64,000 nt of DNA. It comes from a bacterium (GTDB lineage: Bacteria; Patescibacteriota; Minisyncoccia; Phycocordibacterales; UBA2100). Under the pieces are notes generated by a model. It searched no databases, was not told where the DNA came from, and saw only the letters and a program-made list of their open reading frames with translations. The stretch is taken from assembly GCA_016789445.1 (NCBI GenBank), contig JAEUQT010000001.1, forward strand, positions 1,308-65,307. Reading direction: 5' to 3'. Positions 1-64,000 of this stretch are shown here, in pieces. Position numbers and translations under genes: made by a program. Within the stretch, counting starts at the first letter, position 1, and each line of letters starts with the position of its first letter.

Positions 1-1
1 C

Positions 2-847
2 AAAGAACTCGAGAAGCGCGGTATCGGTCGCCCGTCCACCTACGCATCCATCATCTCCACGCTCGAAACGCGCGGTTATGTTGAGAAGCAGGGCCGCACG
101 CTCATCCCGACGCACACGGGAGACGTCGTCTCCTCATTCATTGAGGAGCATTTCGGCGATTACATCTCCGACACCTTCACTGCAGAAATGGAGAACGAAC
201 TTGACGAGATCGCGGAAGGTAAGCGCGAATACGCGAAAACGCTCAAGGATTTCTACGGCCCGTTCACGAAAGCCGTGAAGTCAAAGAACAAGATCGAGAA
301 ACTCACCAACATGGGCCCGGCACCGGAAGAATTCAAGTGCCCGACCTGTGACTCGCCGATGGTCTACAAACTCTCGAAGACCGGTCGCTTTATGTCGTGC
401 TCTCGCTTCCCTGACTGCATGGGTGCTCGCAAGGAAGATGGCTCGATCATCGAACCGCCGAAAGAGTTGGAAGAACCGTGCCCACAGTGTGGCAACAAAC
501 TCATCGAGCGCGAAGGCCGCTTCGGTCGCTTCATCGCGTGCTCCACGTATCCGAAATGTAAATTCGTTAAGAAAGATCCTGCTGAAGAAGCACGTGCGAA
601 GACCGGCGTCGCCTGCCCAGTATGTAAGACCGGCGAAATGGTGGAACGCCGCGGCCGCTTCGGACTCTTCTACTCCTGCTCCAACTACCCTGACTGCAAA
701 CACGCCATCAAAGCCAAGCCGACCGGCGCTGTCTGCAAAGAATGCGGAAGCTTGATGATGGAAGGCACTAAAACGATCCCTGAACGCTGCAGCAATAAGA
801 GCTGTCCAATGCATAACCCCCATAAGTTGGGAGGTAAAAAGAAGTAG
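2..847 (+). CDS. topA: DNA topoisomerase I, C-terminal portion (5' end lies outside the window)
   Basis: Frame 2 translates KELEKRGIGRPSTYASIIS...EMENELDEIAEG (Toprim/topo IA core), followed by three to four C4 zinc-ribbon repeats (CPTCDS...CSRFPDC; CPQCG...CSTYPKC; CPVCK...CSNYPDC). Stop TAG at 845-847. Confidence 0.9.
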   Translation, partial: KELEKRGIGRPSTYASIISTLETRGYVEKQGRTLIPTHTGDVVSSFIEEHFGDYISDTFTAEMENELDEIAEGKREYAKTLKDFYGPFTKAVKSKNKIEKLTNMGPAPEEFKCPTCDSPMVYKLSKTGRFMSCSRFPDCMGARKEDGSIIEPPKELEEPCPQCGNKLIEREGRFGRFIACSTYPKCKFVKKDPAEEARAKTGVACPVCKTGEMVERRGRFGLFYSCSNYPDCKHAIKAKPTGAVCKECGSLMMEGTKTIPERCSNKSCPMHNPHKLGGKKK

Positions 848-1025
848 CACGCGACCTTCGTCGCCTGCGCAGCTAGTTTTAGTGAGACGGAAGCATATTT
901 CCTTCAGCAGAAGGAAATGCTGAGTCGGGGTGGCGCAAAAATTTTTGCGACGGGAAAAATTTTATGCGTGACCGAAAACGACCATACAAAGAATGAGCCC
1001 ACCGGAAGTTGGTGGGCTCTGTAAG

Positions 1026-1289
1026 TCAGAGACGAATGCCACAGCTGGGACAATGCAGCGCATGTGCCATACAGCCCTCGAAGCGGCAATGGTGACAGGT
1101 GATCACTGCGTCAGCCGGATCCGGTTTTTCAGGTGACTGCGTCGAGACCATGCCGTGAGTCGCAGGGTCGAATTCGCGCATCTGTTCAGCCATCGAACGA
1201 CGGACCTTTTTCAGTCCCTCTTCTGCCGCGGTACGGATTCCTTCGGCGGCGTCTTGTGAACAGGCAGACGAACCGAAATATCGTGACAT
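1026..1289 (-). CDS. Hypothetical small Cys/His-rich (zinc-ribbon-like) protein
   Basis: ATG at 1289 with GGAGG 6 nt upstream, about 88 aa ending ...CHHCRFEGCMAHALHCPSCGIRL. It is divergent from the relA-like gene. Confidence 0.5.
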   Translation of the reverse strand: MSRYFGSSACSQDAAEGIRTAAEEGLKKVRRSMAEQMREFDPATHGMVSTQSPEKPDPADAVITCHHCRFEGCMAHALHCPSCGIRL

Positions 1290-1302
1290 CTCTTCCTCCG
1301 TG

Positions 1303-1331
1303 TTGGCTAGGTAGCTGCCGAGGAGTATGAT
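1303..1331 (+). promoter_or_regulatory. Sigma70-like promoter (TTGGCT-17-TATGAT) for the relA/spoT-like gene
   Basis: -35 TTGGCT, 17-nt spacer, -10 TATGAT that overlaps the first ATG of the ORF. The mRNA may be leaderless or very short-leadered, with the real start at ATG 1339. Confidence 0.45.
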
Positions 1332-2874
1332 ACACGGTATGACCCCCGTCAAATCCCTCCCCGAGATCCTGAGCGCCATGCAGAGCAAGAGCGAGGCCGA
1401 CGTCGCCTTGGTCACCAAGGCCTACCACTTCGCTGAGAAGGCCCACGAGCCGCAGAAGCGCTATTCCGGGGAGCCCTACTTCATCCACATCGCCCATGTC
1501 GGCCATTCCATCGCGGAGATCGGCATGGATGCCCAGACCATCGCCGCGGGACTCCTCCACGACACCGTCGAAGACGCGCACGTTTCCGAAGACACCATCG
1601 AGCAGGAATTCGGTACCGAAGTGCGTCACATCGTCCACGGCGTCACCAAGCTCGGCGCACTCAAATACCGCGGTATGGAACGCCATACGGAATCGCTGCG
1701 CAAACTCTTCGCCGCGACGGCGGAAGATATCCGCGTCCTCATCGTGAAGCTCCTCGATCGGTTGCATAACGCCCAGACGCTCGAACACGTCCCTGTCGAG
1801 AAGCGCGAACGCATCGCGATGGAAACGCTCGAGATCTACGCACCGATCGCCGATCGCCTCGGTATGAGCGTCATCAAGACCGAGCTCGAAGATGCCGCAT
1901 TCCCCCACGCCTATCCTGAAGAATATGAGAAGACCGTCGAGCTCCTGAAAGAACGCAAGAACGAGAACGAAAAGCGCTTGGAGAAACTGGAAAAGGACGC
2001 GAAGCGCGAACTCGCTGCCGCAGGCATGCGCGAGTTCCGCGCCGATGCACGCGTGAAAGGCATCTACTCTCTCTTCCGCAAACTGGAGCGTAAGGATTGG
2101 GACATCACGAAGATCTACGACATCTTGGCGCTGCGCATCATCGTCCCCAGCGTCGCCGACTGCTACAGCGCGCTGGGCGTCGTCCATAAGCATTGGCGCC
2201 CAGTCCCAGGCAAGATCAAGGACTACATCGCCTTCCCGAAGCCCAACGGCTACCAATCGATCCACACGACCGTGTACACGGGTGACGGCGGTGCAATGGA
2301 GATCCAGATCCGCACCGAGGCGCAGCATCGCGAAGCGCAGTTCGGCATCGCCTCACACCTCACCTACAAGGAAGTGCAGGGCTATGTCGAAGGCAAGCGC
2401 GGTGGCGGTCTCGAATGGATACGCCAATTCATCCCGCTCGGCCGCAAGACGTCTCCCGCGATCTCTCCGGAACCCGCAGAAGGCAAGAGCACCGTTCCTG
2501 ACTGGGTGAAAGATCTTGCACTAGCACACGGCGAAAGCACCGAGTATCTCGAGACCATCAAATCCGATTTCTTCACGCACCGCGTCTTCGTCTTCACGCC
2601 GAAGGCCGACGTCATCGATCTCCCACTGGGGGCTACACCTATCGATTTCGCGTACGCCATCCACTCCGAGATCGCGAATCGCATGTCGGGAGCGAAAGTG
2701 AACGGCAAGATGGTGTCGCTGGACACTCCGCTGCGCAACGGTGACATCGTCGAGATCGTCACGAAACCTGCAGGAAAGCCCTCACGTAAATGGCACGACA
2801 TCGCGAAGACGACGCTCGCGAAAAAAATGATCCGCCAAGCGCTGGCGGCACAGAATCTAAGACATCAAAAATAG
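1327..2874 (+). CDS. relA: Bifunctional (p)ppGpp synthetase/hydrolase, RelA/SpoT homolog (short form with HD + synthetase + TGS domains)
   Basis: HD motif HVGHSIAEIG...LLHDTVED, synthetase motif DILALRIIV...YQSIHTTV and a TGS domain (VFVFTPKADVIDLPLGATPIDFAY). Only 515 aa, with no ACT domain. Confidence 0.9.
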   Translation: MIHGMTPVKSLPEILSAMQSKSEADVALVTKAYHFAEKAHEPQKRYSGEPYFIHIAHVGHSIAEIGMDAQTIAAGLLHDTVEDAHVSEDTIEQEFGTEVRHIVHGVTKLGALKYRGMERHTESLRKLFAATAEDIRVLIVKLLDRLHNAQTLEHVPVEKRERIAMETLEIYAPIADRLGMSVIKTELEDAAFPHAYPEEYEKTVELLKERKNENEKRLEKLEKDAKRELAAAGMREFRADARVKGIYSLFRKLERKDWDITKIYDILALRIIVPSVADCYSALGVVHKHWRPVPGKIKDYIAFPKPNGYQSIHTTVYTGDGGAMEIQIRTEAQHREAQFGIASHLTYKEVQGYVEGKRGGGLEWIRQFIPLGRKTSPAISPEPAEGKSTVPDWVKDLALAHGESTEYLETIKSDFFTHRVFVFTPKADVIDLPLGATPIDFAYAIHSEIANRMSGAKVNGKMVSLDTPLRNGDIVEIVTKPAGKPSRKWHDIAKTTLAKKMIRQALAAQNLRHQK

Positions 2875-2910
2875 CACCCTCGTCATAAACGAGGGTGCCG
2901 AGGATTACGA

Positions 2911-3378
2911 TCAGGCCGCGTTTTTCGCTTGCTGAAGCGAGTCGAGCCAGATCTTCGCGATATTCTTCTCCATAGTAAAGAACACGTCCTCATTCAGTGC
3001 CCACCACGCGACAGGCAACCGCGAGAACTCTTCTGCGATAAGGGCTGTACCGCGCCGACCCTTCCGGGTAATCACGGCATCAAGACGTGACACTTCCTTG
3101 GTCCGGCAATTCCTGTCGAACCACTTTTGGAGACGCAGTCCCACGGAGTCGATCATCTTCATCGGAGCGACGATGTGGAACGTGGCTTCCGTGTCGAACG
3201 CTTTTATGACGACGCTCGACATGGTTGGATTCGATGCTGACATACTCTGCCGAGCCCGAGGCAGCGCGCCGAATTCGAACTCGGCGGCACCCATGTAATC
3301 GAAACTGAGATGCTCGAGTTTCGTTACCTGAGTATGACCAGCAGCGAGCTCGAGACGTTGTACAAGCCAGAATTCCAT
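2911..3378 (-). CDS. Hypothetical protein
   Basis: 155-aa ORF in the typical coding frame, with no motif I can recognise. Confidence 0.45.
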   Translation of the reverse strand: MEFWLVQRLELAAGHTQVTKLEHLSFDYMGAAEFEFGALPRARQSMSASNPTMSSVVIKAFDTEATFHIVAPMKMIDSVGLRLQKWFDRNCRTKEVSRLDAVITRKGRRGTALIAEEFSRLPVAWWALNEDVFFTMEKNIAKIWLDSLQQAKNAA

Positions 3379-3461
3379 TCAAGCCTCCTGTATTCGAGGT
3401 TGCGATTTCAACCTCTGTTTATATTATACACTATATAAATTAATTGTCAATTCACTGGAAC

Positions 3462-4433
3462 TTAAACGGTGAAATTTCGAGCTGAGTATAGATCGTCAGC
3501 AGGTTCTTCGGGAGGCAGCAGTTCCGCCGCTATCTCCGGCGGTGTCGCTTCCTGCATCGCTTCTGCGGGCGTAAGGTCAGAGGTAACAGAAGCTTCGCGC
3601 TTCGCAATCAAATCACGCAGGTGTGCGAGATCCTCCGCAGAAAAGAATTCCACGATAAGCTTCCCCGCACCCTTCTCCTTCTTCTCGATGCGCACGCGCG
3701 TACCGAGCGAATCCGAAAGCTCCCGCTCGAGCGTGAGTAATTCCGGTGTCAGGTCGCCCTTGCGGGTCTTCTCCGTCGCGATGCGGCGCGCAAGCTGCTC
3801 GGTGTCGCGCACATTCAATCGTTTCAATTTGATGTCTTCAAAGAGCACGCGCTGCTCTTCCGGACGCTCCTGGAGCATAAGGAGCGGACGCGTATGACCC
3901 TCGGTGATCTCACCGGAGACGACCGCATCTTGGATATCCTGCGGCAGAAGGAGGATGCGGAGCGAGTTCGAGACGTATTCGCGGCTCTTACCGACCTTCT
4001 TGCCGATCTCCGCATGCTTCAGGCTGAACTGATCGACAAGCTGTTTGAATGCCTTCGCGCGATCCACCGCATTGAGATCCTCGCGCTGGAGGTTCTCGAT
4101 GATCGCGAGTTCGAGCTTCATCTGGTCACTGTCTTCCGCGCGACGGATGACGACCGGCACCTGGTAGAGACCCGCCAGTTTCGATGCGCGCAGACGGCGT
4201 TCGCCAGCGATGAGTTCGTACTCGACACGGATTCCCTCACCCGGAATCTCGGTCTCCTTACGCGTCACGGTGAGCGGCTGCAAGACGCCGTACTGACGGA
4301 TGCTCTCCGCAAGCGATGCAAGCGCCATCTGGTCGAATTCCTTACGCGGCTGGTACGGATTCGGCTTGATGCGATCCACCTCTACCCAGTAGATGGAATT
4401 GTCGTACAGCGCCTTTCCTGGAATTTCCTCCAT
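3462..4433 (-). CDS. parB: Chromosome partitioning protein ParB/Spo0J
   Basis: ParB N-terminal box KPNPYQPRKEF...GVLQPLTV...LIAGERRLRASKLAG, an HTH region and an acidic C-terminal tail. Confidence 0.9.
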   Translation of the reverse strand: MEEIPGKALYDNSIYWVEVDRIKPNPYQPRKEFDQMALASLAESIRQYGVLQPLTVTRKETEIPGEGIRVEYELIAGERRLRASKLAGLYQVPVVIRRAEDSDQMKLELAIIENLQREDLNAVDRAKAFKQLVDQFSLKHAEIGKKVGKSREYVSNSLRILLLPQDIQDAVVSGEITEGHTRPLLMLQERPEEQRVLFEDIKLKRLNVRDTEQLARRIATEKTRKGDLTPELLTLERELSDSLGTRVRIEKKEKGAGKLIVEFFSAEDLAHLRDLIAKREASVTSDLTPAEAMQEATPPEIAAELLPPEEPADDLYSARNFTV

Positions 4434-4465
4434 ATCGAGAGGATTATATCACGGTGCCGGAAGAA

Positions 4466-4624
4466 GCTCGGTCACGGATAATTTCCTCGCCGACGCTCGG
4501 GAATTTCCGCGACCCCGGCTCGCGGTCCTGCCTGCTAGCGGGACATCGCTCCGCCTTTCGAGTCTCTCACAGACAGCGCATTGGCGCTGTCTTTTCCGGC
4601 ACCGCTTTCGCGATGCTCAATCGG
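4466..4624 (-). repeat. Type-A composite structured repeat, immediately downstream of tRNA-Leu(CAA)
   Basis: Contains GACTCGAAAGGCGGAGCGATGT...CCGCGAGCCGGGGTCGCGGAAATT...ATTATCCGTGACCGAGC and the hairpin GACAGCGCcaatGCGCTGTC. It is near-identical in architecture to 19041-19196. Confidence 0.75.
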
Positions 4625-4707
4625 TGCCGGAAGAGAGACTCGAACTCTCAAGGGGTTGCCCCCGCACGATTTTGAGTCGTGTGCGTATACCATTCCGCCA
4701 TTCCGGC
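4625..4707 (-). tRNA. tRNA-Leu (anticodon CAA)
   Basis: Reverse complement reads GCCGGAATGGCGGAATGGTATACGC-ACACGACTCAAAATCGTGC-long variable arm-GAGAGTTCGAGTCTCTCTTCCGGCA, with acceptor GCCGGAA/TTCCGGC and anticodon loop cuCAAaa. Confidence 0.85.
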
Positions 4708-4800
4708 TTGTATGAAGCCAAACATCAGGATTCTAGCCTTTCTAGGCTCATTCTGCTAGGCTGCCCGAAGCCAATAGTGGCTCAAAAAGAGGTGAATAGG

Positions 4801-5544
4801 ATGCTGAAACTCGAATCGTTCCAGCGCATACTCCCCGCCTTCGACAAGAGCTCGATGCTCGTCAAAGACTACGAGCTTCTCGAGATGCTCTATCCGTTCA
4901 TCGGCGGCGTGAAGATCGGTCTGGAGGCCATCAACGCTCCGATGCCGGATCACTCGATGCATGTCGGTGACAATCTGCGGAAGTTCGTGCAGACCCGCGC
5001 CGTACCCGTGATGTGGGACGTCAAACTGAACGACATCCCCAATACGGTCGGCGGCGCAGTTGCCAACATTACGCGTAAGCGGGTGTGGGGTATCACGGTC
5101 ATGGCGAGCGCCGGTATCGACGCAGTACGGGCAGCGGTCGCTAAGCGTGCGGATGCGAATATCATCGGCGTCACGGTTCTGACGTCGATGTCACCCGAGG
5201 AGTGCAAAGCCATCTACGGTCGCATTCCAACCGCGCAGGTTTCGTATTTCGCGGAGACTCTCTTCGAAGCTGGCGCGCAGGCAATCGTCTGTTCCCCGCT
5301 CGAGCTTGAAGTCGTCCGGAAAACGATCGGCGACAAGCTGTTCTGCATCACACCGGGAATCCGTCGAAAAGACGCTCCGGCTGACGACCAGAACCGCACG
5401 ATGTCTGCAGGAGACGCCATCAAGGCGGGTGCGGATTACCTCGTCATCGGCCGCCCTATCATGGGCGCGGAGGATCCGGCGGGAGCGGCACGCGCCTTCT
5501 GCGACGAAATCGCAGCGGCAAGCGCTAACCTCTCGATGGTCTAG
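4801..5544 (+). CDS. pyrF: Orotidine 5'-phosphate decarboxylase
   Basis: AGGTGA RBS then ATG at 4801. Product MLKLESFQ...KDAPADDQNRTMSAGDAIKAGADYLVIGRPI matches OMP decarboxylase signatures. The ORF-track start at 4393 would run through the antisense of tRNA-Leu and is not credible. Confidence 0.85.
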   Translation: MLKLESFQRILPAFDKSSMLVKDYELLEMLYPFIGGVKIGLEAINAPMPDHSMHVGDNLRKFVQTRAVPVMWDVKLNDIPNTVGGAVANITRKRVWGITVMASAGIDAVRAAVAKRADANIIGVTVLTSMSPEECKAIYGRIPTAQVSYFAETLFEAGAQAIVCSPLELEVVRKTIGDKLFCITPGIRRKDAPADDQNRTMSAGDAIKAGADYLVIGRPIMGAEDPAGAARAFCDEIAAASANLSMV

Positions 5545-5640
5545 TTCTTTCAACTTCACAGGCGGCCGCAAGGTCGCCTGTTTCTTTTTGCGCATGCACG
5601 CGGTATGCTCGCTGAGGTCAATAGAAACAGGAGTCAGACC

Positions 5641-6309
5641 ATGAGTGAACAATCCGTCTGGGATACGCTCCGAGATATGGGAGCAATCCTCAAGGACGAC
5701 CACTTCGTCTACACTAAGGGCGGCCACGGCAGCGAGTACGTCAACAAGGACGCACTTTTCATGCATCCCGCGGGCTTCTCGAAACTCTGCAGCATGATCG
5801 CTGACGAGTTCCGGGATATGTTCGGGACTCCGCTTCCTGATGTGGTCCTCGGACCAGCGGTTGGCGGCGCGCTTGTCGCGCAGCAGGTCGCATACCATCT
5901 CGGCGCGAACTCTCGATCGAAGCCATTGGCTATTTACGCCGACAAGGAAGGTGATGGATTCGTCCTAAAGCGCGGATACGATGAAAAAGTGCCGGGCAAG
6001 AAGATCCTTATCGTCGAGGATATCCTCAACACCGGAGGTTCCGTGAAGCAGGTTGTCGAACTTGCACGTACGCATGGCGGCGACGTCATCGGCGTCGGCG
6101 CCATCTGCAATCGTGGCGATGTGCGCATCGTCGACATCGGCAAGCCACCGAAATTATTCAGCGTCGTCTCGACGCGGATGGTCATGTACGATTCCAGCCA
6201 ATGTCCGCTCTGTGCGGAAGGGCGACCGATCAATACCAAGATCGGCAAAGGCAAGGAATACGTCGAGAAACACGGCCAGCCTAAGGTTCCTGATTACGAA
6301 GATTCCTAA
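5641..6309 (+). CDS. pyrE: Orotate phosphoribosyltransferase-like (type I PRTase)
   Basis: AGGAG RBS then ATG 5641. PRPP-binding motif ILIVEDILNTGGSVKQVVE. It is adjacent to pyrF. Confidence 0.75.
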   Translation: MSEQSVWDTLRDMGAILKDDHFVYTKGGHGSEYVNKDALFMHPAGFSKLCSMIADEFRDMFGTPLPDVVLGPAVGGALVAQQVAYHLGANSRSKPLAIYADKEGDGFVLKRGYDEKVPGKKILIVEDILNTGGSVKQVVELARTHGGDVIGVGAICNRGDVRIVDIGKPPKLFSVVSTRMVMYDSSQCPLCAEGRPINTKIGKGKEYVEKHGQPKVPDYEDS

Positions 6310-6312
6310 TGA

Positions 6313-6348
6313 CCGCGGACGGCATCCTTGCCGTCCGCTTTTCTTTTA
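6313..6348 (+). terminator. Rho-independent terminator after pyrE
   Basis: GCGGACGGCATCCTTGCCGTCCGC followed by TTTTCTTTT. Confidence 0.7.
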
Positions 6349-6363
6349 TGCAGTATGCGGTGG

Positions 6364-7200
6364 ATGCAGAAGATAATAGTCATAGTCGGTCCTACCGCCT
6401 CGGGCAAAAGTTCCCTTGCGGTCAAGCTCGCCAAGAAACTGAAAGGCGAAGTCATTTCTGCTGATTCGCGACAGGTCTACAAAGGACTGGACATCGGCAC
6501 CGGCAAGATCACGAAAAAAGAGATGCAGGGTGTGCCGCACCACCTGCTCGATGTCGCTTCGCCCAAGAAAGTGTTCACCGCCAACGAATTCGTGGAACTC
6601 GGCCGTAAAGCGATCGACGACATCATCTCCCGCGGCAAAATGCCCATCATCTGCGGCGGCACCGGTTTTTATATCGACGCCCTTCTCGGCCGCATCGCAC
6701 TCCCTGCCGTACCACCGAATCCGAAACTTCGCGCGCAGCTCGCAAAGAAAACCGCCGCTCAGCTTTTCGCAATGCTCACAAAGCTCGACCCGCGCCGCGC
6801 AAAAGATATTGATGCACAGAATCCCGTACGCCTTATCCGTGCCATCGAGATCGCCAAAGCACTCGGTAACGTCCCCGCCTCGAAACCCGAGCCGCTTCCC
6901 TACGCAATCGAATGGATCGGCCTCAAGCCTGATGAAAAGAAACTCCGCACGAAGATACACAAACGTCTCCACGACCGCATGAAATCCGGCATGCTCCGCG
7001 AAGCAGGGCGCCTACATAACGCCGGACTCTCCTACAAGCGAATGGATCAGCTCGGTCTCGAATATCGTTACCTCGCGCTCCGTATGCAGAAGAAGATCGA
7101 CAAGGCAGCAATGCTCGAAAAGCTCGAGAACGAGATCTGGCAGTACGCGAAACGGCAGCTCACCTACTTCAAGAAGAATCCGGAAATCGAATGGCGCTAG
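6364..7200 (+). CDS. miaA: tRNA dimethylallyltransferase
   Basis: P-loop IIVIVGPTASGKSSLA..., ISADSRQVYKGLDIGT, typical MiaA length. Confidence 0.85.
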   Translation: MQKIIVIVGPTASGKSSLAVKLAKKLKGEVISADSRQVYKGLDIGTGKITKKEMQGVPHHLLDVASPKKVFTANEFVELGRKAIDDIISRGKMPIICGGTGFYIDALLGRIALPAVPPNPKLRAQLAKKTAAQLFAMLTKLDPRRAKDIDAQNPVRLIRAIEIAKALGNVPASKPEPLPYAIEWIGLKPDEKKLRTKIHKRLHDRMKSGMLREAGRLHNAGLSYKRMDQLGLEYRYLALRMQKKIDKAAMLEKLENEIWQYAKRQLTYFKKNPEIEWR

Positions 7201-7278
7201 AATCCATGCAACTATCCATGCTTTACAACGTACTGTAGTGTGATATAATACTTACAGGATTTGAGAGAGGAGGTTTCG

Positions 7279-7476
7279 ATGAAGAAACGCAGACCGATCA
7301 AGCAGAAGAAGAAGCCGGTTCAGAAACAAATTCAGCTGCCGGCTCAAGCTGCATCCAATCCTGCTACCCCAAACACGTTCTCGCTCCACCGCACGAACGG
7401 CAGAGAGCGTCAACATCGAGATCGAGGGCACGCCTTCGGTACCGATCGCTGGCATCAAATTAGTGCCGGAAACTAG
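7279..7476 (+). CDS. Hypothetical small, highly basic protein (65 aa)
   Basis: TATAAT at 7244-7249, GGAGG RBS 5 nt before ATG 7279, product MKKRRPIKQKKKPVQKQ..., and a clean terminator right after it. Confidence 0.45.
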   Translation: MKKRRPIKQKKKPVQKQIQLPAQAASNPATPNTFSLHRTNGRERQHRDRGHAFGTDRWHQISAGN

Positions 7477-7486
7477 GACCTTTTTG

Positions 7487-7520
7487 AAAGCCGCGCGAAT
7501 TACTTCGCGCGGCTTTTTTT
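7487..7520 (+). terminator. Rho-independent terminator
   Basis: AAAGCCGCGCGAATTACTTCGCGCGGCTTTTTTT. Confidence 0.8.
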
Positions 7521-7530
7521 GGATCGTTGC

Positions 7531-7672
7531 GGTCACAACTCTCACTCTCGCCGTAGCTCGAGTTCGGTCGCGACCCCGCCTCGTCCGTTTCGCCTACTGG
7601 CGAAACATACCTCCGGCTCCCGCAAAAGCACAAAGACAGCACGCAGGTGCTGTCTTGTGTGTATTTTGCGGG
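7531..7672 (-). repeat. Type-A structured repeat (reverse orientation) in the 3' region of the AOX-like gene
   Basis: Reverse complement reads CAAAA-ACACACAAGACAGCACctgcGTGCTGTCTTTGTGCTTTTG...ATGTTTCGCCagtagGCGAAAC-GGACGAGGCGGGGTCGCGACC...GTGACC. The same modules occur at 19684-19890. Confidence 0.7.
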
Positions 7673-7757
7673 GACACCAGGAACCTAACCGTCCGCAGCG
7701 CCTCGGCGAGATGCAGAGAAGCACTCCCTGTGCCGGAGCCCCGTTTGGATGTCTCCG

Positions 7758-8456
7758 TTAATCCTTAACTATCTCCCGTATCGAGGTATTGCGATGGATT
7801 ATCTCGTCGTTGCGTATGGAACGGAAGAATTCATACTGGTTACGCGGATTGCGCCCGTACCATGTTAAAAATTCTGATTCTATCGATTTCCCCTTCAATT
7901 TCTCTCCCCACGTTTCAAGAAAGCGGCTATATTGCTCGAACGCGTGGTTCTCGAACATATAGTTGAGCTCATACGACCATTTCGGATTCAGTAGGTAGAG
8001 GATGTAGGACCACCAGAAGTAGAAAAACGCGAAAAGCATCGGGATGAGGGTGTGGAGGATATACCCTGCCTTCTCGCCCTCTTTCCGTGCGATATGTGAG
8101 ATGACGACGACATGCATCGTTTCATTGTCCTGCGCGATACGTGCGTACTTAGCGATATTCGAAAGCTTCATCGCTTTCTGTTCGTCGGTATAGGTGGCGG
8201 TAAGCATAGTGAAGGCCGCCGACGCCCACGAATGATATGGGACGCGTGCAATCACCTCGACGGCGCGGAATTTGAGATACGACGGTTCGTGTCCGTAGAA
8301 CGTGTTACCGAGGATCACAAGCCACTTACCGAGAAGTTTCGGCAGGAACGCGGGTTTATAGTCGTCGTAGGGTCGCTTGTATTCCGCCAACTGATCGGGA
8401 TCATTCAGCTGCTGATTCAATGCCTCGAGATCGGTATCACCTCTTTGGAGCTCCAT
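7758..8456 (-). CDS. Alternative oxidase/plastoquinol terminal oxidase-like di-iron carboxylate protein
   Basis: Four helix motifs in AOX order: AVEVIARVP, DNETMHVVV (E-x-x-H), MFENHAFEQY (E..H) and RNDEIIHRN (D-E-x-x-H). Length 232 aa. Confidence 0.65.
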   Translation of the reverse strand: MELQRGDTDLEALNQQLNDPDQLAEYKRPYDDYKPAFLPKLLGKWLVILGNTFYGHEPSYLKFRAVEVIARVPYHSWASAAFTMLTATYTDEQKAMKLSNIAKYARIAQDNETMHVVVISHIARKEGEKAGYILHTLIPMLFAFFYFWWSYILYLLNPKWSYELNYMFENHAFEQYSRFLETWGEKLKGKSIESEFLTWYGRNPRNQYEFFRSIRNDEIIHRNTSIREIVKD

Positions 8457-8617
8457 GGTTGGGATTGTATACGCTTATGAAGAAACGTTCTAGACGCCGA
8501 TTTCTAATTCACCTGGGTTCGAATCCCTTTCGGGTACGAACCCCTCCGGGAATAGAACTAGCTGAATAGTGGCTTAAAACCATGCATCAGCATACCTCCG
8601 ATACTTTTTGCTTTGAG

Positions 8618-8688
8618 CGGGCCCACTAGGAATCGAACCTAGGCTAACGGTTTTGGAGACCGATGTACTACCATTATACGATGGACCC
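8618..8688 (-). tRNA. tRNA-Trp (anticodon CCA)
   Basis: Reverse complement reads GGGTCCA-TC-GTATAATGGTAGTAC-A-TCGGTCTCCAAAACCGT-TAGCC-TAGGTTCGATTCCTA-GTGGGCCC-G, with anticodon loop cuCCAaa. Confidence 0.8.
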
Positions 8689-8828
8689 TAACGAGGATCG
8701 GAAGAGAAAGCTTGCTTTCTCTTTCTCCGAGTGACGGGTTCATACGATCCTCTAGTATGGACCCTTCGGGACTGAGTATAGAACCTGGAATGCTAAGCGC
8801 CAATACGCACCACGTGCACCACTAGCAG

Positions 8829-8910
8829 ACTTTGGAAACCCTCGGTTTTCCAACGCTCGCTTCTCGCTGCCTTCCGACACGGGGAACTCCCGTTCCCCGA
8901 CCCCCTCCCG
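8829..8910 (-). repeat. Type-B structured repeat (copy B1) between rpmG and tRNA-Trp
   Basis: Reverse complement reads GGAGGGGGTCGGGGAACgggaGTTCCCC-GTGTCGGAAGGCAGCGAGAAGCGAGCG-TTGGAAAACCGAGGGTTTCCAAAG. It is paralogous to 16126-16273, 55682-55803 and 61916-62003. Confidence 0.75.
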
Positions 8911-8951
8911 CTGCAAATGGTGAGTGCACCATTCGAGCAAGCGGCAAGATA

Positions 8952-9110
8952 TTACTTTTTGACTTCCTTGTGTGGTGTAGATTTCTTACACCATTTGCAG
9001 AACTTCTTGAGCTCGATCTTCTTGGTGACGAGCTTCTTGTTCTTGCGCGTCCAATAGTTCGTCCGCTTGCAGACGGAGCACTGGAGCTTGATGAGTTGGT
9101 CCTGCGACAT
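8952..9110 (-). CDS. rpmG: 50S ribosomal protein L33 (zinc-ribbon form)
   Basis: 52-aa ORF, below the ORF-track cutoff: MSQDQLIKLQCSVCKRTNYWTRKNKKLVTKKIELKKFCKWCKKSTPHKEVKK, a CxxC...CxxC L33 signature. Confidence 0.8.
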   Translation of the reverse strand: MSQDQLIKLQCSVCKRTNYWTRKNKKLVTKKIELKKFCKWCKKSTPHKEVKK

Positions 9111-9280
9111 ATGTGGGCCGAAATATACCCTATATAGCGAAAGTGCGCAACTCGAAGAAAGCCAGAAAAGGGCTCAGATGCTAGGCGCTGGACAAGGGGC
9201 AGCTGAGACGTACCGAGCGTACGGTGAGGCTGAGCCGATGGCCAGCAACAACGCAGATGGGCCCTTTTCGGGCTTTCAGG

Positions 9281-9715
9281 CTAGAGGCCCAGATTGGTGC
9301 AGATATTGTTCCAAACAACATTATCCTTCAGGAGGCTGCTCATGAGGGTATCCACCACCAGCCACGCCACCATGATGACGATGAGGCCGATGGCCACGTT
9401 CCCGAAGAGCTTTTTAGCCTTATCCTTCTGGCCGATGGCCTCGTTGGAGAGGTACAACCAGCCGGCATACGCGAAAAGGAGCGCCGCGAGGAATACCGAG
9501 AGGAAGATGCCACCGTTGATGAGATTCTGCGCCAACTGGATGAGATGCTCGCATTTACAGTCCAAGCCATTGCACGGGACGATTTTGTCCGGCAAACCAC
9601 CGCCTCCCTGCTGCGCAAACGCGAAGTACGGCAGAAGGGCCACTACGGCCGGAATGAACGCGAAGATGCGCTGAAGCAACATGGCGTAAGTGTAGCATCG
9701 CCACTCTCTCCCCAT
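9281..9715 (-). CDS. TrbC/VirB2-like pilin-family small membrane protein (paralog 6, isolated)
   Basis: Signal-peptide-like N-terminus (LLQRIFAFIPAVVALLPYFAFAQQ), two hydrophobic helices and a Cys-rich loop CNGLDCKCEHL. Its architecture matches the tandem paralogs at 20580-22355. The overlapping + strand ORF 9224-9883 is taken as spurious. Confidence 0.6.
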   Translation of the reverse strand: MGREWRCYTYAMLLQRIFAFIPAVVALLPYFAFAQQGGGGLPDKIVPCNGLDCKCEHLIQLAQNLINGGIFLSVFLAALLFAYAGWLYLSNEAIGQKDKAKKLFGNVAIGLIVIMVAWLVVDTLMSSLLKDNVVWNNICTNLGL

Positions 9716-9821
9716 TCCTCTTTTGGGGAAAAGATTCGCCTTGCGACGAACGAAATACCATTTGACGAATACATAATTAATTATATAATGTTTTCAGTTT
9801 CAATCGTGAAAGGACTTGTTC

Positions 9822-10208
9822 ATGCAGGATCTGTTTACGGAAAGACCGAAATCGGCTTCGGCGTTCAAGCAGCCGCTTCTTGAAGTGACCGTCAAAGGAG
9901 ACGGCGTGAAGAAAGCCGCAGGAGCCGCCGAATCAAGCGTATGGTTCATTGATGTTGATGGTCAGATCGACCAGTTCATCAGCAAGAACAACACGCCGAA
10001 AAAACCGTTCATCGAACTATGCAAGAAACTCGCGCGGTCCGGCGTCGTCGTTACGGGGTTCCAGCCCTACAAGGGCAGCGGCGGCCCGAACTTCCTTCTG
10101 CGCAACGGTGAGCTCTTCCATCGTTTGAGCGATCTCGGCACACGTTCCGATACGATTCTCTCGTACGAGTATCGGGTCCCGGTCTACCGCGGCCCGCCGA
10201 AATCCTGA
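9822..10208 (+). CDS. Hypothetical protein
   Basis: TATAAT at 9783-9788, GAAAGGA RBS, ATG 9822, and a terminator follows. Confidence 0.5.
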   Translation: MQDLFTERPKSASAFKQPLLEVTVKGDGVKKAAGAAESSVWFIDVDGQIDQFISKNNTPKKPFIELCKKLARSGVVVTGFQPYKGSGGPNFLLRNGELFHRLSDLGTRSDTILSYEYRVPVYRGPPKS

Positions 10209-10214
10209 TCCTAT

Positions 10215-10246
10215 CCAGCCGGCTTCTCGCGAAGCCGGCTTTTTAT
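10215..10246 (+). terminator. Rho-independent terminator
   Basis: CCAGCCGGCTTCTCGCGAAGCCGGCTTTTTAT. Confidence 0.75.
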
Positions 10247-10311
10247 ATCCTCTTCACCCTTGGGAAATCTGTGCTTCTTTGCTAGAATCGCTCTGTTCGG
10301 CCCTTAGACGG

Positions 10312-10394
10312 GCGTCGATACCCAAGTGGTCAAAGGGGGTGCGCTGTAGACGCATTGACTTCGGTCTTCGTTGGTTCGAATCCAACTCGGCGCA
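10312..10394 (+). tRNA. tRNA-Tyr (anticodon GTA), type II with long variable arm
   Basis: Acceptor GCGTCGA/TCGGCGC with one G-U pair, D-arm CCC...GGG as in bacterial tRNA-Tyr, anticodon loop CTGTAGA, long variable arm, T-arm GTTGGTTCGAATCCAAC. TAGAAT -10 at 10282-10287. Confidence 0.75.
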
Positions 10395-10404
10395 CAAATA
10401 AAGT

Positions 10405-10438
10405 AAACCGGTCAGTTCCAAAAGGGACTGACCGGTTT
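10405..10438. terminator. Bidirectional terminator hairpin between tRNA-Tyr and a convergent gene
   Basis: AAACCGGTCAGTTCCAAAAGGGACTGACCGGTTT. Confidence 0.7.
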
Positions 10439-10452
10439 GCGTTTGCAGGTTC

Positions 10453-10809
10453 TTATGTAACCACTTTGAGCTTTGGTCCTTTCTTCGCTGGCCCAGGGGA
10501 AGGACCCATGTCAATGAGATTGAGCGACTTACCTGTTCGTACGCCCCGCTTATCGAGTTCATGCGCGATTTTTGGCGTAGAAAGATCATAGGCATATTTA
10601 CGACCGTCGCCACCGGTCAAATGCATAGTGAATCCAAGCCGACGTGCATTATTGAGCGCCGTCGCCACCGTAACGCCCATTCTTGCTCCAAGCTGGACAT
10701 CATCGAGCTTAAGATCTCTCGCAAGTTGCGAGGCTCCGGCCCATTCACGCGGACCCAGCTTAACTAGACGCTTAGTATCTGGAATATCCTTCGACATTTC
10801 AAACTCCAT
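10453..10809 (-). CDS. Hypothetical protein
   Basis: 118-aa ORF with no confident family assignment. Confidence 0.45.
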   Translation of the reverse strand: MEFEMSKDIPDTKRLVKLGPREWAGASQLARDLKLDDVQLGARMGVTVATALNNARRLGFTMHLTGGDGRKYAYDLSTPKIAHELDKRGVRTGKSLNLIDMGPSPGPAKKGPKLKVVT

Positions 10810-11020
10810 GCATATAGCCAGTTCAGTGCTGGGCTGAGAATATAGCCCTGCAGCCTTAAGTCAATATGATCCCATCAGAACTGTTCCGATTTCGTTCCAT
10901 ACGCTGCACAAAATGAAAACACCTCCCTCGCGGAGGTTGTTTTCGTTTAATCTCTGCGATACTTGACATTTTATCGCTTCATTGATTTATTTATTTCAGT
11001 TCAATCTAAAAGGAAGAGCC

Positions 11021-11308
11021 ATGGCCGAACCAAGCGACGAAGATCTTGCGGCTTTGCTGCAAGAACTCCATGACAAGCAGTTATTGGATGTTGATCACAT
11101 GGATGAGCTTCGATTTGAGCTCGCGAACAACAAAGAGTTTGGATGTATTCGCATACTGGCAATTCTTGATGCGAAAGTTGAAAAAAACGAGCTCACCCGC
11201 GAAGCGGCTGATCGGTATATCGACAAGCTCGGTTTCTCGGAACACTATATCGAGGACCGGCGCAAGGGATTGCGAGAGAAACAGTTTCAACAGAAGAAAC
11301 TGAACTAG
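11021..11308 (+). CDS. Hypothetical acidic protein
   Basis: AAAGGAAGAG RBS then ATG 11021, 95 aa, followed by a convergent terminator. Confidence 0.45.
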   Translation: MAEPSDEDLAALLQELHDKQLLDVDHMDELRFELANNKEFGCIRILAILDAKVEKNELTREAADRYIDKLGFSEHYIEDRRKGLREKQFQQKKLN

Positions 11309-11313
11309 CAGCA

Positions 11314-11350
11314 CAGGCCGAGCGGAAAGCTCGGCCTGTTTTCTTTTTTG
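11314..11350. terminator. Bidirectional rho-independent terminator (convergent genes)
   Basis: CAGGCCGAGCGGAAAGCTCGGCCTG followed by TTTTCTTTTTTG. Confidence 0.75.
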
Positions 11351-11351
11351 C

Positions 11352-14036
<2,685 letters not shown>

Positions 14037-14077
14037 GGTTATTCAGTATTAGACGAATAAGGGGGAATATCTTTCGT

Positions 14078-14911
14078 TTATGGGGCACCTGCGCCTCCCT
14101 CCGTACTAGTATTTTGCAACACGATGGCCAAGGATGCAAGAAATCCTCCAGGAGCGGCGGCGCGGCTTTCTCTCGTGGCAATACCGATGACCGCTCCGTC
14201 GGCATCGATCAGCGGACTCCCTGCTGCGAACGAGTCCGCAGGGATATCCGTCTCGATGATCCCTGATGGATTATCGTTCCCGTACGCTGAAGTCCCGATG
14301 ATGACGCCCTTACCGATTTTCACGGAAGTGCGCCCGCCGATGGTGACGATGCTCGCTCCCAGCGATGCATCCTTCCGCGCGAAGGCGACCGGTTTCCAGT
14401 CGATCTTCTCATTTTTCTCATTCGTCGTAGCTGCCTGCAAGCGGATCAGGTTGGAGCCTGAGGGTCGTGCGATGACATTGACCGGAACCGAGACGCCATC
14501 GCTGCGAAGCGCGGTAAGCGCACCATCCGGCGTACCTGCATCGGCGATAAGCACGCCGTTCGCATCCGCGACGATCGCAAGACCGATGAAGAGATTGGCG
14601 TTATTCCCCGCCTCATCCCTGCCGGGCGTAAAAAGCCGCACGACCGAAGGAGAAACGCGCTGGATCGCACCCGCGAGGAGATCGGATTCGCGCACGATGA
14701 TTGTCTCCGGTGATGCCGCAGAAGCGACGAGCGATTCAGGAGCGACTTTCTCGATGGTGCGCTCCACGACGCGGTTCACGGTCTGGGTGATTGCCGGCGG
14801 CGCCTGCTCCATAAGCGCGACCGTCACGATGCCGGTCGCAATGGAAGTGACGAAGCTGACGAGAAGCGTGAGAAGGACAACCTGTGATTTGTTCAGCTTC
14901 TCGAGATCCAT
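14078..14911 (-). CDS. Membrane-anchored trypsin-like serine protease domain protein (HtrA-like, no PDZ domain; catalytic triad not clearly intact)
   Basis: N-terminal TM helix, then a chymotrypsin-fold-like region (GRDEAGNNANLFIGLAIV...; ...AAGSPLIDADGAVIGIAT). Confidence 0.55.
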   Translation of the reverse strand: MDLEKLNKSQVVLLTLLVSFVTSIATGIVTVALMEQAPPAITQTVNRVVERTIEKVAPESLVASAASPETIIVRESDLLAGAIQRVSPSVVRLFTPGRDEAGNNANLFIGLAIVADANGVLIADAGTPDGALTALRSDGVSVPVNVIARPSGSNLIRLQAATTNEKNEKIDWKPVAFARKDASLGASIVTIGGRTSVKIGKGVIIGTSAYGNDNPSGIIETDIPADSFAAGSPLIDADGAVIGIATRESRAAAPGGFLASLAIVLQNTSTEGGAGAP

Positions 14912-14923
14912 ATATCAATAGTA

Positions 14924-16096
14924 TCACGTTTCGGATTTCGCGATGCAACGCACCAATTCATCGAGAACTCTCTCCAATTCTTTTGTCGACGTCGCGTTTC
15001 CGAGCGAGAATCGCAGCGTGTTTTCCGCGCGCCATGATGGCCCGCCGAGCGCTTCCACCACATGCGAGCGACGATTCCCCCCTTCGCGACACGCGCTCTT
15101 CGTCGAAATGGAAATCCCCTTCGCATCCAATTGCAGCGTCACGTATTCGCTCTGGATATCCGGCAAGGAGATGTTGAGCATGTTCGGCAGCGCGCGTTTG
15201 ATATCGCCGTTCACCACCACATCGGGAATACGCGCAACGAGCTTTTTCACGAACGTGTCGCGCAGTATCTGCAGACGCTGTGCTTCGGCTTTTCGTTCAA
15301 TGCCCGCGAGCGCGAATGCTTCCGCAAAGCCGGCAATGAGCCCGACATTCTCCGTCCCCGGCCGAAGCCCTCTCTCTTGGCCGCCACCAAGGTACACTGA
15401 CGATGCATCCACGCGGTTCGATATATAGAGTGCTCCCACACCGCGCGGTCCGTACACTTTTCCGGAATCGAGTGTCATCAGATCCACGCCGAGCGTGTGC
15501 ACGTGCGGCGCAAGATAGAGTGGCGCCTGTCCTGCATCGGTATGCATGAGGGTTTTCGGATGCTTTTCCACCAACGCGCGTGCGATCTCACGGATCGGCT
15601 GCACGGTGCCGATCTCGCTGTTCGCCCAGCCGATGGAGACGAGGACCGTATTCTTCTTTACCGCCGCAAGCACCGCATCAGCGGTGATGGTACCGCGCTC
15701 ATCCGGATCAACGTGCGTCACCTGGCCGCCCAAGCGCTCGATTTCCCCAAAGCATTCCAGAACCGATGGATGCTCGATCGAACTCACTACCCAGTGTGTT
15801 TTCGAAAAATCATCCTGACGCTTCAAAAGGTTCCGCGCGACGCCGAGGATCGCGATATTGTTCCCCTCCGTGCCGCCGGAGGTGAAGATCACCTCGCGCG
15901 CCTTGCAGGCCAGTTCGAGTGCCACCTTATCGCGCGCCGCTTCGAGCGCCTTGTCCGCCGCGACACCATCAGCATGGATGCCGCCCGGATTCCCGAAGGT
16001 GTCCCAGAGCTTCTCCACCGCTTTGCGTGCCTCAGCGCGCACCGGCGTCGCGCTCGCGTAGTCTAAATAGATGCGTTTCGGTCGCGAGAACCACAT
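14924..16096 (-). CDS. Cysteine desulfurase (class V aminotransferase, IscS/NifS-like)
   Basis: TSGGTEGNNIAI and PLP-lysine region SGHKVYGPRGVGALYI. Confidence 0.9.
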   Translation of the reverse strand: MWFSRPKRIYLDYASATPVRAEARKAVEKLWDTFGNPGGIHADGVAADKALEAARDKVALELACKAREVIFTSGGTEGNNIAILGVARNLLKRQDDFSKTHWVVSSIEHPSVLECFGEIERLGGQVTHVDPDERGTITADAVLAAVKKNTVLVSIGWANSEIGTVQPIREIARALVEKHPKTLMHTDAGQAPLYLAPHVHTLGVDLMTLDSGKVYGPRGVGALYISNRVDASSVYLGGGQERGLRPGTENVGLIAGFAEAFALAGIERKAEAQRLQILRDTFVKKLVARIPDVVVNGDIKRALPNMLNISLPDIQSEYVTLQLDAKGISISTKSACREGGNRRSHVVEALGGPSWRAENTLRFSLGNATSTKELERVLDELVRCIAKSET

Positions 16097-16125
16097 TCCG
16101 GCATCCTAGCACGACCCCTCGATAA

Positions 16126-16273
16126 CGTGCGCAGCAGCGCACGGGCGGAGGGGGTCGGGGAACCGCCATCGGTTCCCCGTGTCGGAGAGCAGGGCGGCGA
16201 GCGAAGCGCTGCCGTCCGTTGAGAACCGAGGGTTCTCAAAACGAACCGCCGGACTGGCCGGACGGTTCGTTTC
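16126..16273 (+). repeat. Type-B structured repeat (copy B2) in the divergent intergenic region upstream of infB
   Basis: GTGCGCagcagCGCAC hairpin, then GGAGGGGGTCGGGGAACCgccatcGGTTCCCC-GTGTCGGAGAGCAGGGCGGCGAGCGAAGCGCTGCCGTCCG-TTGAGAACCgaggGTTCTCAAAA. Confidence 0.75.
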
Positions 16274-16315
16274 GTTGTATGATTGCGCGGTCATTTATGA
16301 CTCCCACCCCCACCT

Positions 16316-17809
16316 ATGTCCTCCGCTTCTACCACAACCGAACGTCCGCCAATCGTAGCCGTTCTCGGTCACGTCGATCACGGTAAGTCGACGCTGCTCG
16401 ACTACATCCGCAAGGCCAACACCGTCGCCAAGGAAGCAGGCGGCATCACCCAGCACGTCGCTGCCTACGAGGTCGTCCACGAGCGTGAGGGCAAGCTCAA
16501 GAAGATCACCTTTATCGATACGCCGGGCCATGCGGCATTCCAGGCTATCCGCGCACGCGGTGCGAAGATCGCCGACATCGCCATCCTCGTCGTCGCGGCG
16601 GATGACGGCGTGAAGGCACAGACCCTCGAAGCACTGGAGAGCATCAAGGCATCGAACACGCCGTTCGTTGTCGCTATCAACAAGATCGACAAGCCGAACG
16701 CGGATATGAGCCGCACACAGGCATCGCTTTTGGAGAATCACGTCTATCTCGAGAAGCTCGGCGGGGATATCCCATGGACAGCAATCTCCGCAAAGAGCGG
16801 TCAGGGCGTCGATGAACTCCTTGATCTCATCCTTCTCGTCGCCGAACTCTCTGAATTCAAAGCAGATCCGGATGTTCTTGCAAAAGGCTACGTCGTCGAA
16901 GCGCATCGCGATGAGAAGCGCGGCATCGCGGCAACACTCATCATCACCGAAGGCACGCTCTCGAGCGGTCAGGCGGTGCGCGCTGGCCGCGCGGTCGTTC
17001 CGGTCCGCATCATGACCGACCACAACGGGAAAGCGATCAAGGAAGCGACGTTCTCCTCTCCGGTCACGCTCTACGGTTTCGACGAACTTCCGGAAGTCGG
17101 TTCCGAATTCGTCACGTACAAGAAGAAAGGCGAAGCGGAAGCTGATAAGCCGGAAGTCGTCCGCGCTGCAAACGTCCTCGCCGAAGAAGAATCCTCGAAG
17201 TTCTTCCTCCCCGTCATCATCCGCGCCGACGTCACGGGCTCGCTTGAAGGCATCCAGCATGAACTCGCGAAGATCGGCGACGAATTCACCGGCATCCGCA
17301 TCGTACAGACCGGTATCGGCGCGGTTTCCGAAGCAGATGTGAAGGCGGCGATCGCAAGCGCCGCGACTCCCGCCGTCATCGTCGGTTTTGATGTACCGGT
17401 AGATGCGACGGCACGCGAGAGTGCGCGCCAGCACAACGTCCGCATCGAAACCTACGACATCATCTACAAACTCGCTGAGAGCCTCACCGAGATCCTCAAG
17501 GAAAGCGCCCCGAAGCGCCAGGTCGAGGAATCGATCGGTAAAGCACGCATCCTCAAGCTCTTCTCGAGCGGCAAGGGCAAGCAGACCCTCGGCGGCACCG
17601 TCTTCGAGGGCCGCTTCGAGAAGCGCACGAGCGTACGCGTCACCCGCAAGGGCGAGGAGATCGGCATCGGCTGGGTTGATAGCCTCCAGTCGCACCGCCA
17701 GAGCGCGGAACGCATCGAGACCGGCAGTGAATTCGGTGCCGAGATCGAGGCGGAGTTTGATCTCGCCCAAGGAGACGTGTTAGAAAGCTTCCGTACCAAA
17801 ACCGTATGA
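16316..17809 (+). CDS. infB: Translation initiation factor IF-2 (short form lacking the long N-terminal region)
   Basis: G-domain VAVLGHVDHGKSTLLD...FIDTPGHAAF...INKIDK, then IF2 domains II to IV. 497 aa. Confidence 0.9.
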   Translation: MSSASTTTERPPIVAVLGHVDHGKSTLLDYIRKANTVAKEAGGITQHVAAYEVVHEREGKLKKITFIDTPGHAAFQAIRARGAKIADIAILVVAADDGVKAQTLEALESIKASNTPFVVAINKIDKPNADMSRTQASLLENHVYLEKLGGDIPWTAISAKSGQGVDELLDLILLVAELSEFKADPDVLAKGYVVEAHRDEKRGIAATLIITEGTLSSGQAVRAGRAVVPVRIMTDHNGKAIKEATFSSPVTLYGFDELPEVGSEFVTYKKKGEAEADKPEVVRAANVLAEEESSKFFLPVIIRADVTGSLEGIQHELAKIGDEFTGIRIVQTGIGAVSEADVKAAIASAATPAVIVGFDVPVDATARESARQHNVRIETYDIIYKLAESLTEILKESAPKRQVEESIGKARILKLFSSGKGKQTLGGTVFEGRFEKRTSVRVTRKGEEIGIGWVDSLQSHRQSAERIETGSEFGAEIEAEFDLAQGDVLESFRTKTV

Positions 17810-18135
17810 TGAACGAATCACGCCGTCAGAATAAGGTCGCCGAAGAGATCGCGCACCGCGCGGGCGAATTCCTCGCACGCAGCATCAAGGCAGGCGGCTC
17901 GCTCGTTACCGTCACCCATGCAGATATCGCACCGGATCTGAAGAACGTCACCATCTTCGTATCCGTCCTCCCGAAATCGCACGAAGAGGAAATGCTGGTG
18001 AGCCTGAAGCGTCTGCGCACCGATTTCCATGATTTCCTGAAGTCGAAGACGGTGCTGCGCAACGTCCCGACGGTCGATTTCGCGATCGATTTCGGCGAAG
18101 CGAATCGTCAGCGAATCGACGAACTGACGCGCTAA
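17806..18135 (+). CDS. rbfA: Ribosome-binding factor A
   Basis: Directly follows infB in canonical synteny. 109-aa KH-like RbfA pattern (RRQNKVAEEIAHRAGEF...VTVTHADIAPDLKNVTIFVSVL). Confidence 0.8.
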   Translation: MMNESRRQNKVAEEIAHRAGEFLARSIKAGGSLVTVTHADIAPDLKNVTIFVSVLPKSHEEEMLVSLKRLRTDFHDFLKSKTVLRNVPTVDFAIDFGEANRQRIDELTR

Positions 18136-18160
18136 AGACCGCGTGCTATATTAGCGCAAC

Positions 18161-18195
18161 GGCCACGTGGTGAAGGGGTACGAGTCTGCACAATC
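18161..18195 (+). pseudogene. Partial 5' copy of tRNA-Cys (pseudo-tRNA fragment)
   Basis: GGCCACGTGGTGAAGGGGTA-C-GAGTCTGCAcaatc matches the first ~40 nt of the intact tRNA-Cys 83 nt downstream, with a 6-nt deletion. It has no 3' half. Confidence 0.7.
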
Positions 18196-18243
18196 TTCTC
18201 CTTTGTCTTACCGCGTGAGTCGTAGATAAAACTGTTTTCTAAA

Positions 18244-18316
18244 GGCCACGTGGTGAAGGGGTAACACGGGAGTCTGCAAAACTCTTACTGCGCGGGTTCG
18301 AGTCCCGCCGTGGCCT
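18244..18316 (+). tRNA. tRNA-Cys (anticodon GCA)
   Basis: Acceptor GGCCACG/CGTGGCC, anticodon loop CTGCAAA, T-arm GCGGGTTCGAGTCCCGC, discriminator U73 typical of tRNA-Cys. Confidence 0.85.
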
Positions 18317-18372
18317 CCGTTTTTGCAAAACCGCTACTGGATGGGTGAGACGGGGTTGGGGCCCCGTCGCAA

Positions 18373-18436
18373 GGCCGGAGACGCTCGGCGTCGAGGCGGG
18401 GTCGCGGAAATTTTCAGCAGAAAATTATCCGTGACC
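18373..18436 (+). repeat. Type-A structured repeat (minimal module)
   Basis: GGCCGGAGacgcTCGGcgtCGAGGCGGGGTCGCGGAAATTTTCagcaGAAAATTATCCGTGACC. Confidence 0.75.
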
Positions 18437-18503
18437 AACTCCACCGCCTCCCCAACCATACAATTGACTAATCCTCATCCTCATTGCAGGATTCCCCTAT
18501 CCT

Positions 18504-18935
18504 ATGAAAAAAGGCTTCACCGCGGGCGCATTCGACCTCTGCCATGCAGGTCATTTCCTCATGTTTGAGGAGGCAAAATCCCAGTGCGATTACCTCATCG
18601 TCGGCCTCCATACCGACCCGACACTCGACCGACCGGACACCAAGAACAAGCCGATCATGTCGGTCGAGGAGCGCATGATCATCCTCAAGGGCATCAAGTA
18701 CATCGACGAGGTCGTCACCTACGAGACCGAGGCGGATCTCTACAATATCCTCAAGGAGAACAAACTCGGCATCAATATCCGCATCCTCGGTGTCGAATAC
18801 AAGGACAAACCGTACACCGGTCGCGACCTCCCTCTTGAGGTCTACTACAACACCCGCGGCCATAACTTCTCGACGACTGAATTACGCAACCGCGTGTACG
18901 AGGCAGAGAAGGCAAAGCGCGAGAAGGCGGCCTAG
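18504..18935 (+). CDS. Cytidylyltransferase-family protein (glycerol-3-phosphate cytidylyltransferase TagD-like)
   Basis: FDLCHAGH nucleotidyltransferase motif. 143 aa and collinear with TagD. Confidence 0.8.
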   Translation: MKKGFTAGAFDLCHAGHFLMFEEAKSQCDYLIVGLHTDPTLDRPDTKNKPIMSVEERMIILKGIKYIDEVVTYETEADLYNILKENKLGINIRILGVEYKDKPYTGRDLPLEVYYNTRGHNFSTTELRNRVYEAEKAKREKAA

Positions 18936-18956
18936 TCCGTGATATAAATCTCGTAC

Positions 18957-19037
18957 GCCGGGGTGGCGGAATGGTTTACGCAGACGACTTAAAATCGTTC
19001 ACCGAAAGGTTTGTGGGTTCGAGTCCCACCCCCGGCA
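18957..19037 (+). tRNA. tRNA-Leu (anticodon TAA)
   Basis: Acceptor GCCGGGG/CCCCGGC, D-arm GCGGAATGGTTTACGC, anticodon loop CTTAAAA, long variable arm, T-arm GTGGGTTCGAGTCCCAC. Confidence 0.85.
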
Positions 19038-19040
19038 CAG

Positions 19041-19196
19041 ATTGAGCAGAGCGAAGCTGTGTCGGGGAGAACAGTGCCGACGCACTGTTCGGGTGGGACT
19101 CGAAAGGCGGAGCGATGTTTCGTCAGCAGACGAAACCGCGAGCCGGGGTCGCGAAAAAGTCTGCACGACGGTGCAGACTTTATTCGTGACCGAGCC
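19041..19196 (+). repeat. Type-A composite structured repeat, immediately downstream of tRNA-Leu(TAA)
   Basis: GATTGAGCA...GTGTCGGGGAGAACAGTGCcgacGCACTGTTcggg-GACTCGAAAGGCGGAGCGATGTTTCGTCagcagACGAAACCGCGAGCCGGGGTCGCGAAAAAGTCTGCACgacgGTGCAGACTTTATTCGTGACCGAGCC. Confidence 0.8.
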
Positions 19197-19683
19197 AAAC
19201 GGAATCAAAACGAGCTCTTTGCCGAGTCCTTCTCCCGGCAGCGAAAATTGTTTACACAAGATTCTTGAATCGCTCTTTCAGGAGTCGATATCTACGAATC
19301 GTATCGGGTTGCGAAAGAACACGCCCACTGTCTCTCTCTTCTCCTTCAAGTTGTTGAAACGTGAGGTCTGAATATTGGTCCTTTGTAAAATCAATCTGCG
19401 TTCCGTCTGCGAGAGCGTTCCAGTAATGTGAGCGCAAATGCGCATATTTAGATATATGTGCCAGTGAACCGCACATCAACTTACCACCCAAGTATTCCTG
19501 CGCTAAAACAGAAGCAACTGCACAATGTCCCCACAATGGATTGTGTTCTGTCCAATGTTTCGGATCTGCAGATGTGTCGCGCTGCGCGACATTTCTCAGT
19601 ATTCGTGAGAATGTGTCTCGATCGACTGTCATATCTAGCACTAATTAGCTTGATAATATCATTCCTTATCTTCACGGATATTT
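19197..19683. other. Low-GC islet between tRNA-Leu(TAA) and tRNA-Lys, flanked by type-A repeats
   Basis: GC visibly about 45% versus about 60% for flanking DNA. One hypothetical gene (19252-19641). Confidence 0.5.
19252..19641 (-). CDS. Hypothetical protein in a lower-GC islet between tRNA-Leu(TAA) and tRNA-Lys
   Basis: 129-aa ORF. The local GC (~45%) is clearly below the window average. Confidence 0.5.
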   Translation of the reverse strand: MLDMTVDRDTFSRILRNVAQRDTSADPKHWTEHNPLWGHCAVASVLAQEYLGGKLMCGSLAHISKYAHLRSHYWNALADGTQIDFTKDQYSDLTFQQLEGEERDSGRVLSQPDTIRRYRLLKERFKNLV

Positions 19684-19890
19684 CTTGCCCGACGGTGCAA
19701 TAAATTCCGCGACCCCGACTCGCCGCTCCGGCAGCTGCCGGAACATCGCTGCGGCTCGGACGAGTCCTCAAAGATAATGTTCTCGCCGTCGCTCGAAAAT
19801 TTCCCCGAGCCTGGCTCGCGGTTTTGCGTGCTCGCAAAACATCGCTCCGCCTCGGACAAAAGCACAAAACCTCCCACAGGGGAGGTTGTT
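19684..19890 (-). repeat. Tandem type-A structured repeat modules immediately downstream of tRNA-Lys
   Basis: Reverse complement reads CAAAAGACACAACAACCTCCCctgtGGGAGGTTTTGTGCTTTTG-TCCGAGGCGGAGCGATGTTTTGCGagcacGCAAAACCGCGAGCC...ATTATC...GAGCCGCAGCGATGTTCCGGCagctGCCGGAG...GTCGGGGTCGCGGAATTTATTGCACC. Confidence 0.75.
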
Positions 19891-19963
19891 GTGTCTTTTG
19901 TCCGCCCAGTAGGGATCGAACCTACGACCTGCCGATTAAGAGTCGGATGCTCTACCAGCTGAG
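19891..19963 (-). tRNA. tRNA-Lys (anticodon CTT)
   Basis: Reverse complement reads CCGCCTA-TA-GCTCAGCTGGTAGAGC-A-TCCGACTCTTAATCGGC-AGGTC-GTAGGTTCGATCCCTAC-TGGGCGG-A, with anticodon loop cuCTTaa and a C1:G72 first pair. Confidence 0.8.
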
Positions 19964-20065
19964 CTATAGGCGGATTGCCGATAATATACCATGTCTCATC
20001 AAATTGTCAGCTCTATAACAAAGAAACCAGGACCGAAAGGTCCTGGTTAGTAGATAGGGAGATGA

Positions 20066-20338
20066 TTAGTGGCCGCCGCGATCGTCCCGATCTTCGTCGT
20101 AATCTTCGAAGTCGCGATAATCAACCTGGACGATCTCGAATAGCTCGAACGCCTTCACGCCCGCTGCCGGCTTCGTCAGTCCCATCGCAAGAAACTTGTC
20201 TTGAGTCTCCTTGATGGCAGCGACGACGTCGCTGGCGAGCTTGATGCGTTGGGCGATAGTGAAATCCTCGATTTTCGGCTTATCATCACCGCGGAACGAG
20301 ACTTCGTCTTTTCCACGACGGGATTCGTGTCGGCCCAT
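20066..20338 (-). CDS. Hypothetical protein with acidic C-terminus
   Basis: GGAGG RBS 6 nt before ATG 20338, 90 aa. Confidence 0.45.
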   Translation of the reverse strand: MGRHESRRGKDEVSFRGDDKPKIEDFTIAQRIKLASDVVAAIKETQDKFLAMGLTKPAAGVKAFELFEIVQVDYRDFEDYDEDRDDRGGH

Positions 20339-20443
20339 GTATACCTCCAAGAACATCCATCAGCCTTTCTGATGGGATTATAATTATATCATATATATTT
20401 TGAATTGCAAGTCCCCAGACTCTCGTGCTATAGTCCCCCTGTC

Positions 20444-20525
20444 GGGCAGGTGGCGAAATTGGTAGACGTACCGCGCTTAGGACGCGGCGCCGCAAGGCAT
20501 GGAGGTTCGAGTCCTCTCCTGCCCA
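20444..20525 (+). tRNA. tRNA-Leu (anticodon TAG)
   Basis: Acceptor GGGCAGG/CCTGCCC, D-arm GCGAAATTGGTAGACG, anticodon loop CTTAGGA, long variable arm, T-arm GGAGGTTCGAGTCCTCT. TATAGT -10 at 20429-20434. Confidence 0.85.
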
Positions 20526-20528
20526 CAT

Positions 20529-20561
20529 AAAACCAAAACCGGAGCGTGCTCCGGTTTTGTT
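20529..20561 (+). terminator. Rho-independent terminator after tRNA-Leu(TAG)
   Basis: AAAACCGGAGCGTGCTCCGGTTTTGTT. Confidence 0.8.
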
Positions 20562-20579
20562 ATTAGAAACGAAAATAGG

Positions 20580-20882
20580 TTAGAACGGACTCGCCGGCAG
20601 GGAGTTCTGCACACGGCTCACATCGGTGGATGCGACATCCAAGCCGAAGGAGTTCACGATGAGCGCGATGATGCCGTAGACGGAAACCATGATGAGCATG
20701 CCGAGGAGGCCGTACACCATATGGTCCTTCCCCTTCTGTGAGGCTTCTCCGTTTTTCACGCCCCACAAAAACTCGACGATTCCCCAGATGAAGAGGAAGA
20801 GGCCGAGGGTGAATATGACGCGAAGACCAGGATCGATCACGTTCGTGATGATCCGCTGTAGGATCTCTTCGCCGGCTTGCAT
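20580..20882 (-). CDS. TrbC/VirB2-like pilin-family small membrane protein (tandem paralog 5)
   Basis: Two hydrophobic helices, RVIFTLGLFLFIWGIV and VYGLLGMLIMVSVYGIIALIV, flanking a charged loop. Last gene of the tandem array. Confidence 0.6.
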   Translation of the reverse strand: MQAGEEILQRIITNVIDPGLRVIFTLGLFLFIWGIVEFLWGVKNGEASQKGKDHMVYGLLGMLIMVSVYGIIALIVNSFGLDVASTDVSRVQNSLPASPF

Positions 20883-20899
20883 ACACGCTTACGCTGATG

Positions 20900-21265
20900 C
20901 TACTGCATCATGCGCGTATCGATCTGGATCGTCTTCGGGATGACCGGATCGGTCGAAGTAACGCGGAAGGTCGACTGGAGGAGACGGATGATGCCCCAGA
21001 TGGAGACCATGACGAAGATCGTGATGACACCCATCATCATGACCTTGAGACCTTCGGTCTTGCCTTCAGCACCGTCGTTGAGAAGGTACTTGATGAGACC
21101 GTAGAAGAAGACCACGATCGCGAGCGTGATGAAAAGATAGACCAGCGAGTTGAGGAACTGCGAGACCATCGCGAGCGTGTTGAGAAGCGTCTGCGCCGAT
21201 GCGAGCATCGGGAGAAAGAGCGATCCTGCCGAGAGTGCTGAAACTACTGATAGTCTGGTACGCAT
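20900..21265 (-). CDS. TrbC/VirB2-like pilin-family small membrane protein (tandem paralog 4)
   Basis: Signal peptide MRTRLSVVSALSAGSLFLPMLASAQ, two TM helices and a C-terminal motif shared with paralog 5 (TSTDPV / STDVS). Confidence 0.65.
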   Translation of the reverse strand: MRTRLSVVSALSAGSLFLPMLASAQTLLNTLAMVSQFLNSLVYLFITLAIVVFFYGLIKYLLNDGAEGKTEGLKVMMMGVITIFVMVSIWGIIRLLQSTFRVTSTDPVIPKTIQIDTRMMQ

Positions 21266-21349
21266 ACTGAATCGCTAAAAGGTTAACCCGTCTAAGTGCA
21301 TCAATCGTACCGCGCCCTCGGGGCGGAGCAATCAACCCCGTGTGGATAT

Positions 21350-21625
21350 CTACTTCTCCAGCCAGTACAAAGCCGCGGTCGCGAAGACGACGACCATGAG
21401 GATCGTCATCCCTTTTTCCATGATCTTGATGCCGTCTTCGCGGCGCTCGGTGCCGAGACGCGTGATGTACATGATGAACCCCGTGAAAAAGACACCGAGC
21501 GCGACCGCACCGAAGAATCCGATTGCCGCATAGAGACCGAACTCAACCGTGACTGATTGTGATACGGCCTCTTGTGCCGCGAGCGGGAGTGGCACGAGCA
21601 GAAACGGTAGGATGCGACGCCACAT
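21350..21625 (-). CDS. TrbC/VirB2-like pilin-family small membrane protein (tandem paralog 3)
   Basis: Signal peptide MWRRILPFLLVPLPLAAQEA plus two TM helices. Confidence 0.65.
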   Translation of the reverse strand: MWRRILPFLLVPLPLAAQEAVSQSVTVEFGLYAAIGFFGAVALGVFFTGFIMYITRLGTERREDGIKIMEKGMTILMVVVFATAALYWLEK

Positions 21626-21628
21626 ACA

Positions 21629-22000
21629 TCAATTGAGACATTCCGCCGCGATACAATCGAATTCCTGCGGACCTCCGCCGCCGAAATCCCCGCCGCCACC
21701 GCCACCGCCGAAGAGCGAATTACGTACGAGACCGACGATCCCCCACACGGAAACCATGACGAAGAGCGCGATGAGTCCCCACACGATGCGGCGGCTTAAT
21801 TCTTCAGAGCCGCCCTTGCTTAAGGAGACAAGTCCGGTCGCGACGCCATAGAAGTAGACGACGAGACCGAGGATGATCGCCGTACCGATGCCGGCATTGA
21901 GGAACTGCACGACGGTCTCCGCGAGCTCGGAGAACGTACGCGGTGCGGCTGCGGCCACCGCCGGTAGTGCGAGTATCGCGACAAGGAGAGCAAGGCGCAT
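21629..22000 (-). CDS. TrbC/VirB2-like pilin-family small membrane protein (tandem paralog 2) with Gly-rich tail
   Basis: Signal peptide MRLALLVAILALPAVAAAAP, two TM helices and a GGGGGGDFGGGGPQEFDC tail. Confidence 0.65.
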   Translation of the reverse strand: MRLALLVAILALPAVAAAAPRTFSELAETVVQFLNAGIGTAIILGLVVYFYGVATGLVSLSKGGSEELSRRIVWGLIALFVMVSVWGIVGLVRNSLFGGGGGGGDFGGGGPQEFDCIAAECLN

Positions 22001-22001
22001 A

Positions 22002-22355
22002 TCAGCCGAGGAGCTGGCGGATCGTACCGCCGATCATCGTCGCAAGGACCCACGCGCTGAGGATGAGGATCGCGCCCATGATGACGTAGGTGATATTGCG
22101 CTTCGCGTCGTTGAGTCCTTCCGGATTTCCGCGCGCCGCGATGAACTTGAAGCCGGCGTAGACGATAAAGACGGTGATCAAAGGAAGGGCGATGATGACG
22201 ATAGCGCGCAAAAATCCTTCCACGAATTTCTCGACGGATGAGAACTTGAGCGGATTCTCGAGACCGCCTTGCACGCCCTGCGCGAAAACCGGCAATGCCG
22301 CCGCCCACAGGAGGATGGCGAGTGTCGTCAGGCGTGCGAGATATCGATGCGTCAT
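22002..22355 (-). CDS. TrbC/VirB2-like pilin-family small membrane protein (tandem paralog 1)
   Basis: Signal peptide ...LAILLWAAALPVFAQ, TM1 AIVIIALPLITVFIVYAGF, loop RGNPEGLNDAKRN, TM2 ITYVIMGAILILSAWVLATMIG. Confidence 0.7.
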   Translation of the reverse strand: MTHRYLARLTTLAILLWAAALPVFAQGVQGGLENPLKFSSVEKFVEGFLRAIVIIALPLITVFIVYAGFKFIAARGNPEGLNDAKRNITYVIMGAILILSAWVLATMIGGTIRQLLG

Positions 22356-22357
22356 AT

Positions 22358-23662
22358 CTATTGCGTGGTCAGCGTCCTCATCGCCTGTTCGGCACGCTGC
22401 ACCGCTTCTAGCGTACGCGCCGCACCCGAGGTGACGCTTTCAATCATATCCTTGAAGATGCGTTCTGTCTCTTGGGGATTCGGGTCTTCCCAGGTACGCA
22501 CCAGGAGCGCCATCTTATTGAAGACCGCATCGTTCCCCTGCGCCGGCTCGGCAAGCACGTCGCGACGCGCCGATGCCAGACCGAATGCGAGCGAGAGGAG
22601 CTTGGATCCTTCCGGCCCCGCAAGGATGTACGCTGCCGTGAGCGCGCCCTGAGGATTCTGCGATGCACGTGGGATCGCGAACGCATACGCGTACCCCGCA
22701 TCCACGGTACGCTCGGCACCTTTCACCTGCGGCACGCTCGTCGCGATCGCGAAGTTGAGATTCGGATTAAGGCGGCGGATGAGCGGCTCTTCGCTCGCCG
22801 GTCCGAGATAGATCGCCAGATCCCCCTGCGCAAACGCAGTGCGCGCTTCCGGCATGGAACGATTCCAGCTGTAATCCGGACTGGATGGATTCGAGAACTG
22901 CGTAAAGAAGCGCAGCGCACTGTCCCCCGGCTGCGAAGTCTCATTCACGCGCGCCGTGAGAGATGGCATGAGCGTACCCGCGCTATCCCTTCCGGTGATC
23001 CTGCCTCCTGCCTGCATGATGAGCATGCTGAGGATCGCTTTCGCGTGGTTCACGTTGGCGTATTCACCGAACGCGATCGCGCTCTTGGTGATCGAACCCG
23101 CATCGCTCTTACGCGTCGCGGTACGCGTGAGGTCGTACACCTCATCCCAATACACCGGCGGCTTCGCGATGCCTGCGGTCGAGAGCATGTCGCGATTCCA
23201 ATAGAGGACGAACGGGTCCACGGCAAACGGGATACCGAGGGATCCTTCAGCGCCCAAGAACGGATCCGCCGCTTCAGCCCAGAGGTTGCGGAAGGTATCG
23301 CGCGGAAGCTGTTCGTACGGTATCGGGAAGATCTTCGCCCCTTCGGTGATGGTTTCGTCTTGGCGGAGGATGAACAGATCAGGCCCCGTACCGGATGCGA
23401 GCGCATTCGCGAGCTCGGCGCGGAACGTCGTCGGATCTTTCTGCACGTAGCTCACTTGTCGCAAACGGCTTTCGGTTTCAACCATCTGACGGATGACCGT
23501 CGAGAATGCGCTCTCATCGAACGTTCCCCACACCACGACCGGCCCTGTCGACGAACTCGAATTCGTACCGATGAAGAACGAGAAGATGAGCACGCTCGCC
23601 ACCGCGAAGGTGCCGAATACCGCGAGGAGCACCATCTGGAATGTCGACATGCCGGGCTTCAT
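22358..23662 (-). CDS. Membrane-anchored extracytoplasmic protein, possibly solute-binding-protein-like
   Basis: N-terminal TM or signal anchor followed by a 400-aa soluble domain. Its stop is 3 nt before the first pilin-like gene, so it is probably the first gene of that operon. Family assignment is uncertain. Confidence 0.55.
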   Translation of the reverse strand: MKPGMSTFQMVLLAVFGTFAVASVLIFSFFIGTNSSSSTGPVVVWGTFDESAFSTVIRQMVETESRLRQVSYVQKDPTTFRAELANALASGTGPDLFILRQDETITEGAKIFPIPYEQLPRDTFRNLWAEAADPFLGAEGSLGIPFAVDPFVLYWNRDMLSTAGIAKPPVYWDEVYDLTRTATRKSDAGSITKSAIAFGEYANVNHAKAILSMLIMQAGGRITGRDSAGTLMPSLTARVNETSQPGDSALRFFTQFSNPSSPDYSWNRSMPEARTAFAQGDLAIYLGPASEEPLIRRLNPNLNFAIATSVPQVKGAERTVDAGYAYAFAIPRASQNPQGALTAAYILAGPEGSKLLSLAFGLASARRDVLAEPAQGNDAVFNKMALLVRTWEDPNPQETERIFKDMIESVTSGAARTLEAVQRAEQAMRTLTTQ

Positions 23663-23689
23663 ACGGATATGGTACTACGCGCGAGCGTG

Positions 23690-24259
23690 TTATTGGGAAG
23701 TTTTCCGGAAGATAAGCCCGTAATGATGCGCGCCGGCATTGAATTCACGCACGAAGGTGAGTCCTGCCTTTCGTGCATGCTCGTATGCCTGCTCTTTGGT
23801 GACCACATGATCTTCCGTCGGTCCCATGCCGCGGAACGATTCCGACCAATCGATGATGATGACTCTTCCCCCATGCTTCAGCGTTCGCTCCGCCTCGATA
23901 AGGACGCCCGTCTTGTCGCGTACCTGGAACAGGAGATTCGAGACAAGGACGATATCCAACACGCTGCCGAGTTTCGAACCGCCGTCTTCCTCGACATCCC
24001 CCCAGATGACATCGACATTTGTGTGGCCATGCTTCACGGCATCATTCTTGATGCGTCGCAGGAGATCCTTCTGGATATCGATCGCATAGACCGTACCGCT
24101 TCCGAGAAGCTCCTTGGCGATGAGATTCACATACGCGCCGGAACCGGCGCCGAAGTCGGCAACCTTCATGCCCGGCTCGATACCGAACGCGCTCACCGTG
24201 CGCGCGGGATGCGCGAAACGACGCTTCTCATGCGTAGAACCTCCCTGGTGAGGGTACAT
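23690..24259 (-). CDS. Class I SAM-dependent methyltransferase
   Basis: Motif I VADFGAGSGAY, motif II AIDIQ, small Rossmann MTase. Confidence 0.75.
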   Translation of the reverse strand: MYPHQGGSTHEKRRFAHPARTVSAFGIEPGMKVADFGAGSGAYVNLIAKELLGSGTVYAIDIQKDLLRRIKNDAVKHGHTNVDVIWGDVEEDGGSKLGSVLDIVLVSNLLFQVRDKTGVLIEAERTLKHGGRVIIIDWSESFRGMGPTEDHVVTKEQAYEHARKAGLTFVREFNAGAHHYGLIFRKTSQ

Positions 24260-24361
24260 TGGAATCAGTATATATGCTTTTCTGCGCGCACCGGATCACG
24301 TAGGTGTAAAACTAAAACCGCGACGCACTGCGTCGCGGTTTGGATAGAAACGGAATTTTCG

Positions 24362-24448
24362 TCACCCGTAGATGACGACGAAAACACCGGCTCCGATGAC
24401 AGTCACGCCCATAAGGACGATCGTTGCGCTCCTGAAAAAATCCGCCAT
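24362..24448 (-). CDS. Possible 28-aa hydrophobic micropeptide
   Basis: GGAGG RBS 7 nt before ATG 24448. Product MADFFRSATIVLMGVTVIGAGVFVVIYG is a single TM helix. Not in the ORF track because it is under 60 aa. Confidence 0.3.
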   Translation of the reverse strand: MADFFRSATIVLMGVTVIGAGVFVVIYG

Positions 24449-24525
24449 TACCGGCCTCCTTTTCTTGATGCAACCCTAACCCTGTTCTGGTTATACGCCC
24501 CTTCAGGGGAGTGTCAACCTGTTGA

Positions 24526-27024
24526 TTACTCGGCCTTCCCTTCAAGAATGACGCAGGCAGCGATCTTGTCGCCGTCGCGCAATCGCATCACGCGCACACC
24601 CTGCGTCTGGCGACCGCTCGAGCGGATCTCCGTGAGGTCGGTACGGATGACCTGACTCTTCTGCGACATCGCGATGAGTTCCCCGTGTTCGTCGACGATA
24701 AGACCCGCGATCACTGGTCCCGTCTTTGCCGTAACGGCAGACGTCTTGATGCCGGAGCCGCCACGTCCCTGTACTTTGTATTCCTTGAGCGGCGTCTTCT
24801 TGCCGAAACCGAGCGATGAGAGGACGAGGAGTTCCTTGTTGGACCCCTTCTCGACGACGTCTGCGCCGATGACCTCATCGGAAGATGGGATCTTGATACC
24901 GCGGACTCCGCCGGCCTGGCGACCCATCTCGCGCACATCGCTCTCCGCGAAGCGGATCGATTGGCCCTTCGCGGTCACGAGGAAGACCGTATCCCCCTTG
25001 CGCGCAAATCGTGCGGAAATAAGCGCATCGCCCTTGTCGAGTCCGATCGCGATGAGGCCCGAGCGGCGCACCTCCTTGAAACTCTCGGCGGACGTCTTTT
25101 TCACCGTACCGTTCTTGGTCGCCATCACCAGCATGAGGCCTTCCATCGCCTTGGTTTCCTTCGGCATCGGCAGGATCGAAGTGATCTTCTCATCCTGTTC
25201 GAGCGAGATGAAATTCATGATGGACTTACCCTTCGTCGCGCGCTTACCTTCCGGCAATTCGTACATCTTGATCTGGTACGCCTTACCCTTGTCGGAGAAG
25301 AAAAGGAGATCCGAGTGCGCACTCGCCGTAAGGAGGTGCGTCACGAAATCCTCTTCCTTGGTATCGAGATCGATGACACCCACACCGCCGCGCTTCTGGC
25401 GACGATACTCGGCCGGATTCGTGCGCTTGATGTAGCCGCCTTGTGTCAAGACGAGTGCGAAATCCTCATCAGCGACGAGATCCTCCGGATTCAAGAGTTT
25501 CGCGGCACGCTTCACGATCTTCGTACGACGATCGTCACCGTATTTCTCCGCGATCTCCGTCAATTCCTTCTTGATGAGGTCCATCATCTTCTTCTCGCTC
25601 TTGAGGAGCGATTCGAGGTACGCGATGGTCGCCTGTACGGCATTCAATTCGTCTTCGATCTTCTTGCGCTCGAGGCCGGAGAGCTTCTGGAGGCGCATGT
25701 CGAGGATCGCGTTCGCCTGGATCTCGGAGAACTTGAACTTCGTCATGAGCCCCTTGCGGGCATCATCGGTGTCCTTCGACTTCTTGATGAGCTGGATGAT
25801 CTCGTCGATATGATCGAGCGCCTTCGAAAGGCCGAGGAGGATGTGCTCACGCGCCTTCGCGACACCCAAGTCGTATTTCGTGCGGCGCGTGACGACCTCC
25901 TTGCGGTGGAGGATGAACTGCTCCAAGACGACCTTAAGGGAAAGCGTCTGCGGCACGCCGTCGACGAGCGCGACGACGTTGTAGTGGAAGGTCTCCTCGA
26001 GCTGCGTGTGCTTGTAGAGGAAATTCAGCACCGTCTGCGGATTCGCGTTGTTCTTGAGATCGATCGCGATGCGGATATCCTTCGCCGATTCGTCGCGGAT
26101 GTCCTTGATGCCTTCGAGTTTCTTCTCGTGCACGAGATCCGCGATCCTCGTGAGGAGGTCGGACTTGTTCACGCGGTACGGGATGGAGGTGACGATGATC
26201 TGGTAGTCGCCCTTCTTGTTCTCCGTGATCTCCGCCTCGCCGCGCACCACGACCCCGCCGCGGCCGCTCGAGTACGCATGCTTGATATCGGTCTGGTTGA
26301 ACGCGATGCATCCCGTCGGGAAATCCGGACCCTGTACGAACTGCAGGAGATCCTCCGTCGTGGCATCCGGAGCATCGATGAGGTGCACCGTCGCTGCGGT
26401 TACTTCGCGGAGGTTGTGCGGCGGGATGTTCGATGCCATACCCACGGCGATACCGAGCGTACCGTTGAGGAGGAGGTTCGGGACCGCCGCCGGAAGGACC
26501 ACCGGTTCCATCTTCGTGTTGTCGTAGTTCGGACGGAAATCGACGGTATCCTTGTCGATATCACGCATCATCTCGCCCGCGAGACGCGACATCTTCGCTT
26601 CGGTATAGCGGTATGCTGCGGCGCCATCGCCATCGATCGAACCGAAGTTTCCTTGGCCGATGATCATCGGATAGCGCATCGAGAAATCCTGCGCCAATTT
26701 CACCATCGCGTCGTACACGGACGCATCGCCGTGCGGGTGGTACTTACCGAGCACATCTCCCACGATGGTCGCGGACTTCTTCGTCTTCGCGCTCGCCGTA
26801 AGGCCGTTCTCGTTCATCGAGAAGAGGATGCGGCGGTGCACCGGCTTGAAGCCGTCACGCACATCCGGAAGCGCGCGGGCGGTGATGACCGACATCGCGT
26901 AGTCGAGGTACGACTCGCGCATCTCGGTCGTGATCGAGCGCGGCACGATGCGCACCGCGGTATCTACCGAATTCCCGTCGTTTTGAGGAGCTTCTTCAGC
27001 CTTTTTCGCACGCGCCATATTCAC
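24526..27024 (-). CDS. gyrA: DNA gyrase subunit A
   Basis: N-terminal ...[26 protein letters not shown]..., active-site region, and C-terminal beta-pinwheel repeats. 832 aa. Confidence 0.95.
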
Positions 27025-27057
27025 TGGATTATATCAAAAAAGAGGTCTTTCAGCTAT

Positions 27058-27414
27058 CTAGAAACCGCCTGAATTCCCGAAGTCATCAGTGGTCCCCGGC
27101 GCGACACTCCCTCCGCCTGACGCACTGACATCGTCCTGCGAAGTGTTGTTGCGGAGATTGCGGATGTCGTCGGTCGGATCGTACTGTGCCTGATTACGCT
27201 CATTCGGCCGGATGAGGTTCATATCGAACTGATCCGTCGGCACGGCGCCGTTCTCAAGCGTCTTGAGATCCGTGCGCTGTACTTTCTTCAGAAAGAGAAA
27301 GCCCCACGCAATCATGAGGATGATGACGACAAAGACCGCGATGCTCGTCGCGACGGTTTTCTTGTCGTCGTGCGATGCATCTTTGAGGTCGTTGAATTTC
27401 TGCTGGACTACCAT
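27058..27414 (-). CDS. Hypothetical membrane-anchored protein
   Basis: One TM helix (VATSIAVFVVIILMIAWGFLFL) and a low-complexity C-terminus. Confidence 0.5.
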   Translation of the reverse strand: MVVQQKFNDLKDASHDDKKTVATSIAVFVVIILMIAWGFLFLKKVQRTDLKTLENGAVPTDQFDMNLIRPNERNQAQYDPTDDIRNLRNNTSQDDVSASGGGSVAPGTTDDFGNSGGF

Positions 27415-27442
27415 CGATACCTATTGTATCGCATCAGAAGCA

Positions 27443-28093
27443 CTACGCTTTCAACACCACCACCTCGCCTTCCTTTCCGGCGACATCCTTCTTCTTCAGC
27501 GTAAGCTTCTCTTCCGGCACCACGCCTTCAGCGCCCGCTTCCTTGAGGAATACCTTCAGAGCTGCTGCATCGTAGCCGACCGGGATGACGATCTTCGCTT
27601 CCAGAGATACCGCGAGCTTCTGCGCTTCGGCAGGAGTAAGCGCGCCTTCGCCGCCGATCGGGACGATAAGGATATCCGGCGAGTCCATCTCTTCGACATC
27701 TTTCGGAAGGGTCGGCGTACTCACCGCTCCGGCATAGAAGACCGAAAGCCCATCGAAGGTCACCGAGTAAAGCGTGTTGATACGGTGCTCTTTGCCGTAT
27801 TCGGATTCAGAAGGAAAACCGAACGCAGTGATATCCTTGATCTCGTATTCGCCCGGCCCTTGGATGACGAACGGCTGCTTCTCACCGCGACCTGCCTCCT
27901 CGGCGCCATTCATATCCGGATGGTTGAGCGAGATGAAGGCGACGTCGGCGCCGAAATTGGTCGGTTTGAAATTCTTAGACTGCTTGGAAATCGGCCCGAA
28001 GACTACGGTCGTATCCCCCGCGCTCGCGCGCACACAAAACCCGTCATGGTACGTGAGAATCATGGCGGAAGTATACCAATAGTATATGCACAC
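27443..28093 (-). CDS. Metal-dependent hydrolase, beta-lactamase-fold (UlaG-like)
   Basis: GTG start at 28093, or ATG at 28063. ...ILTYHDGFCV...DVAFISLNHPDMNG pattern of MBL-fold hydrolases. Confidence 0.6.
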   Translation of the reverse strand: MCIYYWYTSAMILTYHDGFCVRASAGDTTVVFGPISKQSKNFKPTNFGADVAFISLNHPDMNGAEEAGRGEKQPFVIQGPGEYEIKDITAFGFPSESEYGKEHRINTLYSVTFDGLSVFYAGAVSTPTLPKDVEEMDSPDILIVPIGGEGALTPAEAQKLAVSLEAKIVIPVGYDAAALKVFLKEAGAEGVVPEEKLTLKKKDVAGKEGEVVVLKA

Positions 28094-28111
28094 GCCTATC
28101 CTTGACGCCCG

Positions 28112-28330
28112 AAGCGTCGATTGCTATCTTCTCGTGAGCACTGAGCCACTGAGGTTCAGCTGCCCCCTACTTGGAGGACCACGAATGAGACCACCATTCC
28201 GTTAGCGACTCGGTAAAGCCGGTTCGTGTCGAAATGACTCTCACTCAGGACCATGAGGCCGTAATGGAACCACCCAAGTAAGTTGAACACCCCCAGAGAC
28301 CTGATCCCCACGATCAGGTCTCTTTTCTCT
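28112..28330 (+). ncRNA. Candidate small RNA or independent transcription unit upstream of rpsA
   Basis: Promoter-like TTGACG-17-TATCTT near 28114-28142 and a strong intrinsic terminator AGAGACCTGATCcccacGATCAGGTCTCTTTTCTC at 28297-28330, with no credible ORF on the + strand in between. Confidence 0.3.
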
Positions 28331-28345
28331 ATATCCCCACCCCTT

Positions 28346-28374
28346 TTGACACCCCGCCCGTTCATATATATAGT
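28346..28374 (+). promoter_or_regulatory. Sigma70-like promoter of rpsA (TTGACA-17-TATAGT) with ~90-nt leader
   Basis: TTGACAccccgcccgttcatataTATAGT. Confidence 0.6.
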
Positions 28375-28469
28375 GCCGGCACGCCTTATAAGTTCTGCGG
28401 AAGGGCTAATCCTCGCCTCCTCTCAAAGGTACGGAAGCAAAGGAGGGAGAACCCGGACGTATATACACA

Positions 28470-29603
28470 ATGGCTACAGCTACTAAGGCTGCCGAGGTCG
28501 AAGTCCTCGACAGCGAAAAAGAGGAAGCGGTGCAGGTCCCGACGGGGCCGATGGCAGAGTTCCTCGAATCGACACCGAAGCGTCCGATGAACGACGATGT
28601 CGTCGAAGGTCCGGTCATCGCGATCGGCCGCGCACGCGTCTTCGTCGACCTCCACCCGTTCGGTACGGGTATCATCTACGGCCGCGAATACCTCTCAGCT
28701 CGCGAGGCTCTTAAGAACACCAACGTCGGCGATACCATCACCGCGAAGGTCGTCGGCATCGAGAAGAAGGAAGGCTACATCGAGCTCTCGCTCCGCGAGG
28801 CTCGCCAGGCGCTCATCTGGGGCGAGGCGGAGCAGGCGATGCAGAAGAAGACCGTCTTCCAGCTTCCGGTCACCGACGCCAACAAGGGCGGCCTCATCAT
28901 CAACTGGCAGGGCATCCAGGGCTTCCTCCCGGCATCGCAACTCGCACCGGCACACTATCCGCGCGTTCCGGATGGCGACAAGGAGAAGATCTTCGGCGAA
29001 CTGAAGAAGCTCGTCGGCACCAATCTCGAACTCCTCGTCATCACCGCGAATCCGAAGGAGCAGAAGCTCATCTTCTCCGAGAAGGGTGCAGGCTCGTCTG
29101 AGCGCTCATCGCTCGTCGAGAAGTACCATGTCGGCGATGCAGTCGAAGGCGTTGTCACCGGCGCTACGGAATTCGGCGTCTTCGTGAAGCTCGAGGAAGG
29201 TCTCGAAGGCCTCGTCCACATCTCTGAGATGGACTGGGCGCTCGTCGAGAACCCGAAGAGCCGCTACAAGGTAGGAGAGAGCGTGAAGGTGAAGGTCATC
29301 GAGATCAAGGACGACAAGGTCTCCCTCTCGATCAAGGCTCTCAAGGACGATCCATGGAAGGCAGCTGCCGCGAAGTACAAGAAGGACCAGAAGGTGGAAG
29401 CCGTGGTCATCAAGTACAACAAGCACGGCGCGCTCGCATCCATCGAGGAAGGTGTCGCAGGTCTCGTTCACATCAGCGAGTTCAAGGATGAGAACGATCT
29501 CCGCGCATCGCTCGAGCTCGGCAAGGTCTACCCGTTCGTCATCAAGCTCTTCGAGCCGAAGGAACGCCGTATGACGCTTTCGTTTGCTGGTGAGAAGCGA
29601 TAA
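28470..29603 (+). CDS. rpsA: 30S ribosomal protein S1 (four S1 domains)
   Basis: Repeated S1-fold motifs (GxV, ...GLVHISE...) four times. 377 aa. Confidence 0.85.
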   Translation: MATATKAAEVEVLDSEKEEAVQVPTGPMAEFLESTPKRPMNDDVVEGPVIAIGRARVFVDLHPFGTGIIYGREYLSAREALKNTNVGDTITAKVVGIEKKEGYIELSLREARQALIWGEAEQAMQKKTVFQLPVTDANKGGLIINWQGIQGFLPASQLAPAHYPRVPDGDKEKIFGELKKLVGTNLELLVITANPKEQKLIFSEKGAGSSERSSLVEKYHVGDAVEGVVTGATEFGVFVKLEEGLEGLVHISEMDWALVENPKSRYKVGESVKVKVIEIKDDKVSLSIKALKDDPWKAAAAKYKKDQKVEAVVIKYNKHGALASIEEGVAGLVHISEFKDENDLRASLELGKVYPFVIKLFEPKERRMTLSFAGEKR

Positions 29604-29619
29604 TAGTTGAGCTTCGCAA

Positions 29620-29683
29620 GGCCGGAGGCGCTTGGCGCCGAGGCGGGGTCGCGCAAAATCGCAGTAGCGATTTATGCGTGACA
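29620..29683 (+). repeat. Type-A structured repeat (minimal module) after rpsA
   Basis: GGCCGGAGGCGCttgGCGCCGAGGCGGGGTCGCGCAAAATCGCagtaGCGATTTATGCGTGAC. Confidence 0.75.
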
Positions 29684-29820
29684 TCAGTAATCCCAACCGG
29701 CAATTCAAATGCGCCCCAGAGAGGGGCGCATTTGACATATGTGTAAACGCATGTTAAAGAGAATCCTCCTCAAACGTGCTCCACGTGAAAGGCTTTAGAT
29801 ACGTTTACGTCAATCCAGGT

Positions 29821-30102
29821 ATGAAGACTATGAAAGAATTCGCGCAGGAATTCCTGAACGCATCCGACCGCGAGACGGCACTCACCTTCGTGAGCCTCCT
29901 TGCTGCTGCGTATGCATGGATCGTCGCTGAGGAACTCTTTCTCGGCATCGCCATGGGCCTCGCCATGCACGCCATCCAGGTAGTCGCCTACGAATATCTC
30001 GCAGAGCGCAACGGATGGAAGACCCTCGAAGTCACCAAGGCATTCCGTACCCATGCGCTTCCCCGCCTTCGCCACATCCTCGCCAAGGTCCAGCGCGCCT
30101 AA
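29821..30102 (+). CDS. Hypothetical protein
   Basis: 93-aa ORF followed by a terminator. Confidence 0.4.
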   Translation: MKTMKEFAQEFLNASDRETALTFVSLLAAAYAWIVAEELFLGIAMGLAMHAIQVVAYEYLAERNGWKTLEVTKAFRTHALPRLRHILAKVQRA

Positions 30103-30103
30103 C

Positions 30104-30132
30104 GAAAAATCCCGCCTCTCGGCGGGATTTTT
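30104..30132 (+). terminator. Rho-independent terminator
   Basis: AAAAATCCCGCCTCTCGGCGGGATTTTTT. Confidence 0.8.
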
Positions 30133-30145
30133 TGCCTTACCTTTC

Positions 30146-31867
30146 TTAATTTGCCACTCCAGGAGAAGGAGTTTCGTCGTCGATCCAATCAGCTGCCGTT
30201 CCTGTATCAACAGTAAGATTTGAACGCACGAGCGAATGTCCCGGCAATACATCTACCGCTCCATTGCCTGAAACGAACCCATCGGTATTTGCTCCCCATG
30301 AGAGGGAGTCGACCGTAGTTGTCGCTGCATCCCGCAAGAAGAGCGATTCGCTGGAATTGTTAAGGCCGCTACCGAGCGCACTCTCGAAGGCAACAACCTG
30401 CGTACCGCCAGGAATATTCCAGAAACTACTGAAGGTTGTCGATGCGTTCGTTAGAAGAATGAATCCGCCTGCAGCAATCGTCGTTCCTGCTGGGATACGA
30501 TCGAAATTCGTCGTTGCATCCTTAATCGTCCAATTAGAGAGATCGACTATTGAATTCGTCGGATTATACAGCTCGATCCATTCGTTAGCCGTATCTGCTC
30601 CATGTGATACATCAGGCTGGTCATACACTTCACTAATAATGATGTGATCAAGACTTGGCTCCGGCTCAGCTTCCGGCACGAAATTCACCGTCACACTGTC
30701 CGTCGATGTGCCCGCTTCATTGCTGCACTCAAGTGAGTACGTAGTTGTCGCGTTCGGTTCGACGATCTGATTTCCATTTAATGCCTTTGCGCCACTCCAA
30801 CCTCCGGTTGCAAGACATTGATCCGCATCAGTCGTCGTCCATGTAAGAGTGGAAGTCGCGCTACCTGCACCCGGCGTCACACTGGTCGGGTTCGCGCTGA
30901 TGGAAACATCCGGAGCGTCCTGCGCTTCGTTCACGGTAACCGTCACCGAATCCTGTGCCGTTCCACCGGGTCCGGTGCATTCGATCGCATAGGTTGTCGT
31001 TACCGTCGGCGAGACATCCGCCGTGCCATCAAGGTCCTTCGAGCCGCTCCATCCATTCGACGCCGTGCAGCTCGTCGCATTCTCCGAGTTCCACGTAAGT
31101 TCCGAGGAACCGCCTTCGGTGATGGTCGTCGGATCAGCACTGATATCCACGCTCACGCTCGGTTGCGCGACGACATTCACCGTCACACTCTCGGTCGACG
31201 TGCTGACGCCATTACCGCATGCAAGCGTGTACGTCGTTGTCGCATTCACCGTCACGACCTGGGAACCATCAAGCGATTTCGTACCGCTCCAACCATTCGA
31301 TGCAACACACGCCGTCGCATTCGTTGAATCCCAGCTCAGCGTGGAAGTACCACCCGCGGTTACGTTCGTCGGATTCGCATCGAAATCGAGAGTCGGTGTC
31401 GGAAGCGGTTCTTCCTCATCAACGGAAACCGTTACCGACTTAGATACGCTTCCTCCTGCGCCTGAGCAGTTGAGCGTATATGTCGTATCTTCGTCCGGCG
31501 AAACACTCTGAGAGCCCGACGTATTCTTGCCACCACTCCATCCGCCCGATGCGGTACAGCTGGTCGCATTCGTCGTACTCCACGAGAGCGTCGAGCTCTC
31601 TCCCTCGCCTATTTCAGCAGGGTTCGCCGTAAAGGTAAGTGTCGGTTTCGGTGTCGGATTCGGCGCATCCTCGCAGAGCGATGGATTGATAAGCGCGCGG
31701 GCAAGACGGCCCGCAAGACGATCCTGACGATCGCACAATCGCTTCTTCACCTGATCAGTGAGCGATGCCGCATCCGCTGCACCCGGCAGCATGAATGCGA
31801 ACGAAGCGATAAGAAGGAGAACACTGATAATCTGACCTGACCGCAGTACGTGCCCGTTATTCCCCAT
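30146..31867 (-). CDS. Secreted protein with five tandem ~90-aa Ig-like repeats and a C-terminal lamin-tail-domain-like module
   Basis: Signal peptide. Repeats of the form L(T/S)F(T/D)ANP..(G/E)G.S.L.W.(S/T)(T/E)NAT.C(T/V)ASGGWSG.K...GSQ.V.P...TTY.L.C.G.GG. C-terminus IISEVYDQP...NEWIELYNPT...DLSNWTI...LRD resembles the LTD signature. Confidence 0.75.
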   Translation of the reverse strand: MGNNGHVLRSGQIISVLLLIASFAFMLPGAADAASLTDQVKKRLCDRQDRLAGRLARALINPSLCEDAPNPTPKPTLTFTANPAEIGEGESSTLSWSTTNATSCTASGGWSGGKNTSGSQSVSPDEDTTYTLNCSGAGGSVSKSVTVSVDEEEPLPTPTLDFDANPTNVTAGGTSTLSWDSTNATACVASNGWSGTKSLDGSQVVTVNATTTYTLACGNGVSTSTESVTVNVVAQPSVSVDISADPTTITEGGSSELTWNSENATSCTASNGWSGSKDLDGTADVSPTVTTTYAIECTGPGGTAQDSVTVTVNEAQDAPDVSISANPTSVTPGAGSATSTLTWTTTDADQCLATGGWSGAKALNGNQIVEPNATTTYSLECSNEAGTSTDSVTVNFVPEAEPEPSLDHIIISEVYDQPDVSHGADTANEWIELYNPTNSIVDLSNWTIKDATTNFDRIPAGTTIAAGGFILLTNASTTFSSFWNIPGGTQVVAFESALGSGLNNSSESLFLRDAATTTVDSLSWGANTDGFVSGNGAVDVLPGHSLVRSNLTVDTGTAADWIDDETPSPGVAN

Positions 31868-31985
31868 AACGTTTTCAGTTACGCACGATCCCCCGCTCGT
31901 GCGGTCCGGATAAATAGGTATGCGTACTATACTCCCGCACTACCGCTGAAGCGCAGATGAAGAGGTGCGCATGTGCATAACCGCA

Positions 31986-32103
31986 TCGGGATATTTTTCG
32001 TTTGCATTCCGAGGGTTTTCGCAGGCCCGACGGGGCCGAGACTGAGCGCTGCGCCAGCAGGCGCAGATAGCGACCCGAGGGAGGCAAGCGGAAAATATCC
32101 CGA
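31986..32103. repeat. Type-C MITE-like structured repeat with terminal inverted repeats
   Basis: Termini CGGGATATTTTTCG ... GCGGAAAATATCCCG. Core TTCGCAGGCCCGACGGGGCCGAGACTGAGCGCTGCGCCagcagGCGCAGATAGCGACC. Paralog at 54226-54326. Confidence 0.75.
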
Positions 32104-32106
32104 AGA

Positions 32107-32712
32107 TTAGTTGAACTTATTCATCGCGATCTCGCGTCCGTCGCTGACGATCAGCTCCAACGCCTCCCCTGCTTTCTTGAAAACGCTCTTCAGCGCCTGC
32201 ATTTCATCCGCCTTGAACTCGCCGAGGATGAATTTCTCCACTTCAGCCTCTCCCTGCGGCTTCTTCGCGACGCCATCCTTGTTCTCCTTTGAGATTCCGA
32301 GACGTATTCGTACGAATCGCTTCGTCTTCACGGCAGCAGCGATCGAATCGATCCCTTTATGTCCTCCGGAACCGCGATCGAAGGAGATTTTTATCGTTCC
32401 GAGCGGTAGATCGAGATCGTCATAGACGACAACGAGCTTCTCGGCGGCTTTCACGCTCTTTATATAGTGCAGAGCGGCGAGTCCGCTCTTATTCATATAG
32501 GTATTCGGCAGGACCGCGACCGCGATACTCTTACCGATCATGCCGCGCGCGATGAATGATCTCGCACGTGACTCCTCTTTCCACTCGGAGAAGCCGTGTT
32601 TCTCGGCGAATTTCTGCACCATCATGCGTCCGGCGTTATGCCGCGTACGCGCGTACTCTTCGTCGGGGTTTCCTAAGCCGATAACGACCCATGTCATGCG
32701 CATATCGTACAT
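32107..32712 (-). CDS. pth: Peptidyl-tRNA hydrolase
   Basis: VVIGLGNPDEEYARTRHNAG... Confidence 0.9.
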   Translation of the reverse strand: MYDMRMTWVVIGLGNPDEEYARTRHNAGRMMVQKFAEKHGFSEWKEESRARSFIARGMIGKSIAVAVLPNTYMNKSGLAALHYIKSVKAAEKLVVVYDDLDLPLGTIKISFDRGSGGHKGIDSIAAAVKTKRFVRIRLGISKENKDGVAKKPQGEAEVEKFILGEFKADEMQALKSVFKKAGEALELIVSDGREIAMNKFN

Positions 32713-32837
32713 GAAAGAAGAAGAAGTGAGAAAACTTTTTGCACATCGCGCGAAAAAAATTCAAAAAAGCAAAAAAATCCACACGCGACACTCGATTCGC
32801 TTTGTGTCAATGCATTCAATGAAGTATACTTGCGCGC

Positions 32838-33515
32838 ATGAATGATCCAGTGATGCAGGGAAACACATCACCGGAGATCCGAAGCAAGAACGAATCATCA
32901 CCAGGAGCATTTGCGACCTACGTGATGATCGCTCTCGGCCTCGCGCTCTTCATCCGCTTCTTTATCGCAGCGCCGTATGTCGTTTCGGGCGCTTCGATGG
33001 AACCCACCTTTGATAATTGGGACTATCTCATCACCGACCGCCTCTCGTATCGCCTCAGCGATCCGCAGCGCGGCGATGTCGTCGTCTTCTGCCTCCCCGG
33101 AAGCGGCGAATGCTCGCTTATAGAACGTCTCAAGAACCGCGAATTGCAGGCACCGCGCACGCTCATCAAGCGCGTGATCGGTCTTCCGGGAGAAACGGTC
33201 TCCGTTTCCGAAGAAGGCGTACGTATCTCGAGCGCAGAGAACCCTGAAGGCTTCCTTCTCGACGAACCATACCTCTCTCCGAGCAATCTCGGCGGTCCAT
33301 CCGGCATGGAATTGAAGCTCGATACCGATGAATACTTCGTCATGGGAGACAACCGCCGCGTCTCATCTGATTCCCGCATCTGGGGAGTACTGCCGAAGGA
33401 GGACATCCTCGGTCACGTGCTCGTCCGTCTCTTCCCGGTCTCATCCGTCGGCGTGTTGCCGGGGGACGCGGACTATCCTTCTCAAGATTCTGGCGCAGAG
33501 GATTCGGGGCAATAA
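32838..33515 (+). CDS. lepB: Signal peptidase I
   Basis: TM anchor, catalytic VSGASMEPTF, box GDVVVF, C-terminal GDNRRVSSDSRIWG. Confidence 0.9.
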   Translation: MNDPVMQGNTSPEIRSKNESSPGAFATYVMIALGLALFIRFFIAAPYVVSGASMEPTFDNWDYLITDRLSYRLSDPQRGDVVVFCLPGSGECSLIERLKNRELQAPRTLIKRVIGLPGETVSVSEEGVRISSAENPEGFLLDEPYLSPSNLGGPSGMELKLDTDEYFVMGDNRRVSSDSRIWGVLPKEDILGHVLVRLFPVSSVGVLPGDADYPSQDSGAEDSGQ

Positions 33516-33518
33516 CCC

Positions 33519-34697
33519 ATGATCCAACTCAAACACACACGACACCAATCTACCGCAGCACTCGTCGAGCGTGCGATACGCACCGCCGAGTATTACGGCT
33601 TCACGTCGCTTGATGCGCGCCTCACCAAGGGTAGGAATTCGCTGCCGCAACAGAAGACCGACACCCTTCAGATTGCACGTAAGGACGAGAAGATGCTTCT
33701 GCAGAGCGCGAAGCTCTCCTTGAGCGCTAATCGTCAGCAGGGTGAGATCCCGCTCTACTGGCGCGTCGTAAAGAATCAGCCGGGAACTCGCGGACCGGTT
33801 GCGTCTCTTACCTTCGAACTCCATGTCGTCGGTGCTCCGGCTGCAATCGCCGAAGCGCTTCTCATCACCGTCGTGAATGCGGTCGCCGATGAAGCAGGCA
33901 TCGCCAACCGCGCGCTTTCCATCAACTCGATCGGCTCCATCGAATCGTCGAATCGCTTCGTGCGCGACGTGGGCCACTTCCTCCGCAAGCATATCGATAG
34001 CATCGCACCGGCGCTCCGACCGCGCGCAGCGCAGGATCCACTCGGCACGCTCATCCAATTGTTCGAGAAAGGTCATCCGGCCATGCCGCGCTCGCCGCAG
34101 AGCGTCGAATATCTCACCGAAGAAGAACGTCGTCGCTTCTGGGATCTTCTTGAATACCTCGAGATGTCCGACATCCCGTACGAATTGCATGCGGGAGTCC
34201 TCGGCAGCCGCGATTTCTGGGCACACACGTTGTTCGAAGTGTCCGCCCAGGATCCGGAAACGAATTCACGTGTCGTCTTTGCAAGCGGCGGTCGGTACGA
34301 TCCGCTCGCCACGCGCCTCATGGGCCATCCGGCTACCGCGGCAGTCGCAACCATCACCTGCGAGATCCGCGGCAAGAGCGCGGTCCCCGCGGTACGCAAG
34401 ACAGCGCCCGCGCTCTACTTCGCCCACCTCGGCGCCGAAGCGCGCCGCCGCGCGCTCCCCATCCTCGAAGCGTTGCGCCGCGAAGGCATCGCCGTCGAGC
34501 AATCACTCATGTATGACCGATTGCAGGAACAGATGGATCGCGCCAAGAGCATGAAGGTCTCGCACCTCCTCATCATGGGCCACAAGGAAGCGATGGAGGG
34601 CACCGTCCTCGTCCGCGAAGTCGCGACCAACAGCCAGGAAGCCATTTTGATTCCGGACCTCCCGAGTTATCTTCGTCGTCAGAAAGTGCGAGTATAG
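33519..34697 (+). CDS. Histidyl-tRNA synthetase-like protein (class II core with degenerate motif 2 and histidine-binding residues; anticodon-binding domain present)
   Basis: LSINSIGSIES... aligns with HisRS LELNSIGSLEA; GGRYD motif 3 region; C-terminal HLLIMGHKEAMEGTVLVREV resembles the HisRS anticodon-binding domain. Catalytic arginines and the GLDYY box are not conserved. Confidence 0.55.
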   Translation: MIQLKHTRHQSTAALVERAIRTAEYYGFTSLDARLTKGRNSLPQQKTDTLQIARKDEKMLLQSAKLSLSANRQQGEIPLYWRVVKNQPGTRGPVASLTFELHVVGAPAAIAEALLITVVNAVADEAGIANRALSINSIGSIESSNRFVRDVGHFLRKHIDSIAPALRPRAAQDPLGTLIQLFEKGHPAMPRSPQSVEYLTEEERRRFWDLLEYLEMSDIPYELHAGVLGSRDFWAHTLFEVSAQDPETNSRVVFASGGRYDPLATRLMGHPATAAVATITCEIRGKSAVPAVRKTAPALYFAHLGAEARRRALPILEALRREGIAVEQSLMYDRLQEQMDRAKSMKVSHLLIMGHKEAMEGTVLVREVATNSQEAILIPDLPSYLRRQKVRV

Positions 34698-34746
34698 AAA
34701 ACACCCGACGAGGTTTTCGTCGGGTGTCTATATTGAAGATAAGAGG

Positions 34747-35184
34747 CTAATGCATCGTCAGGGCGGACAACGCGGTGTGCATGATGACCACCGATACCCA
34801 TCCGAGCATGCCGGCGGTAATCATTGTTCGGCATGCTACTGAGTACCTGTCCTCCATGGCTATAAACACATAACCAAGGAACATGGTCACACTGGAAATC
34901 GCTACAAGGACGGTCTGGCCAGTCTTATCGAGCACGATAAAGCGCCAGCACACTAATCCTATTGCAAGCATAGCGAGACCCTTGAGAGCGGAACGAATAT
35001 TCCGATCCCTCCCCCTACGCAGCCAGCCTTCCTGCCTCGCTTTCTCGAACCACGACGGCCACATGCCCCAACTCTCGTCGTATGTCCCAGGCTTAAGTTG
35101 CCTGCTGAACATGACCACTTTCTGCGAAGCAGTGAGAAAGAGCGTTGCCCCGAAAAGAGCGAGAATAAAACCGAGAGTTGCCAT
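34747..35184 (-). CDS. Hypothetical integral membrane protein
   Basis: 145 aa with about four predicted TM helices. Confidence 0.5.
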   Translation of the reverse strand: MATLGFILALFGATLFLTASQKVVMFSRQLKPGTYDESWGMWPSWFEKARQEGWLRRGRDRNIRSALKGLAMLAIGLVCWRFIVLDKTGQTVLVAISSVTMFLGYVFIAMEDRYSVACRTMITAGMLGWVSVVIMHTALSALTMH

Positions 35185-35306
35185 CTGGATCTCCTATTCC
35201 CTGATTCGGTTTCTATATTAAATTATAGTACAAATATAAATAAAGTCAATATCCCCGTTTTAGCTCTATTGCGCCCCTCTATACCCCGTGGTAGTATCCC
35301 CAGCAC

Positions 35307-35648
35307 ATGATAAACGCAGAAGTACAGAAGACCGGTGCCGAGAGCGCCCTTTCGGTCATCCGAAAGTTCTCCCGCCGCGTCCAGGGTACGGGCCTCATCC
35401 AGACCGTCCGCAAGCGCCGTTACTACGAGCGCGATATGTCCAAGACCGTTTCCAAGAAGCGCGCACTCAAGCGTATCCAGCGTCACCAGAGTCGCCAGGA
35501 ACTCATCAAGGAGGGCAAGCTCGTCGAAGAAGTCCGCCGCGGCCGTCGTCCGGCGACCGGCTCGATGAGCCGCGAGAATGCTCAGGCTCCGGCACCTGCA
35601 GCCGGCCGCTCGTCCGGGTTGGGCGAAAACACCCCGATCGCACGTTAG
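35307..35648 (+). CDS. rpsU: 30S ribosomal protein S21 with C-terminal extension
   Basis: ALSVIRKFSRRVQGTGLIQTVRKRRYYERDMSK...KRALKRIQRH pattern of bS21. Confidence 0.65.
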   Translation: MINAEVQKTGAESALSVIRKFSRRVQGTGLIQTVRKRRYYERDMSKTVSKKRALKRIQRHQSRQELIKEGKLVEEVRRGRRPATGSMSRENAQAPAPAAGRSSGLGENTPIAR

Positions 35649-35777
35649 GCCGTGTGTATAAGCCTCATCTGCATCGTTGCGGGGCCCCTACAATTTCCTC
35701 ATCGTACCTAAAAGTACGACTCGAAAATTGTCTTCCCCGCGTCTCACATCTGAAGCTTCTCCACACCGCCTAATTTC

Positions 35778-36179
35778 ATGAGCCAATCTCCCCATATCGA
35801 TATCAAACGCACGGTACGTGATTCCGTGCGACTTCCATTTGAAGCCATGGCCAAGGTCATCCTCCCCGCCGGTTACCAGCTTTCCCTCGTCATCTGCGGC
35901 GACGATCTCGCGCAGCGCATGAACGCCACCTACCGCAAGAAAACCTACAAGCCGAACGTCCTTTCCTTCCCTATTTCGAAATATGAAGGCGAGATCTTCC
36001 TCAATGTCCGCAAAGCCGAGCGCGAAGCGCGTGCCATGAAGGTCTCCCGCGACTGGCGCTTGGCCCACCTCTTCATCCACGGCTGCGCACACCTCACCGG
36101 CCACGACCATAGCGACAAGATGGATGCTTTGGAGACCAAGGTCCTGAAAAAGTTCGGTTTCAAGGGGATTCCACAGTAA
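35778..36179 (+). CDS. ybeY: rRNA maturation endoribonuclease YbeY
   Basis: H-x-x-x-H-x-x-x-x-x-H motif in LFIHGCAHLTGHDHSD. Confidence 0.85.
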   Translation: MSQSPHIDIKRTVRDSVRLPFEAMAKVILPAGYQLSLVICGDDLAQRMNATYRKKTYKPNVLSFPISKYEGEIFLNVRKAEREARAMKVSRDWRLAHLFIHGCAHLTGHDHSDKMDALETKVLKKFGFKGIPQ

Positions 36180-36232
36180 TCCGAGCAACAAAGCCATAAA
36201 AATGAGGCAGTCATGCGCTACAATGTGCTGAC

Positions 36233-37402
36233 ATGCAGAAGTTCTATGCGGGAATCGATGTCGGCACGCACTACATAAAAGTAGTGGTTGCTACACCGCC
36301 CGAGAACAGCGACGCGCCGATGCAGATCCTCGCCACCGCGACCTCACCTTCAAAGGGGGTCCGGCACGGCTACATCGTGGATCAGAAAGAAGCGACGCGT
36401 GCGATCTACGACGCGGTGCAACGCGCGTCCCAAGCAGCGCGCATCCCGATCAAACACGCACGTGTCGCCATGGGCGGCATCTCGCTTGAAGAGGTGCGCT
36501 CAAGCGCCGACATCACACTCACCGCATCAGGTGGCGTCGTCAAGCCGCATGAAATGGAACGCGTGCTCGCTGAGAGCGAGAAGCGCGCATCGTCACGTCT
36601 TTCCAATCGCACCGTCGTCCACGTCATCCCCCTCGAATATCGTCTTGATGGGATTCCCGTGCAGGGACGCCCGCTTGGTCTGCAGGGCACGAAACTTTCC
36701 GCCGACACGCTGCTCATCACGATGCTCGCGCAGCATCACGACGATCTCATCGAAGCAGTCGAAGCCGCCGGCGTCGAAGTAGAAGGCATCATGGCCTCTC
36801 CGCTTGCGGCGAGTTTAGTGACGCTCACCAAAGCACAGAAGACCGCCGGCGTCGTCCTCGCGAACATCGGTGCGGAAACACTTTCGATCGTCGTCTTCGA
36901 CGAAGACACGCCGATCTCCCTCAAAGTTTTTCCCACGGGCTCATCAGAAATCACCGACGCGCTCGCACTCTCCTTCCAGCTCCCGCTCTCCGAGGCTGAG
37001 CAATTGAAACGTGGCGCGATCACCGGCAGTACGGTTTCTCCGTCAAAGGCCGCGACGGTCACCAATGCACAATTGAAGAAGATGTTCGCGCTCATCAGCA
37101 CGCACCTGAAGGCGATCAAACGCGATCGCCTGCTTCCCGCAGGCATCGTACTCACCGGCGGCGGTGCAAGCCTTACTGCAGCAGCTGATGTCGCGAAGAC
37201 GGCGCTCAAACTCCCGTCCCAGATCGGTCTCCCCGTCATGTCCGCACGCGTCTCTAGCCTCGATGCGACGTGGGCAGTCTCGCTGGGTCTTTGTCGCTGG
37301 GGTTTCGCGGAAGATCGCATCGGCCGCCATCATCAATTGGGCGATATCGTCGAACGCATGCTCGACGCCGTGAAGAACGCGTTCCGCTCGCTCCTACCGT
37401 AG
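36233..37402 (+). CDS. ftsA: Cell division protein FtsA-like (actin-fold ATPase)
   Basis: N-terminal FYAGIDVGTHYIKVVV phosphate-1 motif, 389 aa, immediately upstream of ftsZ. Confidence 0.8.
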   Translation: MQKFYAGIDVGTHYIKVVVATPPENSDAPMQILATATSPSKGVRHGYIVDQKEATRAIYDAVQRASQAARIPIKHARVAMGGISLEEVRSSADITLTASGGVVKPHEMERVLAESEKRASSRLSNRTVVHVIPLEYRLDGIPVQGRPLGLQGTKLSADTLLITMLAQHHDDLIEAVEAAGVEVEGIMASPLAASLVTLTKAQKTAGVVLANIGAETLSIVVFDEDTPISLKVFPTGSSEITDALALSFQLPLSEAEQLKRGAITGSTVSPSKAATVTNAQLKKMFALISTHLKAIKRDRLLPAGIVLTGGGASLTAAADVAKTALKLPSQIGLPVMSARVSSLDATWAVSLGLCRWGFAEDRIGRHHQLGDIVERMLDAVKNAFRSLLP

Positions 37403-37487
37403 TCCCGCATATGGCTCTGTTAAGCCGTGAAAGACGACTCGAAATCATGCACGCGTCAAGGATTACAAGAAATCCTCGTGTGCTATC

Positions 37488-38768
37488 ATGACCCAACAAG
37501 ATTTTCTTTCTATGGCAAAACAAGTACGACCTGAAGTTGAATCGTTTGCACGCATCCGGGTCGTCGGTGTAGGAGGTTCAGGAGGCAACACCATCAATCA
37601 CATGGTTTCTTCCCACGTCGTCGGCGTGGATTTCCTCGCGGTCAACACCGATGCGCAGGATCTCCAGAAGTCGAAGGCGAAGCGCAAGATCCACATCGGC
37701 CGCAACCTCACGCGCGGTCTCGGTACCGGCATGGATCCGGATTTGGGAAAGCAGGCGGCTGAAGAGACGCGCGAAGAAATCCAAGAAGCACTCAAAGGCT
37801 CCGACATGGTGTTCGTCACCTGTGGTATGGGGGGAGGCACCGGCACCGGTGCAGCTCCGGCGGTCGCGAAGATCGCGCGCGAATTGGGCGCACTCACCGT
37901 CGGCGTCGTTACGAAACCGTTTTCATTCGAAGGCGCGCAGCGCATGCGCTTGGCCGACAACGGCATCATGGAATTGCGCAAGTCCGTCGACGCGATCATC
38001 ATCATCCCGAACGACAAGCTCATGCAGATCGTCTCGCGTGAGACCGGCATCAAGAACGCGTTCCAGATGTGCGATGACATCCTGAAGCAGGCGGTCGAAG
38101 GCATCTCCGACCTCATCACCACCACCGGCATCATCAACGTCGACTTCGCGGATGTGCGCACCATCATGCACAACGCAGGCTCAGCACTCATGGGTATCGG
38201 TACGGCGATCGGCGAGAAGCGCGCAGAAACGGCAGCTCGCCTCGCGATCAACTCTCCGCTCCTCGAAGTTTCCATCAACGGTGCGAAGGGCGTGCTCTTC
38301 TCTGTTGCCGGTGGCGACGACCTCTCCATGCTCGAAGTGCAGGAAGCGGCGAACGTCATCACCGAAGCGATCGATCCGGAAGCGAAGGTCATCTTCGGTG
38401 CCGTCACCGACGAGAATCTCAAGAAGGGTCAGGTCAAGGTTACCGTCATCGCGACCGGCTTCCCGGAGAGCCTCGGCGGCGGCAAAGTCGGCTATCCGAC
38501 GACACCAATCGCCGTTCCGCAGCGCCTTTCCCGCAAGGAGCCTGAAATGACCCCGATCCGCAAAATGGAACCATCCCCGATCATCGAGAAGTCCGTCGTC
38601 CCACCATCCCGTGAGAAGAAGGAAGAATCCCCGATCATCAAGCGGGACGAGAAGAAGGACGAGGCCCCGAAAGAGCCACCGCGCCCGCAGGAAATCCAAC
38701 CCATCCAAGGCACGAGCGACGATGACGATGTCTGGGGCGGATTCCCTTCCTTCCTTCGCCGCAAGTAA
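37488..38768 (+). CDS. ftsZ: Cell division protein FtsZ
   Basis: Tubulin signature GGGTGTG, T7 loop, and a disordered C-terminal tail ending DDDDVWGGFPSFLRRK. Confidence 0.95.
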   Translation: MTQQDFLSMAKQVRPEVESFARIRVVGVGGSGGNTINHMVSSHVVGVDFLAVNTDAQDLQKSKAKRKIHIGRNLTRGLGTGMDPDLGKQAAEETREEIQEALKGSDMVFVTCGMGGGTGTGAAPAVAKIARELGALTVGVVTKPFSFEGAQRMRLADNGIMELRKSVDAIIIIPNDKLMQIVSRETGIKNAFQMCDDILKQAVEGISDLITTTGIINVDFADVRTIMHNAGSALMGIGTAIGEKRAETAARLAINSPLLEVSINGAKGVLFSVAGGDDLSMLEVQEAANVITEAIDPEAKVIFGAVTDENLKKGQVKVTVIATGFPESLGGGKVGYPTTPIAVPQRLSRKEPEMTPIRKMEPSPIIEKSVVPPSREKKEESPIIKRDEKKDEAPKEPPRPQEIQPIQGTSDDDDVWGGFPSFLRRK

Positions 38769-38804
38769 TCCCTCAAAGAGATGGATTGACATGCCACTTT
38801 TTCG

Positions 38805-39164
38805 ATGGCATCATCCATTCGGTTGTTAATCCTATTCATTAGAAGGAGGAGGCAGGTGGAACCACCGATCGATCAAGTGAAGCTAGGTCTGCAGATGCTA
38901 TTCACGGCAGTTACGTGGATGACATATCGATACCTCTATTACGGACGGCCACTCTCGTTCCTCGATTTCATGGGGACTGTTGCTATCGGAGCGTTCGCTG
39001 CGTCAGGGCTTTTTTGGCTCATGCAGCGTCCCTCCCTGAAGCAGCTCTTTGCGGACATCAGCTTCTGGCCAGCAGTTGCCGTTTCAACATTCGTGGCAAT
39101 GTGCTTTCTCGTTCTCTACGGACTGTACTATCGCATCATAAAAGGCCGTCCTGTTGAAGGATGA
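38805..39164 (+). CDS. Hypothetical membrane protein
   Basis: 119 aa with about three TM helices. Confidence 0.45.
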   Translation: MASSIRLLILFIRRRRQVEPPIDQVKLGLQMLFTAVTWMTYRYLYYGRPLSFLDFMGTVAIGAFAASGLFWLMQRPSLKQLFADISFWPAVAVSTFVAMCFLVLYGLYYRIIKGRPVEG

Positions 39165-39218
39165 GCCGGAAACGACTCACTTCGGTGAGTCGTTTTACTT
39201 TGATATACTGTCCTTCCT

Positions 39219-40184
39219 ATGTATGACCTCGCAATCGTCGGTGGCGGCCCCGCAGGGGTAGCAGCAGCCGTATACGCAGCGCGCAAGCGCCTGAAGACCA
39301 TCCTCATCACCGATGATTGGGGCGGCCAGAGCACCGTTTCTCCGGAAATCCAGAACTGGATCGGCGATCAGGCCATCAGTGGCGCCGATCTCGCGAAGAA
39401 ACTCCGCGCACATGTCGAAGCCTATAAGGGCGAATGGCTCACCATCGTCTCTCCGCACCGCGCAAAGACGACGGTCGATAACGGCACGCACATCACCATC
39501 ACCTGTTCCGACAGTTCCACCCACGAAGCACGCACCCTTCTCATCGCCACCGGCTCCAACCGCCGCAAACTCGAAATCCCGGGCGCGGCGGAATACGACA
39601 ATAAAGGCCTCACCTACTGCGCCTCGTGCGATGGACCCCTGTTCGCTGACATGGACGTCGCCGTCATCGGCGGCGGCAACGCCGCGTTCGAAACCGCGAT
39701 GCAGCTCCTCGCGTACTGCAAGACCGTCACCCTTTTCAATCGCTCCGAGACGTTCCGCGCCGACGAACTCACTGTCGAGAAAGTACTCGCACACCCGAAG
39801 ATGCGCGTCGAGAAGAATTCCACGCTTCTGGAAGTCACCGGCGAGAAATTCGTGAACGGTCTGCGCTTCAAGAATGCTGCCGGCGAAGAGAAGAAGCTTG
39901 ATGTCGCGGGTATCTTCGTCGAGATCGGCCTTGTCCCGAACACCGACTGGGTGAAGGACGTCGTGAAGATGAACGAGATCGGCCAGATCATCGCCGATCC
40001 GTACACCCAGCGCACCTCCAACGCCCGCATCTGGGCGGCGGGTGATTGCACCGACGGCAAGTACCACCAGAACAACATCGCCGCAGGAGACGCCGTGAAG
40101 GCGCTCGAAGACATCTACGCCTACGTCCACATGGAAAAGGACCACCAGCCCGCGACTGCCAGCATATCCGAAATCGTAGTCTAA
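39219..40184 (+). CDS. trxB: Thioredoxin-disulfide reductase
   Basis: FAD motif AIVGGGPAG, redox CASCDG, NAD(P) motif VAVIGGGNAAFE. Confidence 0.9.
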   Translation: MYDLAIVGGGPAGVAAAVYAARKRLKTILITDDWGGQSTVSPEIQNWIGDQAISGADLAKKLRAHVEAYKGEWLTIVSPHRAKTTVDNGTHITITCSDSSTHEARTLLIATGSNRRKLEIPGAAEYDNKGLTYCASCDGPLFADMDVAVIGGGNAAFETAMQLLAYCKTVTLFNRSETFRADELTVEKVLAHPKMRVEKNSTLLEVTGEKFVNGLRFKNAAGEEKKLDVAGIFVEIGLVPNTDWVKDVVKMNEIGQIIADPYTQRTSNARIWAAGDCTDGKYHQNNIAAGDAVKALEDIYAYVHMEKDHQPATASISEIVV

Positions 40185-40308
40185 ACGCGATCTGACGCAG
40201 GAATGCGGTAGATGCGAGGCGCGGGGAAAGCGGCGACGGAGACGTACCTGCGCGCACGATGACGTCGACGCAGGGGTCCCGCAACGATGCAGATGGCGTA
40301 TTCCCGCG

Positions 40309-40506
40309 TCAGATAGTGCCGTCCTCCATTATTACGCCCTCTGGAATTTCCTTTTTCGGGTCATCCTCCGACATGCGGGTCTTCACCTCTGCCTGTATCT
40401 GCGTCGCCGGTTTTCTCTCACCACGCGTCGAGAAGTGTGATTCCTGCCAGAAGTAGTACATCGCCCCCGCGATGATAACGACGACGATCGCGATTCCCCA
40501 TTTCAT
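40309..40506 (-). CDS. Hypothetical small membrane protein
   Basis: 65 aa with an N-terminal TM helix. Confidence 0.35.
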   Translation of the reverse strand: MKWGIAIVVVIIAGAMYYFWQESHFSTRGERKPATQIQAEVKTRMSEDDPKKEIPEGVIMEDGTI

Positions 40507-40518
40507 ATATAAAGTATA

Positions 40519-41430
40519 TCACTGCACAAAAGATCTTGTATTTTCTAAATGGAACGCGAGAAAGTATGAGGGTAGTTTCTTGAATCCGAAGCGGCTGTAT
40601 ACATACCGCTCCCCTACTGCAATCCGAGCAAGGCGGATGCGTACTCCTGGAAACTCTCTTTGCTTGAACCATTCGCTAACGAGTAAAATATCCTCCCAGT
40701 GCTTCTGACCTCTCGTCACTGCAGGAGATCTCATAAAAGCCACGAGTTCGGCGGGAGGACGTACTGGGAATAATCCCTCAATTACGATCAATCCCCCCGG
40801 CTTTGTCACACGAATCGCCTCCTTGAAGGTCGACGCCTGATCAAGGTCATAATCAATGAAGTAACTTAAGAAAGTAAGGTCGAATGATCCGGCAGGATAT
40901 CCAACGGATTCAAGACGCCCCACGCTACCGTTAAATCCCTCATTCTTAAGCAATGAGACACTCACACCACTTACATCGACACCGTACAGCTGTTGAGGAG
41001 GAACGCGCAATCTCGATGCAAAGAACTTAAGTGTCTCTCCACTTCCAGCACCAACATCTACAATTGAAAGATGAGACGCTCTATCGATAGTACAATTAGT
41101 CACCAGTTCGAATCCTCGTTCCGTATGGAGAGGGCTCAGATATCGATACCGGGTCTCTGTCCCTCGATATTCAGCGTCGTATATTCCACCTATTACCGCA
41201 TCGCCTGAAATGGTCTCGCGACCATACACCACACTCGCACCCTGCATAACGCCAGCGTGTGCCGTCTTGGTCGGTATATTCTGCCGAAAATAACGCGCAC
41301 AGGATTGATAGTGGTTCATAAACCCGGGGTCCAGATTGAGATCAATCATTTCCGCTCCGATCCTTCGCGCCAATTCACGCAAGCGATAGAGACGGAAGGA
41401 TCGAAGAGGGTTTGGTAGCGTCGGGATCAT
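40519..41430 (-). CDS. Class I SAM-dependent methyltransferase
   Basis: Motif I IVDVGAGSGETL, 303 aa. Confidence 0.7.
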   Translation of the reverse strand: MIPTLPNPLRSFRLYRLRELARRIGAEMIDLNLDPGFMNHYQSCARYFRQNIPTKTAHAGVMQGASVVYGRETISGDAVIGGIYDAEYRGTETRYRYLSPLHTERGFELVTNCTIDRASHLSIVDVGAGSGETLKFFASRLRVPPQQLYGVDVSGVSVSLLKNEGFNGSVGRLESVGYPAGSFDLTFLSYFIDYDLDQASTFKEAIRVTKPGGLIVIEGLFPVRPPAELVAFMRSPAVTRGQKHWEDILLVSEWFKQREFPGVRIRLARIAVGERYVYSRFGFKKLPSYFLAFHLENTRSFVQ

Positions 41431-41483
41431 GAATATGCTAGGTTTGCCACGGATTTACTCAGCATAACAGAAAGGAGTACAAG

Positions 41484-41690
41484 GTGGCTAAGAATGAATA
41501 TACATCCGAAGCACGCCACTGTGCATGCAAACACGGATGTCCCGTATATGCTGATATTCGACGATGGGATTGTGGCTGCGTGACGGTTATTATTCATAAT
41601 AATCGCGAACGCGGCAGCGACTGCACTAATTTTTCAGCAATGAAGCACCAGTGTGGCCAGAGAGGACATCCAAGCGCTCATCGTGGATAA
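41484..41690 (+). CDS. Hypothetical small Cys/His-rich protein (GTG start)
   Basis: AAAGGAG RBS 5 nt before GTG 41484. 68 aa with HCACKHGCP...CGC...DC...HQCGQRGH. Confidence 0.4.
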   Translation: MAKNEYTSEARHCACKHGCPVYADIRRWDCGCVTVIIHNNRERGSDCTNFSAMKHQCGQRGHPSAHRG

Positions 41691-41724
41691 TCTAATAACC
41701 GACCTTCTCAGGTCGGTTATTTTT

Positions 41725-42657
41725 CTACTTACCCATCTGGATGCTCTGCGCGATACGGTCGATGACGGCGTCGAGGTTGTAGTTCTCCTGCTCGCTCACG
41801 CACGCCTGTTGCTGCGGACCTTCGATATTGAGGCACTGCGGATAGCGGAGCTGGAAGAACAGACGGTACGTCGCATCGCCGAACGCGAACGCGTATTCAT
41901 AGGCACGCACATCACCCTCAGCCGTCCCCTGTGCCCGCGACGTGACGCAGTACTCACGATCGCCGATCGTGCGCTTCTCGACGGTCTGCATCGGCCCGTC
42001 TGCGGCAGTTATCGGTCCTGAATTACAGGAATACTGATTCACGACTCTCTCAACGACCGGCGGCCACTGTGCGGCTTGGATATACGTCGTCGGAAGCTCC
42101 ACCGGATACATGAAGCTGATATTCTGCGCATTTGCCGATGAACGCAGCCACTGTCCCTCGTTTGGAGCCGGTGCCATGATGAATTCCGTAATCCGCCAGC
42201 CATCTTCAAGCTGCTCGACGGTGATAGTAACCGGGCGTCGGAGCGCTTCGGTCGGCTCTTCGTTGATACCACCTCCTTCGTTCGTTACTTCCACGATATC
42301 ACCTTCGACGCGGTACCGTGTGTCAGTCTCCTTTGTCAGAGTGCGGATATCGATGCGATCCGGCCACGGACTCGACGTCAGTCTTCCTGGCGCATTCGCC
42401 GGGTCGATTGCCCACTCCTGAACGAGCACATCCAAGACGTACGGACTGTAATTTGCCCGCATAGCAGCTTCCACATCGGCCGACGGTGCAAGAAGCGATA
42501 CATCCTTGAGCTGCGACCCGAAATCTTCCACAACGCGACGCACGGCCGCCTCTTGATCCACCTGAAACGGCGTCACTGAAATAAGGTAGGCACCACCAAT
42601 GACCAAAAGAAGGACGATAGCCGCCAGCCAGGGCCAGAAGCGATTCATGAATTCCAT
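41725..42657 (-). CDS. Hypothetical membrane-anchored extracytoplasmic protein
   Basis: N-terminal TM helix, 310 aa. Confidence 0.55.
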   Translation of the reverse strand: MEFMNRFWPWLAAIVLLLVIGGAYLISVTPFQVDQEAAVRRVVEDFGSQLKDVSLLAPSADVEAAMRANYSPYVLDVLVQEWAIDPANAPGRLTSSPWPDRIDIRTLTKETDTRYRVEGDIVEVTNEGGGINEEPTEALRRPVTITVEQLEDGWRITEFIMAPAPNEGQWLRSSANAQNISFMYPVELPTTYIQAAQWPPVVERVVNQYSCNSGPITAADGPMQTVEKRTIGDREYCVTSRAQGTAEGDVRAYEYAFAFGDATYRLFFQLRYPQCLNIEGPQQQACVSEQENYNLDAVIDRIAQSIQMGK

Positions 42658-42788
42658 TGTATCAATAAGACGGCTTGGCTTCCTTATGCTTACGTGTCGT
42701 AAGGGAATCGGTGGAAAAGCCGAGGTATTTGACTTAATTATTTATTTAATGTATAATTACACCAGTCGTTCAGTACAGGAGGATTCCC

Positions 42789-43541
42789 ATGTCAACGACA
42801 TCGACCACTCTCTTCCTTACGGCCCTCGTCACCGGCGCCGGTTCCCTCTGCCTCGATGCGAACAAGCAGGTGGTCTACAACGGCGCGTCAGACAGCTGCC
42901 TCTCCTCGACGCGCGACACGAAGGAGGAAATCAATCCCCTCGTGACCGAAGCTCTCGAGCAGGTCCTCGCGCTCAACCCGGTCTCCTTCAGATACAAGCA
43001 TGGCGACGGCCGCACCCGATACGGCTTCATCGCCGAAGACGCGGCCGACGTGGACGCTCATCTCGCCACCTATGATGCCCAATTGAATATCTCCGGCATC
43101 GACGACCGCGCCATCCTCGCCATCCTCGTCGGCGCCATCCAGGACCTCGCCCGTAAACTCGCGGACCTGGCGGAACACCTCGTCACGAAGGAACTGGCAT
43201 TCCAGCGCGCCGTCGGCGAAAGCCTGACGCTCACGCGCGAACTCTGCATCGCCGAGGGCGCGAACGACGCTTCCCCGCTCTGCCTTACCAAATCCCAGCT
43301 CAACGCCCTGCTAAACCAGATCGGCGCCGCCGTGCTCCCCTCATCCGTGCCGCCTCCAGCGGCTAATGACGACGTCCCGGACCTCCCCGATGCTTCGGCA
43401 TCGCCCGACGATAATGGGACACCCCAACAGCAACAAGAGCCAGCGTACGAGAACCCGGAGCCGGGCTTGGGGACTGAAGCACTCGGTCCTAGCCCTGCGG
43501 ATGCCGAACCTGCACCCGCGATGGAAACCACGGGCAGCTAA
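42789..43541 (+). CDS. Protein with a tail-fibre/endosialidase intramolecular-chaperone (peptidase S74-like) domain
   Basis: N-terminal hydrophobic segment, then LNPVSFRYKHGDGRTRYGFIAEDAADVDAH...AILAILVGAIQDLARKLADL, which matches the C-terminal chaperone domain of phage tail fibres. Pro/Asp-rich tail. Confidence 0.55.
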   Translation: MSTTSTTLFLTALVTGAGSLCLDANKQVVYNGASDSCLSSTRDTKEEINPLVTEALEQVLALNPVSFRYKHGDGRTRYGFIAEDAADVDAHLATYDAQLNISGIDDRAILAILVGAIQDLARKLADLAEHLVTKELAFQRAVGESLTLTRELCIAEGANDASPLCLTKSQLNALLNQIGAAVLPSSVPPPAANDDVPDLPDASASPDDNGTPQQQQEPAYENPEPGLGTEALGPSPADAEPAPAMETTGS

Positions 43542-43589
43542 TCCTCACGCTTCTACGCAAGCCGACCACGGCTTGGTACAATCATCTGC

Positions 43590-44306
43590 ATGATGCAGAG
43601 ACTTCAGCGAGGCCTCGAGATGATAGCCGCTGGGTTTGTCGGCGCGGTCTTCACCTCAGTGGTCGTCGTCGCCTGGGCAGGCCCGACGTCCGCACCACCC
43701 AACGGCAACGCCGCCGCGCCGATCAACATCGGAGCGACCGCGCAAGTCAAAAACGGCGGTCTCTCGGTGAACACGCTCGCTGTTTTCGGGAACGGTACGC
43801 TGACCGGCAATTTCGGCATCAACAACACTGCGCCCACCTATCGCCTCGACGTGAGCGGCAGCAGCCGCGTCGACGGCAACCTCCTCCTCTCCGGCGCGTC
43901 GCGCTACCTCAATTTCGGCGCCGCTACGGGCACGAGTGGTTATGGCATCCGCGACAATGCCGGCACGTTGCAGTTCAAGAACAGCAGCGGCAGCTGGAGC
44001 AGCTTCCTTCCGAGCAGCGGCGTGGTGAGCATTACTTTCATCGATGGCACGGTACAGACGACGGCAGCCGTGGCTGTCAGTCCTGTGCAAACCACGGTTT
44101 CGTGCACAACTGCTTCCACCGGAGGCTCGCGCTGCACGACCGCCAACTGTCCTTCGGGGTACGTCCGCACCGGATGCAGCGCGTATCGCTCAGGCGATGC
44201 GGTTACGGCCGGAGCAAGGCCGATCGGGACAGCGGCCTGTGAGTGCGCAAACCAGTACGTCGGTTCGCCAGGGACTTCGTGTTATACCTACTGCCTGAAG
44301 TTCTAG
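43590..44306 (+). CDS. Secreted beta-rich fibre-like protein with Cys-rich C-terminus
   Basis: Signal peptide, Gly/Asn/Thr-rich repeats (NIGATAQVKNGGLSVNTLAVFGNGTLTGNFGINNTAPTYRLDVSGSS...), then nine Cys in the last 60 aa. Confidence 0.55.
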   Translation: MMQRLQRGLEMIAAGFVGAVFTSVVVVAWAGPTSAPPNGNAAAPINIGATAQVKNGGLSVNTLAVFGNGTLTGNFGINNTAPTYRLDVSGSSRVDGNLLLSGASRYLNFGAATGTSGYGIRDNAGTLQFKNSSGSWSSFLPSSGVVSITFIDGTVQTTAAVAVSPVQTTVSCTTASTGGSRCTTANCPSGYVRTGCSAYRSGDAVTAGARPIGTAACECANQYVGSPGTSCYTYCLKF

Positions 44307-44377
44307 GCGGCGTTGGCGGAGTTCTGGAGCGAGCCGCCTGCCCCAAAAGGCCTCGCGCTGCGCGCGAGGCCTCCCAC

Positions 44378-44644
44378 TCAGTACTCATCCGCGAGCATGA
44401 TCGTGAGTACCCGCGTCGTGATACCCGCGTCAGCCGGATTCTCAGACCCGAACTCGAGATCCTTGGCGTAATAGTCAATCTTCCAGAACAGCATCTCGCC
44501 GACATGCTCGAAGCTGCCGAAGTCATGTTCACCCTGAGGGTCATTGTCTGGGGTGAAATCTTCAAAGCGCTTCACCTGTTCGTGGACTAGCACGACGCCG
44601 AGGGGCCACACCGCGACCAACTCCCGAACGCCGGCCGTGATCAT
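44378..44644 (-). CDS. Hypothetical protein
   Basis: 88-aa ORF. Confidence 0.35.
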   Translation of the reverse strand: MITAGVRELVAVWPLGVVLVHEQVKRFEDFTPDNDPQGEHDFGSFEHVGEMLFWKIDYYAKDLEFGSENPADAGITTRVLTIMLADEY

Positions 44645-44830
44645 GATCTGCCTTGTTCAGGTGCGACTCCGGCGTATGGACATGGGGATCCCACTTTCTA
44701 AAAATCGAGCCGTAGGGGGGGTAATTTGCCATAGAGAATCCATACTGCGCTTTCTGAACCTCAAGCTCAACTAAGCCTCAGCGGCGTATCGGAGCGGTAT
44801 GCACTCGCATACCTCCGATAAAAAATACTC

Positions 44831-44920
44831 TTGGCGGAGAGGGAGAGATTCGAACTCTCGAGACCGTTTCCAGTCTGCCGCATTTCGAGTGCGGTGCTTT
44901 CGACCACTCAGCCACCTCTC
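44831..44920 (-). tRNA. tRNA-Ser (anticodon CGA), CCA encoded
   Basis: Reverse complement reads GGAGAGG-TG-GCTGAGTGGTCGAAAGC-A-CCGCACTCGAAATGCGG-long variable arm-GAGAGTTCGAATCTCTC-CCTCTCC-G-CCA. Confidence 0.85.
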
Positions 44921-45069
44921 CAAGTCGATTGTGCGTTTTGCACGTTTAATCCTCGAGCACGTGCGGAGTTCGCTTCCTCCTGAAATCGGTGCGCCGAATT
45001 TCAATCGGCTCACATCGATTTCTCCTCGCGGAGCTCGGACCGGATGAAAAGCCGTCAACGGCATTTCAT

Positions 45070-45087
45070 CCACTCAGCCACCTCTCC
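45070..45087 (-). pseudogene. Partial 5' copy of tRNA-Ser (first 18 nt) followed by a strong hairpin
   Basis: Reverse complement reads GGAGAGGTGGCTGAGTGG, then GGATGAAATGCCGTTGACGGCTTTTCATCC. It lies 150 nt upstream of the intact tRNA-Ser on the same strand. Confidence 0.65.
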
Positions 45088-45357
45088 AGTCGGGCAGATA
45101 GTACCAGAATTAGCCCTTTTTGGCACGCTGAGCCTTGGTTTCTGCCTCTCGCTCAGCGACGTCATTAGCAAGCACTCGGGCAAGGGTCTGGCGCAGCTCA
45201 GCACGAGCCTTTTCGGGCAATTCGGAGGTATGCTCGCCTTCAGGGCGAGGAGTATGTGCGGGGAACTTCTCCACGCCGATAAGGATAGCATGCACGAGGA
45301 CACGAAAAGGACCACCCCTTCAAGTTTTGGGGAAAATGCGCTATATTGGCCCCCGTA

Positions 45358-45429
45358 GGCCTCATCGTCTAATGGTTAGGACAGCGCCTTTTCAAGGCGT
45401 TAATCGGGGTTCGATTCCCCGTGAGGTCA
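45358..45429 (+). tRNA. tRNA-Glu (anticodon TTC)
   Basis: GGCCTCA-TC-GTCTAATGGTTAGGAC-A-GCGCCTTTTCAAGGCGT-TAAT-CGGGGTTCGATTCCCCG-TGAGGTC-A. TATATT -10 at 45343-45348. Confidence 0.85.
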
Positions 45430-45430
45430 C

Positions 45431-46225
45431 ATGTATTCCCGGCTTACACTCAAAGAGTTCGCCAGGGACTTCGTAGTGTTCGGCATTAAGGAAGCTCGAT
45501 CCTGCATATTCGCAGGTTCGTTCTTCGTGCTTCTTTTCCTTTCCAATCACATTCCCCTCTTTGGTCTTGCCCGCTACGATTTTCTCTTTTTGAGCGCGAT
45601 AGCGCTGCAGATCATCCTCTTTCTCACGAAAGTAGAAACCTGGGACGAGATAAAGACTATCTTCCTCTTCCACATCGTCGGCACGGTACTTGAACTCTAT
45701 AAGACGAGTGCATTTGTCGGCTCATGGAGCTACCCGGAGGAAGCTTTTTTCAAGATCGCGACCGTTCCGCTCTTTTCCGGATTCATGTACGCAGCCGTCG
45801 GCAGCTACATCTCACAGGCATGGCGATTGCTGAAGCTCGAACTGCGCGGATACCCGCCGTACTGGATGACGGTCGTCCTCTGTTTTTTCATCTACCTCAA
45901 TTTCTTCACCAATCGTTTTGTACCGGATTTCCGCATCATCCTCATCCCGGCGGTCTTCGTCCTCTTCGCACGCACCTTCATCACGTTCGTACCAACGAAA
46001 CGCCGGTATTCCATGCCGCTCTCGCTCGGCTTCTGTCTCACCGCATTCTTTATCTGGATTGCCGAAAATCTCTCCACGCTCTGGGGCGCATGGCAGTATC
46101 CCGATCAGGTCCACGTCTGGAACGTCGTCAGCACCAACAAGATCACCTCATGGTTCCTCATGGTGATCATCAGCTTTATCATCGTGGCGTACCTCAAGCA
46201 CCACAAAGAGCGCTATAATCGGTAA
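45431..46225 (+). CDS. Hypothetical polytopic membrane protein
   Basis: 264 aa with about eight TM helices. The ATG is 2 nt after tRNA-Glu, so the real start may be further downstream. Confidence 0.5.
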   Translation: MYSRLTLKEFARDFVVFGIKEARSCIFAGSFFVLLFLSNHIPLFGLARYDFLFLSAIALQIILFLTKVETWDEIKTIFLFHIVGTVLELYKTSAFVGSWSYPEEAFFKIATVPLFSGFMYAAVGSYISQAWRLLKLELRGYPPYWMTVVLCFFIYLNFFTNRFVPDFRIILIPAVFVLFARTFITFVPTKRRYSMPLSLGFCLTAFFIWIAENLSTLWGAWQYPDQVHVWNVVSTNKITSWFLMVIISFIIVAYLKHHKERYNR

Positions 46226-46255
46226 CATATACGCATCAGACGCGTCTACATTTTC

Positions 46256-46630
46256 ATGAACAAAATCGCACTTCTCGCACTCGTTATCATCGCGGTCGGT
46301 ATCGGCGGCTATTTCGCGTACACGCCGAAGGATCAGGAAGCCGAACTCGTCCCGACGCCGCAGCCGCAGGAACAGACGCCGACCACCAGCGCACCTCAGG
46401 GCAAATTGATGAGCGTCGAGGCCTACGTGACCCAGAACATCTCCGCGCTCTCCCCCATCAAGGAGACCATGGGAGGTACGTTCTACGTGACCGAAATCGA
46501 AGTAGAGCCGGAAGAAAACAAAGGCAAAGTAAAATACGAAGACGGCCACAATGCGTACGAGGCGGAGTTTACCTATACCTCGAACGACCGCACCGGTCAC
46601 ACGATCACCTCGTTCGTCGTCAGAGAGTAA
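46256..46630 (+). CDS. Hypothetical secreted or lipoprotein-like protein
   Basis: N-terminal signal anchor MNKIALLALVIIAVGIGGYFA, 124 aa. Confidence 0.5.
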   Translation: MNKIALLALVIIAVGIGGYFAYTPKDQEAELVPTPQPQEQTPTTSAPQGKLMSVEAYVTQNISALSPIKETMGGTFYVTEIEVEPEENKGKVKYEDGHNAYEAEFTYTSNDRTGHTITSFVVRE

Positions 46631-47252
46631 GTTCCGCGCGGGAGATCGCTCCTTCCCGCTCGATGACCGCGTCGGCGGTACTCACGTTCACGATGGTGGA
46701 TGGTTTCCGCTCCGGCAACTCTCCCGCATCGATCACGAGATCGATCAAGGATGCCTTCTCACCTAATTGTTCGAGGATCTCCCGCACCGATCGCCCCGTC
46801 GTCCCTCCTGCACGATTGGCACTGGTCGTCGTATAGGGCTTACCGAATGCTCGTGCGAGTTCGATACAGAACCGGTTATCCGGAATACGGATACAGAACG
46901 TATCCATATTCTTCCCGATGCCGGTATCGACGCCTGCACGTTTCTTTAATATGAGGGAGAGCGGCCCGGGCATATACGCACAGGCGAGCGCGAATCCTTT
47001 TTCCCCGAACTCCACGTACTGATTCGCCATCTCGACATCCGCGACGATCGCATGGATAGGCTTTGCCGCATCGCGACCTTTGATTTCCTTCACCTTCGCC
47101 ACCGCCTCATCTGAAAGCGCATCCGCCCCGAGTCCGTAGAGGGTGTCGGTCGGATACAGTATGACGCCGCCTGCACGAAGTACCCGTGCGGCTTTTTCGA
47201 TTATTTCTGGCTCATCATTTGAAAGTAGTTCCATAACAGAAAACGGTCTCAC
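46620..47252 (-). CDS. tsaC: L-threonylcarbamoyladenylate synthase (YrdC/Sua5 family)
   Basis: VILYPTDTLYGLGADALSDEAVAKV...KGRDAAKPIHAIVAD, which are YrdC signature blocks. Confidence 0.85.
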   Translation of the reverse strand: MRPFSVMELLSNDEPEIIEKAARVLRAGGVILYPTDTLYGLGADALSDEAVAKVKEIKGRDAAKPIHAIVADVEMANQYVEFGEKGFALACAYMPGPLSLILKKRAGVDTGIGKNMDTFCIRIPDNRFCIELARAFGKPYTTTSANRAGGTTGRSVREILEQLGEKASLIDLVIDAGELPERKPSTIVNVSTADAVIEREGAISRAELTL

Positions 47253-47267
47253 CTGATGCGAGACCGT

Positions 47268-47465
47268 CTAGATTCGTATGTAGATATGGACCTCCTGGCC
47301 ATCTACATTTTCAGAGAACATATATCCGTAACCGGCCGCTTGCTGCTTCGTCCGTGAGACGAAGTACATGCCCATATTCGGGAGCGGAAAGAAACCGTCA
47401 GAGGATGTACCGCTCGCAAAAGCGGCTTTGATTTCCTTTACCATCTCTTCAGTGACGCCTAGCAT
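47268..47465 (-). CDS. Hypothetical small protein
   Basis: 65-aa ORF immediately downstream of the kinase-like gene. Confidence 0.35.
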   Translation of the reverse strand: MLGVTEEMVKEIKAAFASGTSSDGFFPLPNMGMYFVSRTKQQAAGYGYMFSENVDGQEVHIYIRI

Positions 47466-47467
47466 AG

Positions 47468-48349
47468 TTATGAACGCTCCTGTTGGATTTCACGCCGGTG
47501 TTCCAGCATTTCTTTAACTTTCTTTAGTATAACATTATCTCGCGGCGCGTCAAGTCTTCGATATGCCTCCTCTTCACTCCACGCTCGCGCGCAATATCCC
47601 ATATCGATGACATATGCCAAAGGTTCATCTCCATCGGGATTCGGATCAAGGTTCACCATGATATTCCCCTCCCGCAGATCCCGATGATAGAAACCGTTCG
47701 CGTGCATCAGATCGACGAAGCGCTGCACTTCCGCGAATATCGTATCGATATCAAGCCCCGCTGGAATCGGAATATCCTGATCGATGATATCTTTAACCGC
47801 GATACAGCTGGTGACTTCTTCCTGCGCGATCGTATCGATACCAAGCTTGCTTGCGAAGAAGAAGGGCCGCGGCACCGCGACACGGATCTCAGGATGATCG
47901 AGCGAAAGCCGGTGGACGTCGGCCTGAAAAGCGGCCTCCGACCTCAATGAATTATGCGGATGCATCGGCGGGTGGAGCAGGACCTTGTACACGACCGCCG
48001 GACGGGTCGGATCCTGTTGCAGACAACGGATGATACGCCCGTTCTGGCCACGATTGATCTCCTCTGAATGACGATCGATATCGCGCATACGTGCGATGAG
48101 CTCTCGCGGCAATTCCTTCGCGATGCGCAGATATTCTGAGTGGTGATCAGCGGGTTTTACCGCTTCAGCGCGTCGTTGGATTCCATTGCGCAGGATCGCC
48201 TTCTGCTCCTGCACCTCCTTGCCCGCGATCTTCTGCACCCAGGTGTCATGGTGCTCTTCGGGCAGCAGATCGAGCAGATCATCGACGGAATGTGTATCTT
48301 CAGCCGGGCTTTCAGGCTGCTGTACGCGACGCATCCGCTCAAGGGACAT
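47468..48349 (-). CDS. Protein-kinase-like (APH/Kdo kinase/RIO-type) fold protein
   Basis: Catalytic-loop-like GFYHRDLREGNIMVN and a metal-binding IDMGY (DxG) motif. Confidence 0.55.
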   Translation of the reverse strand: MSLERMRRVQQPESPAEDTHSVDDLLDLLPEEHHDTWVQKIAGKEVQEQKAILRNGIQRRAEAVKPADHHSEYLRIAKELPRELIARMRDIDRHSEEINRGQNGRIIRCLQQDPTRPAVVYKVLLHPPMHPHNSLRSEAAFQADVHRLSLDHPEIRVAVPRPFFFASKLGIDTIAQEEVTSCIAVKDIIDQDIPIPAGLDIDTIFAEVQRFVDLMHANGFYHRDLREGNIMVNLDPNPDGDEPLAYVIDMGYCARAWSEEEAYRRLDAPRDNVILKKVKEMLEHRREIQQERS

Positions 48350-48488
48350 ATATATTGAAGATTCTACCGCTTTGGACTATACTGCGCCACACGATTCCTA
48401 GGGGAATCAAGCTTAGCGCGCTTAGCTCCGGCGGATGACGCTGATATGCCAGGCTGGGCGAGCACGAGACTGAAAGTGAGAAAATAAC

Positions 48489-48560
48489 GCGCGCTTAGCT
48501 CAGTGGTAGAGCATCGTCTTGACGTGACGAGGGCCGTGGGTTCGATCCCCTCAGCGCGCA
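48489..48560 (+). tRNA. tRNA-Val (anticodon GAC)
   Basis: GCGCGCT-TA-GCTCAGTGGTAGAGC-A-TCGTCTTGACGTGACGA-GGGCC-GTGGGTTCGATCCCCTC-AGCGCGC-A, with one U-U mismatch in the T-stem. Confidence 0.7.
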
Positions 48561-48605
48561 CATGAGACACAAAACCTGCCCTGCGGCAGGTTTTGTGCCA
48601 TGTGC

Positions 48606-48762
48606 GAGCCGGAGCGATGTTCCGCCAGCAGGCGGAACCGCGAGGCCGGGTCGGGCGGCAGTTTGCGCGACGGCGCAAGCTGAATGCCTGACCACACATG
48701 AAAGACCGGCGAGACGGGGTCGCGAAAAAATTCGCCTGACGAGGCGGATTTTATTCGTGACC
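48606..48762 (+). repeat. Two tandem type-A structured repeat modules downstream of tRNA-Val
   Basis: GAGCCGGAGCGATGTTCCGCCagcagGCGGAACCGCGAGGCCGGGTCGGGCGG..., then GAGACGGGGTCGCGAAAAAATTCGCCtgacgAGGCGGATTTTATTCGTGACCGATCC. A 15-bp direct repeat TGAATGCCTGACCAC at 48681 and 48818 brackets the second module. Confidence 0.75.
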
Positions 48763-48844
48763 GATCCTTTCTGCTCCATCGCGACGGCGACGGGAATCTC
48801 TGTGACCACTGAGAATTTGAATGCCTGACCACGAGCAACTCTTT

Positions 48845-49825
48845 TCAACCCACCCTCACCACCTTCGCCGGCCGATACGCCAAAAGCCGTAGGTCCTTGA
48901 GATTGATAAGCACGACGAAGAGATTGAGCGCTACGAGCATGACACCGAAGAGCGCGATGAGATCGACTCCGACATTCGAACCAAGGTAGAGAAGGAACTG
49001 CACGAGCGGAGCGTCAGGATCTTCCGCCAATTCCTTAGCGAAGACCTCGCGGACGAATGAGACCGGTCCCGCATAGCTTGCGAATATGATGACACTGCCT
49101 ATGACCGCGCCTGCAGCTGCAGCAACAATGTTGCGCAGCGCCACCCTCCCCGCCTTCATCGTCTGCGGCACATTGAGAAGCTGCAACCGTGCTTGCGCGA
49201 GGAAGACTTCGCCGAACATGATCATCCGTCGCGCGAATCCGCGCCAGAGTCCGAACTTCCGCTCCTTCGGCACCTGTCGCAAATCAGGACACACCCGATA
49301 CAGGAATCCGTTACCCCAATACCGCGCATAGAAATTAAGCGCGATCTCGATCATGAATCGTTCCTTGTAGATGCTCGGGACTTTCTCCCACAACCCGCGC
49401 GTCAGCGCACGCTGTCCGCCGAGCATGGGGATGACGGATACGATGGAACCCACGTAATACATCCGCCAGTTACGCATGGCGATCACCATCTCGCTTTTCC
49501 CCTCTCTCACCGCCGCAAGAATCCCCTCAAGCATCGGAGCATCGATACCGTACATATCGGCATCACAGAAGAAGAGTATGTCAGCGTCCGTCGCGGCAGC
49601 ACCAGTAGCCATCGCACGACCTTTACCTTGATTCTCCGCATGACGAATGAGTCGAATCGGGTACGTCGTCGCGACCGCTGATGTTCCATCATCGGAGCCA
49701 TCATCCACCACGATGACCTGATCGAAACCGGGATACCGGGTGAGCGATTCCAATACGCGGTGAATGTTCCCCGCTTCGTTATACGCTGCAACGATAGCTG
49801 CTATGCGTTTCGTCTTTCCATCCAT
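48845..49825 (-). CDS. Family 2 glycosyltransferase
   Basis: N-terminal AAIVAAYNEAGNI...VVDDGSDDGT and a DxD region, with C-terminal TM helices. Confidence 0.8.
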   Translation of the reverse strand: MDGKTKRIAAIVAAYNEAGNIHRVLESLTRYPGFDQVIVVDDGSDDGTSAVATTYPIRLIRHAENQGKGRAMATGAAATDADILFFCDADMYGIDAPMLEGILAAVREGKSEMVIAMRNWRMYYVGSIVSVIPMLGGQRALTRGLWEKVPSIYKERFMIEIALNFYARYWGNGFLYRVCPDLRQVPKERKFGLWRGFARRMIMFGEVFLAQARLQLLNVPQTMKAGRVALRNIVAAAAGAVIGSVIIFASYAGPVSFVREVFAKELAEDPDAPLVQFLLYLGSNVGVDLIALFGVMLVALNLFVVLINLKDLRLLAYRPAKVVRVG

Positions 49826-50394
49826 ATCGTGATTACGCGGAACGCGATGATACTGAGGACCAATACCGCAAGCGCAGCGGGAACGACACTGACATAGGGG
49901 AATGCCGTCCCGACGCCTTTACCGGCGAAATACCCGAGCGGAATAAATACGAGAAGCCAGATGATTGAGCCGATGGCATTGAAGAAGGAGAACGTCGTGA
50001 AGGACATGCCCCGCGATGCGACGAAGAGGATCATCGCGACGCGACTCCCATACAGGAATTTGACCATGATGAGCGCGGGAAGCGGTCGTTCCCCCACTAA
50101 TCGCTGTACGAATCCCGACATCTTTTCGCGCTCCTTCTTGAGGAATTTGGCATCATTGAATCGACTGAGCAGCTTTGCGCCGAAGAGAAACCACAATGTA
50201 TCCGAGAGAACCGTCCCGAGAAGCGCGGCAAGGAAAAGCGGGATCGGCGACCACGAGAGCTGCCCCGCCACATACGCAGCGGTCAGGATGACACTGTCTC
50301 CGAAAAAGAATGCGCCAGCGAAGACGCTCGGGATCTGGTACGCGGTGAGAAGCGCCGTCAGCGGCTCCATCGAGCGAGCATACCAATGCCTCAC
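49801..50394 (-). CDS. DedA/VTT-domain family membrane protein
   Basis: ...FFFGDSVILTAAYVAGQ...G..L.D.LWF..G... signature of the DedA family. 197 aa. Confidence 0.7.
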   Translation of the reverse strand: MRHWYARSMEPLTALLTAYQIPSVFAGAFFFGDSVILTAAYVAGQLSWSPIPLFLAALLGTVLSDTLWFLFGAKLLSRFNDAKFLKKEREKMSGFVQRLVGERPLPALIMVKFLYGSRVAMILFVASRGMSFTTFSFFNAIGSIIWLLVFIPLGYFAGKGVGTAFPYVSVVPAALAVLVLSIIAFRVITIWMERRNA

Positions 50395-50404
50395 GGAAAT
50401 TTAG

Positions 50405-50662
50405 ATGAAGAGCCTCTGTCCACAGTCCACTGTTCCCTCTCGAGGGTTTGCCACGCATACTCAGGACATGAAGCATCATGATCGGTACGCCATCGCGGCG
50501 TCGTTCCTTATGGGCTCCTTCCTCTTGAATGCATTGAAGGATATGGGCTGGACATCATCCATCGCGGAAGCAGGTCTCCTCGATTGGATGTCATGGATTT
50601 TCGGCACTGCCGGCATCCTCTTCTTCTCTATCGCCATCCATGAGCATAGGAAGCGCCACTAG
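50405..50662 (+). CDS. Hypothetical small membrane protein
   Basis: Two TM helices. The start may be the internal ATG (MKHHDRY). Confidence 0.4.
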   Translation: MKSLCPQSTVPSRGFATHTQDMKHHDRYAIAASFLMGSFLLNALKDMGWTSSIAEAGLLDWMSWIFGTAGILFFSIAIHEHRKRH

Positions 50663-50694
50663 CTTCAAGATGCACTCTCGGCTAGTCTAGGCAG

Positions 50695-51855
50695 ATGCGC
50701 ATACTCGCAATAGAAACCAGCTGCGACGAGACGGGCATTTCCATCATCGAAGCAGACGGCTCGTTCGGGCCGGATTTCTCGTATTCGCTTCTCGGCAACT
50801 CCCTCCTCTCGCAGGTAGAGACCCATGCCCCCTACGGCGGCGTATTCCCGAATCTCGCCCGACGCGAACACGAAAAGAATCTCGTGCCTCTTTTCGCACA
50901 AGCACTTGAAGAAGCGAAGCTTTCCGCCTCCGGAACCACACCTCTCGATGGCCTCGATGACATCCTCACCCGCGAACAGGAATTGCTTCCGCAACTGAAA
51001 GAATTCCTCGCGTCGCACGCGAAGCCGGACATCGACTGCATCGCCGTCACGCACGGCCCCGGGCTTGAGCCCGCGCTCTGGGTCGGGGTGAATTTCGCGC
51101 GCGCGCTCGCACATGCGTGGCAGCTGCCGCTCGTTCCGGTCAATCACATGGAGGGCCACATCATATTGAGCGCGATGGCAGAAGGAAGATTCGCTCCCTT
51201 CAAATTCCCTCTTCTCTCCCTCTTGGTATCCGGTGGCCACACGGAGCTCGTACTCTCACGAGAGCCGATGCGGTACGAACTGGTAGGACAGACGCGCGAC
51301 GATGCGGTCGGCGAAGCATTCGACAAAGTCGCACGACTCATGGATCTTCCCTATCCCGGCGGTCCTGAGATCGCGAAACTCGCTGAGATGGCGCGCGAGA
51401 AGCAACTGCCTTCCACCGTACAGCTTCCGCGCCCGATGATGGATTCAAAGGATTACGATTTCTCATTCTCGGGTATCAAGACGGCGGTGCGCCGCGTCGT
51501 CGAAGCTCACCAGCCGCTCTCGGACTCCTTGAAAATGGAAATCGCACGCGAATTCGAAGACGCAGTGACCGACGTCCTCGTCGCAAAGACCATCCGTGCC
51601 GTCGAGGAACACGGAGCGCACGCGGTTCTCATCGGCGGGGGCGTCTCCGCGAATCAATACCTCCGCGAGCGCATGCAGGAGGGAATCAAGGAATACGGAC
51701 TCGACGCAAAACTCCTTATCCCGCCCCGCGCCCTCTCCACCGACAACGCCCTCATGATCGCGCTCGCCGGTTATTTCCGGGCCCAGGCGGGTCAGTTCGC
51801 GGATATCAGCACGCTCCGTGCAAACGGAAATCTGCGCTTGAGCGGCAACGCATAA
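50695..51855 (+). CDS. tsaD: tRNA N6-adenosine threonylcarbamoyltransferase
   Basis: MRILAIETSCDETGISII..., HMEGHI metal-binding motif, Kae1/TsaD family. Confidence 0.9.
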   Translation: MRILAIETSCDETGISIIEADGSFGPDFSYSLLGNSLLSQVETHAPYGGVFPNLARREHEKNLVPLFAQALEEAKLSASGTTPLDGLDDILTREQELLPQLKEFLASHAKPDIDCIAVTHGPGLEPALWVGVNFARALAHAWQLPLVPVNHMEGHIILSAMAEGRFAPFKFPLLSLLVSGGHTELVLSREPMRYELVGQTRDDAVGEAFDKVARLMDLPYPGGPEIAKLAEMAREKQLPSTVQLPRPMMDSKDYDFSFSGIKTAVRRVVEAHQPLSDSLKMEIAREFEDAVTDVLVAKTIRAVEEHGAHAVLIGGGVSANQYLRERMQEGIKEYGLDAKLLIPPRALSTDNALMIALAGYFRAQAGQFADISTLRANGNLRLSGNA

Positions 51856-51962
51856 GAAAAAGGGCTTCGCGAGTGACTAGTCACAAGCAAAGCCCTCTAC
51901 CCCGCTGCCGAAACTAGTCCGGCGTTGGGGCTGTCTTTATAGCGTAGCCAGTTAAAGAGGGC

Positions 51963-54200
51963 GTGAAGCGTCAGCAACTTAATGCTAGGATGCCTTTTAT
52001 GCCTGAAAACAGGGCCGGAATCCCCGAAGAATTCCTCAGACCCTATAACCCCGTCGACCGGGAGCCGGAAACCCTCAAACTCTGGGACGAAAGCGGCTAT
52101 GCCAATCCGGATACCATGATCAAGGCCGGCCTCACCGCCCCCGATGCCGAGTCCTACACCATCGTCCTCCCTCCGCCGAACGTGACCGGCACCCTGCACA
52201 TCGGTCATGCCGCGATGCTCGCCATCGAAGACATCCTCATCCGTTACGCGCGCATGAACGGCAAGAAGACGCTTTGGATCCCCGGAACCGACAGCGCCGC
52301 CATCGCGACGCAGGCGAAAGTCGAGACCGACATCTATAAGAAGGAGAAGAAGACGCGCTACGATCTGGGCCGTGAGGAATTGATGCAGCGCATCGACGCG
52401 TTCACCGAAGAGAGCAAGAACACCATCATCAATCAGGTGAAGGTAATGGGCGCATCCCTCGATTGGAGCCGCTACGCGTATACGCTCGACGAAGCACGCT
52501 ACAAGGCAGTCATGACGGCGTTCGTGAGCATGTTCGACGCGGGACTCATCTATCGGGGAAACCGCATCGTGAACTGGGATCCGAAACTGCAGACTACGGT
52601 CTCCGACGATGAGATCGAGTATGTCGAGCAGAAAGACCCGTTCTTCTATTTCAAATACGGCCCGTTCGTCATCGGCACCGTCCGACCGGAGACCAAATTC
52701 GGCGACAAATACGTCGTCATGCATCCGGATGATGAGCGCTACGCCGGCTTCACACACGGCGAGAAGATCGATCTCGAATGGATCAACGGACCGCTTACGG
52801 CGACCGTCATCAAGGACGAAGCAGCGGACATGAGCGTCGGCTCGGGCGTCATGACCATCACTCCGGCGCATTCCGGCGTCGACTTCGAGATCGCGCAGCG
52901 TCACGGCTTGGATATCGAGCCGGTCATCGATGAGCGCGGCATTCTCCTCCCCATCGCCGGTGAATTCGCCGGTCAGCACATCAAGAAAGCCCGCCCGCGT
53001 ATCGTCGAGAAACTCAAGGAAAAGGGGTTGGTGATGAAAATCGACGAGAACTACGTCCACAATGTCGCGACGAACAGCCGCGGCGGCGGGGTCATCGAGC
53101 CGCAGATCAAGAAGCAGTGGTTCGTCGGCGTGAACAAGGAATTCACGATGCCGCATTCCCACATCGAAGGAATCCCGACGAGCAGTATGACGACACTGAA
53201 GCAGCTCATGCGCCATGTCGTTGAGAGCGGTCAGGTCAAAATCGCTCCCGAGCGCTTCGAGAAGACCTACTACCACTGGATCGATAATCTTCGCGACTGG
53301 AACATCTCGCGCCAGATCTGGTTCGGCCATCGCATCCCCGTGTGGTATCGCGGCGAGGAGATCTACTGTGGCGTCGAAGCACCAGGCGGCGAAGGATGGG
53401 AACAAGACCCCGACGTGCTCGATACGTGGTTCTCGTCAGGCCTGTGGACCATTTCCACACTCGGCTGGCCTGAAGAAACCGCCGATCTGAAGACCTATCA
53501 CCCGACCGCAGTCCTTGAGACCGGTTACGACATCCTTTTCTTCTGGGTTGCACGCATGATCCTCATGACCGGCTTCCTCGTCGGCCAAGTTCCCTTCCGC
53601 AACGTCTATCTGCACGGCCTCGTGCGCGATGGCCAAGGCCGAAAGATGTCGAAATCGCTCGGCAACATCATCGATCCCTTGGACATGGTCAATAAATACG
53701 GTGCCGATGCGACGCGCCTCAGCCTCATCATCGGCGCTGCCCCAGGCACTGATACCAAACTCGCGGAAGACCGCATTCGCGGCTACAAGCACTTCGCGAA
53801 CAAGCTCTGGAACATCACGCGCTTCGTCCTCGAGAACATCGCGGACATGGAACCAGAGGCGACACTCAACGATACGGATGCGAAACTCCTCGCTGAGGCG
53901 CAGGATCTTGCAAAGAGCGTGTCCGAGAATATCGAGAAGTTCCGTCTCGACCTTGCGGCGGATAGTGTCTATCACTTCGTCTGGGACCGCTTTGCGGCGG
54001 AGATACTCGAAGAATCAAAGCCGATCCTGAAAGAGGGCGGTGCAGCCAAGGCCTCGCGCCAGAAAATGCTGGCCGAGACCCTGATGATCTCTCTCAAACT
54101 TCTCCACCCGTTCATGCCGTTCGTGACCGAAGCCATCTGGCAGAAGCTCCCGCAGAAAGATAGCGCTCTCCTCATGGTCGCCAAGTGGCCTGTTAAATAA
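51963..54200 (+). CDS. valS: Valyl-tRNA synthetase (short form)
   Basis: HIGH region PPPNVTGTLHIGHA, KMSKS region KMSKSLGN, editing domain. 745 aa. Confidence 0.85.
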   Translation: MKRQQLNARMPFMPENRAGIPEEFLRPYNPVDREPETLKLWDESGYANPDTMIKAGLTAPDAESYTIVLPPPNVTGTLHIGHAAMLAIEDILIRYARMNGKKTLWIPGTDSAAIATQAKVETDIYKKEKKTRYDLGREELMQRIDAFTEESKNTIINQVKVMGASLDWSRYAYTLDEARYKAVMTAFVSMFDAGLIYRGNRIVNWDPKLQTTVSDDEIEYVEQKDPFFYFKYGPFVIGTVRPETKFGDKYVVMHPDDERYAGFTHGEKIDLEWINGPLTATVIKDEAADMSVGSGVMTITPAHSGVDFEIAQRHGLDIEPVIDERGILLPIAGEFAGQHIKKARPRIVEKLKEKGLVMKIDENYVHNVATNSRGGGVIEPQIKKQWFVGVNKEFTMPHSHIEGIPTSSMTTLKQLMRHVVESGQVKIAPERFEKTYYHWIDNLRDWNISRQIWFGHRIPVWYRGEEIYCGVEAPGGEGWEQDPDVLDTWFSSGLWTISTLGWPEETADLKTYHPTAVLETGYDILFFWVARMILMTGFLVGQVPFRNVYLHGLVRDGQGRKMSKSLGNIIDPLDMVNKYGADATRLSLIIGAAPGTDTKLAEDRIRGYKHFANKLWNITRFVLENIADMEPEATLNDTDAKLLAEAQDLAKSVSENIEKFRLDLAADSVYHFVWDRFAAEILEESKPILKEGGAAKASRQKMLAETLMISLKLLHPFMPFVTEAIWQKLPQKDSALLMVAKWPVK

Positions 54201-54225
54201 ACATCCTTTATCAAAAACAGAGCGA

Positions 54226-54326
54226 GGCGGGTATGTTTCTATTGCGGTCTTCGCAGCGCCGACGGGCGCGAGACTGAGCGCTGGGCCAGCAGGCCCAGAT
54301 AGCGACCGCAATTGGAACATATCCGC
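54226..54326. repeat. Type-C MITE-like structured repeat with terminal inverted repeats
   Basis: Termini GCGGGTATGTTTCTATTGCGG ... CCGCAATTGGAACATATCCGC. Core TTCGCAGCGCCGACGGGCGCGAGACTGAGCGCTGGGCCagcagGCCCAGATAGCGACC. Stems covary relative to copy C1. Confidence 0.75.
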
Positions 54327-54347
54327 GAGCGGCGGTGCTAGAATAGC

Positions 54348-55049
54348 GTGATGTCAGGACTCGAGTCCTATGCGATCGCGATCGCCGGCGGCATTTTCCC
54401 TGCCCTCGCGTGGTTGTGGTTCTGGTTGAAGGAAGACTCCCGCAATCCGGAACCTCGCCGTCTCATCGCGCTCGCTTTCATCACCGGCATGCTGACGGTG
54501 ATGATCGTCATCCCCATCCAGAAATTCGTCGCCGGATATCTTGTCACCCAGACTGCCATCTTCGCCGCATGGTCCACCATAGAGGAGTTCACGAAATACA
54601 TCATGGCGTGGCTCTTAGTACTCCATCGACGCGAGAACGATGAGCCGGTCGACGCCGTCATCTACATGGTCGCCGTCGCCCTCGGCTTCGCCGGATTGGA
54701 AAACGCCCTCTTCCTCCTCTCACCGCTTGCGGGAGACACGGTCATGCAGACGGTGATGACGGGAAACCTGCGCTTCATCGGGGCCACCCTCCTCCACGTC
54801 TTCTCATCGGCCACCGTCGGCATCTTCCTGGCCTTTTCATTCTATCGTTCTAGACTGACGAAAGAATGGTACGCCGCCTGCGGAGTTATCCTAGCGTCCC
54901 TTTTGCACATCGGTTTCAACTTCCTTATACTCAACACGGCGGACGAGCACCTCCTGAGGGCTTTCGCTGGCGTCTGGGTCGGCGTAATCGCAGTCTTATT
55001 CGCCCTCGAGTTCGTCAAACGTATCAAACCCCGCCCCTCGCGGCGCTAA
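54348..55049 (+). CDS. PrsW-family intramembrane protease-like protein
   Basis: Polytopic with an E-E-x-x-K motif (TIEEFTKYI) and F-x-x-x-H (HVFSSATVG) plus a second His, as in PrsW. Confidence 0.6.
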   Translation: MMSGLESYAIAIAGGIFPALAWLWFWLKEDSRNPEPRRLIALAFITGMLTVMIVIPIQKFVAGYLVTQTAIFAAWSTIEEFTKYIMAWLLVLHRRENDEPVDAVIYMVAVALGFAGLENALFLLSPLAGDTVMQTVMTGNLRFIGATLLHVFSSATVGIFLAFSFYRSRLTKEWYAACGVILASLLHIGFNFLILNTADEHLLRAFAGVWVGVIAVLFALEFVKRIKPRPSRR

Positions 55050-55064
55050 ACAATTCGTTTTTCC

Positions 55065-55565
55065 ATGAATAAGTTCTTCTCGCGCCTTACCGGTTCCAAC
55101 GATGACCAATACGATGATTTCCTCGATGACCCTCGCGGAAACCACATCTCTTTTTCAACCAAGGGCCCTGAGCGCCATGCGAGCGTACCGGTACGCCAAG
55201 AAACACGCTCCATCCAGCCGGTGCAGGAAGACACCGAAGGCGAATTGGCAGTCGATGTCTACCAGACGCCTGATCATATCGTCGTCAAAGCGCTCGTCGC
55301 CGGCGTCCAGCCGGCAACTATCGATATCTCTCTTACCCGCGAGATGCTCACCATCTCAGGTGTACGCGCAGACGAACGCGAAGTCGATGAGGACAACTAC
55401 TACCAGCGCGAGCTCTATTGGGGTTCGTTCTCCCGCACCATCCTGCTGCCTGAAGAGATCGATGTCGATGGCGCAGAAGCGAGCGAGAAGCACGGCATCC
55501 TCATGATCCGACTCCCGAAGATCAATAAGAAACGCGAGACCAAGCTCAAAGTCCGCGCCCGCTAA
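55065..55565 (+). CDS. Hsp20/alpha-crystallin family small heat-shock protein
   Basis: ACD core ELAVDVYQTPDHIVVKALVAGV...GVLMIRLPK pattern. Confidence 0.85.
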   Translation: MNKFFSRLTGSNDDQYDDFLDDPRGNHISFSTKGPERHASVPVRQETRSIQPVQEDTEGELAVDVYQTPDHIVVKALVAGVQPATIDISLTREMLTISGVRADEREVDEDNYYQRELYWGSFSRTILLPEEIDVDGAEASEKHGILMIRLPKINKKRETKLKVRAR

Positions 55566-55599
55566 CCAAAACCGCCCCGAAAGGGGCGGTTTTGGTTAG
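55564..55599. terminator. Bidirectional rho-independent terminator
   Basis: AACCAAAACCGCCCCGAAAGGGGCGGTTTTGGTT. Confidence 0.8.
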
Positions 55600-55605
55600 G
55601 TTTTC

Positions 55606-55681
55606 TTGGTGCTTGGGACCGGGGTCGAACCGGTGACCCTTCCCTCTTCAGGGGAATGCTCTACCAACTGAGCTACCCAAG
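55606..55681 (-). tRNA. tRNA-Phe (anticodon GAA), CCA encoded
   Basis: Reverse complement reads GCTTGGG-TA-GCTCAGTTGGTAGAGC-A-TTCCCCTGAAGAGGGAA-GGGTC-ACCGGTTCGACCCCGGT-CCCAAGC-A-CCA. Confidence 0.9.
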
Positions 55682-55803
55682 CAGAATCTCCGAAAGGTTC
55701 CGGAGATTCTTTGAGAACCCTCGGTTCTCAACGGGCTATTTCGCTTCGCTCATAGCCCTGCTCTCCTACACGGGAAAACTACAGTTTTCCCGCCCCCTTT
55801 CGG
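55682..55803 (-). repeat. Type-B structured repeat (copy B3) abutting the 5' end of tRNA-Phe
   Basis: Reverse complement reads GGGGGCGGGAAAACtgtagGTTTTCCC-GTGTAGGAGAGCAGGGCTATgagcgaagcgaaATAGCCCG-TTGAGAACCgaggGTTCTCAAAGAATCTCCggaacctttcGGAGATTCTG. Confidence 0.75.
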
Positions 55804-55820
55804 GCAGACTATACCATTTC

Positions 55821-56132
55821 CTAGTTGCCCTGGAAATACTGCGGGAATTGCGCACGAAGGTTCTGAAGCGCATCGTTCAGGCCGCTCATCTGTGCCGAAG
55901 CACCGGTACGAGCGCCTTCGATCTGCGCCATGGTGTCCAGCATACTGTTCATGACTGGAGCAACGTATTGCAGATACAGCCAGAGCGGTATGACGAGGAA
56001 TGCCGCCCAGATGACGAACTTCACGATGCCGCCCCAGAACGCACTACGGCGCATCGAGCGCAGCATGCGGTTATTCTCTTTCGTGAGTTTCAGCAGCTCA
56101 TCGAGCTTATCTCCCTCGTACTCGATCCCCAT
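55821..56132 (-). CDS. Hypothetical membrane protein
   Basis: 103 aa with a central TM helix. Confidence 0.45.
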   Translation of the reverse strand: MGIEYEGDKLDELLKLTKENNRMLRSMRRSAFWGGIVKFVIWAAFLVIPLWLYLQYVAPVMNSMLDTMAQIEGARTGASAQMSGLNDALQNLRAQFPQYFQGN

Positions 56133-56133
56133 G

Positions 56134-56415
56134 CTACTTCACTTCGCAGGTTGTGCAATCCGGTTCGTGCTTTGCGGAACTTGCGAGAATGCCGAGGATG
56201 AGTGCGTTCCAGAGAAGGAAGAGCGGATCGAACTGTCCGATCGGTGCCTGCATAAGGACACTGACCCACGCGAGGATAAACGAAAGGGCGCTGAGAACCC
56301 AGAGAACCTTCCATGCCCACATTTTAGCGATGTGCATATTCATGAATCTAAACTTATGTAATAAGGGATACGGATAATGATACCCTTCCCTGCCTCTCGT
56401 GAGCGTCCTATCCAC
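56134..56415 (-). CDS. Hypothetical membrane protein
   Basis: Two TM helices. The start is probably internal (MNMHIAKMWAWKV). Confidence 0.4.
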   Translation of the reverse strand: MDRTLTRGREGYHYPYPLLHKFRFMNMHIAKMWAWKVLWVLSALSFILAWVSVLMQAPIGQFDPLFLLWNALILGILASSAKHEPDCTTCEVK

Positions 56416-56420
56416 ACCCC

Positions 56421-57440
56421 CTATTCCACACCCATCAGGCGCCCGACAATACCTTCCGCATGCTCTCCGTGCTCCAAAAGCCGCGGCTGGGCGTAATCAT
56501 GGATCTCTGTCGGGTGATAGGTTATGGCGGATACCCCCTCTTTGGTGAATACGATCTTCAGGACGAGGCCGTCACGAGTCTCTTGCGACCACATCTGATC
56601 GAATATGAAATTCCCGAGGCTGTAGAAGATGTATTTACCCTTGTATTCCTCCCGTGTCTGCACGACATGCGGATGATGGCCGATGACGATCTCCGCTCCC
56701 GCATCGATCGCGGCTCGGGCAAACGAGGTCTGCGAGTCATTCGGGAAGAGCTCATATTCCGTACCGGAATGCATGGAGACTATGACGATGTCGGCGAACT
56801 GTTTCGCTCCTTTCACCGCCGTCTGCATACGGTCGATACGCATGAATGCCGTGCCGAGGCGAGTCTCCCCTGCCTCATACGAGGCGGGAACCACGTCGTC
56901 GTCGTTATAGGCAAGGAACGCGAACCGGATACCGTTAACCGTGACGAATTTAGGCTGATGCGCCTGTATATCGGTACCGGCACCGACATGGACGATTCCT
57001 GCATCATCCAGGTAATGCATCGTGTCCTCTAGCCCCGTTTCGCCGAAATTAGGGGTGTGATTATTGGCGAGCGAAAGGACATCGAATCCGGCATCACGCA
57101 GAGCCTCCGCCGATTCGGGGTCGGCACGGAAGGACATCTCGAATGGCTGGACTTCCGGCCCCGGAGTGACGCTCGTCTCGAGATTGCCGAAGGTTATGTC
57201 TGCGGAACGCAGGAATTCGCTTGTACTCGCAAACGGATAGTCATACCCGTACTGCCGCATACGCTTCGCGACCGCGCGCGAGAGCATCATGTCTCCTACG
57301 GCGATCATCGTGACTTCCGCCGGCGGCTCGGGCTTCACATACTCCATCACCCGCACCGGCAATTCCGGTCCGGTTATGGGGGCAATACCAAGGACGAGTC
57401 CGGCAAGGATGAATGGTATGAAGCGGCGCATTCCGCTCAT
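56421..57440 (-). CDS. CapA/PgsA-family metallophosphatase (poly-gamma-glutamate capsule biosynthesis protein-like)
   Basis: Signal anchor, then ...DITFGNLET...DIVIVSMHSGTEY...VIGHHPHV..., which are CapA family motifs. Confidence 0.75.
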   Translation of the reverse strand: MSGMRRFIPFILAGLVLGIAPITGPELPVRVMEYVKPEPPAEVTMIAVGDMMLSRAVAKRMRQYGYDYPFASTSEFLRSADITFGNLETSVTPGPEVQPFEMSFRADPESAEALRDAGFDVLSLANNHTPNFGETGLEDTMHYLDDAGIVHVGAGTDIQAHQPKFVTVNGIRFAFLAYNDDDVVPASYEAGETRLGTAFMRIDRMQTAVKGAKQFADIVIVSMHSGTEYELFPNDSQTSFARAAIDAGAEIVIGHHPHVVQTREEYKGKYIFYSLGNFIFDQMWSQETRDGLVLKIVFTKEGVSAITYHPTEIHDYAQPRLLEHGEHAEGIVGRLMGVE

Positions 57441-57462
57441 TCAAGCATGAAAATTATGTGTG

Positions 57463-57534
57463 TGCTCCCGGCCAGAATCGAACTGACATCAAACCATTAG
57501 GAACGGTTCGTTCTATCCATTGAACTACGGGAGC
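57463..57534 (-). tRNA. tRNA-Arg (anticodon CCT)
   Basis: Reverse complement reads GCTCCCG-TA-GTTCAATGGATAGAAC-G-AACCGTTCCTAATGGTT-TGATG-TCAGTTCGATTCTGG-CCGGGAGC-A. Confidence 0.8.
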
Positions 57535-58180
57535 TGTGCTCCAGCATCTTATCAGCAATCGTTTTAAAGAGGCAATGAACCAGTTTTAACTGGTACGAGC
57601 CTTTCCGTAACGTGATTCGGCACATCCCATATTGGGTATGGCTCTTATTATGTTTATCGTTATGGTTGATACGTATCTGAGATACCGAGACCTCCGCCAC
57701 AGCGGCCCAATGCTTGCGACAGGATTCCGGATTCATAGGTACACACGTCCGTATCATAAAATCAAGATCGGAATTCTTGACACAAAGAAAGTCCCGAAGC
57801 ATTGAAAGGAAGACTTTTATCATGCGCTCATCCGTATTCGTGAAAACAAAGCTGCTTTTGGTACCCTCTGCCCAATATAGTGCCGCATAGAGCGCTGGCC
57901 ATACCGCAGTCGGCTGTATATTTTTCAGTATTAACTGCGCCTCCTCTTCGGCACGTTTCCACTCTCGCATCTTTTCAGCCTTGCTCCCTCCCAAGTACGC
58001 CCGAATTTCTTTTCTAATCTCCGGCGCTAGCTCGACTTCTCTCACGTGATGCCAAACGTTCGTCTTTGACATCTGGTACTTTGCAACTAATTGCGATAGC
58101 GAATGGCCTTTCGCTCGATCCTGCTTAAGTGAGGCAATAGTTTCAGCAGAATACCTACGCATTATTAAATAATAGAACAA
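57497..58180 (-). CDS. Hypothetical protein with N-terminal helix-turn-helix; the remainder is weakly reminiscent of a LAGLIDADG-type fold (speculative)
   Basis: N-terminal SAETIASLKQDRAKGHSLSQLVAKYQMSKTNVWHHVREV is HTH-like. ALYWAEGTKSSFVFTNTDERMIKVFL loosely resembles LAGLIDADG blocks. GC ~45% versus ~60% for the window. The last 38 nt of the ORF overlap the 5' half of tRNA-Arg on the same strand. Confidence 0.45.
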   Translation of the reverse strand: MFYYLIMRRYSAETIASLKQDRAKGHSLSQLVAKYQMSKTNVWHHVREVELAPEIRKEIRAYLGGSKAEKMREWKRAEEEAQLILKNIQPTAVWPALYAALYWAEGTKSSFVFTNTDERMIKVFLSMLRDFLCVKNSDLDFMIRTCVPMNPESCRKHWAAVAEVSVSQIRINHNDKHNKSHTQYGMCRITLRKGSYQLKLVHCLFKTIADKMLEHSSRSSMDRTNRS

Positions 58181-58231
58181 TCGCGTACATGGACGCGTAT
58201 ACTGTTTTTATATGTGTGGATATCTGCCAAA

Positions 58232-58471
58232 TTAGAGGCTAAGAAGTCGGCGCAGCTCTTCTTCGTCGTACCCGACGATGACGTTCTCACCGATCGTGAT
58301 GACCGGCACGCCCATCTGACCGGACTTCTCGATCATCTCTTTGCGCTTCTCGACGTCTGCGGCGACGTTATGCTCGACATACTCGACGTTGTGCTCCTTG
58401 AAGAACTCTTTCGTCATACCACAGAAGTGGCACGTCGGCGTTGAATAGATGGCTACTGGTGAATTGGTCAT
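58232..58471 (-). CDS. Glutaredoxin-like protein (NrdH/Grx family)
   Basis: 79 aa with a redox CPxC motif (TCHFC) in IYSTPTCHFCGMTKEFF and a thioredoxin fold. Confidence 0.75.
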   Translation of the reverse strand: MTNSPVAIYSTPTCHFCGMTKEFFKEHNVEYVEHNVAADVEKRKEMIEKSGQMGVPVITIGENVIVGYDEEELRRLLSL

Positions 58472-58533
58472 AGAGTCATGCGCTTTACTTTTTAAAGTCG
58501 GATTATTATAGCATTTCAGTTATCCCCAGCCAT

Positions 58534-59124
58534 TTATTCGGACTTCCGAACAATTTTAGCGACCCGGTTACCGAGATGCCGCTCTCGCATCCTTTCCCCC
58601 GTATTCGCATCAGCATAGGTTCGAGTATCGAACGTCATAAAACCTATTTTAGGGACATGCGAGACAGGAATCGTGAATTCGGTCGCATCTCCGGATAGAA
58701 AAGCCAGATATATTGTTCCCTTTGTTTCTTTAATCTCCTTATTGGTCTCGATCTTCCTGCCGGTACCGTCAACGATATATACCTTTTTGCCGTCCTTGCG
58801 AGGATTCTGGACATATTCGAGCAACCTCTCGGTATATATCGCCTCGTTGTCACCTAGTCGATCAAATAAATGCTTCGGCGCATGCGCTTTGAACCAGGTG
58901 TAGTCAGGTACATATACAAGTGCCGATTGGGCATCATATTCTTTCCCCTCCACTTTCTTGTAGCGCTGAGTAGTCCCGTCCGGTAGGTAGCGATATACGG
59001 AACCTTTTACGGTCTCTACCGATGCGATATCATCGAACCCCAAGACCTCGCCCTGTGGTACTTTTTCAGGCTGGCGTTCCTGTTGAGACCTCTCGGCAAC
59101 GATTCTTCGAGGGAAGCTCTCCAT
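58534..59124 (-). CDS. Hypothetical protein (low-GC islet)
   Basis: 196-aa ORF, GC ~47%. Confidence 0.45.
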   Translation of the reverse strand: MESFPRRIVAERSQQERQPEKVPQGEVLGFDDIASVETVKGSVYRYLPDGTTQRYKKVEGKEYDAQSALVYVPDYTWFKAHAPKHLFDRLGDNEAIYTERLLEYVQNPRKDGKKVYIVDGTGRKIETNKEIKETKGTIYLAFLSGDATEFTIPVSHVPKIGFMTFDTRTYADANTGERMRERHLGNRVAKIVRKSE

Positions 59125-59165
59125 TCCGAAAGTATATCCTGAGACCGAAACCCAATCTATTCGGG

Positions 59166-59236
59166 TGCGGGATACGAGAATCGAACTCGTATCTACTGCT
59201 TGGGAAGCAGTCGTTCTACCACTAAACTAATCCCGC
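59166..59236 (-). tRNA. tRNA-Gly (anticodon CCC)
   Basis: Reverse complement reads GCGGGAT-TA-GTTTAGTGGTAGAAC-G-ACTGCTTCCCAAGCAGT-AGAT-ACGAGTTCGATTCTCGT-ATCCCGC-A. Confidence 0.85.
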
Positions 59237-59337
59237 GTTCCTATCGTGCGAATACATCCTGACAACGGCACCCGGCCCTGCTCTCATATCATCCGCCGAA
59301 ACTAATCCCGTTTCGCGCCAACTATAGCAAAGCGGAT

Positions 59338-59706
59338 TTACCACGAAAACCACCCGCGGAACTTCTGAAAACCTGTCGGTCGCGGCTCCGGCGGGGGTGC
59401 CGGCGGCTCGACGATGACCACAACACCCTCATTGTCTTTCGCGAGGTCGTATCGCTCGCGCAACTGTTCCTCCACACCGCGATCAGTGCGTAGTACCGAA
59501 ATGTCGGACCGGAGCTCGGCTTCGCGCTGCTTGAGATCGCTGAGCTTCGCCTCCGCCTCCACGCGAAGCTTCCGGGATTCCACCTCCTTCTTGTAGACCC
59601 CCCAGACACCCCGGACCCCGATCGCGAGCACTACCAAAAGACCGACAGCGGCGAGACGCCGCCACATGAAGCGGGTCGGGTCACGCCGTTGCTCATAGCG
59701 ATACAT
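59338..59706 (-). CDS. FtsB/DivIC-like septum-formation protein (TM + coiled coil)
   Basis: N-terminal TM helix (LAAVGLLVVLAIGVRGVWGV), then a heptad-rich segment (KLRVEAEAKLSDLKQREAELRSDISVLRT) and a Pro-rich tail. Confidence 0.5.
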   Translation of the reverse strand: MYRYEQRRDPTRFMWRRLAAVGLLVVLAIGVRGVWGVYKKEVESRKLRVEAEAKLSDLKQREAELRSDISVLRTDRGVEEQLRERYDLAKDNEGVVVIVEPPAPPPEPRPTGFQKFRGWFSW

Positions 59707-59891
59707 AGCCGTATAATCTTATCACCCTATGAGTTTCCTCTTTCACCGAAAGACCAAGAAGGTCTTGAACGCGATCTGGGCAGTCGTCGCAGTACTCATC
59801 ATCATCAGCATGGTACTGTTCTTCGCTCCAGGCCTCGTCGACCTCATTATCTAGGCTTTCGCCCAAAAATCTCGAATCCGCGTCGTTGCGG

Positions 59892-59990
59892 ATCACGCAT
59901 AAATCGCTGGTGCGATTTTGCGTGACCCCGCCTCGCAGCCGAGCTGCTCCGGCCTTGCGACGGGGTCCCAACCCCGCCTCACCTCTGCGT
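59892..59990 (-). repeat. Type-A structured repeat (reverse orientation) downstream of lepA
   Basis: GTCACGCATAAATCGCtggtGCGATTTTGCGTGACCCCGCCTCGCAGCcgagCTGCTCCGGCC is the reverse complement of the consensus seen at 29620-29683, with a compensatory loop change. Confidence 0.75.
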
Positions 59991-60077
59991 TGCGCTCATC
60001 GTATGCTCAAATACGCTTCGCGCAACGCTTTCTCCGCGCCTAGCGGATTCGACTTTTTGACCGAAATCCGGCAAGGA

Positions 60078-61865
60078 TTACTCTTCACCACCTTTCACGA
60101 CTTTCAGGAAAACATCGTGCGGGATGTCCACCTTGCCGCGCGCGAGCATGCGCTTCTTACCCTTCTTCTGCTTCTCGAGAAGCTTCATCTTGCGGGTGAT
60201 ATCTCCCCCGTAGAGGTAGCCGGTGACATCCTTGCGCATCGCACTCTTGCGGCGCGAAGCGACGATATGGCCATCGGATTTCGCTTGGATCTTGAGCTCG
60301 AACAACTGCTTCGGGAGCAGCTTCTCGAGCTTCTCGACGAGCGACTCCGCTTCGGTACGCACACGACGCTTCGAGACGATTCGTGCAAAGGCGGGAACCA
60401 ATTCGTCCGCAACCAGCACATCGAGACGGACGACATCGGCGGTGCGCAGACCCAACAGTTCGTATGAAAGCGACGCAAAACCGGAAGAGACGCTCTTCAG
60501 GCGGTCGAAGAATCCGCGCATCAACTCACGAAGCGGCATCTCAGCGGAGAGCTTGATCTTGCCGTCGGCCAAGGTCTCGGTCTCACCCACTACGGCTTCG
60601 TGATCGAAAAGGATCTGGGTGATGCCCCCGATATATTCAGACGGCGTGATGAGCGAGATAGCCGCCCATGGCTCACGCACCGATTTGAGCGTTCCATCGT
60701 CCGGGAAACGCGCGGGATTATAGATCTCTTCCACGCCGGTGTTCGTGGTGATCTCGTAGACCGTCGTCGGCATCGTGACGACGAGCGGGAGACTGAATTC
60801 GCGCTTCAAGCGCTCGACGATGATTTCCAAGTGGAGCATGCCGAGGAATCCGCAGCGGAATCCCTTGCCCATGACGCCGCTTGATTCTTCTTCGTAGGAG
60901 AGCGACGAATCCGAAAGTCGCAATCGTTCCAATGCTTGGCGCAACTGCACGAGATCATCTTGGGATTCCGGATACACCGATGCCCAGATGACCGGCGCCG
61001 GCTGGCGGTACCCGCCGAGTGATTCCGCCGACATACGTGCGGCGACCAACGTATCGCCGACACTCGCGATACCCGGCTTCTTGATACCGGTGACGATGTA
61101 TCCGATCTCTCCTTCACTGAGGCTCGCCCGCGGTTCTTCGTCCGGAGAGAGGATGCCGACTTCAAGCGCCGTGAATGTCGCGTTCGCCGCAGCGAGTTTC
61201 AAAGAGTCCCCCTTCGCGACGCTTCCGCCGAAAAGGCGGCAATAGATGATGACGCCGCGATGATCGGAGTACGAGAAATCATAGATGAGCGCCTGCATCT
61301 TGTCTCCTGTCGCCTGTGGTGGCGGTACACGCTTCACCACGGCATCAAGCAGCTCTTTGACGCCGAGACCCGTCTTTCCTGATGTCGCCAGGATCTCGCT
61401 CTCATCGCAATTCAGAAGCAGAGCGATCTCGCTCTTCACATCATCGACGCGCGCATGCGGCGCATCGATCTTGTTCACTACGGGGATGATCACACGATTG
61501 AGCTCTCGGGCCGTCGAAAGGACGGAGAGCGTCTGCGCTTCGATGCCCTGCGTCGCATCGACGAGAAGCACGACGCCCTCGACTGCGGAGAGCGCACGCG
61601 AGACTTCGTAGGCGAAGTCGACGTGACCCGGCGTATCGATGAGATTGAGTACGTACTCGGAGCCGTCCACCTTCCAGTTCATGCGGACCGGCTGCATCTT
61701 GATGGTGATACCGCGCTCGCGCTCAAGATCCATACGATCAAGGACCTGCGCCTTCATCTGGCGCTTCTCGATGGTGCCCGTGAGCTCGAGCATGCGGTCG
61801 GCCAGGGTCGATTTCCCGTGGTCGATGTGCGCTATGATCGAAAAGTTTCTGATATGTGAAGACAT
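60078..61865 (-). CDS. lepA: Elongation factor 4 (LepA)
   Basis: MSSHIRNFSIIAHIDHGKSTLADRMLELTG, G-domain, EF-G-like domains and the LepA C-terminal domain. 595 aa. Confidence 0.95.
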   Translation of the reverse strand: MSSHIRNFSIIAHIDHGKSTLADRMLELTGTIEKRQMKAQVLDRMDLERERGITIKMQPVRMNWKVDGSEYVLNLIDTPGHVDFAYEVSRALSAVEGVVLLVDATQGIEAQTLSVLSTARELNRVIIPVVNKIDAPHARVDDVKSEIALLLNCDESEILATSGKTGLGVKELLDAVVKRVPPPQATGDKMQALIYDFSYSDHRGVIIYCRLFGGSVAKGDSLKLAAANATFTALEVGILSPDEEPRASLSEGEIGYIVTGIKKPGIASVGDTLVAARMSAESLGGYRQPAPVIWASVYPESQDDLVQLRQALERLRLSDSSLSYEEESSGVMGKGFRCGFLGMLHLEIIVERLKREFSLPLVVTMPTTVYEITTNTGVEEIYNPARFPDDGTLKSVREPWAAISLITPSEYIGGITQILFDHEAVVGETETLADGKIKLSAEMPLRELMRGFFDRLKSVSSGFASLSYELLGLRTADVVRLDVLVADELVPAFARIVSKRRVRTEAESLVEKLEKLLPKQLFELKIQAKSDGHIVASRRKSAMRKDVTGYLYGGDITRKMKLLEKQKKGKKRMLARGKVDIPHDVFLKVVKGGEE

Positions 61866-61915
61866 ACATTACGCAGTGTACAGAAGCATGGACTTGAGAG
61901 CGCACATTGTTCGAA

Positions 61916-62003
61916 AGGGGTCGGGAAAACTGTAGTTTTCCCGTGGAGGAAGGCAGGCCGCTGTGCGGCCGTTGGAAACCGTGGGTTTCCAAGGAGCCGT
62001 GGT
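61916..62003 (+). repeat. Type-B structured repeat (copy B4) inserted between the lepA start and a duplicated lepA 5' fragment
   Basis: GAAAGGGGTCGGGAAAACtgtagGTTTTCCC-GTGGAGGAAGGCAGGCCGCtgtGCGGCC-GTTGGAAACCgtggGTTTCCAAGG. Confidence 0.75.
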
Positions 62004-62018
62004 TGCGGCGACGATGGG

Positions 62019-62054
62019 TGCAATGATCGAAAAGTTGCGGATGTGGCTGGACAC
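62019..62054 (-). pseudogene. Duplicated, diverged 5' fragment of lepA (12 codons, GTG start) fused in frame to repeat B4
   Basis: GTGTCCAGCCACATCCGCAACTTTTCGATCATTGCA encodes MSSHIRNFSIIA, identical to the LepA N-terminus, with 9 synonymous nucleotide differences from the current gene. The frame then reads through repeat B4 to a stop at 61869. Confidence 0.65.
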
Positions 62055-62093
62055 GGGCTCAGTGTGCGCTAAAAACCGCTGAAAAACAAGGTT

Positions 62094-63815
62094 TTAAGCC
62101 GTTTGTTCGGCAGAACTGACTGGTTCGACATCGCGCCAGATACGGCGCCGCAGCGCTTGGGCGTTTTCTGCGTATTCCCTGCTGCCGAGGACGAAATAGA
62201 CCAGCGTCGCCGCCATGCAGCCGATGAGGCCCGCAGCTCCGCCCTTCAGCATCACGGAGAGAAGCGTCGAAGAGAGCGTGATGTCGCCGATGATATGCAA
62301 AGTGGCATATGCCGCTGCTCCGGCCGCAAATGCAGCCGCCAGCGATTCCCCGAGTGTCCGTCCGATCTCCGAAAAGAAGGTACCGAAGCGTGCTTGGAAG
62401 TAGAGCGCGAGCGCGAGCGCACCGGCGACGGACGCAATCGCATAGGCCAATGGAAGCATCAGGATCTGGGTACCGACGAGATCTTCGACACGCAAGAATA
62501 CTTCCAGGAAATCATTCGTCCCCCCGTGCTGCACCACACTCAAGAGCTTCACCCCAAGTACGACCGTAAGAACGGCGGAGAACCCTGAGATGACGAACGG
62601 CACCAGGGTCTTTCCCGAGGCATAGCAGGCACGGATAAGAAGGAGCGAGAGACCTTGTGCGGCAAGTGAGATCACGAAGAGCGCGAGCGCCGCCGCAGTC
62701 AGGCGCGTATCGGTCCAATCGAATGCGCCGGAGCCTAGGATGGCGCGTACGATGTGCGCACGCAGCACGACGACGAGCGCGATCGCGGGGAACGACCAGA
62801 AGAGGATCTGGCGGGCCGCGATACTGAGCTGCGCCATGAAGACATCGCTCTTCCCTTTCGAGAACGCATAGGCCAGCGTCGGGAACGCGGCGGTTGCGTA
62901 ACTGGCACCGATGATCGCGAGCGGAACCCCTTGCAGGTTATAGGCGAAGGTAAATACCGAAATCGAGCCCGCAGAGAGCGTCCCCGCTAATGCCAGGAGC
63001 GCGAAGAATGCCATTTGATTCATGGAAAGCGCGAGTGCACGCGGTAGAGAAAGCCTGATCGTCTCAAGAAACGAACGCATCTCGGACAAGACCGGCATAT
63101 GTCGCAGGTAGCCATCGTACGCGATTGAAGGCAGTTGAATCACGAGGTGCGCTGCCGCACCGATGACGACGCCCCACACCAATCCGGTGAGGCCGTACGC
63201 CGGATACAACACCCACGCGCCGAAAATGATACCGAGATTGTAGACCAGAGGAGAGACCGCGTAGAGCGCGTAGCGATGCTTGAATTGTGTCACCGCTGCC
63301 GCTACGTTTGAGAACCCTAAAAGAACCGCCTGCAGCAAGAGGATGCGTGTAAGTGTGACCAATTCATCGAGAGAACCGTTCGCCACGAGGACGGGAAACG
63401 CTTTCGCGAGAAGCCATGGTGCGGCAAGCGATGCGACCGATCCTACCAAAGCGACCAAGAGACCGAATCCTGCGACCACACTGTCGAGGTAGCGACGCTG
63501 TGTCGCGCCGTCACGTCGCGCGAGCTCCGGGATCAGCATGTACGCACTCACCAATGCACCGATACCGATGAAGACCGCGTCCGGTATGCGGAACGCTGCG
63601 TAATAGATATCGAGCTGCGTTCCGGCGCCGAAGAGGTGCGCGAGCAGGCGGTCGCGCAGCAAAGCAAGCAGCGATGAGAGCAGCGATGAAAGCGCGAGGA
63701 TGTACGCGGCTGCTTGGAGGCCGCGCACTTCGGTCGTGAGGAAGGCGAAAGCCTTCCCTGCGCCGGTATAGGTCTTACGGATGGTATCTCGTCCGGAGCG
63801 CCAGAGCATCATCAT
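62094..63815 (-). CDS. murJ: Lipid II flippase MurJ (MviN family)
   Basis: 573 aa with about 14 TM helices. MurJ-like N-terminal block ...LLRDRLLAHLFGAG...DIYYAAFRIPD. Confidence 0.8.
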   Translation of the reverse strand: MMMLWRSGRDTIRKTYTGAGKAFAFLTTEVRGLQAAAYILALSSLLSSLLALLRDRLLAHLFGAGTQLDIYYAAFRIPDAVFIGIGALVSAYMLIPELARRDGATQRRYLDSVVAGFGLLVALVGSVASLAAPWLLAKAFPVLVANGSLDELVTLTRILLLQAVLLGFSNVAAAVTQFKHRYALYAVSPLVYNLGIIFGAWVLYPAYGLTGLVWGVVIGAAAHLVIQLPSIAYDGYLRHMPVLSEMRSFLETIRLSLPRALALSMNQMAFFALLALAGTLSAGSISVFTFAYNLQGVPLAIIGASYATAAFPTLAYAFSKGKSDVFMAQLSIAARQILFWSFPAIALVVVLRAHIVRAILGSGAFDWTDTRLTAAALALFVISLAAQGLSLLLIRACYASGKTLVPFVISGFSAVLTVVLGVKLLSVVQHGGTNDFLEVFLRVEDLVGTQILMLPLAYAIASVAGALALALYFQARFGTFFSEIGRTLGESLAAAFAAGAAAYATLHIIGDITLSSTLLSVMLKGGAAGLIGCMAATLVYFVLGSREYAENAQALRRRIWRDVEPVSSAEQTA

Positions 63816-63859
63816 AGAGCGTTACGATGACGCATTCTCCCATACATCACCCTCGACCG

Positions 63860-64000
63860 CTATTGCTGAGCCTGCTGTATGCCTGCAAACGGATCTTTCT
63901 TCGCCTGCACGTTCGCAACAAGCTGCGGAAGCCAGGTCTCATTCGGATTAAGCTGTGCGACACGAGTGAGGATGAGGACCGCATCTTCGGTTCGACCCAT
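63860..64000 (-). CDS. Hypothetical ORF fragment at the window edge (ATG exactly at the boundary, or 5'-truncated)
   Basis: Reverse strand reads MGRTEDAVLILTRVAQLNPNETWLPQLVANVQAKKDPFAGIQQAQQ*, with stop at 63860-63862. Confidence 0.3.
   Translation of the reverse strand: MGRTEDAVLILTRVAQLNPNETWLPQLVANVQAKKDPFAGIQQAQQ

Follow-up and report, generated by a model that had tools for sequence, protein, structure and literature searches.

A small insertion cassette, probably horizontally mobile, that appears to rebuild the start of lepA in a CPR bacterium

The closest analogues of the insertion described here would be SXT in prfC and e14 in icd, both of which are kilobase-sized. Hochhut and Waldor reportedly showed in 1999 that SXT supplies prfC with a new 5′ coding end and a promoter and that the gene stays functional; SXT is ~100 kb long and encodes its own tyrosine integrase and excisionase. 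Classical integrations in tRNA genes replace the 3′ part of the gene and are kilobases long. Element e14 in the icd gene of E. coli (as well as phage 21) duplicates the gene end across the element and leaves the fragment pseudogene icdC, and the e14-borne icd end differs mostly by silent changes such that the gene product is almost unchanged (PMC13626634). The block upstream of lepA in the window (the whole 64,000-nt stretch of DNA that was analysed) resembles e14 in having what appears to be an element-borne, silently differing gene end together with a displaced fragment of the gene.

In this ultra-small CPR bacterium, lepA is encoded on the minus strand with an ATG at 61865, and its 595-aa product is LepA (elongation factor 4). 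A GTG at 62054 on the same strand, 189 nt upstream of the lepA ATG, opens a 61-aa ORF beginning MSSHIRNFSIIA, and these first 12 residues are the same in LepA. Codon-by-codon comparison of the two 36-nt starts reveals 10 nucleotide differences over seven codons (including GTG/ATG), all 10 of them synonymous, and AACTTTTCGATCAT (62036–62023 and 61847–61834) is the sole long stretch identical between the two. Similarity beyond codon 12 is weaker, with the next four codons reading PIVA upstream and HIDH in lepA (8 of 12 nt). The 61-aa ORF crosses a structured repeat (type B) and ends with a TAA 3 nt before the lepA ATG. The initial annotation had described a duplicate lepA 5′ end with the same first 12 residues at an upstream GTG, a single shared DNA block and a reading frame through the B repeat, all of which the comparison confirms; its claim of synonymous-only divergence likewise stands, but its count of nine substitutions does not, there being 10 in the first 36 nt.

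Among all window ORFs of at least 90 aa, lepA is the only one with an N- or C-terminal peptide repeated (at least 9 of 11 residues) within 700 nt, a search that gave no false positives. The match of the upstream fragment to the lepA start is thus more than chance, and not the fortuitous short motif that had been considered at the outset; nor did other protein-coding ORFs in this size range, for which a search had been suggested, prove to have duplicated ends. The 61-aa ORF is not a called gene anywhere in a called-gene search, and its product, used as a protein query, has no resembling protein among 5.8 billion. No frame of the insert contains stops; 20% of shuffles likewise stay open, such that the openness is not significant and gives no support to selection having kept a frame open across the insert.

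Eight other public contigs encode exactly the same LepA. L001–L005, five independent contigs from the species of the window, are 99.7% identical to the window, encode an identical LepA and lack the block; their lepA starts at the upstream GTG, 39 nt after murJ, where the window has a gap of 228 nt. They correspond to the window through the murJ end, the 39-nt leader and GTG TCC AGC CAC ATC CGC AA, continue with T TTC TCC ATT ATC, and match again from GCG CAC ATC GAC… of the resident lepA. The alignment and indel map place 202 nt in the window (62034–61833) against 13 nt in the empty-site strains, a net insertion of 189 nt, and the site is evidently an insertion polymorphism within the species. 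Because the empty-site strains use that GTG as their working start, the upstream fragment is the native lepA start. The features of the locus are listed below in the direction of transcription, followed by a shared tract and a second polymorphic unit.

62094–63815, minus strand: murJ, the upstream neighbour (an ORF; PF03023 MurJ for the homologous gene in L001–L005).
62055–62093, minus strand: native murJ–lepA leader (…TTGTTT–17 nt–CACACT–GAGCCC), 100% identical to L001–L005.
62035–62054, minus strand: displaced native lepA start, nt 1–20 (GTGTCCAGCCACATCCGCAA), the same as the working start in the five empty-site contigs.
61833–62034, minus strand: 202-nt segment replacing 13 nt (TTTCTCCATTATC) of the empty-site strains, from the alignment and indel map.
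62023–62036, minus strand: left copy of the 14-nt core AACTTTTCGATCAT, lepA codons 7–11 in cassette spelling, from comparison with the empty site.
61996–62022, minus strand: decayed lepA-like arm (TGCACCCATCGTCGCC…), from codon comparison.
61905–61995, minus strand: type-B structured repeat, 91 nt with three hairpins, from its fold and family copies.
61866–61904, minus strand: cassette-borne new leader, 39 nt, containing the TAA at 61869–61871, from the sequence.
61833–61865, minus strand: cassette-borne recoded start, type II (ATG TCT TCA CAT ATC AGA AAC TTT TCG ATC ATA).
60078–61832, minus strand: native lepA body, fused in frame to the cassette-borne start, from SNPs, the identical protein and Pfam domains.
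61825–62076, minus strand: 252-nt tract 100% identical to contig L103, in which the murJ and lepA flanks are 78–85% identical.
59894–59981, minus strand: type-C structured unit, ~96 nt 3′ of the lepA stop, a presence/absence polymorphism.

The murJ stop is 39 nt before the native lepA start. The native leader between them is a putative promoter region, in which a consensus promoter scan found no site, and the same kind of scan found no sigma-70-like promoter in the cassette, new leader included. The right copy of the core (61834–61847) is inside the type II start, which has a GC content of 30% against 48% for the native start, and codons 12–16 of the decayed arm read A-P-I-V-A against A-H-I-D-H in lepA. 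The three hairpins of the lepA type-B repeat (TTGGAAACC/GGTTTCCAA, CCGC/GCGG and GGGAAAAC/GTTTTCCC) are joined by conserved linkers, and the insert as a whole folds strongly (z = −3.5). It has no terminal inverted repeats, its only inverted repeats being the internal hairpins and a 9–11-nt leader complementarity. Comparison with Rfam covariance models assigns the insert to no family (the best hit in 61850–62100 has E = 3, and only tRNAs pass the gathering score). The similarity between the new and native leaders is not significant, and homology of the two is not upheld; 9 nt (TAGCGCACA) shared by the native leader and lepA nt 31–39 are suggestive only (p ~0.01). In an excised 189-nt circle or a tandem form, the expected outward-facing junction would be …ATCAGAAACTTTTCGATCAT joined to TGCACCC….

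The window differs from the empty-site strains by ~25 SNPs in 9.7 kb, and the 13-nt junction patch has 4–5 differences; since the strains are otherwise 99.7% identical, these belong to the insertion event. Within the lepA body there are 11 SNPs in ~1.8 kb (~99.4% identity) and the protein is identical. Only nt 1–33 of lepA are foreign and the gene body is native, and replacement of the whole gene is rejected. The upstream fragment in turn is a mosaic of native nt 1–20, a cassette-type core and an old decayed arm. The empty-site strains carry AATTTCTCCATTAT where the cassette has its core, with mismatches at 4 of 14 positions, all synonymous. Recombination between the two cores would yield …AAC TTT TCG ATC ATA… and not the empty-site sequence. 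It follows that simple deletion did not produce the empty alleles, and a deletion origin of the empty site is rejected.

These comparisons bear on several further claims of the initial annotation. The suspected footprint of an element or recombination event that displaced the original lepA start is recognizable from the empty-site strains, and the fragment does correspond to part of a functional lepA allele, its first 20 nt and the leader forming the working start in L001–L005. The comparison with close relatives that had been proposed identifies the upstream GTG as the native start and the resident start as the foreign piece. Replacement had been suggested for either the 5′ end or the whole of lepA, of which only the former (nt 1–33) is upheld, and the B repeat is not located exactly at the junction as stated, being separated from the left core by 27 nt of decayed lepA-like sequence.

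The type-B repeat is present in four copies in the window, including that at lepA; the other three are at 8826–8910 (next to tRNA-Trp), 16143–16243 (between iscS and infB) and 55708–55805 (next to tRNA-Phe). Outside the window, L014 (a 74% relative) has a copy immediately 3′ of lepA, and contig L102 opens with another. In the two hairpins that can be aligned across five copies, 98.7% of cells are paired and four pairs are changed on both sides, with every slid control far lower, and type B is thus a dispersed structured repeat family with hairpins kept by compensatory change. No Rfam family matches the B unit. The three other window copies have no gene-end duplicate beside them, so B may be a passenger and not the active part. 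A scan of a genome collection with LepA returned mostly distant loci (at most 74% identity), the L014 copy being its sole B-like addition. Exact scans of a viral collection gave no match to the type II start, B hairpin 3 or the type-A module; four viral-contig matches to a degenerate pattern cover the hairpin-3 module only and not B units, and a phage origin is rejected.

The lepA starts of relatives have two spellings. Type I-like starts are found in L001–L009, L093 and L102 (92–100% LepA identity), 5–6 nt after CACACTG; this motif is conserved immediately ahead of the start in every relative but L095, which has a different upstream region. Type II is the sole lepA start in three 90–91% relatives (L010, L011 and L012; ATG TCT TCA CAC ATC AGA AAC TTT TC…), from which the type II start of the window differs at 3–4 of 33 nt, and at one of the first 29 in the case of L012. 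In these three, the start follows a 56-nt segment holding a B-like first hairpin (TTGGAAAGCAAAGCTTCCAACGG), indicating that the type II start travels with a B-type hairpin. The peptide MSSH is common to the genus-level group, which explains why the two starts diverge only silently. The region upstream of lepA varies among relatives in both content and length (39, 90, 95, 194 and 228 nt). A search for the exact MurJ of the window found nothing.

The complete arrangement is also present in L103, a JGI metagenome contig with a LepA 90% identical to that of the window and the same 228-nt gap. The leader and type I fragment belong to the shared 252-nt tract, as do the core and arm, the B repeat, the new leader with the type II start, and GCGCACAT; the chance of such identity inside flanks of 78–85% is ~1e-23. 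All 32 informative sites within the tract are window-type, whereas elsewhere they are mixed. The window, L103, L010 and L012 represent roughly equidistant lineages. The whole block, stranded fragment included, has evidently moved horizontally and recently between the lineages of the window and L103, and because the leader and nt 1–20 are identical in the window's own empty-site strains, and so native there, the L103 lineage must be the recipient. An assembly artefact, which had been raised as a possible explanation, is ruled out: L103 carries the arrangement independently and base for base, and L104 (a Logan contig seen in four samples) carries its right half, such that an assembly chimera is rejected. 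Gene flow at this locus evidently spans ~20% divergence, and a ~250-nt tract recombined between CPR lineages this far apart is direct evidence for gene flow. The CPR are an uncultivated group thought to rely on DNA uptake.

Inserts of a similar layout are found at tRNA genes. Four of the 13 tRNA genes in the window have a copy of their own 5′ end directly after an apparent native −10 box, with the intact gene downstream, such that the 5′ parts are displaced by inserts of 60–148 nt:

tRNA-Cys: 5′ copy of 20 nt, 83 nt upstream.
tRNA-Ser: 5′ copy of 18 nt, 166 nt upstream.
tRNA-Val: 5′ copy of 13 nt, 73 nt upstream.
tRNA-Gly: 5′ copy of 12–13 nt, 74 nt upstream.

All four copies start at position +1 (within one base), which argues against target duplication by a transposase. 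In tRNA-Val and in tRNA-Gly the fragment ends at nt 13 and is followed by one and the same 10-mer (CGGCGGATGA); on account of this shared break and 10-mer, decayed tandem tRNA copies are rejected as the source of these two. The tRNA-Gly 5′ insert is present in the window, L001 and L010 and absent in a 97% relative (L006), while L093 has a different, shorter half-copy. L010 also has a mirror-image arrangement, a 150-nt type-A insert at the tRNA-Gly 3′ end flanked by a 17-nt repeat of the tRNA end, for which the window, L006 and L093 have exact empty sites. Contig L102 shows 28 nt of a B unit, all of them matching the lepA copy, and beside this unit are a hairpin and no more of murJ than its final 20 nt. 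The type-C unit 3′ of lepA is absent in L001, L002, L004 and L005 and present in L003, which has an empty lepA 5′ site; it is a second, independent polymorphism and has no target-site duplication. A search with the DUF817 neighbour of tRNA-Ser found nothing. In this clade, small structured units are thus common at the ends of genes, and such a unit often comes with a copy of that end. The initial proposal that one mechanism produced both the lepA duplicate and the 5′ tRNA fragments is supported as to layout, which is the same at the four tRNA genes, and is plausible but not proven as to mechanism. Duplicated fragments go unmentioned in a paper on group I introns in patescibacterial tRNA genes.

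We consider it likely that the block is a small insertion cassette which moves horizontally and restores the gene into which it inserts. As the comparison with the empty site indicates, the cassette replaces 13 nt in lepA codons 7–11 and leaves the native leader and nt 1–20 stranded as a dead-end fragment, and its recoded codons 1–11 are evidently joined in frame to the native body such that the LepA sequence is unchanged. The cassette probably originated when a lepA gene recombined at the 14-nt core, either site-specifically or through short homology, with DNA containing a mimic of the lepA 5′ end beside a type-B repeat. Protein-level selection would afterwards remain only on the stretch of the mimic serving as the new start, as is suggested by synonymy that is perfect up to the core and decay that begins directly after it. 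Gene ends carried by elements at attachment sites follow the same logic.

Subsequent spread would occur through recombination of incoming DNA, with either the two lepA-like ends of the cassette or the murJ and lepA flanks serving as arms. The left junction is at nt 20/21 and the right at nt 33 or later, and both cores are cassette-type; such offset junctions, with 4 of 14 core positions mismatched, are not those of a simple reciprocal crossover with the known empty allele. A double crossover with incoming DNA that is already filled, in which the fragment copy and the working copy each undergo one exchange, is favoured since it yields exactly 202 nt for 13 nt with both cores cassette-type. The true recipient allele may have differed from the known empty site; the known filled allele is of one type only. 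Transcription of lepA in the filled allele probably starts at the native promoter and reads through the fragment and the B hairpins, there being no promoter-like site in the cassette.

It is improbable that the block is instead the shrunken remnant of a normal-sized integrative element, either a prophage or an ICE encoding a tyrosine integrase, that entered the lepA 5′ end carrying a replacement start and later lost its interior, leaving attL, the B repeat and attR. A direct-repeat core, an element-borne recoded gene end and a decayed arm past the core are the classic anatomy of att junctions, but a larger form is present in none of ~20 related lepA contigs, the identical 189-nt form occurs in two lineages, and no integrase was found among the scanned window ORFs. 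The viral collection, moreover, is without the type II start, a full B unit or the type-A module, and near-total deletion would be needed every time for at least five other inserts of 60–150 nt with the same layout in the clade.

The same recurrence weighs on the reading that requires no element, a very improbable one, in which the block is a one-off scar of illegitimate or homology-facilitated recombination with the B repeat, leader and lepA start of a relative, one end being joined by homology in lepA and the other by microhomology, and B being an unrelated resident of the donor. Recombination between lineages ~20% apart is directly seen at the locus, the 90–91% relatives natively have a B-like hairpin between leader and type II start, and the lepA upstream region varies in length and content among relatives. 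However, the insert opens with cassette-type codons 7–11 and the decayed arm, so the donor itself would have had to possess a lepA fragment ahead of B, and the origin is thereby moved one step further back and left unexplained; recurrence of the layout at four tRNA genes and the 10-mer common to the tRNA-Val and tRNA-Gly fragments point to a recurring process. It is scarcely credible that the lepA 5′ end was tandemly duplicated in place and its upstream copy selected as a regulatory uORF or leader peptide. Conservation of twelve codons at the protein level only, and an open upstream ORF that stops 3 nt before the lepA ATG, a geometry suited to translational coupling, are in its favour. It is contradicted by the 99.7% identical strains, in which the block is missing and lepA begins at the upstream start; the downstream start matches that of another clade, fragment codons 1–7 are simply the native gene, and the open frame is not significant, its 61-aa product having neither a protein match nor a gene call.

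If the lepA block is a mobile cassette, a broader conjecture, rather unlikely as it stands, is that cassettes in this clade constitute a miniature non-coding class, each combining a structured repeat with a working target gene end and capable of homing without an enzyme of its own. Their targets would be the lepA start, tRNA 5′ or 3′ ends and the murJ 3′ end, and their repeats type A, type B or similar. Since the interrupted gene is restored each time, insertion would be close to neutral, and the cassette and displaced fragment would together provide two target-homologous arms for homing by ordinary recombination of taken-up DNA. Such a unit would be a selfish element with the ends of essential genes as its homing arms. 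The lepA block itself would extend a strategy known from kilobase-sized prophages and conjugative elements with integrases to a 189-nt non-coding unit, one situated in the coding start of a translation factor in CPR bacteria with extremely reduced genomes. A protein-coding target makes the case readable, because silent differences reveal a cassette-borne gene end and not a target-site duplication; at tRNA genes, where both copies must be identical, a cassette-borne end is invisible. Such blocks also create false upstream ORFs, shift annotated starts and break assemblies, and several related contigs end inside such repeats.

Relative to integration at attachment sites, the lepA block has the direct-repeat core, AACTTTTCGATCAT being identical at both junctions, and a gene end that evidently restores the gene (nt 1–33 recoded and in frame, LepA identical). 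It departs from that anatomy in that the known empty site has AATTTCTCCATTAT, mismatched at 4 of 14 positions, in place of the same core, and in the lack of a recombinase in or near it: 189 nt is too small to encode one, and a Pfam scan of 40 window ORFs of at least 150 aa identified no recombinase, integrase or transposase. Compared with SXT/R391, the cassette is 189 nt long, encodes nothing, has no integrase in view and has a known empty site without the core. Element e14 differs in targeting a 3′ end, in being a 15-kb prophage with its own recombinase and in its SOS-induced excision, whereas the lepA cassette is tiny and targets a gene start, and must consequently also handle initiation of transcription and translation. 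Integration sites in tRNA genes are similar in that a short stretch of the target flanks the insert and an intact gene is rebuilt at one end, and the 17-nt tRNA-Gly 3′ repeat around the 150-nt type-A insert of L010 resembles them; the tRNA cases in the window are unlike classical islands and prophages in that it is the 5′ part that is displaced and the inserts are only 60–148 nt long.

The type-A, -B and -C units resemble REP/BIME, ERIC and MITE-like units in being short, multi-copy and intergenic, in having hairpins with compensatory changes and in differing in presence between close strains. The lepA insert is unlike them in having neither terminal inverted repeats nor a target-site duplication (the insert takes the place of 13 nt of target, and its flanking repeats do not match the empty site), and a strict MITE is rejected on these grounds; there is no RAYT- or IS200-like gene among the scanned window ORFs, and we know of no classical repeats of these types that carry the end of a neighbouring gene. 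A diversity-generating retroelement is rejected as the differences extend to non-adenine positions of either copy (C/T, G/C and C/A among them), and a self-splicing intron or other described RNA family is rejected for want of a curated covariance-model match. The locus conforms well to transfer of a 5′ region by homologous recombination, with 252 identical nt within flanks of 78–85% identity; the leader and gene-start tract is 100% identical where the flanks are ~20% diverged. Compared with a clean upstream swap, however, the lepA tract brings an extra 189 nt, leaves the old start in place as a fragment and gives codons 1–11 a new spelling.

Four of the 13 tRNA genes in the window (Cys, Ser, Val and Gly) have their own first 12–20 nt copied 73–166 nt upstream. 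The copies lie directly after a -10-like box and begin, within one base, at the position corresponding to tRNA +1:

18161-18180, + strand: copy of the tRNA-Cys 5′ end
45070-45087, - strand: copy of the tRNA-Ser 5′ end
48416-48428, + strand: copy of the tRNA-Val 5′ end
59299-59310, - strand: copy of the tRNA-Gly 5′ end

The tRNA-Cys insert is fixed among the sister strains sampled (contigs L098–L100), and sister contigs were recovered for neither the Ser nor the Val region. Both the Val and the Gly fragments are continued by an identical 10-mer, CGGCGGATGA (window 48429-48438 and 59289-59298). The block GGGATTAGTTTCGGCGGATGATA is perfectly conserved in L010 (5495-5517), a contig of a 91% identical relative, although the leader around it has strongly diverged; the intact block within a diverged leader thus suggests a constraint of some kind.

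Besides two short module-sharing matches (920-978 and 7587-7634), the repeat scan yielded longer type-A copies, all of them directly 3′ of a tRNA gene:

4466-4607: type-A copy 3′ of tRNA-Leu-caa
19054-19195: type-A copy 3′ of tRNA-Leu-taa
19672-19852: type-A copy 3′ of tRNA-Lys
48601-48767: type-A copy 3′ of tRNA-Val

Beyond these four tRNA-adjacent copies, a search for a duplicate of the tRNA 3′ end (at least 13/14 nt) found none. The tRNA-Gly 3′ end of L010 carries a 150-nt insert with a type-A repeat inside it (5632-5798; compare window 59164-59180), and a direct repeat of 17 nt, ATTCTCGTATCCCGCAC, flanks this insert; exact empty sites occur in the window, the 97% relative L006 and the related contig L093. 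Types A and C have a common module, GAGSCGGGGTCGCG-hairpin-ATKCGTGAC, and a type-C unit is situated 3′ of lepA with related copies elsewhere in the window:

59894-59981, - strand: structured type-C unit of 88 nt, about 96 nt 3′ of the lepA stop codon
18344-18434: related type-C copy just 3′ of tRNA-Cys
29614-29682: related type-C copy

The unit 3′ of lepA is carried by the window and by one same-species contig (L003) and is missing from four others (L001, L002, L004 and L005), in which the empty site reads AGAGGC/TCCGC. Comparison of filled and empty sites reveals neither a target-site duplication nor a terminal inverted repeat at this unit.

Short-read contigs of related strains repeatedly start or stop within type-B or type-C units: L099–L101 all begin at window position 16179, two of them (L099 and L100) stop at 18372, and the starts of L102 and the Logan contig L104 fall in B hairpin 3. 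Assemblies are therefore interrupted by these repeats, and insertion differences within populations may be captured incompletely.

One such contig, L102, from a strain with 99% identical LepA, has a type-B 3′ end upstream of lepA (1-110) that agrees with the window's copy at lepA in all of its 28 visible nt. Next come a hairpin (CTTTTCTGTTTGAAACAGAAAAG) and no more of murJ than its final 20 nt; this may represent the 3′ end of murJ in displaced form, but the contig starts within B and so does not cover the left side. The conserved B linker CTGCYYTCC..CAC (e.g. window 61945-61958) presents on its opposite strand a purine-rich, Shine-Dalgarno-like GGAGG/GGAGA after hairpin 3. The sole matches to the hairpin-3 pattern in viral contigs are gene starts composed of a hairpin, GGAGG and ATG (among them L108 3027-3064), and are not complete B units.

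The new leader supplied by the lepA cassette contains ATGTGCGCT (- strand, window 61899-61907). Its complement, AGCGCACAT, occurs at lepA nt 33–41 (window 61825-61833), and AGCGCACACTG in the native leader (62060-62070) shows complementarity to it in 10 of 11 positions; chance alone would give about 0.1 such 9-mers. The predicted pairing could occlude the region just past the start codon or bridge both leaders. Upstream of lepA in the 90% relative L095 (2807-2930) is a different element bounded by inverted repeats (GAGTTTGGCGA…TCGCCAAACTC); the motif GCTGCATCGTTGCGGG within it is similar to a pair of inverted repeats found in the window (35666-35722 and 40239-40295). The lepA upstream region appears to be a hotspot shared by several small element types.
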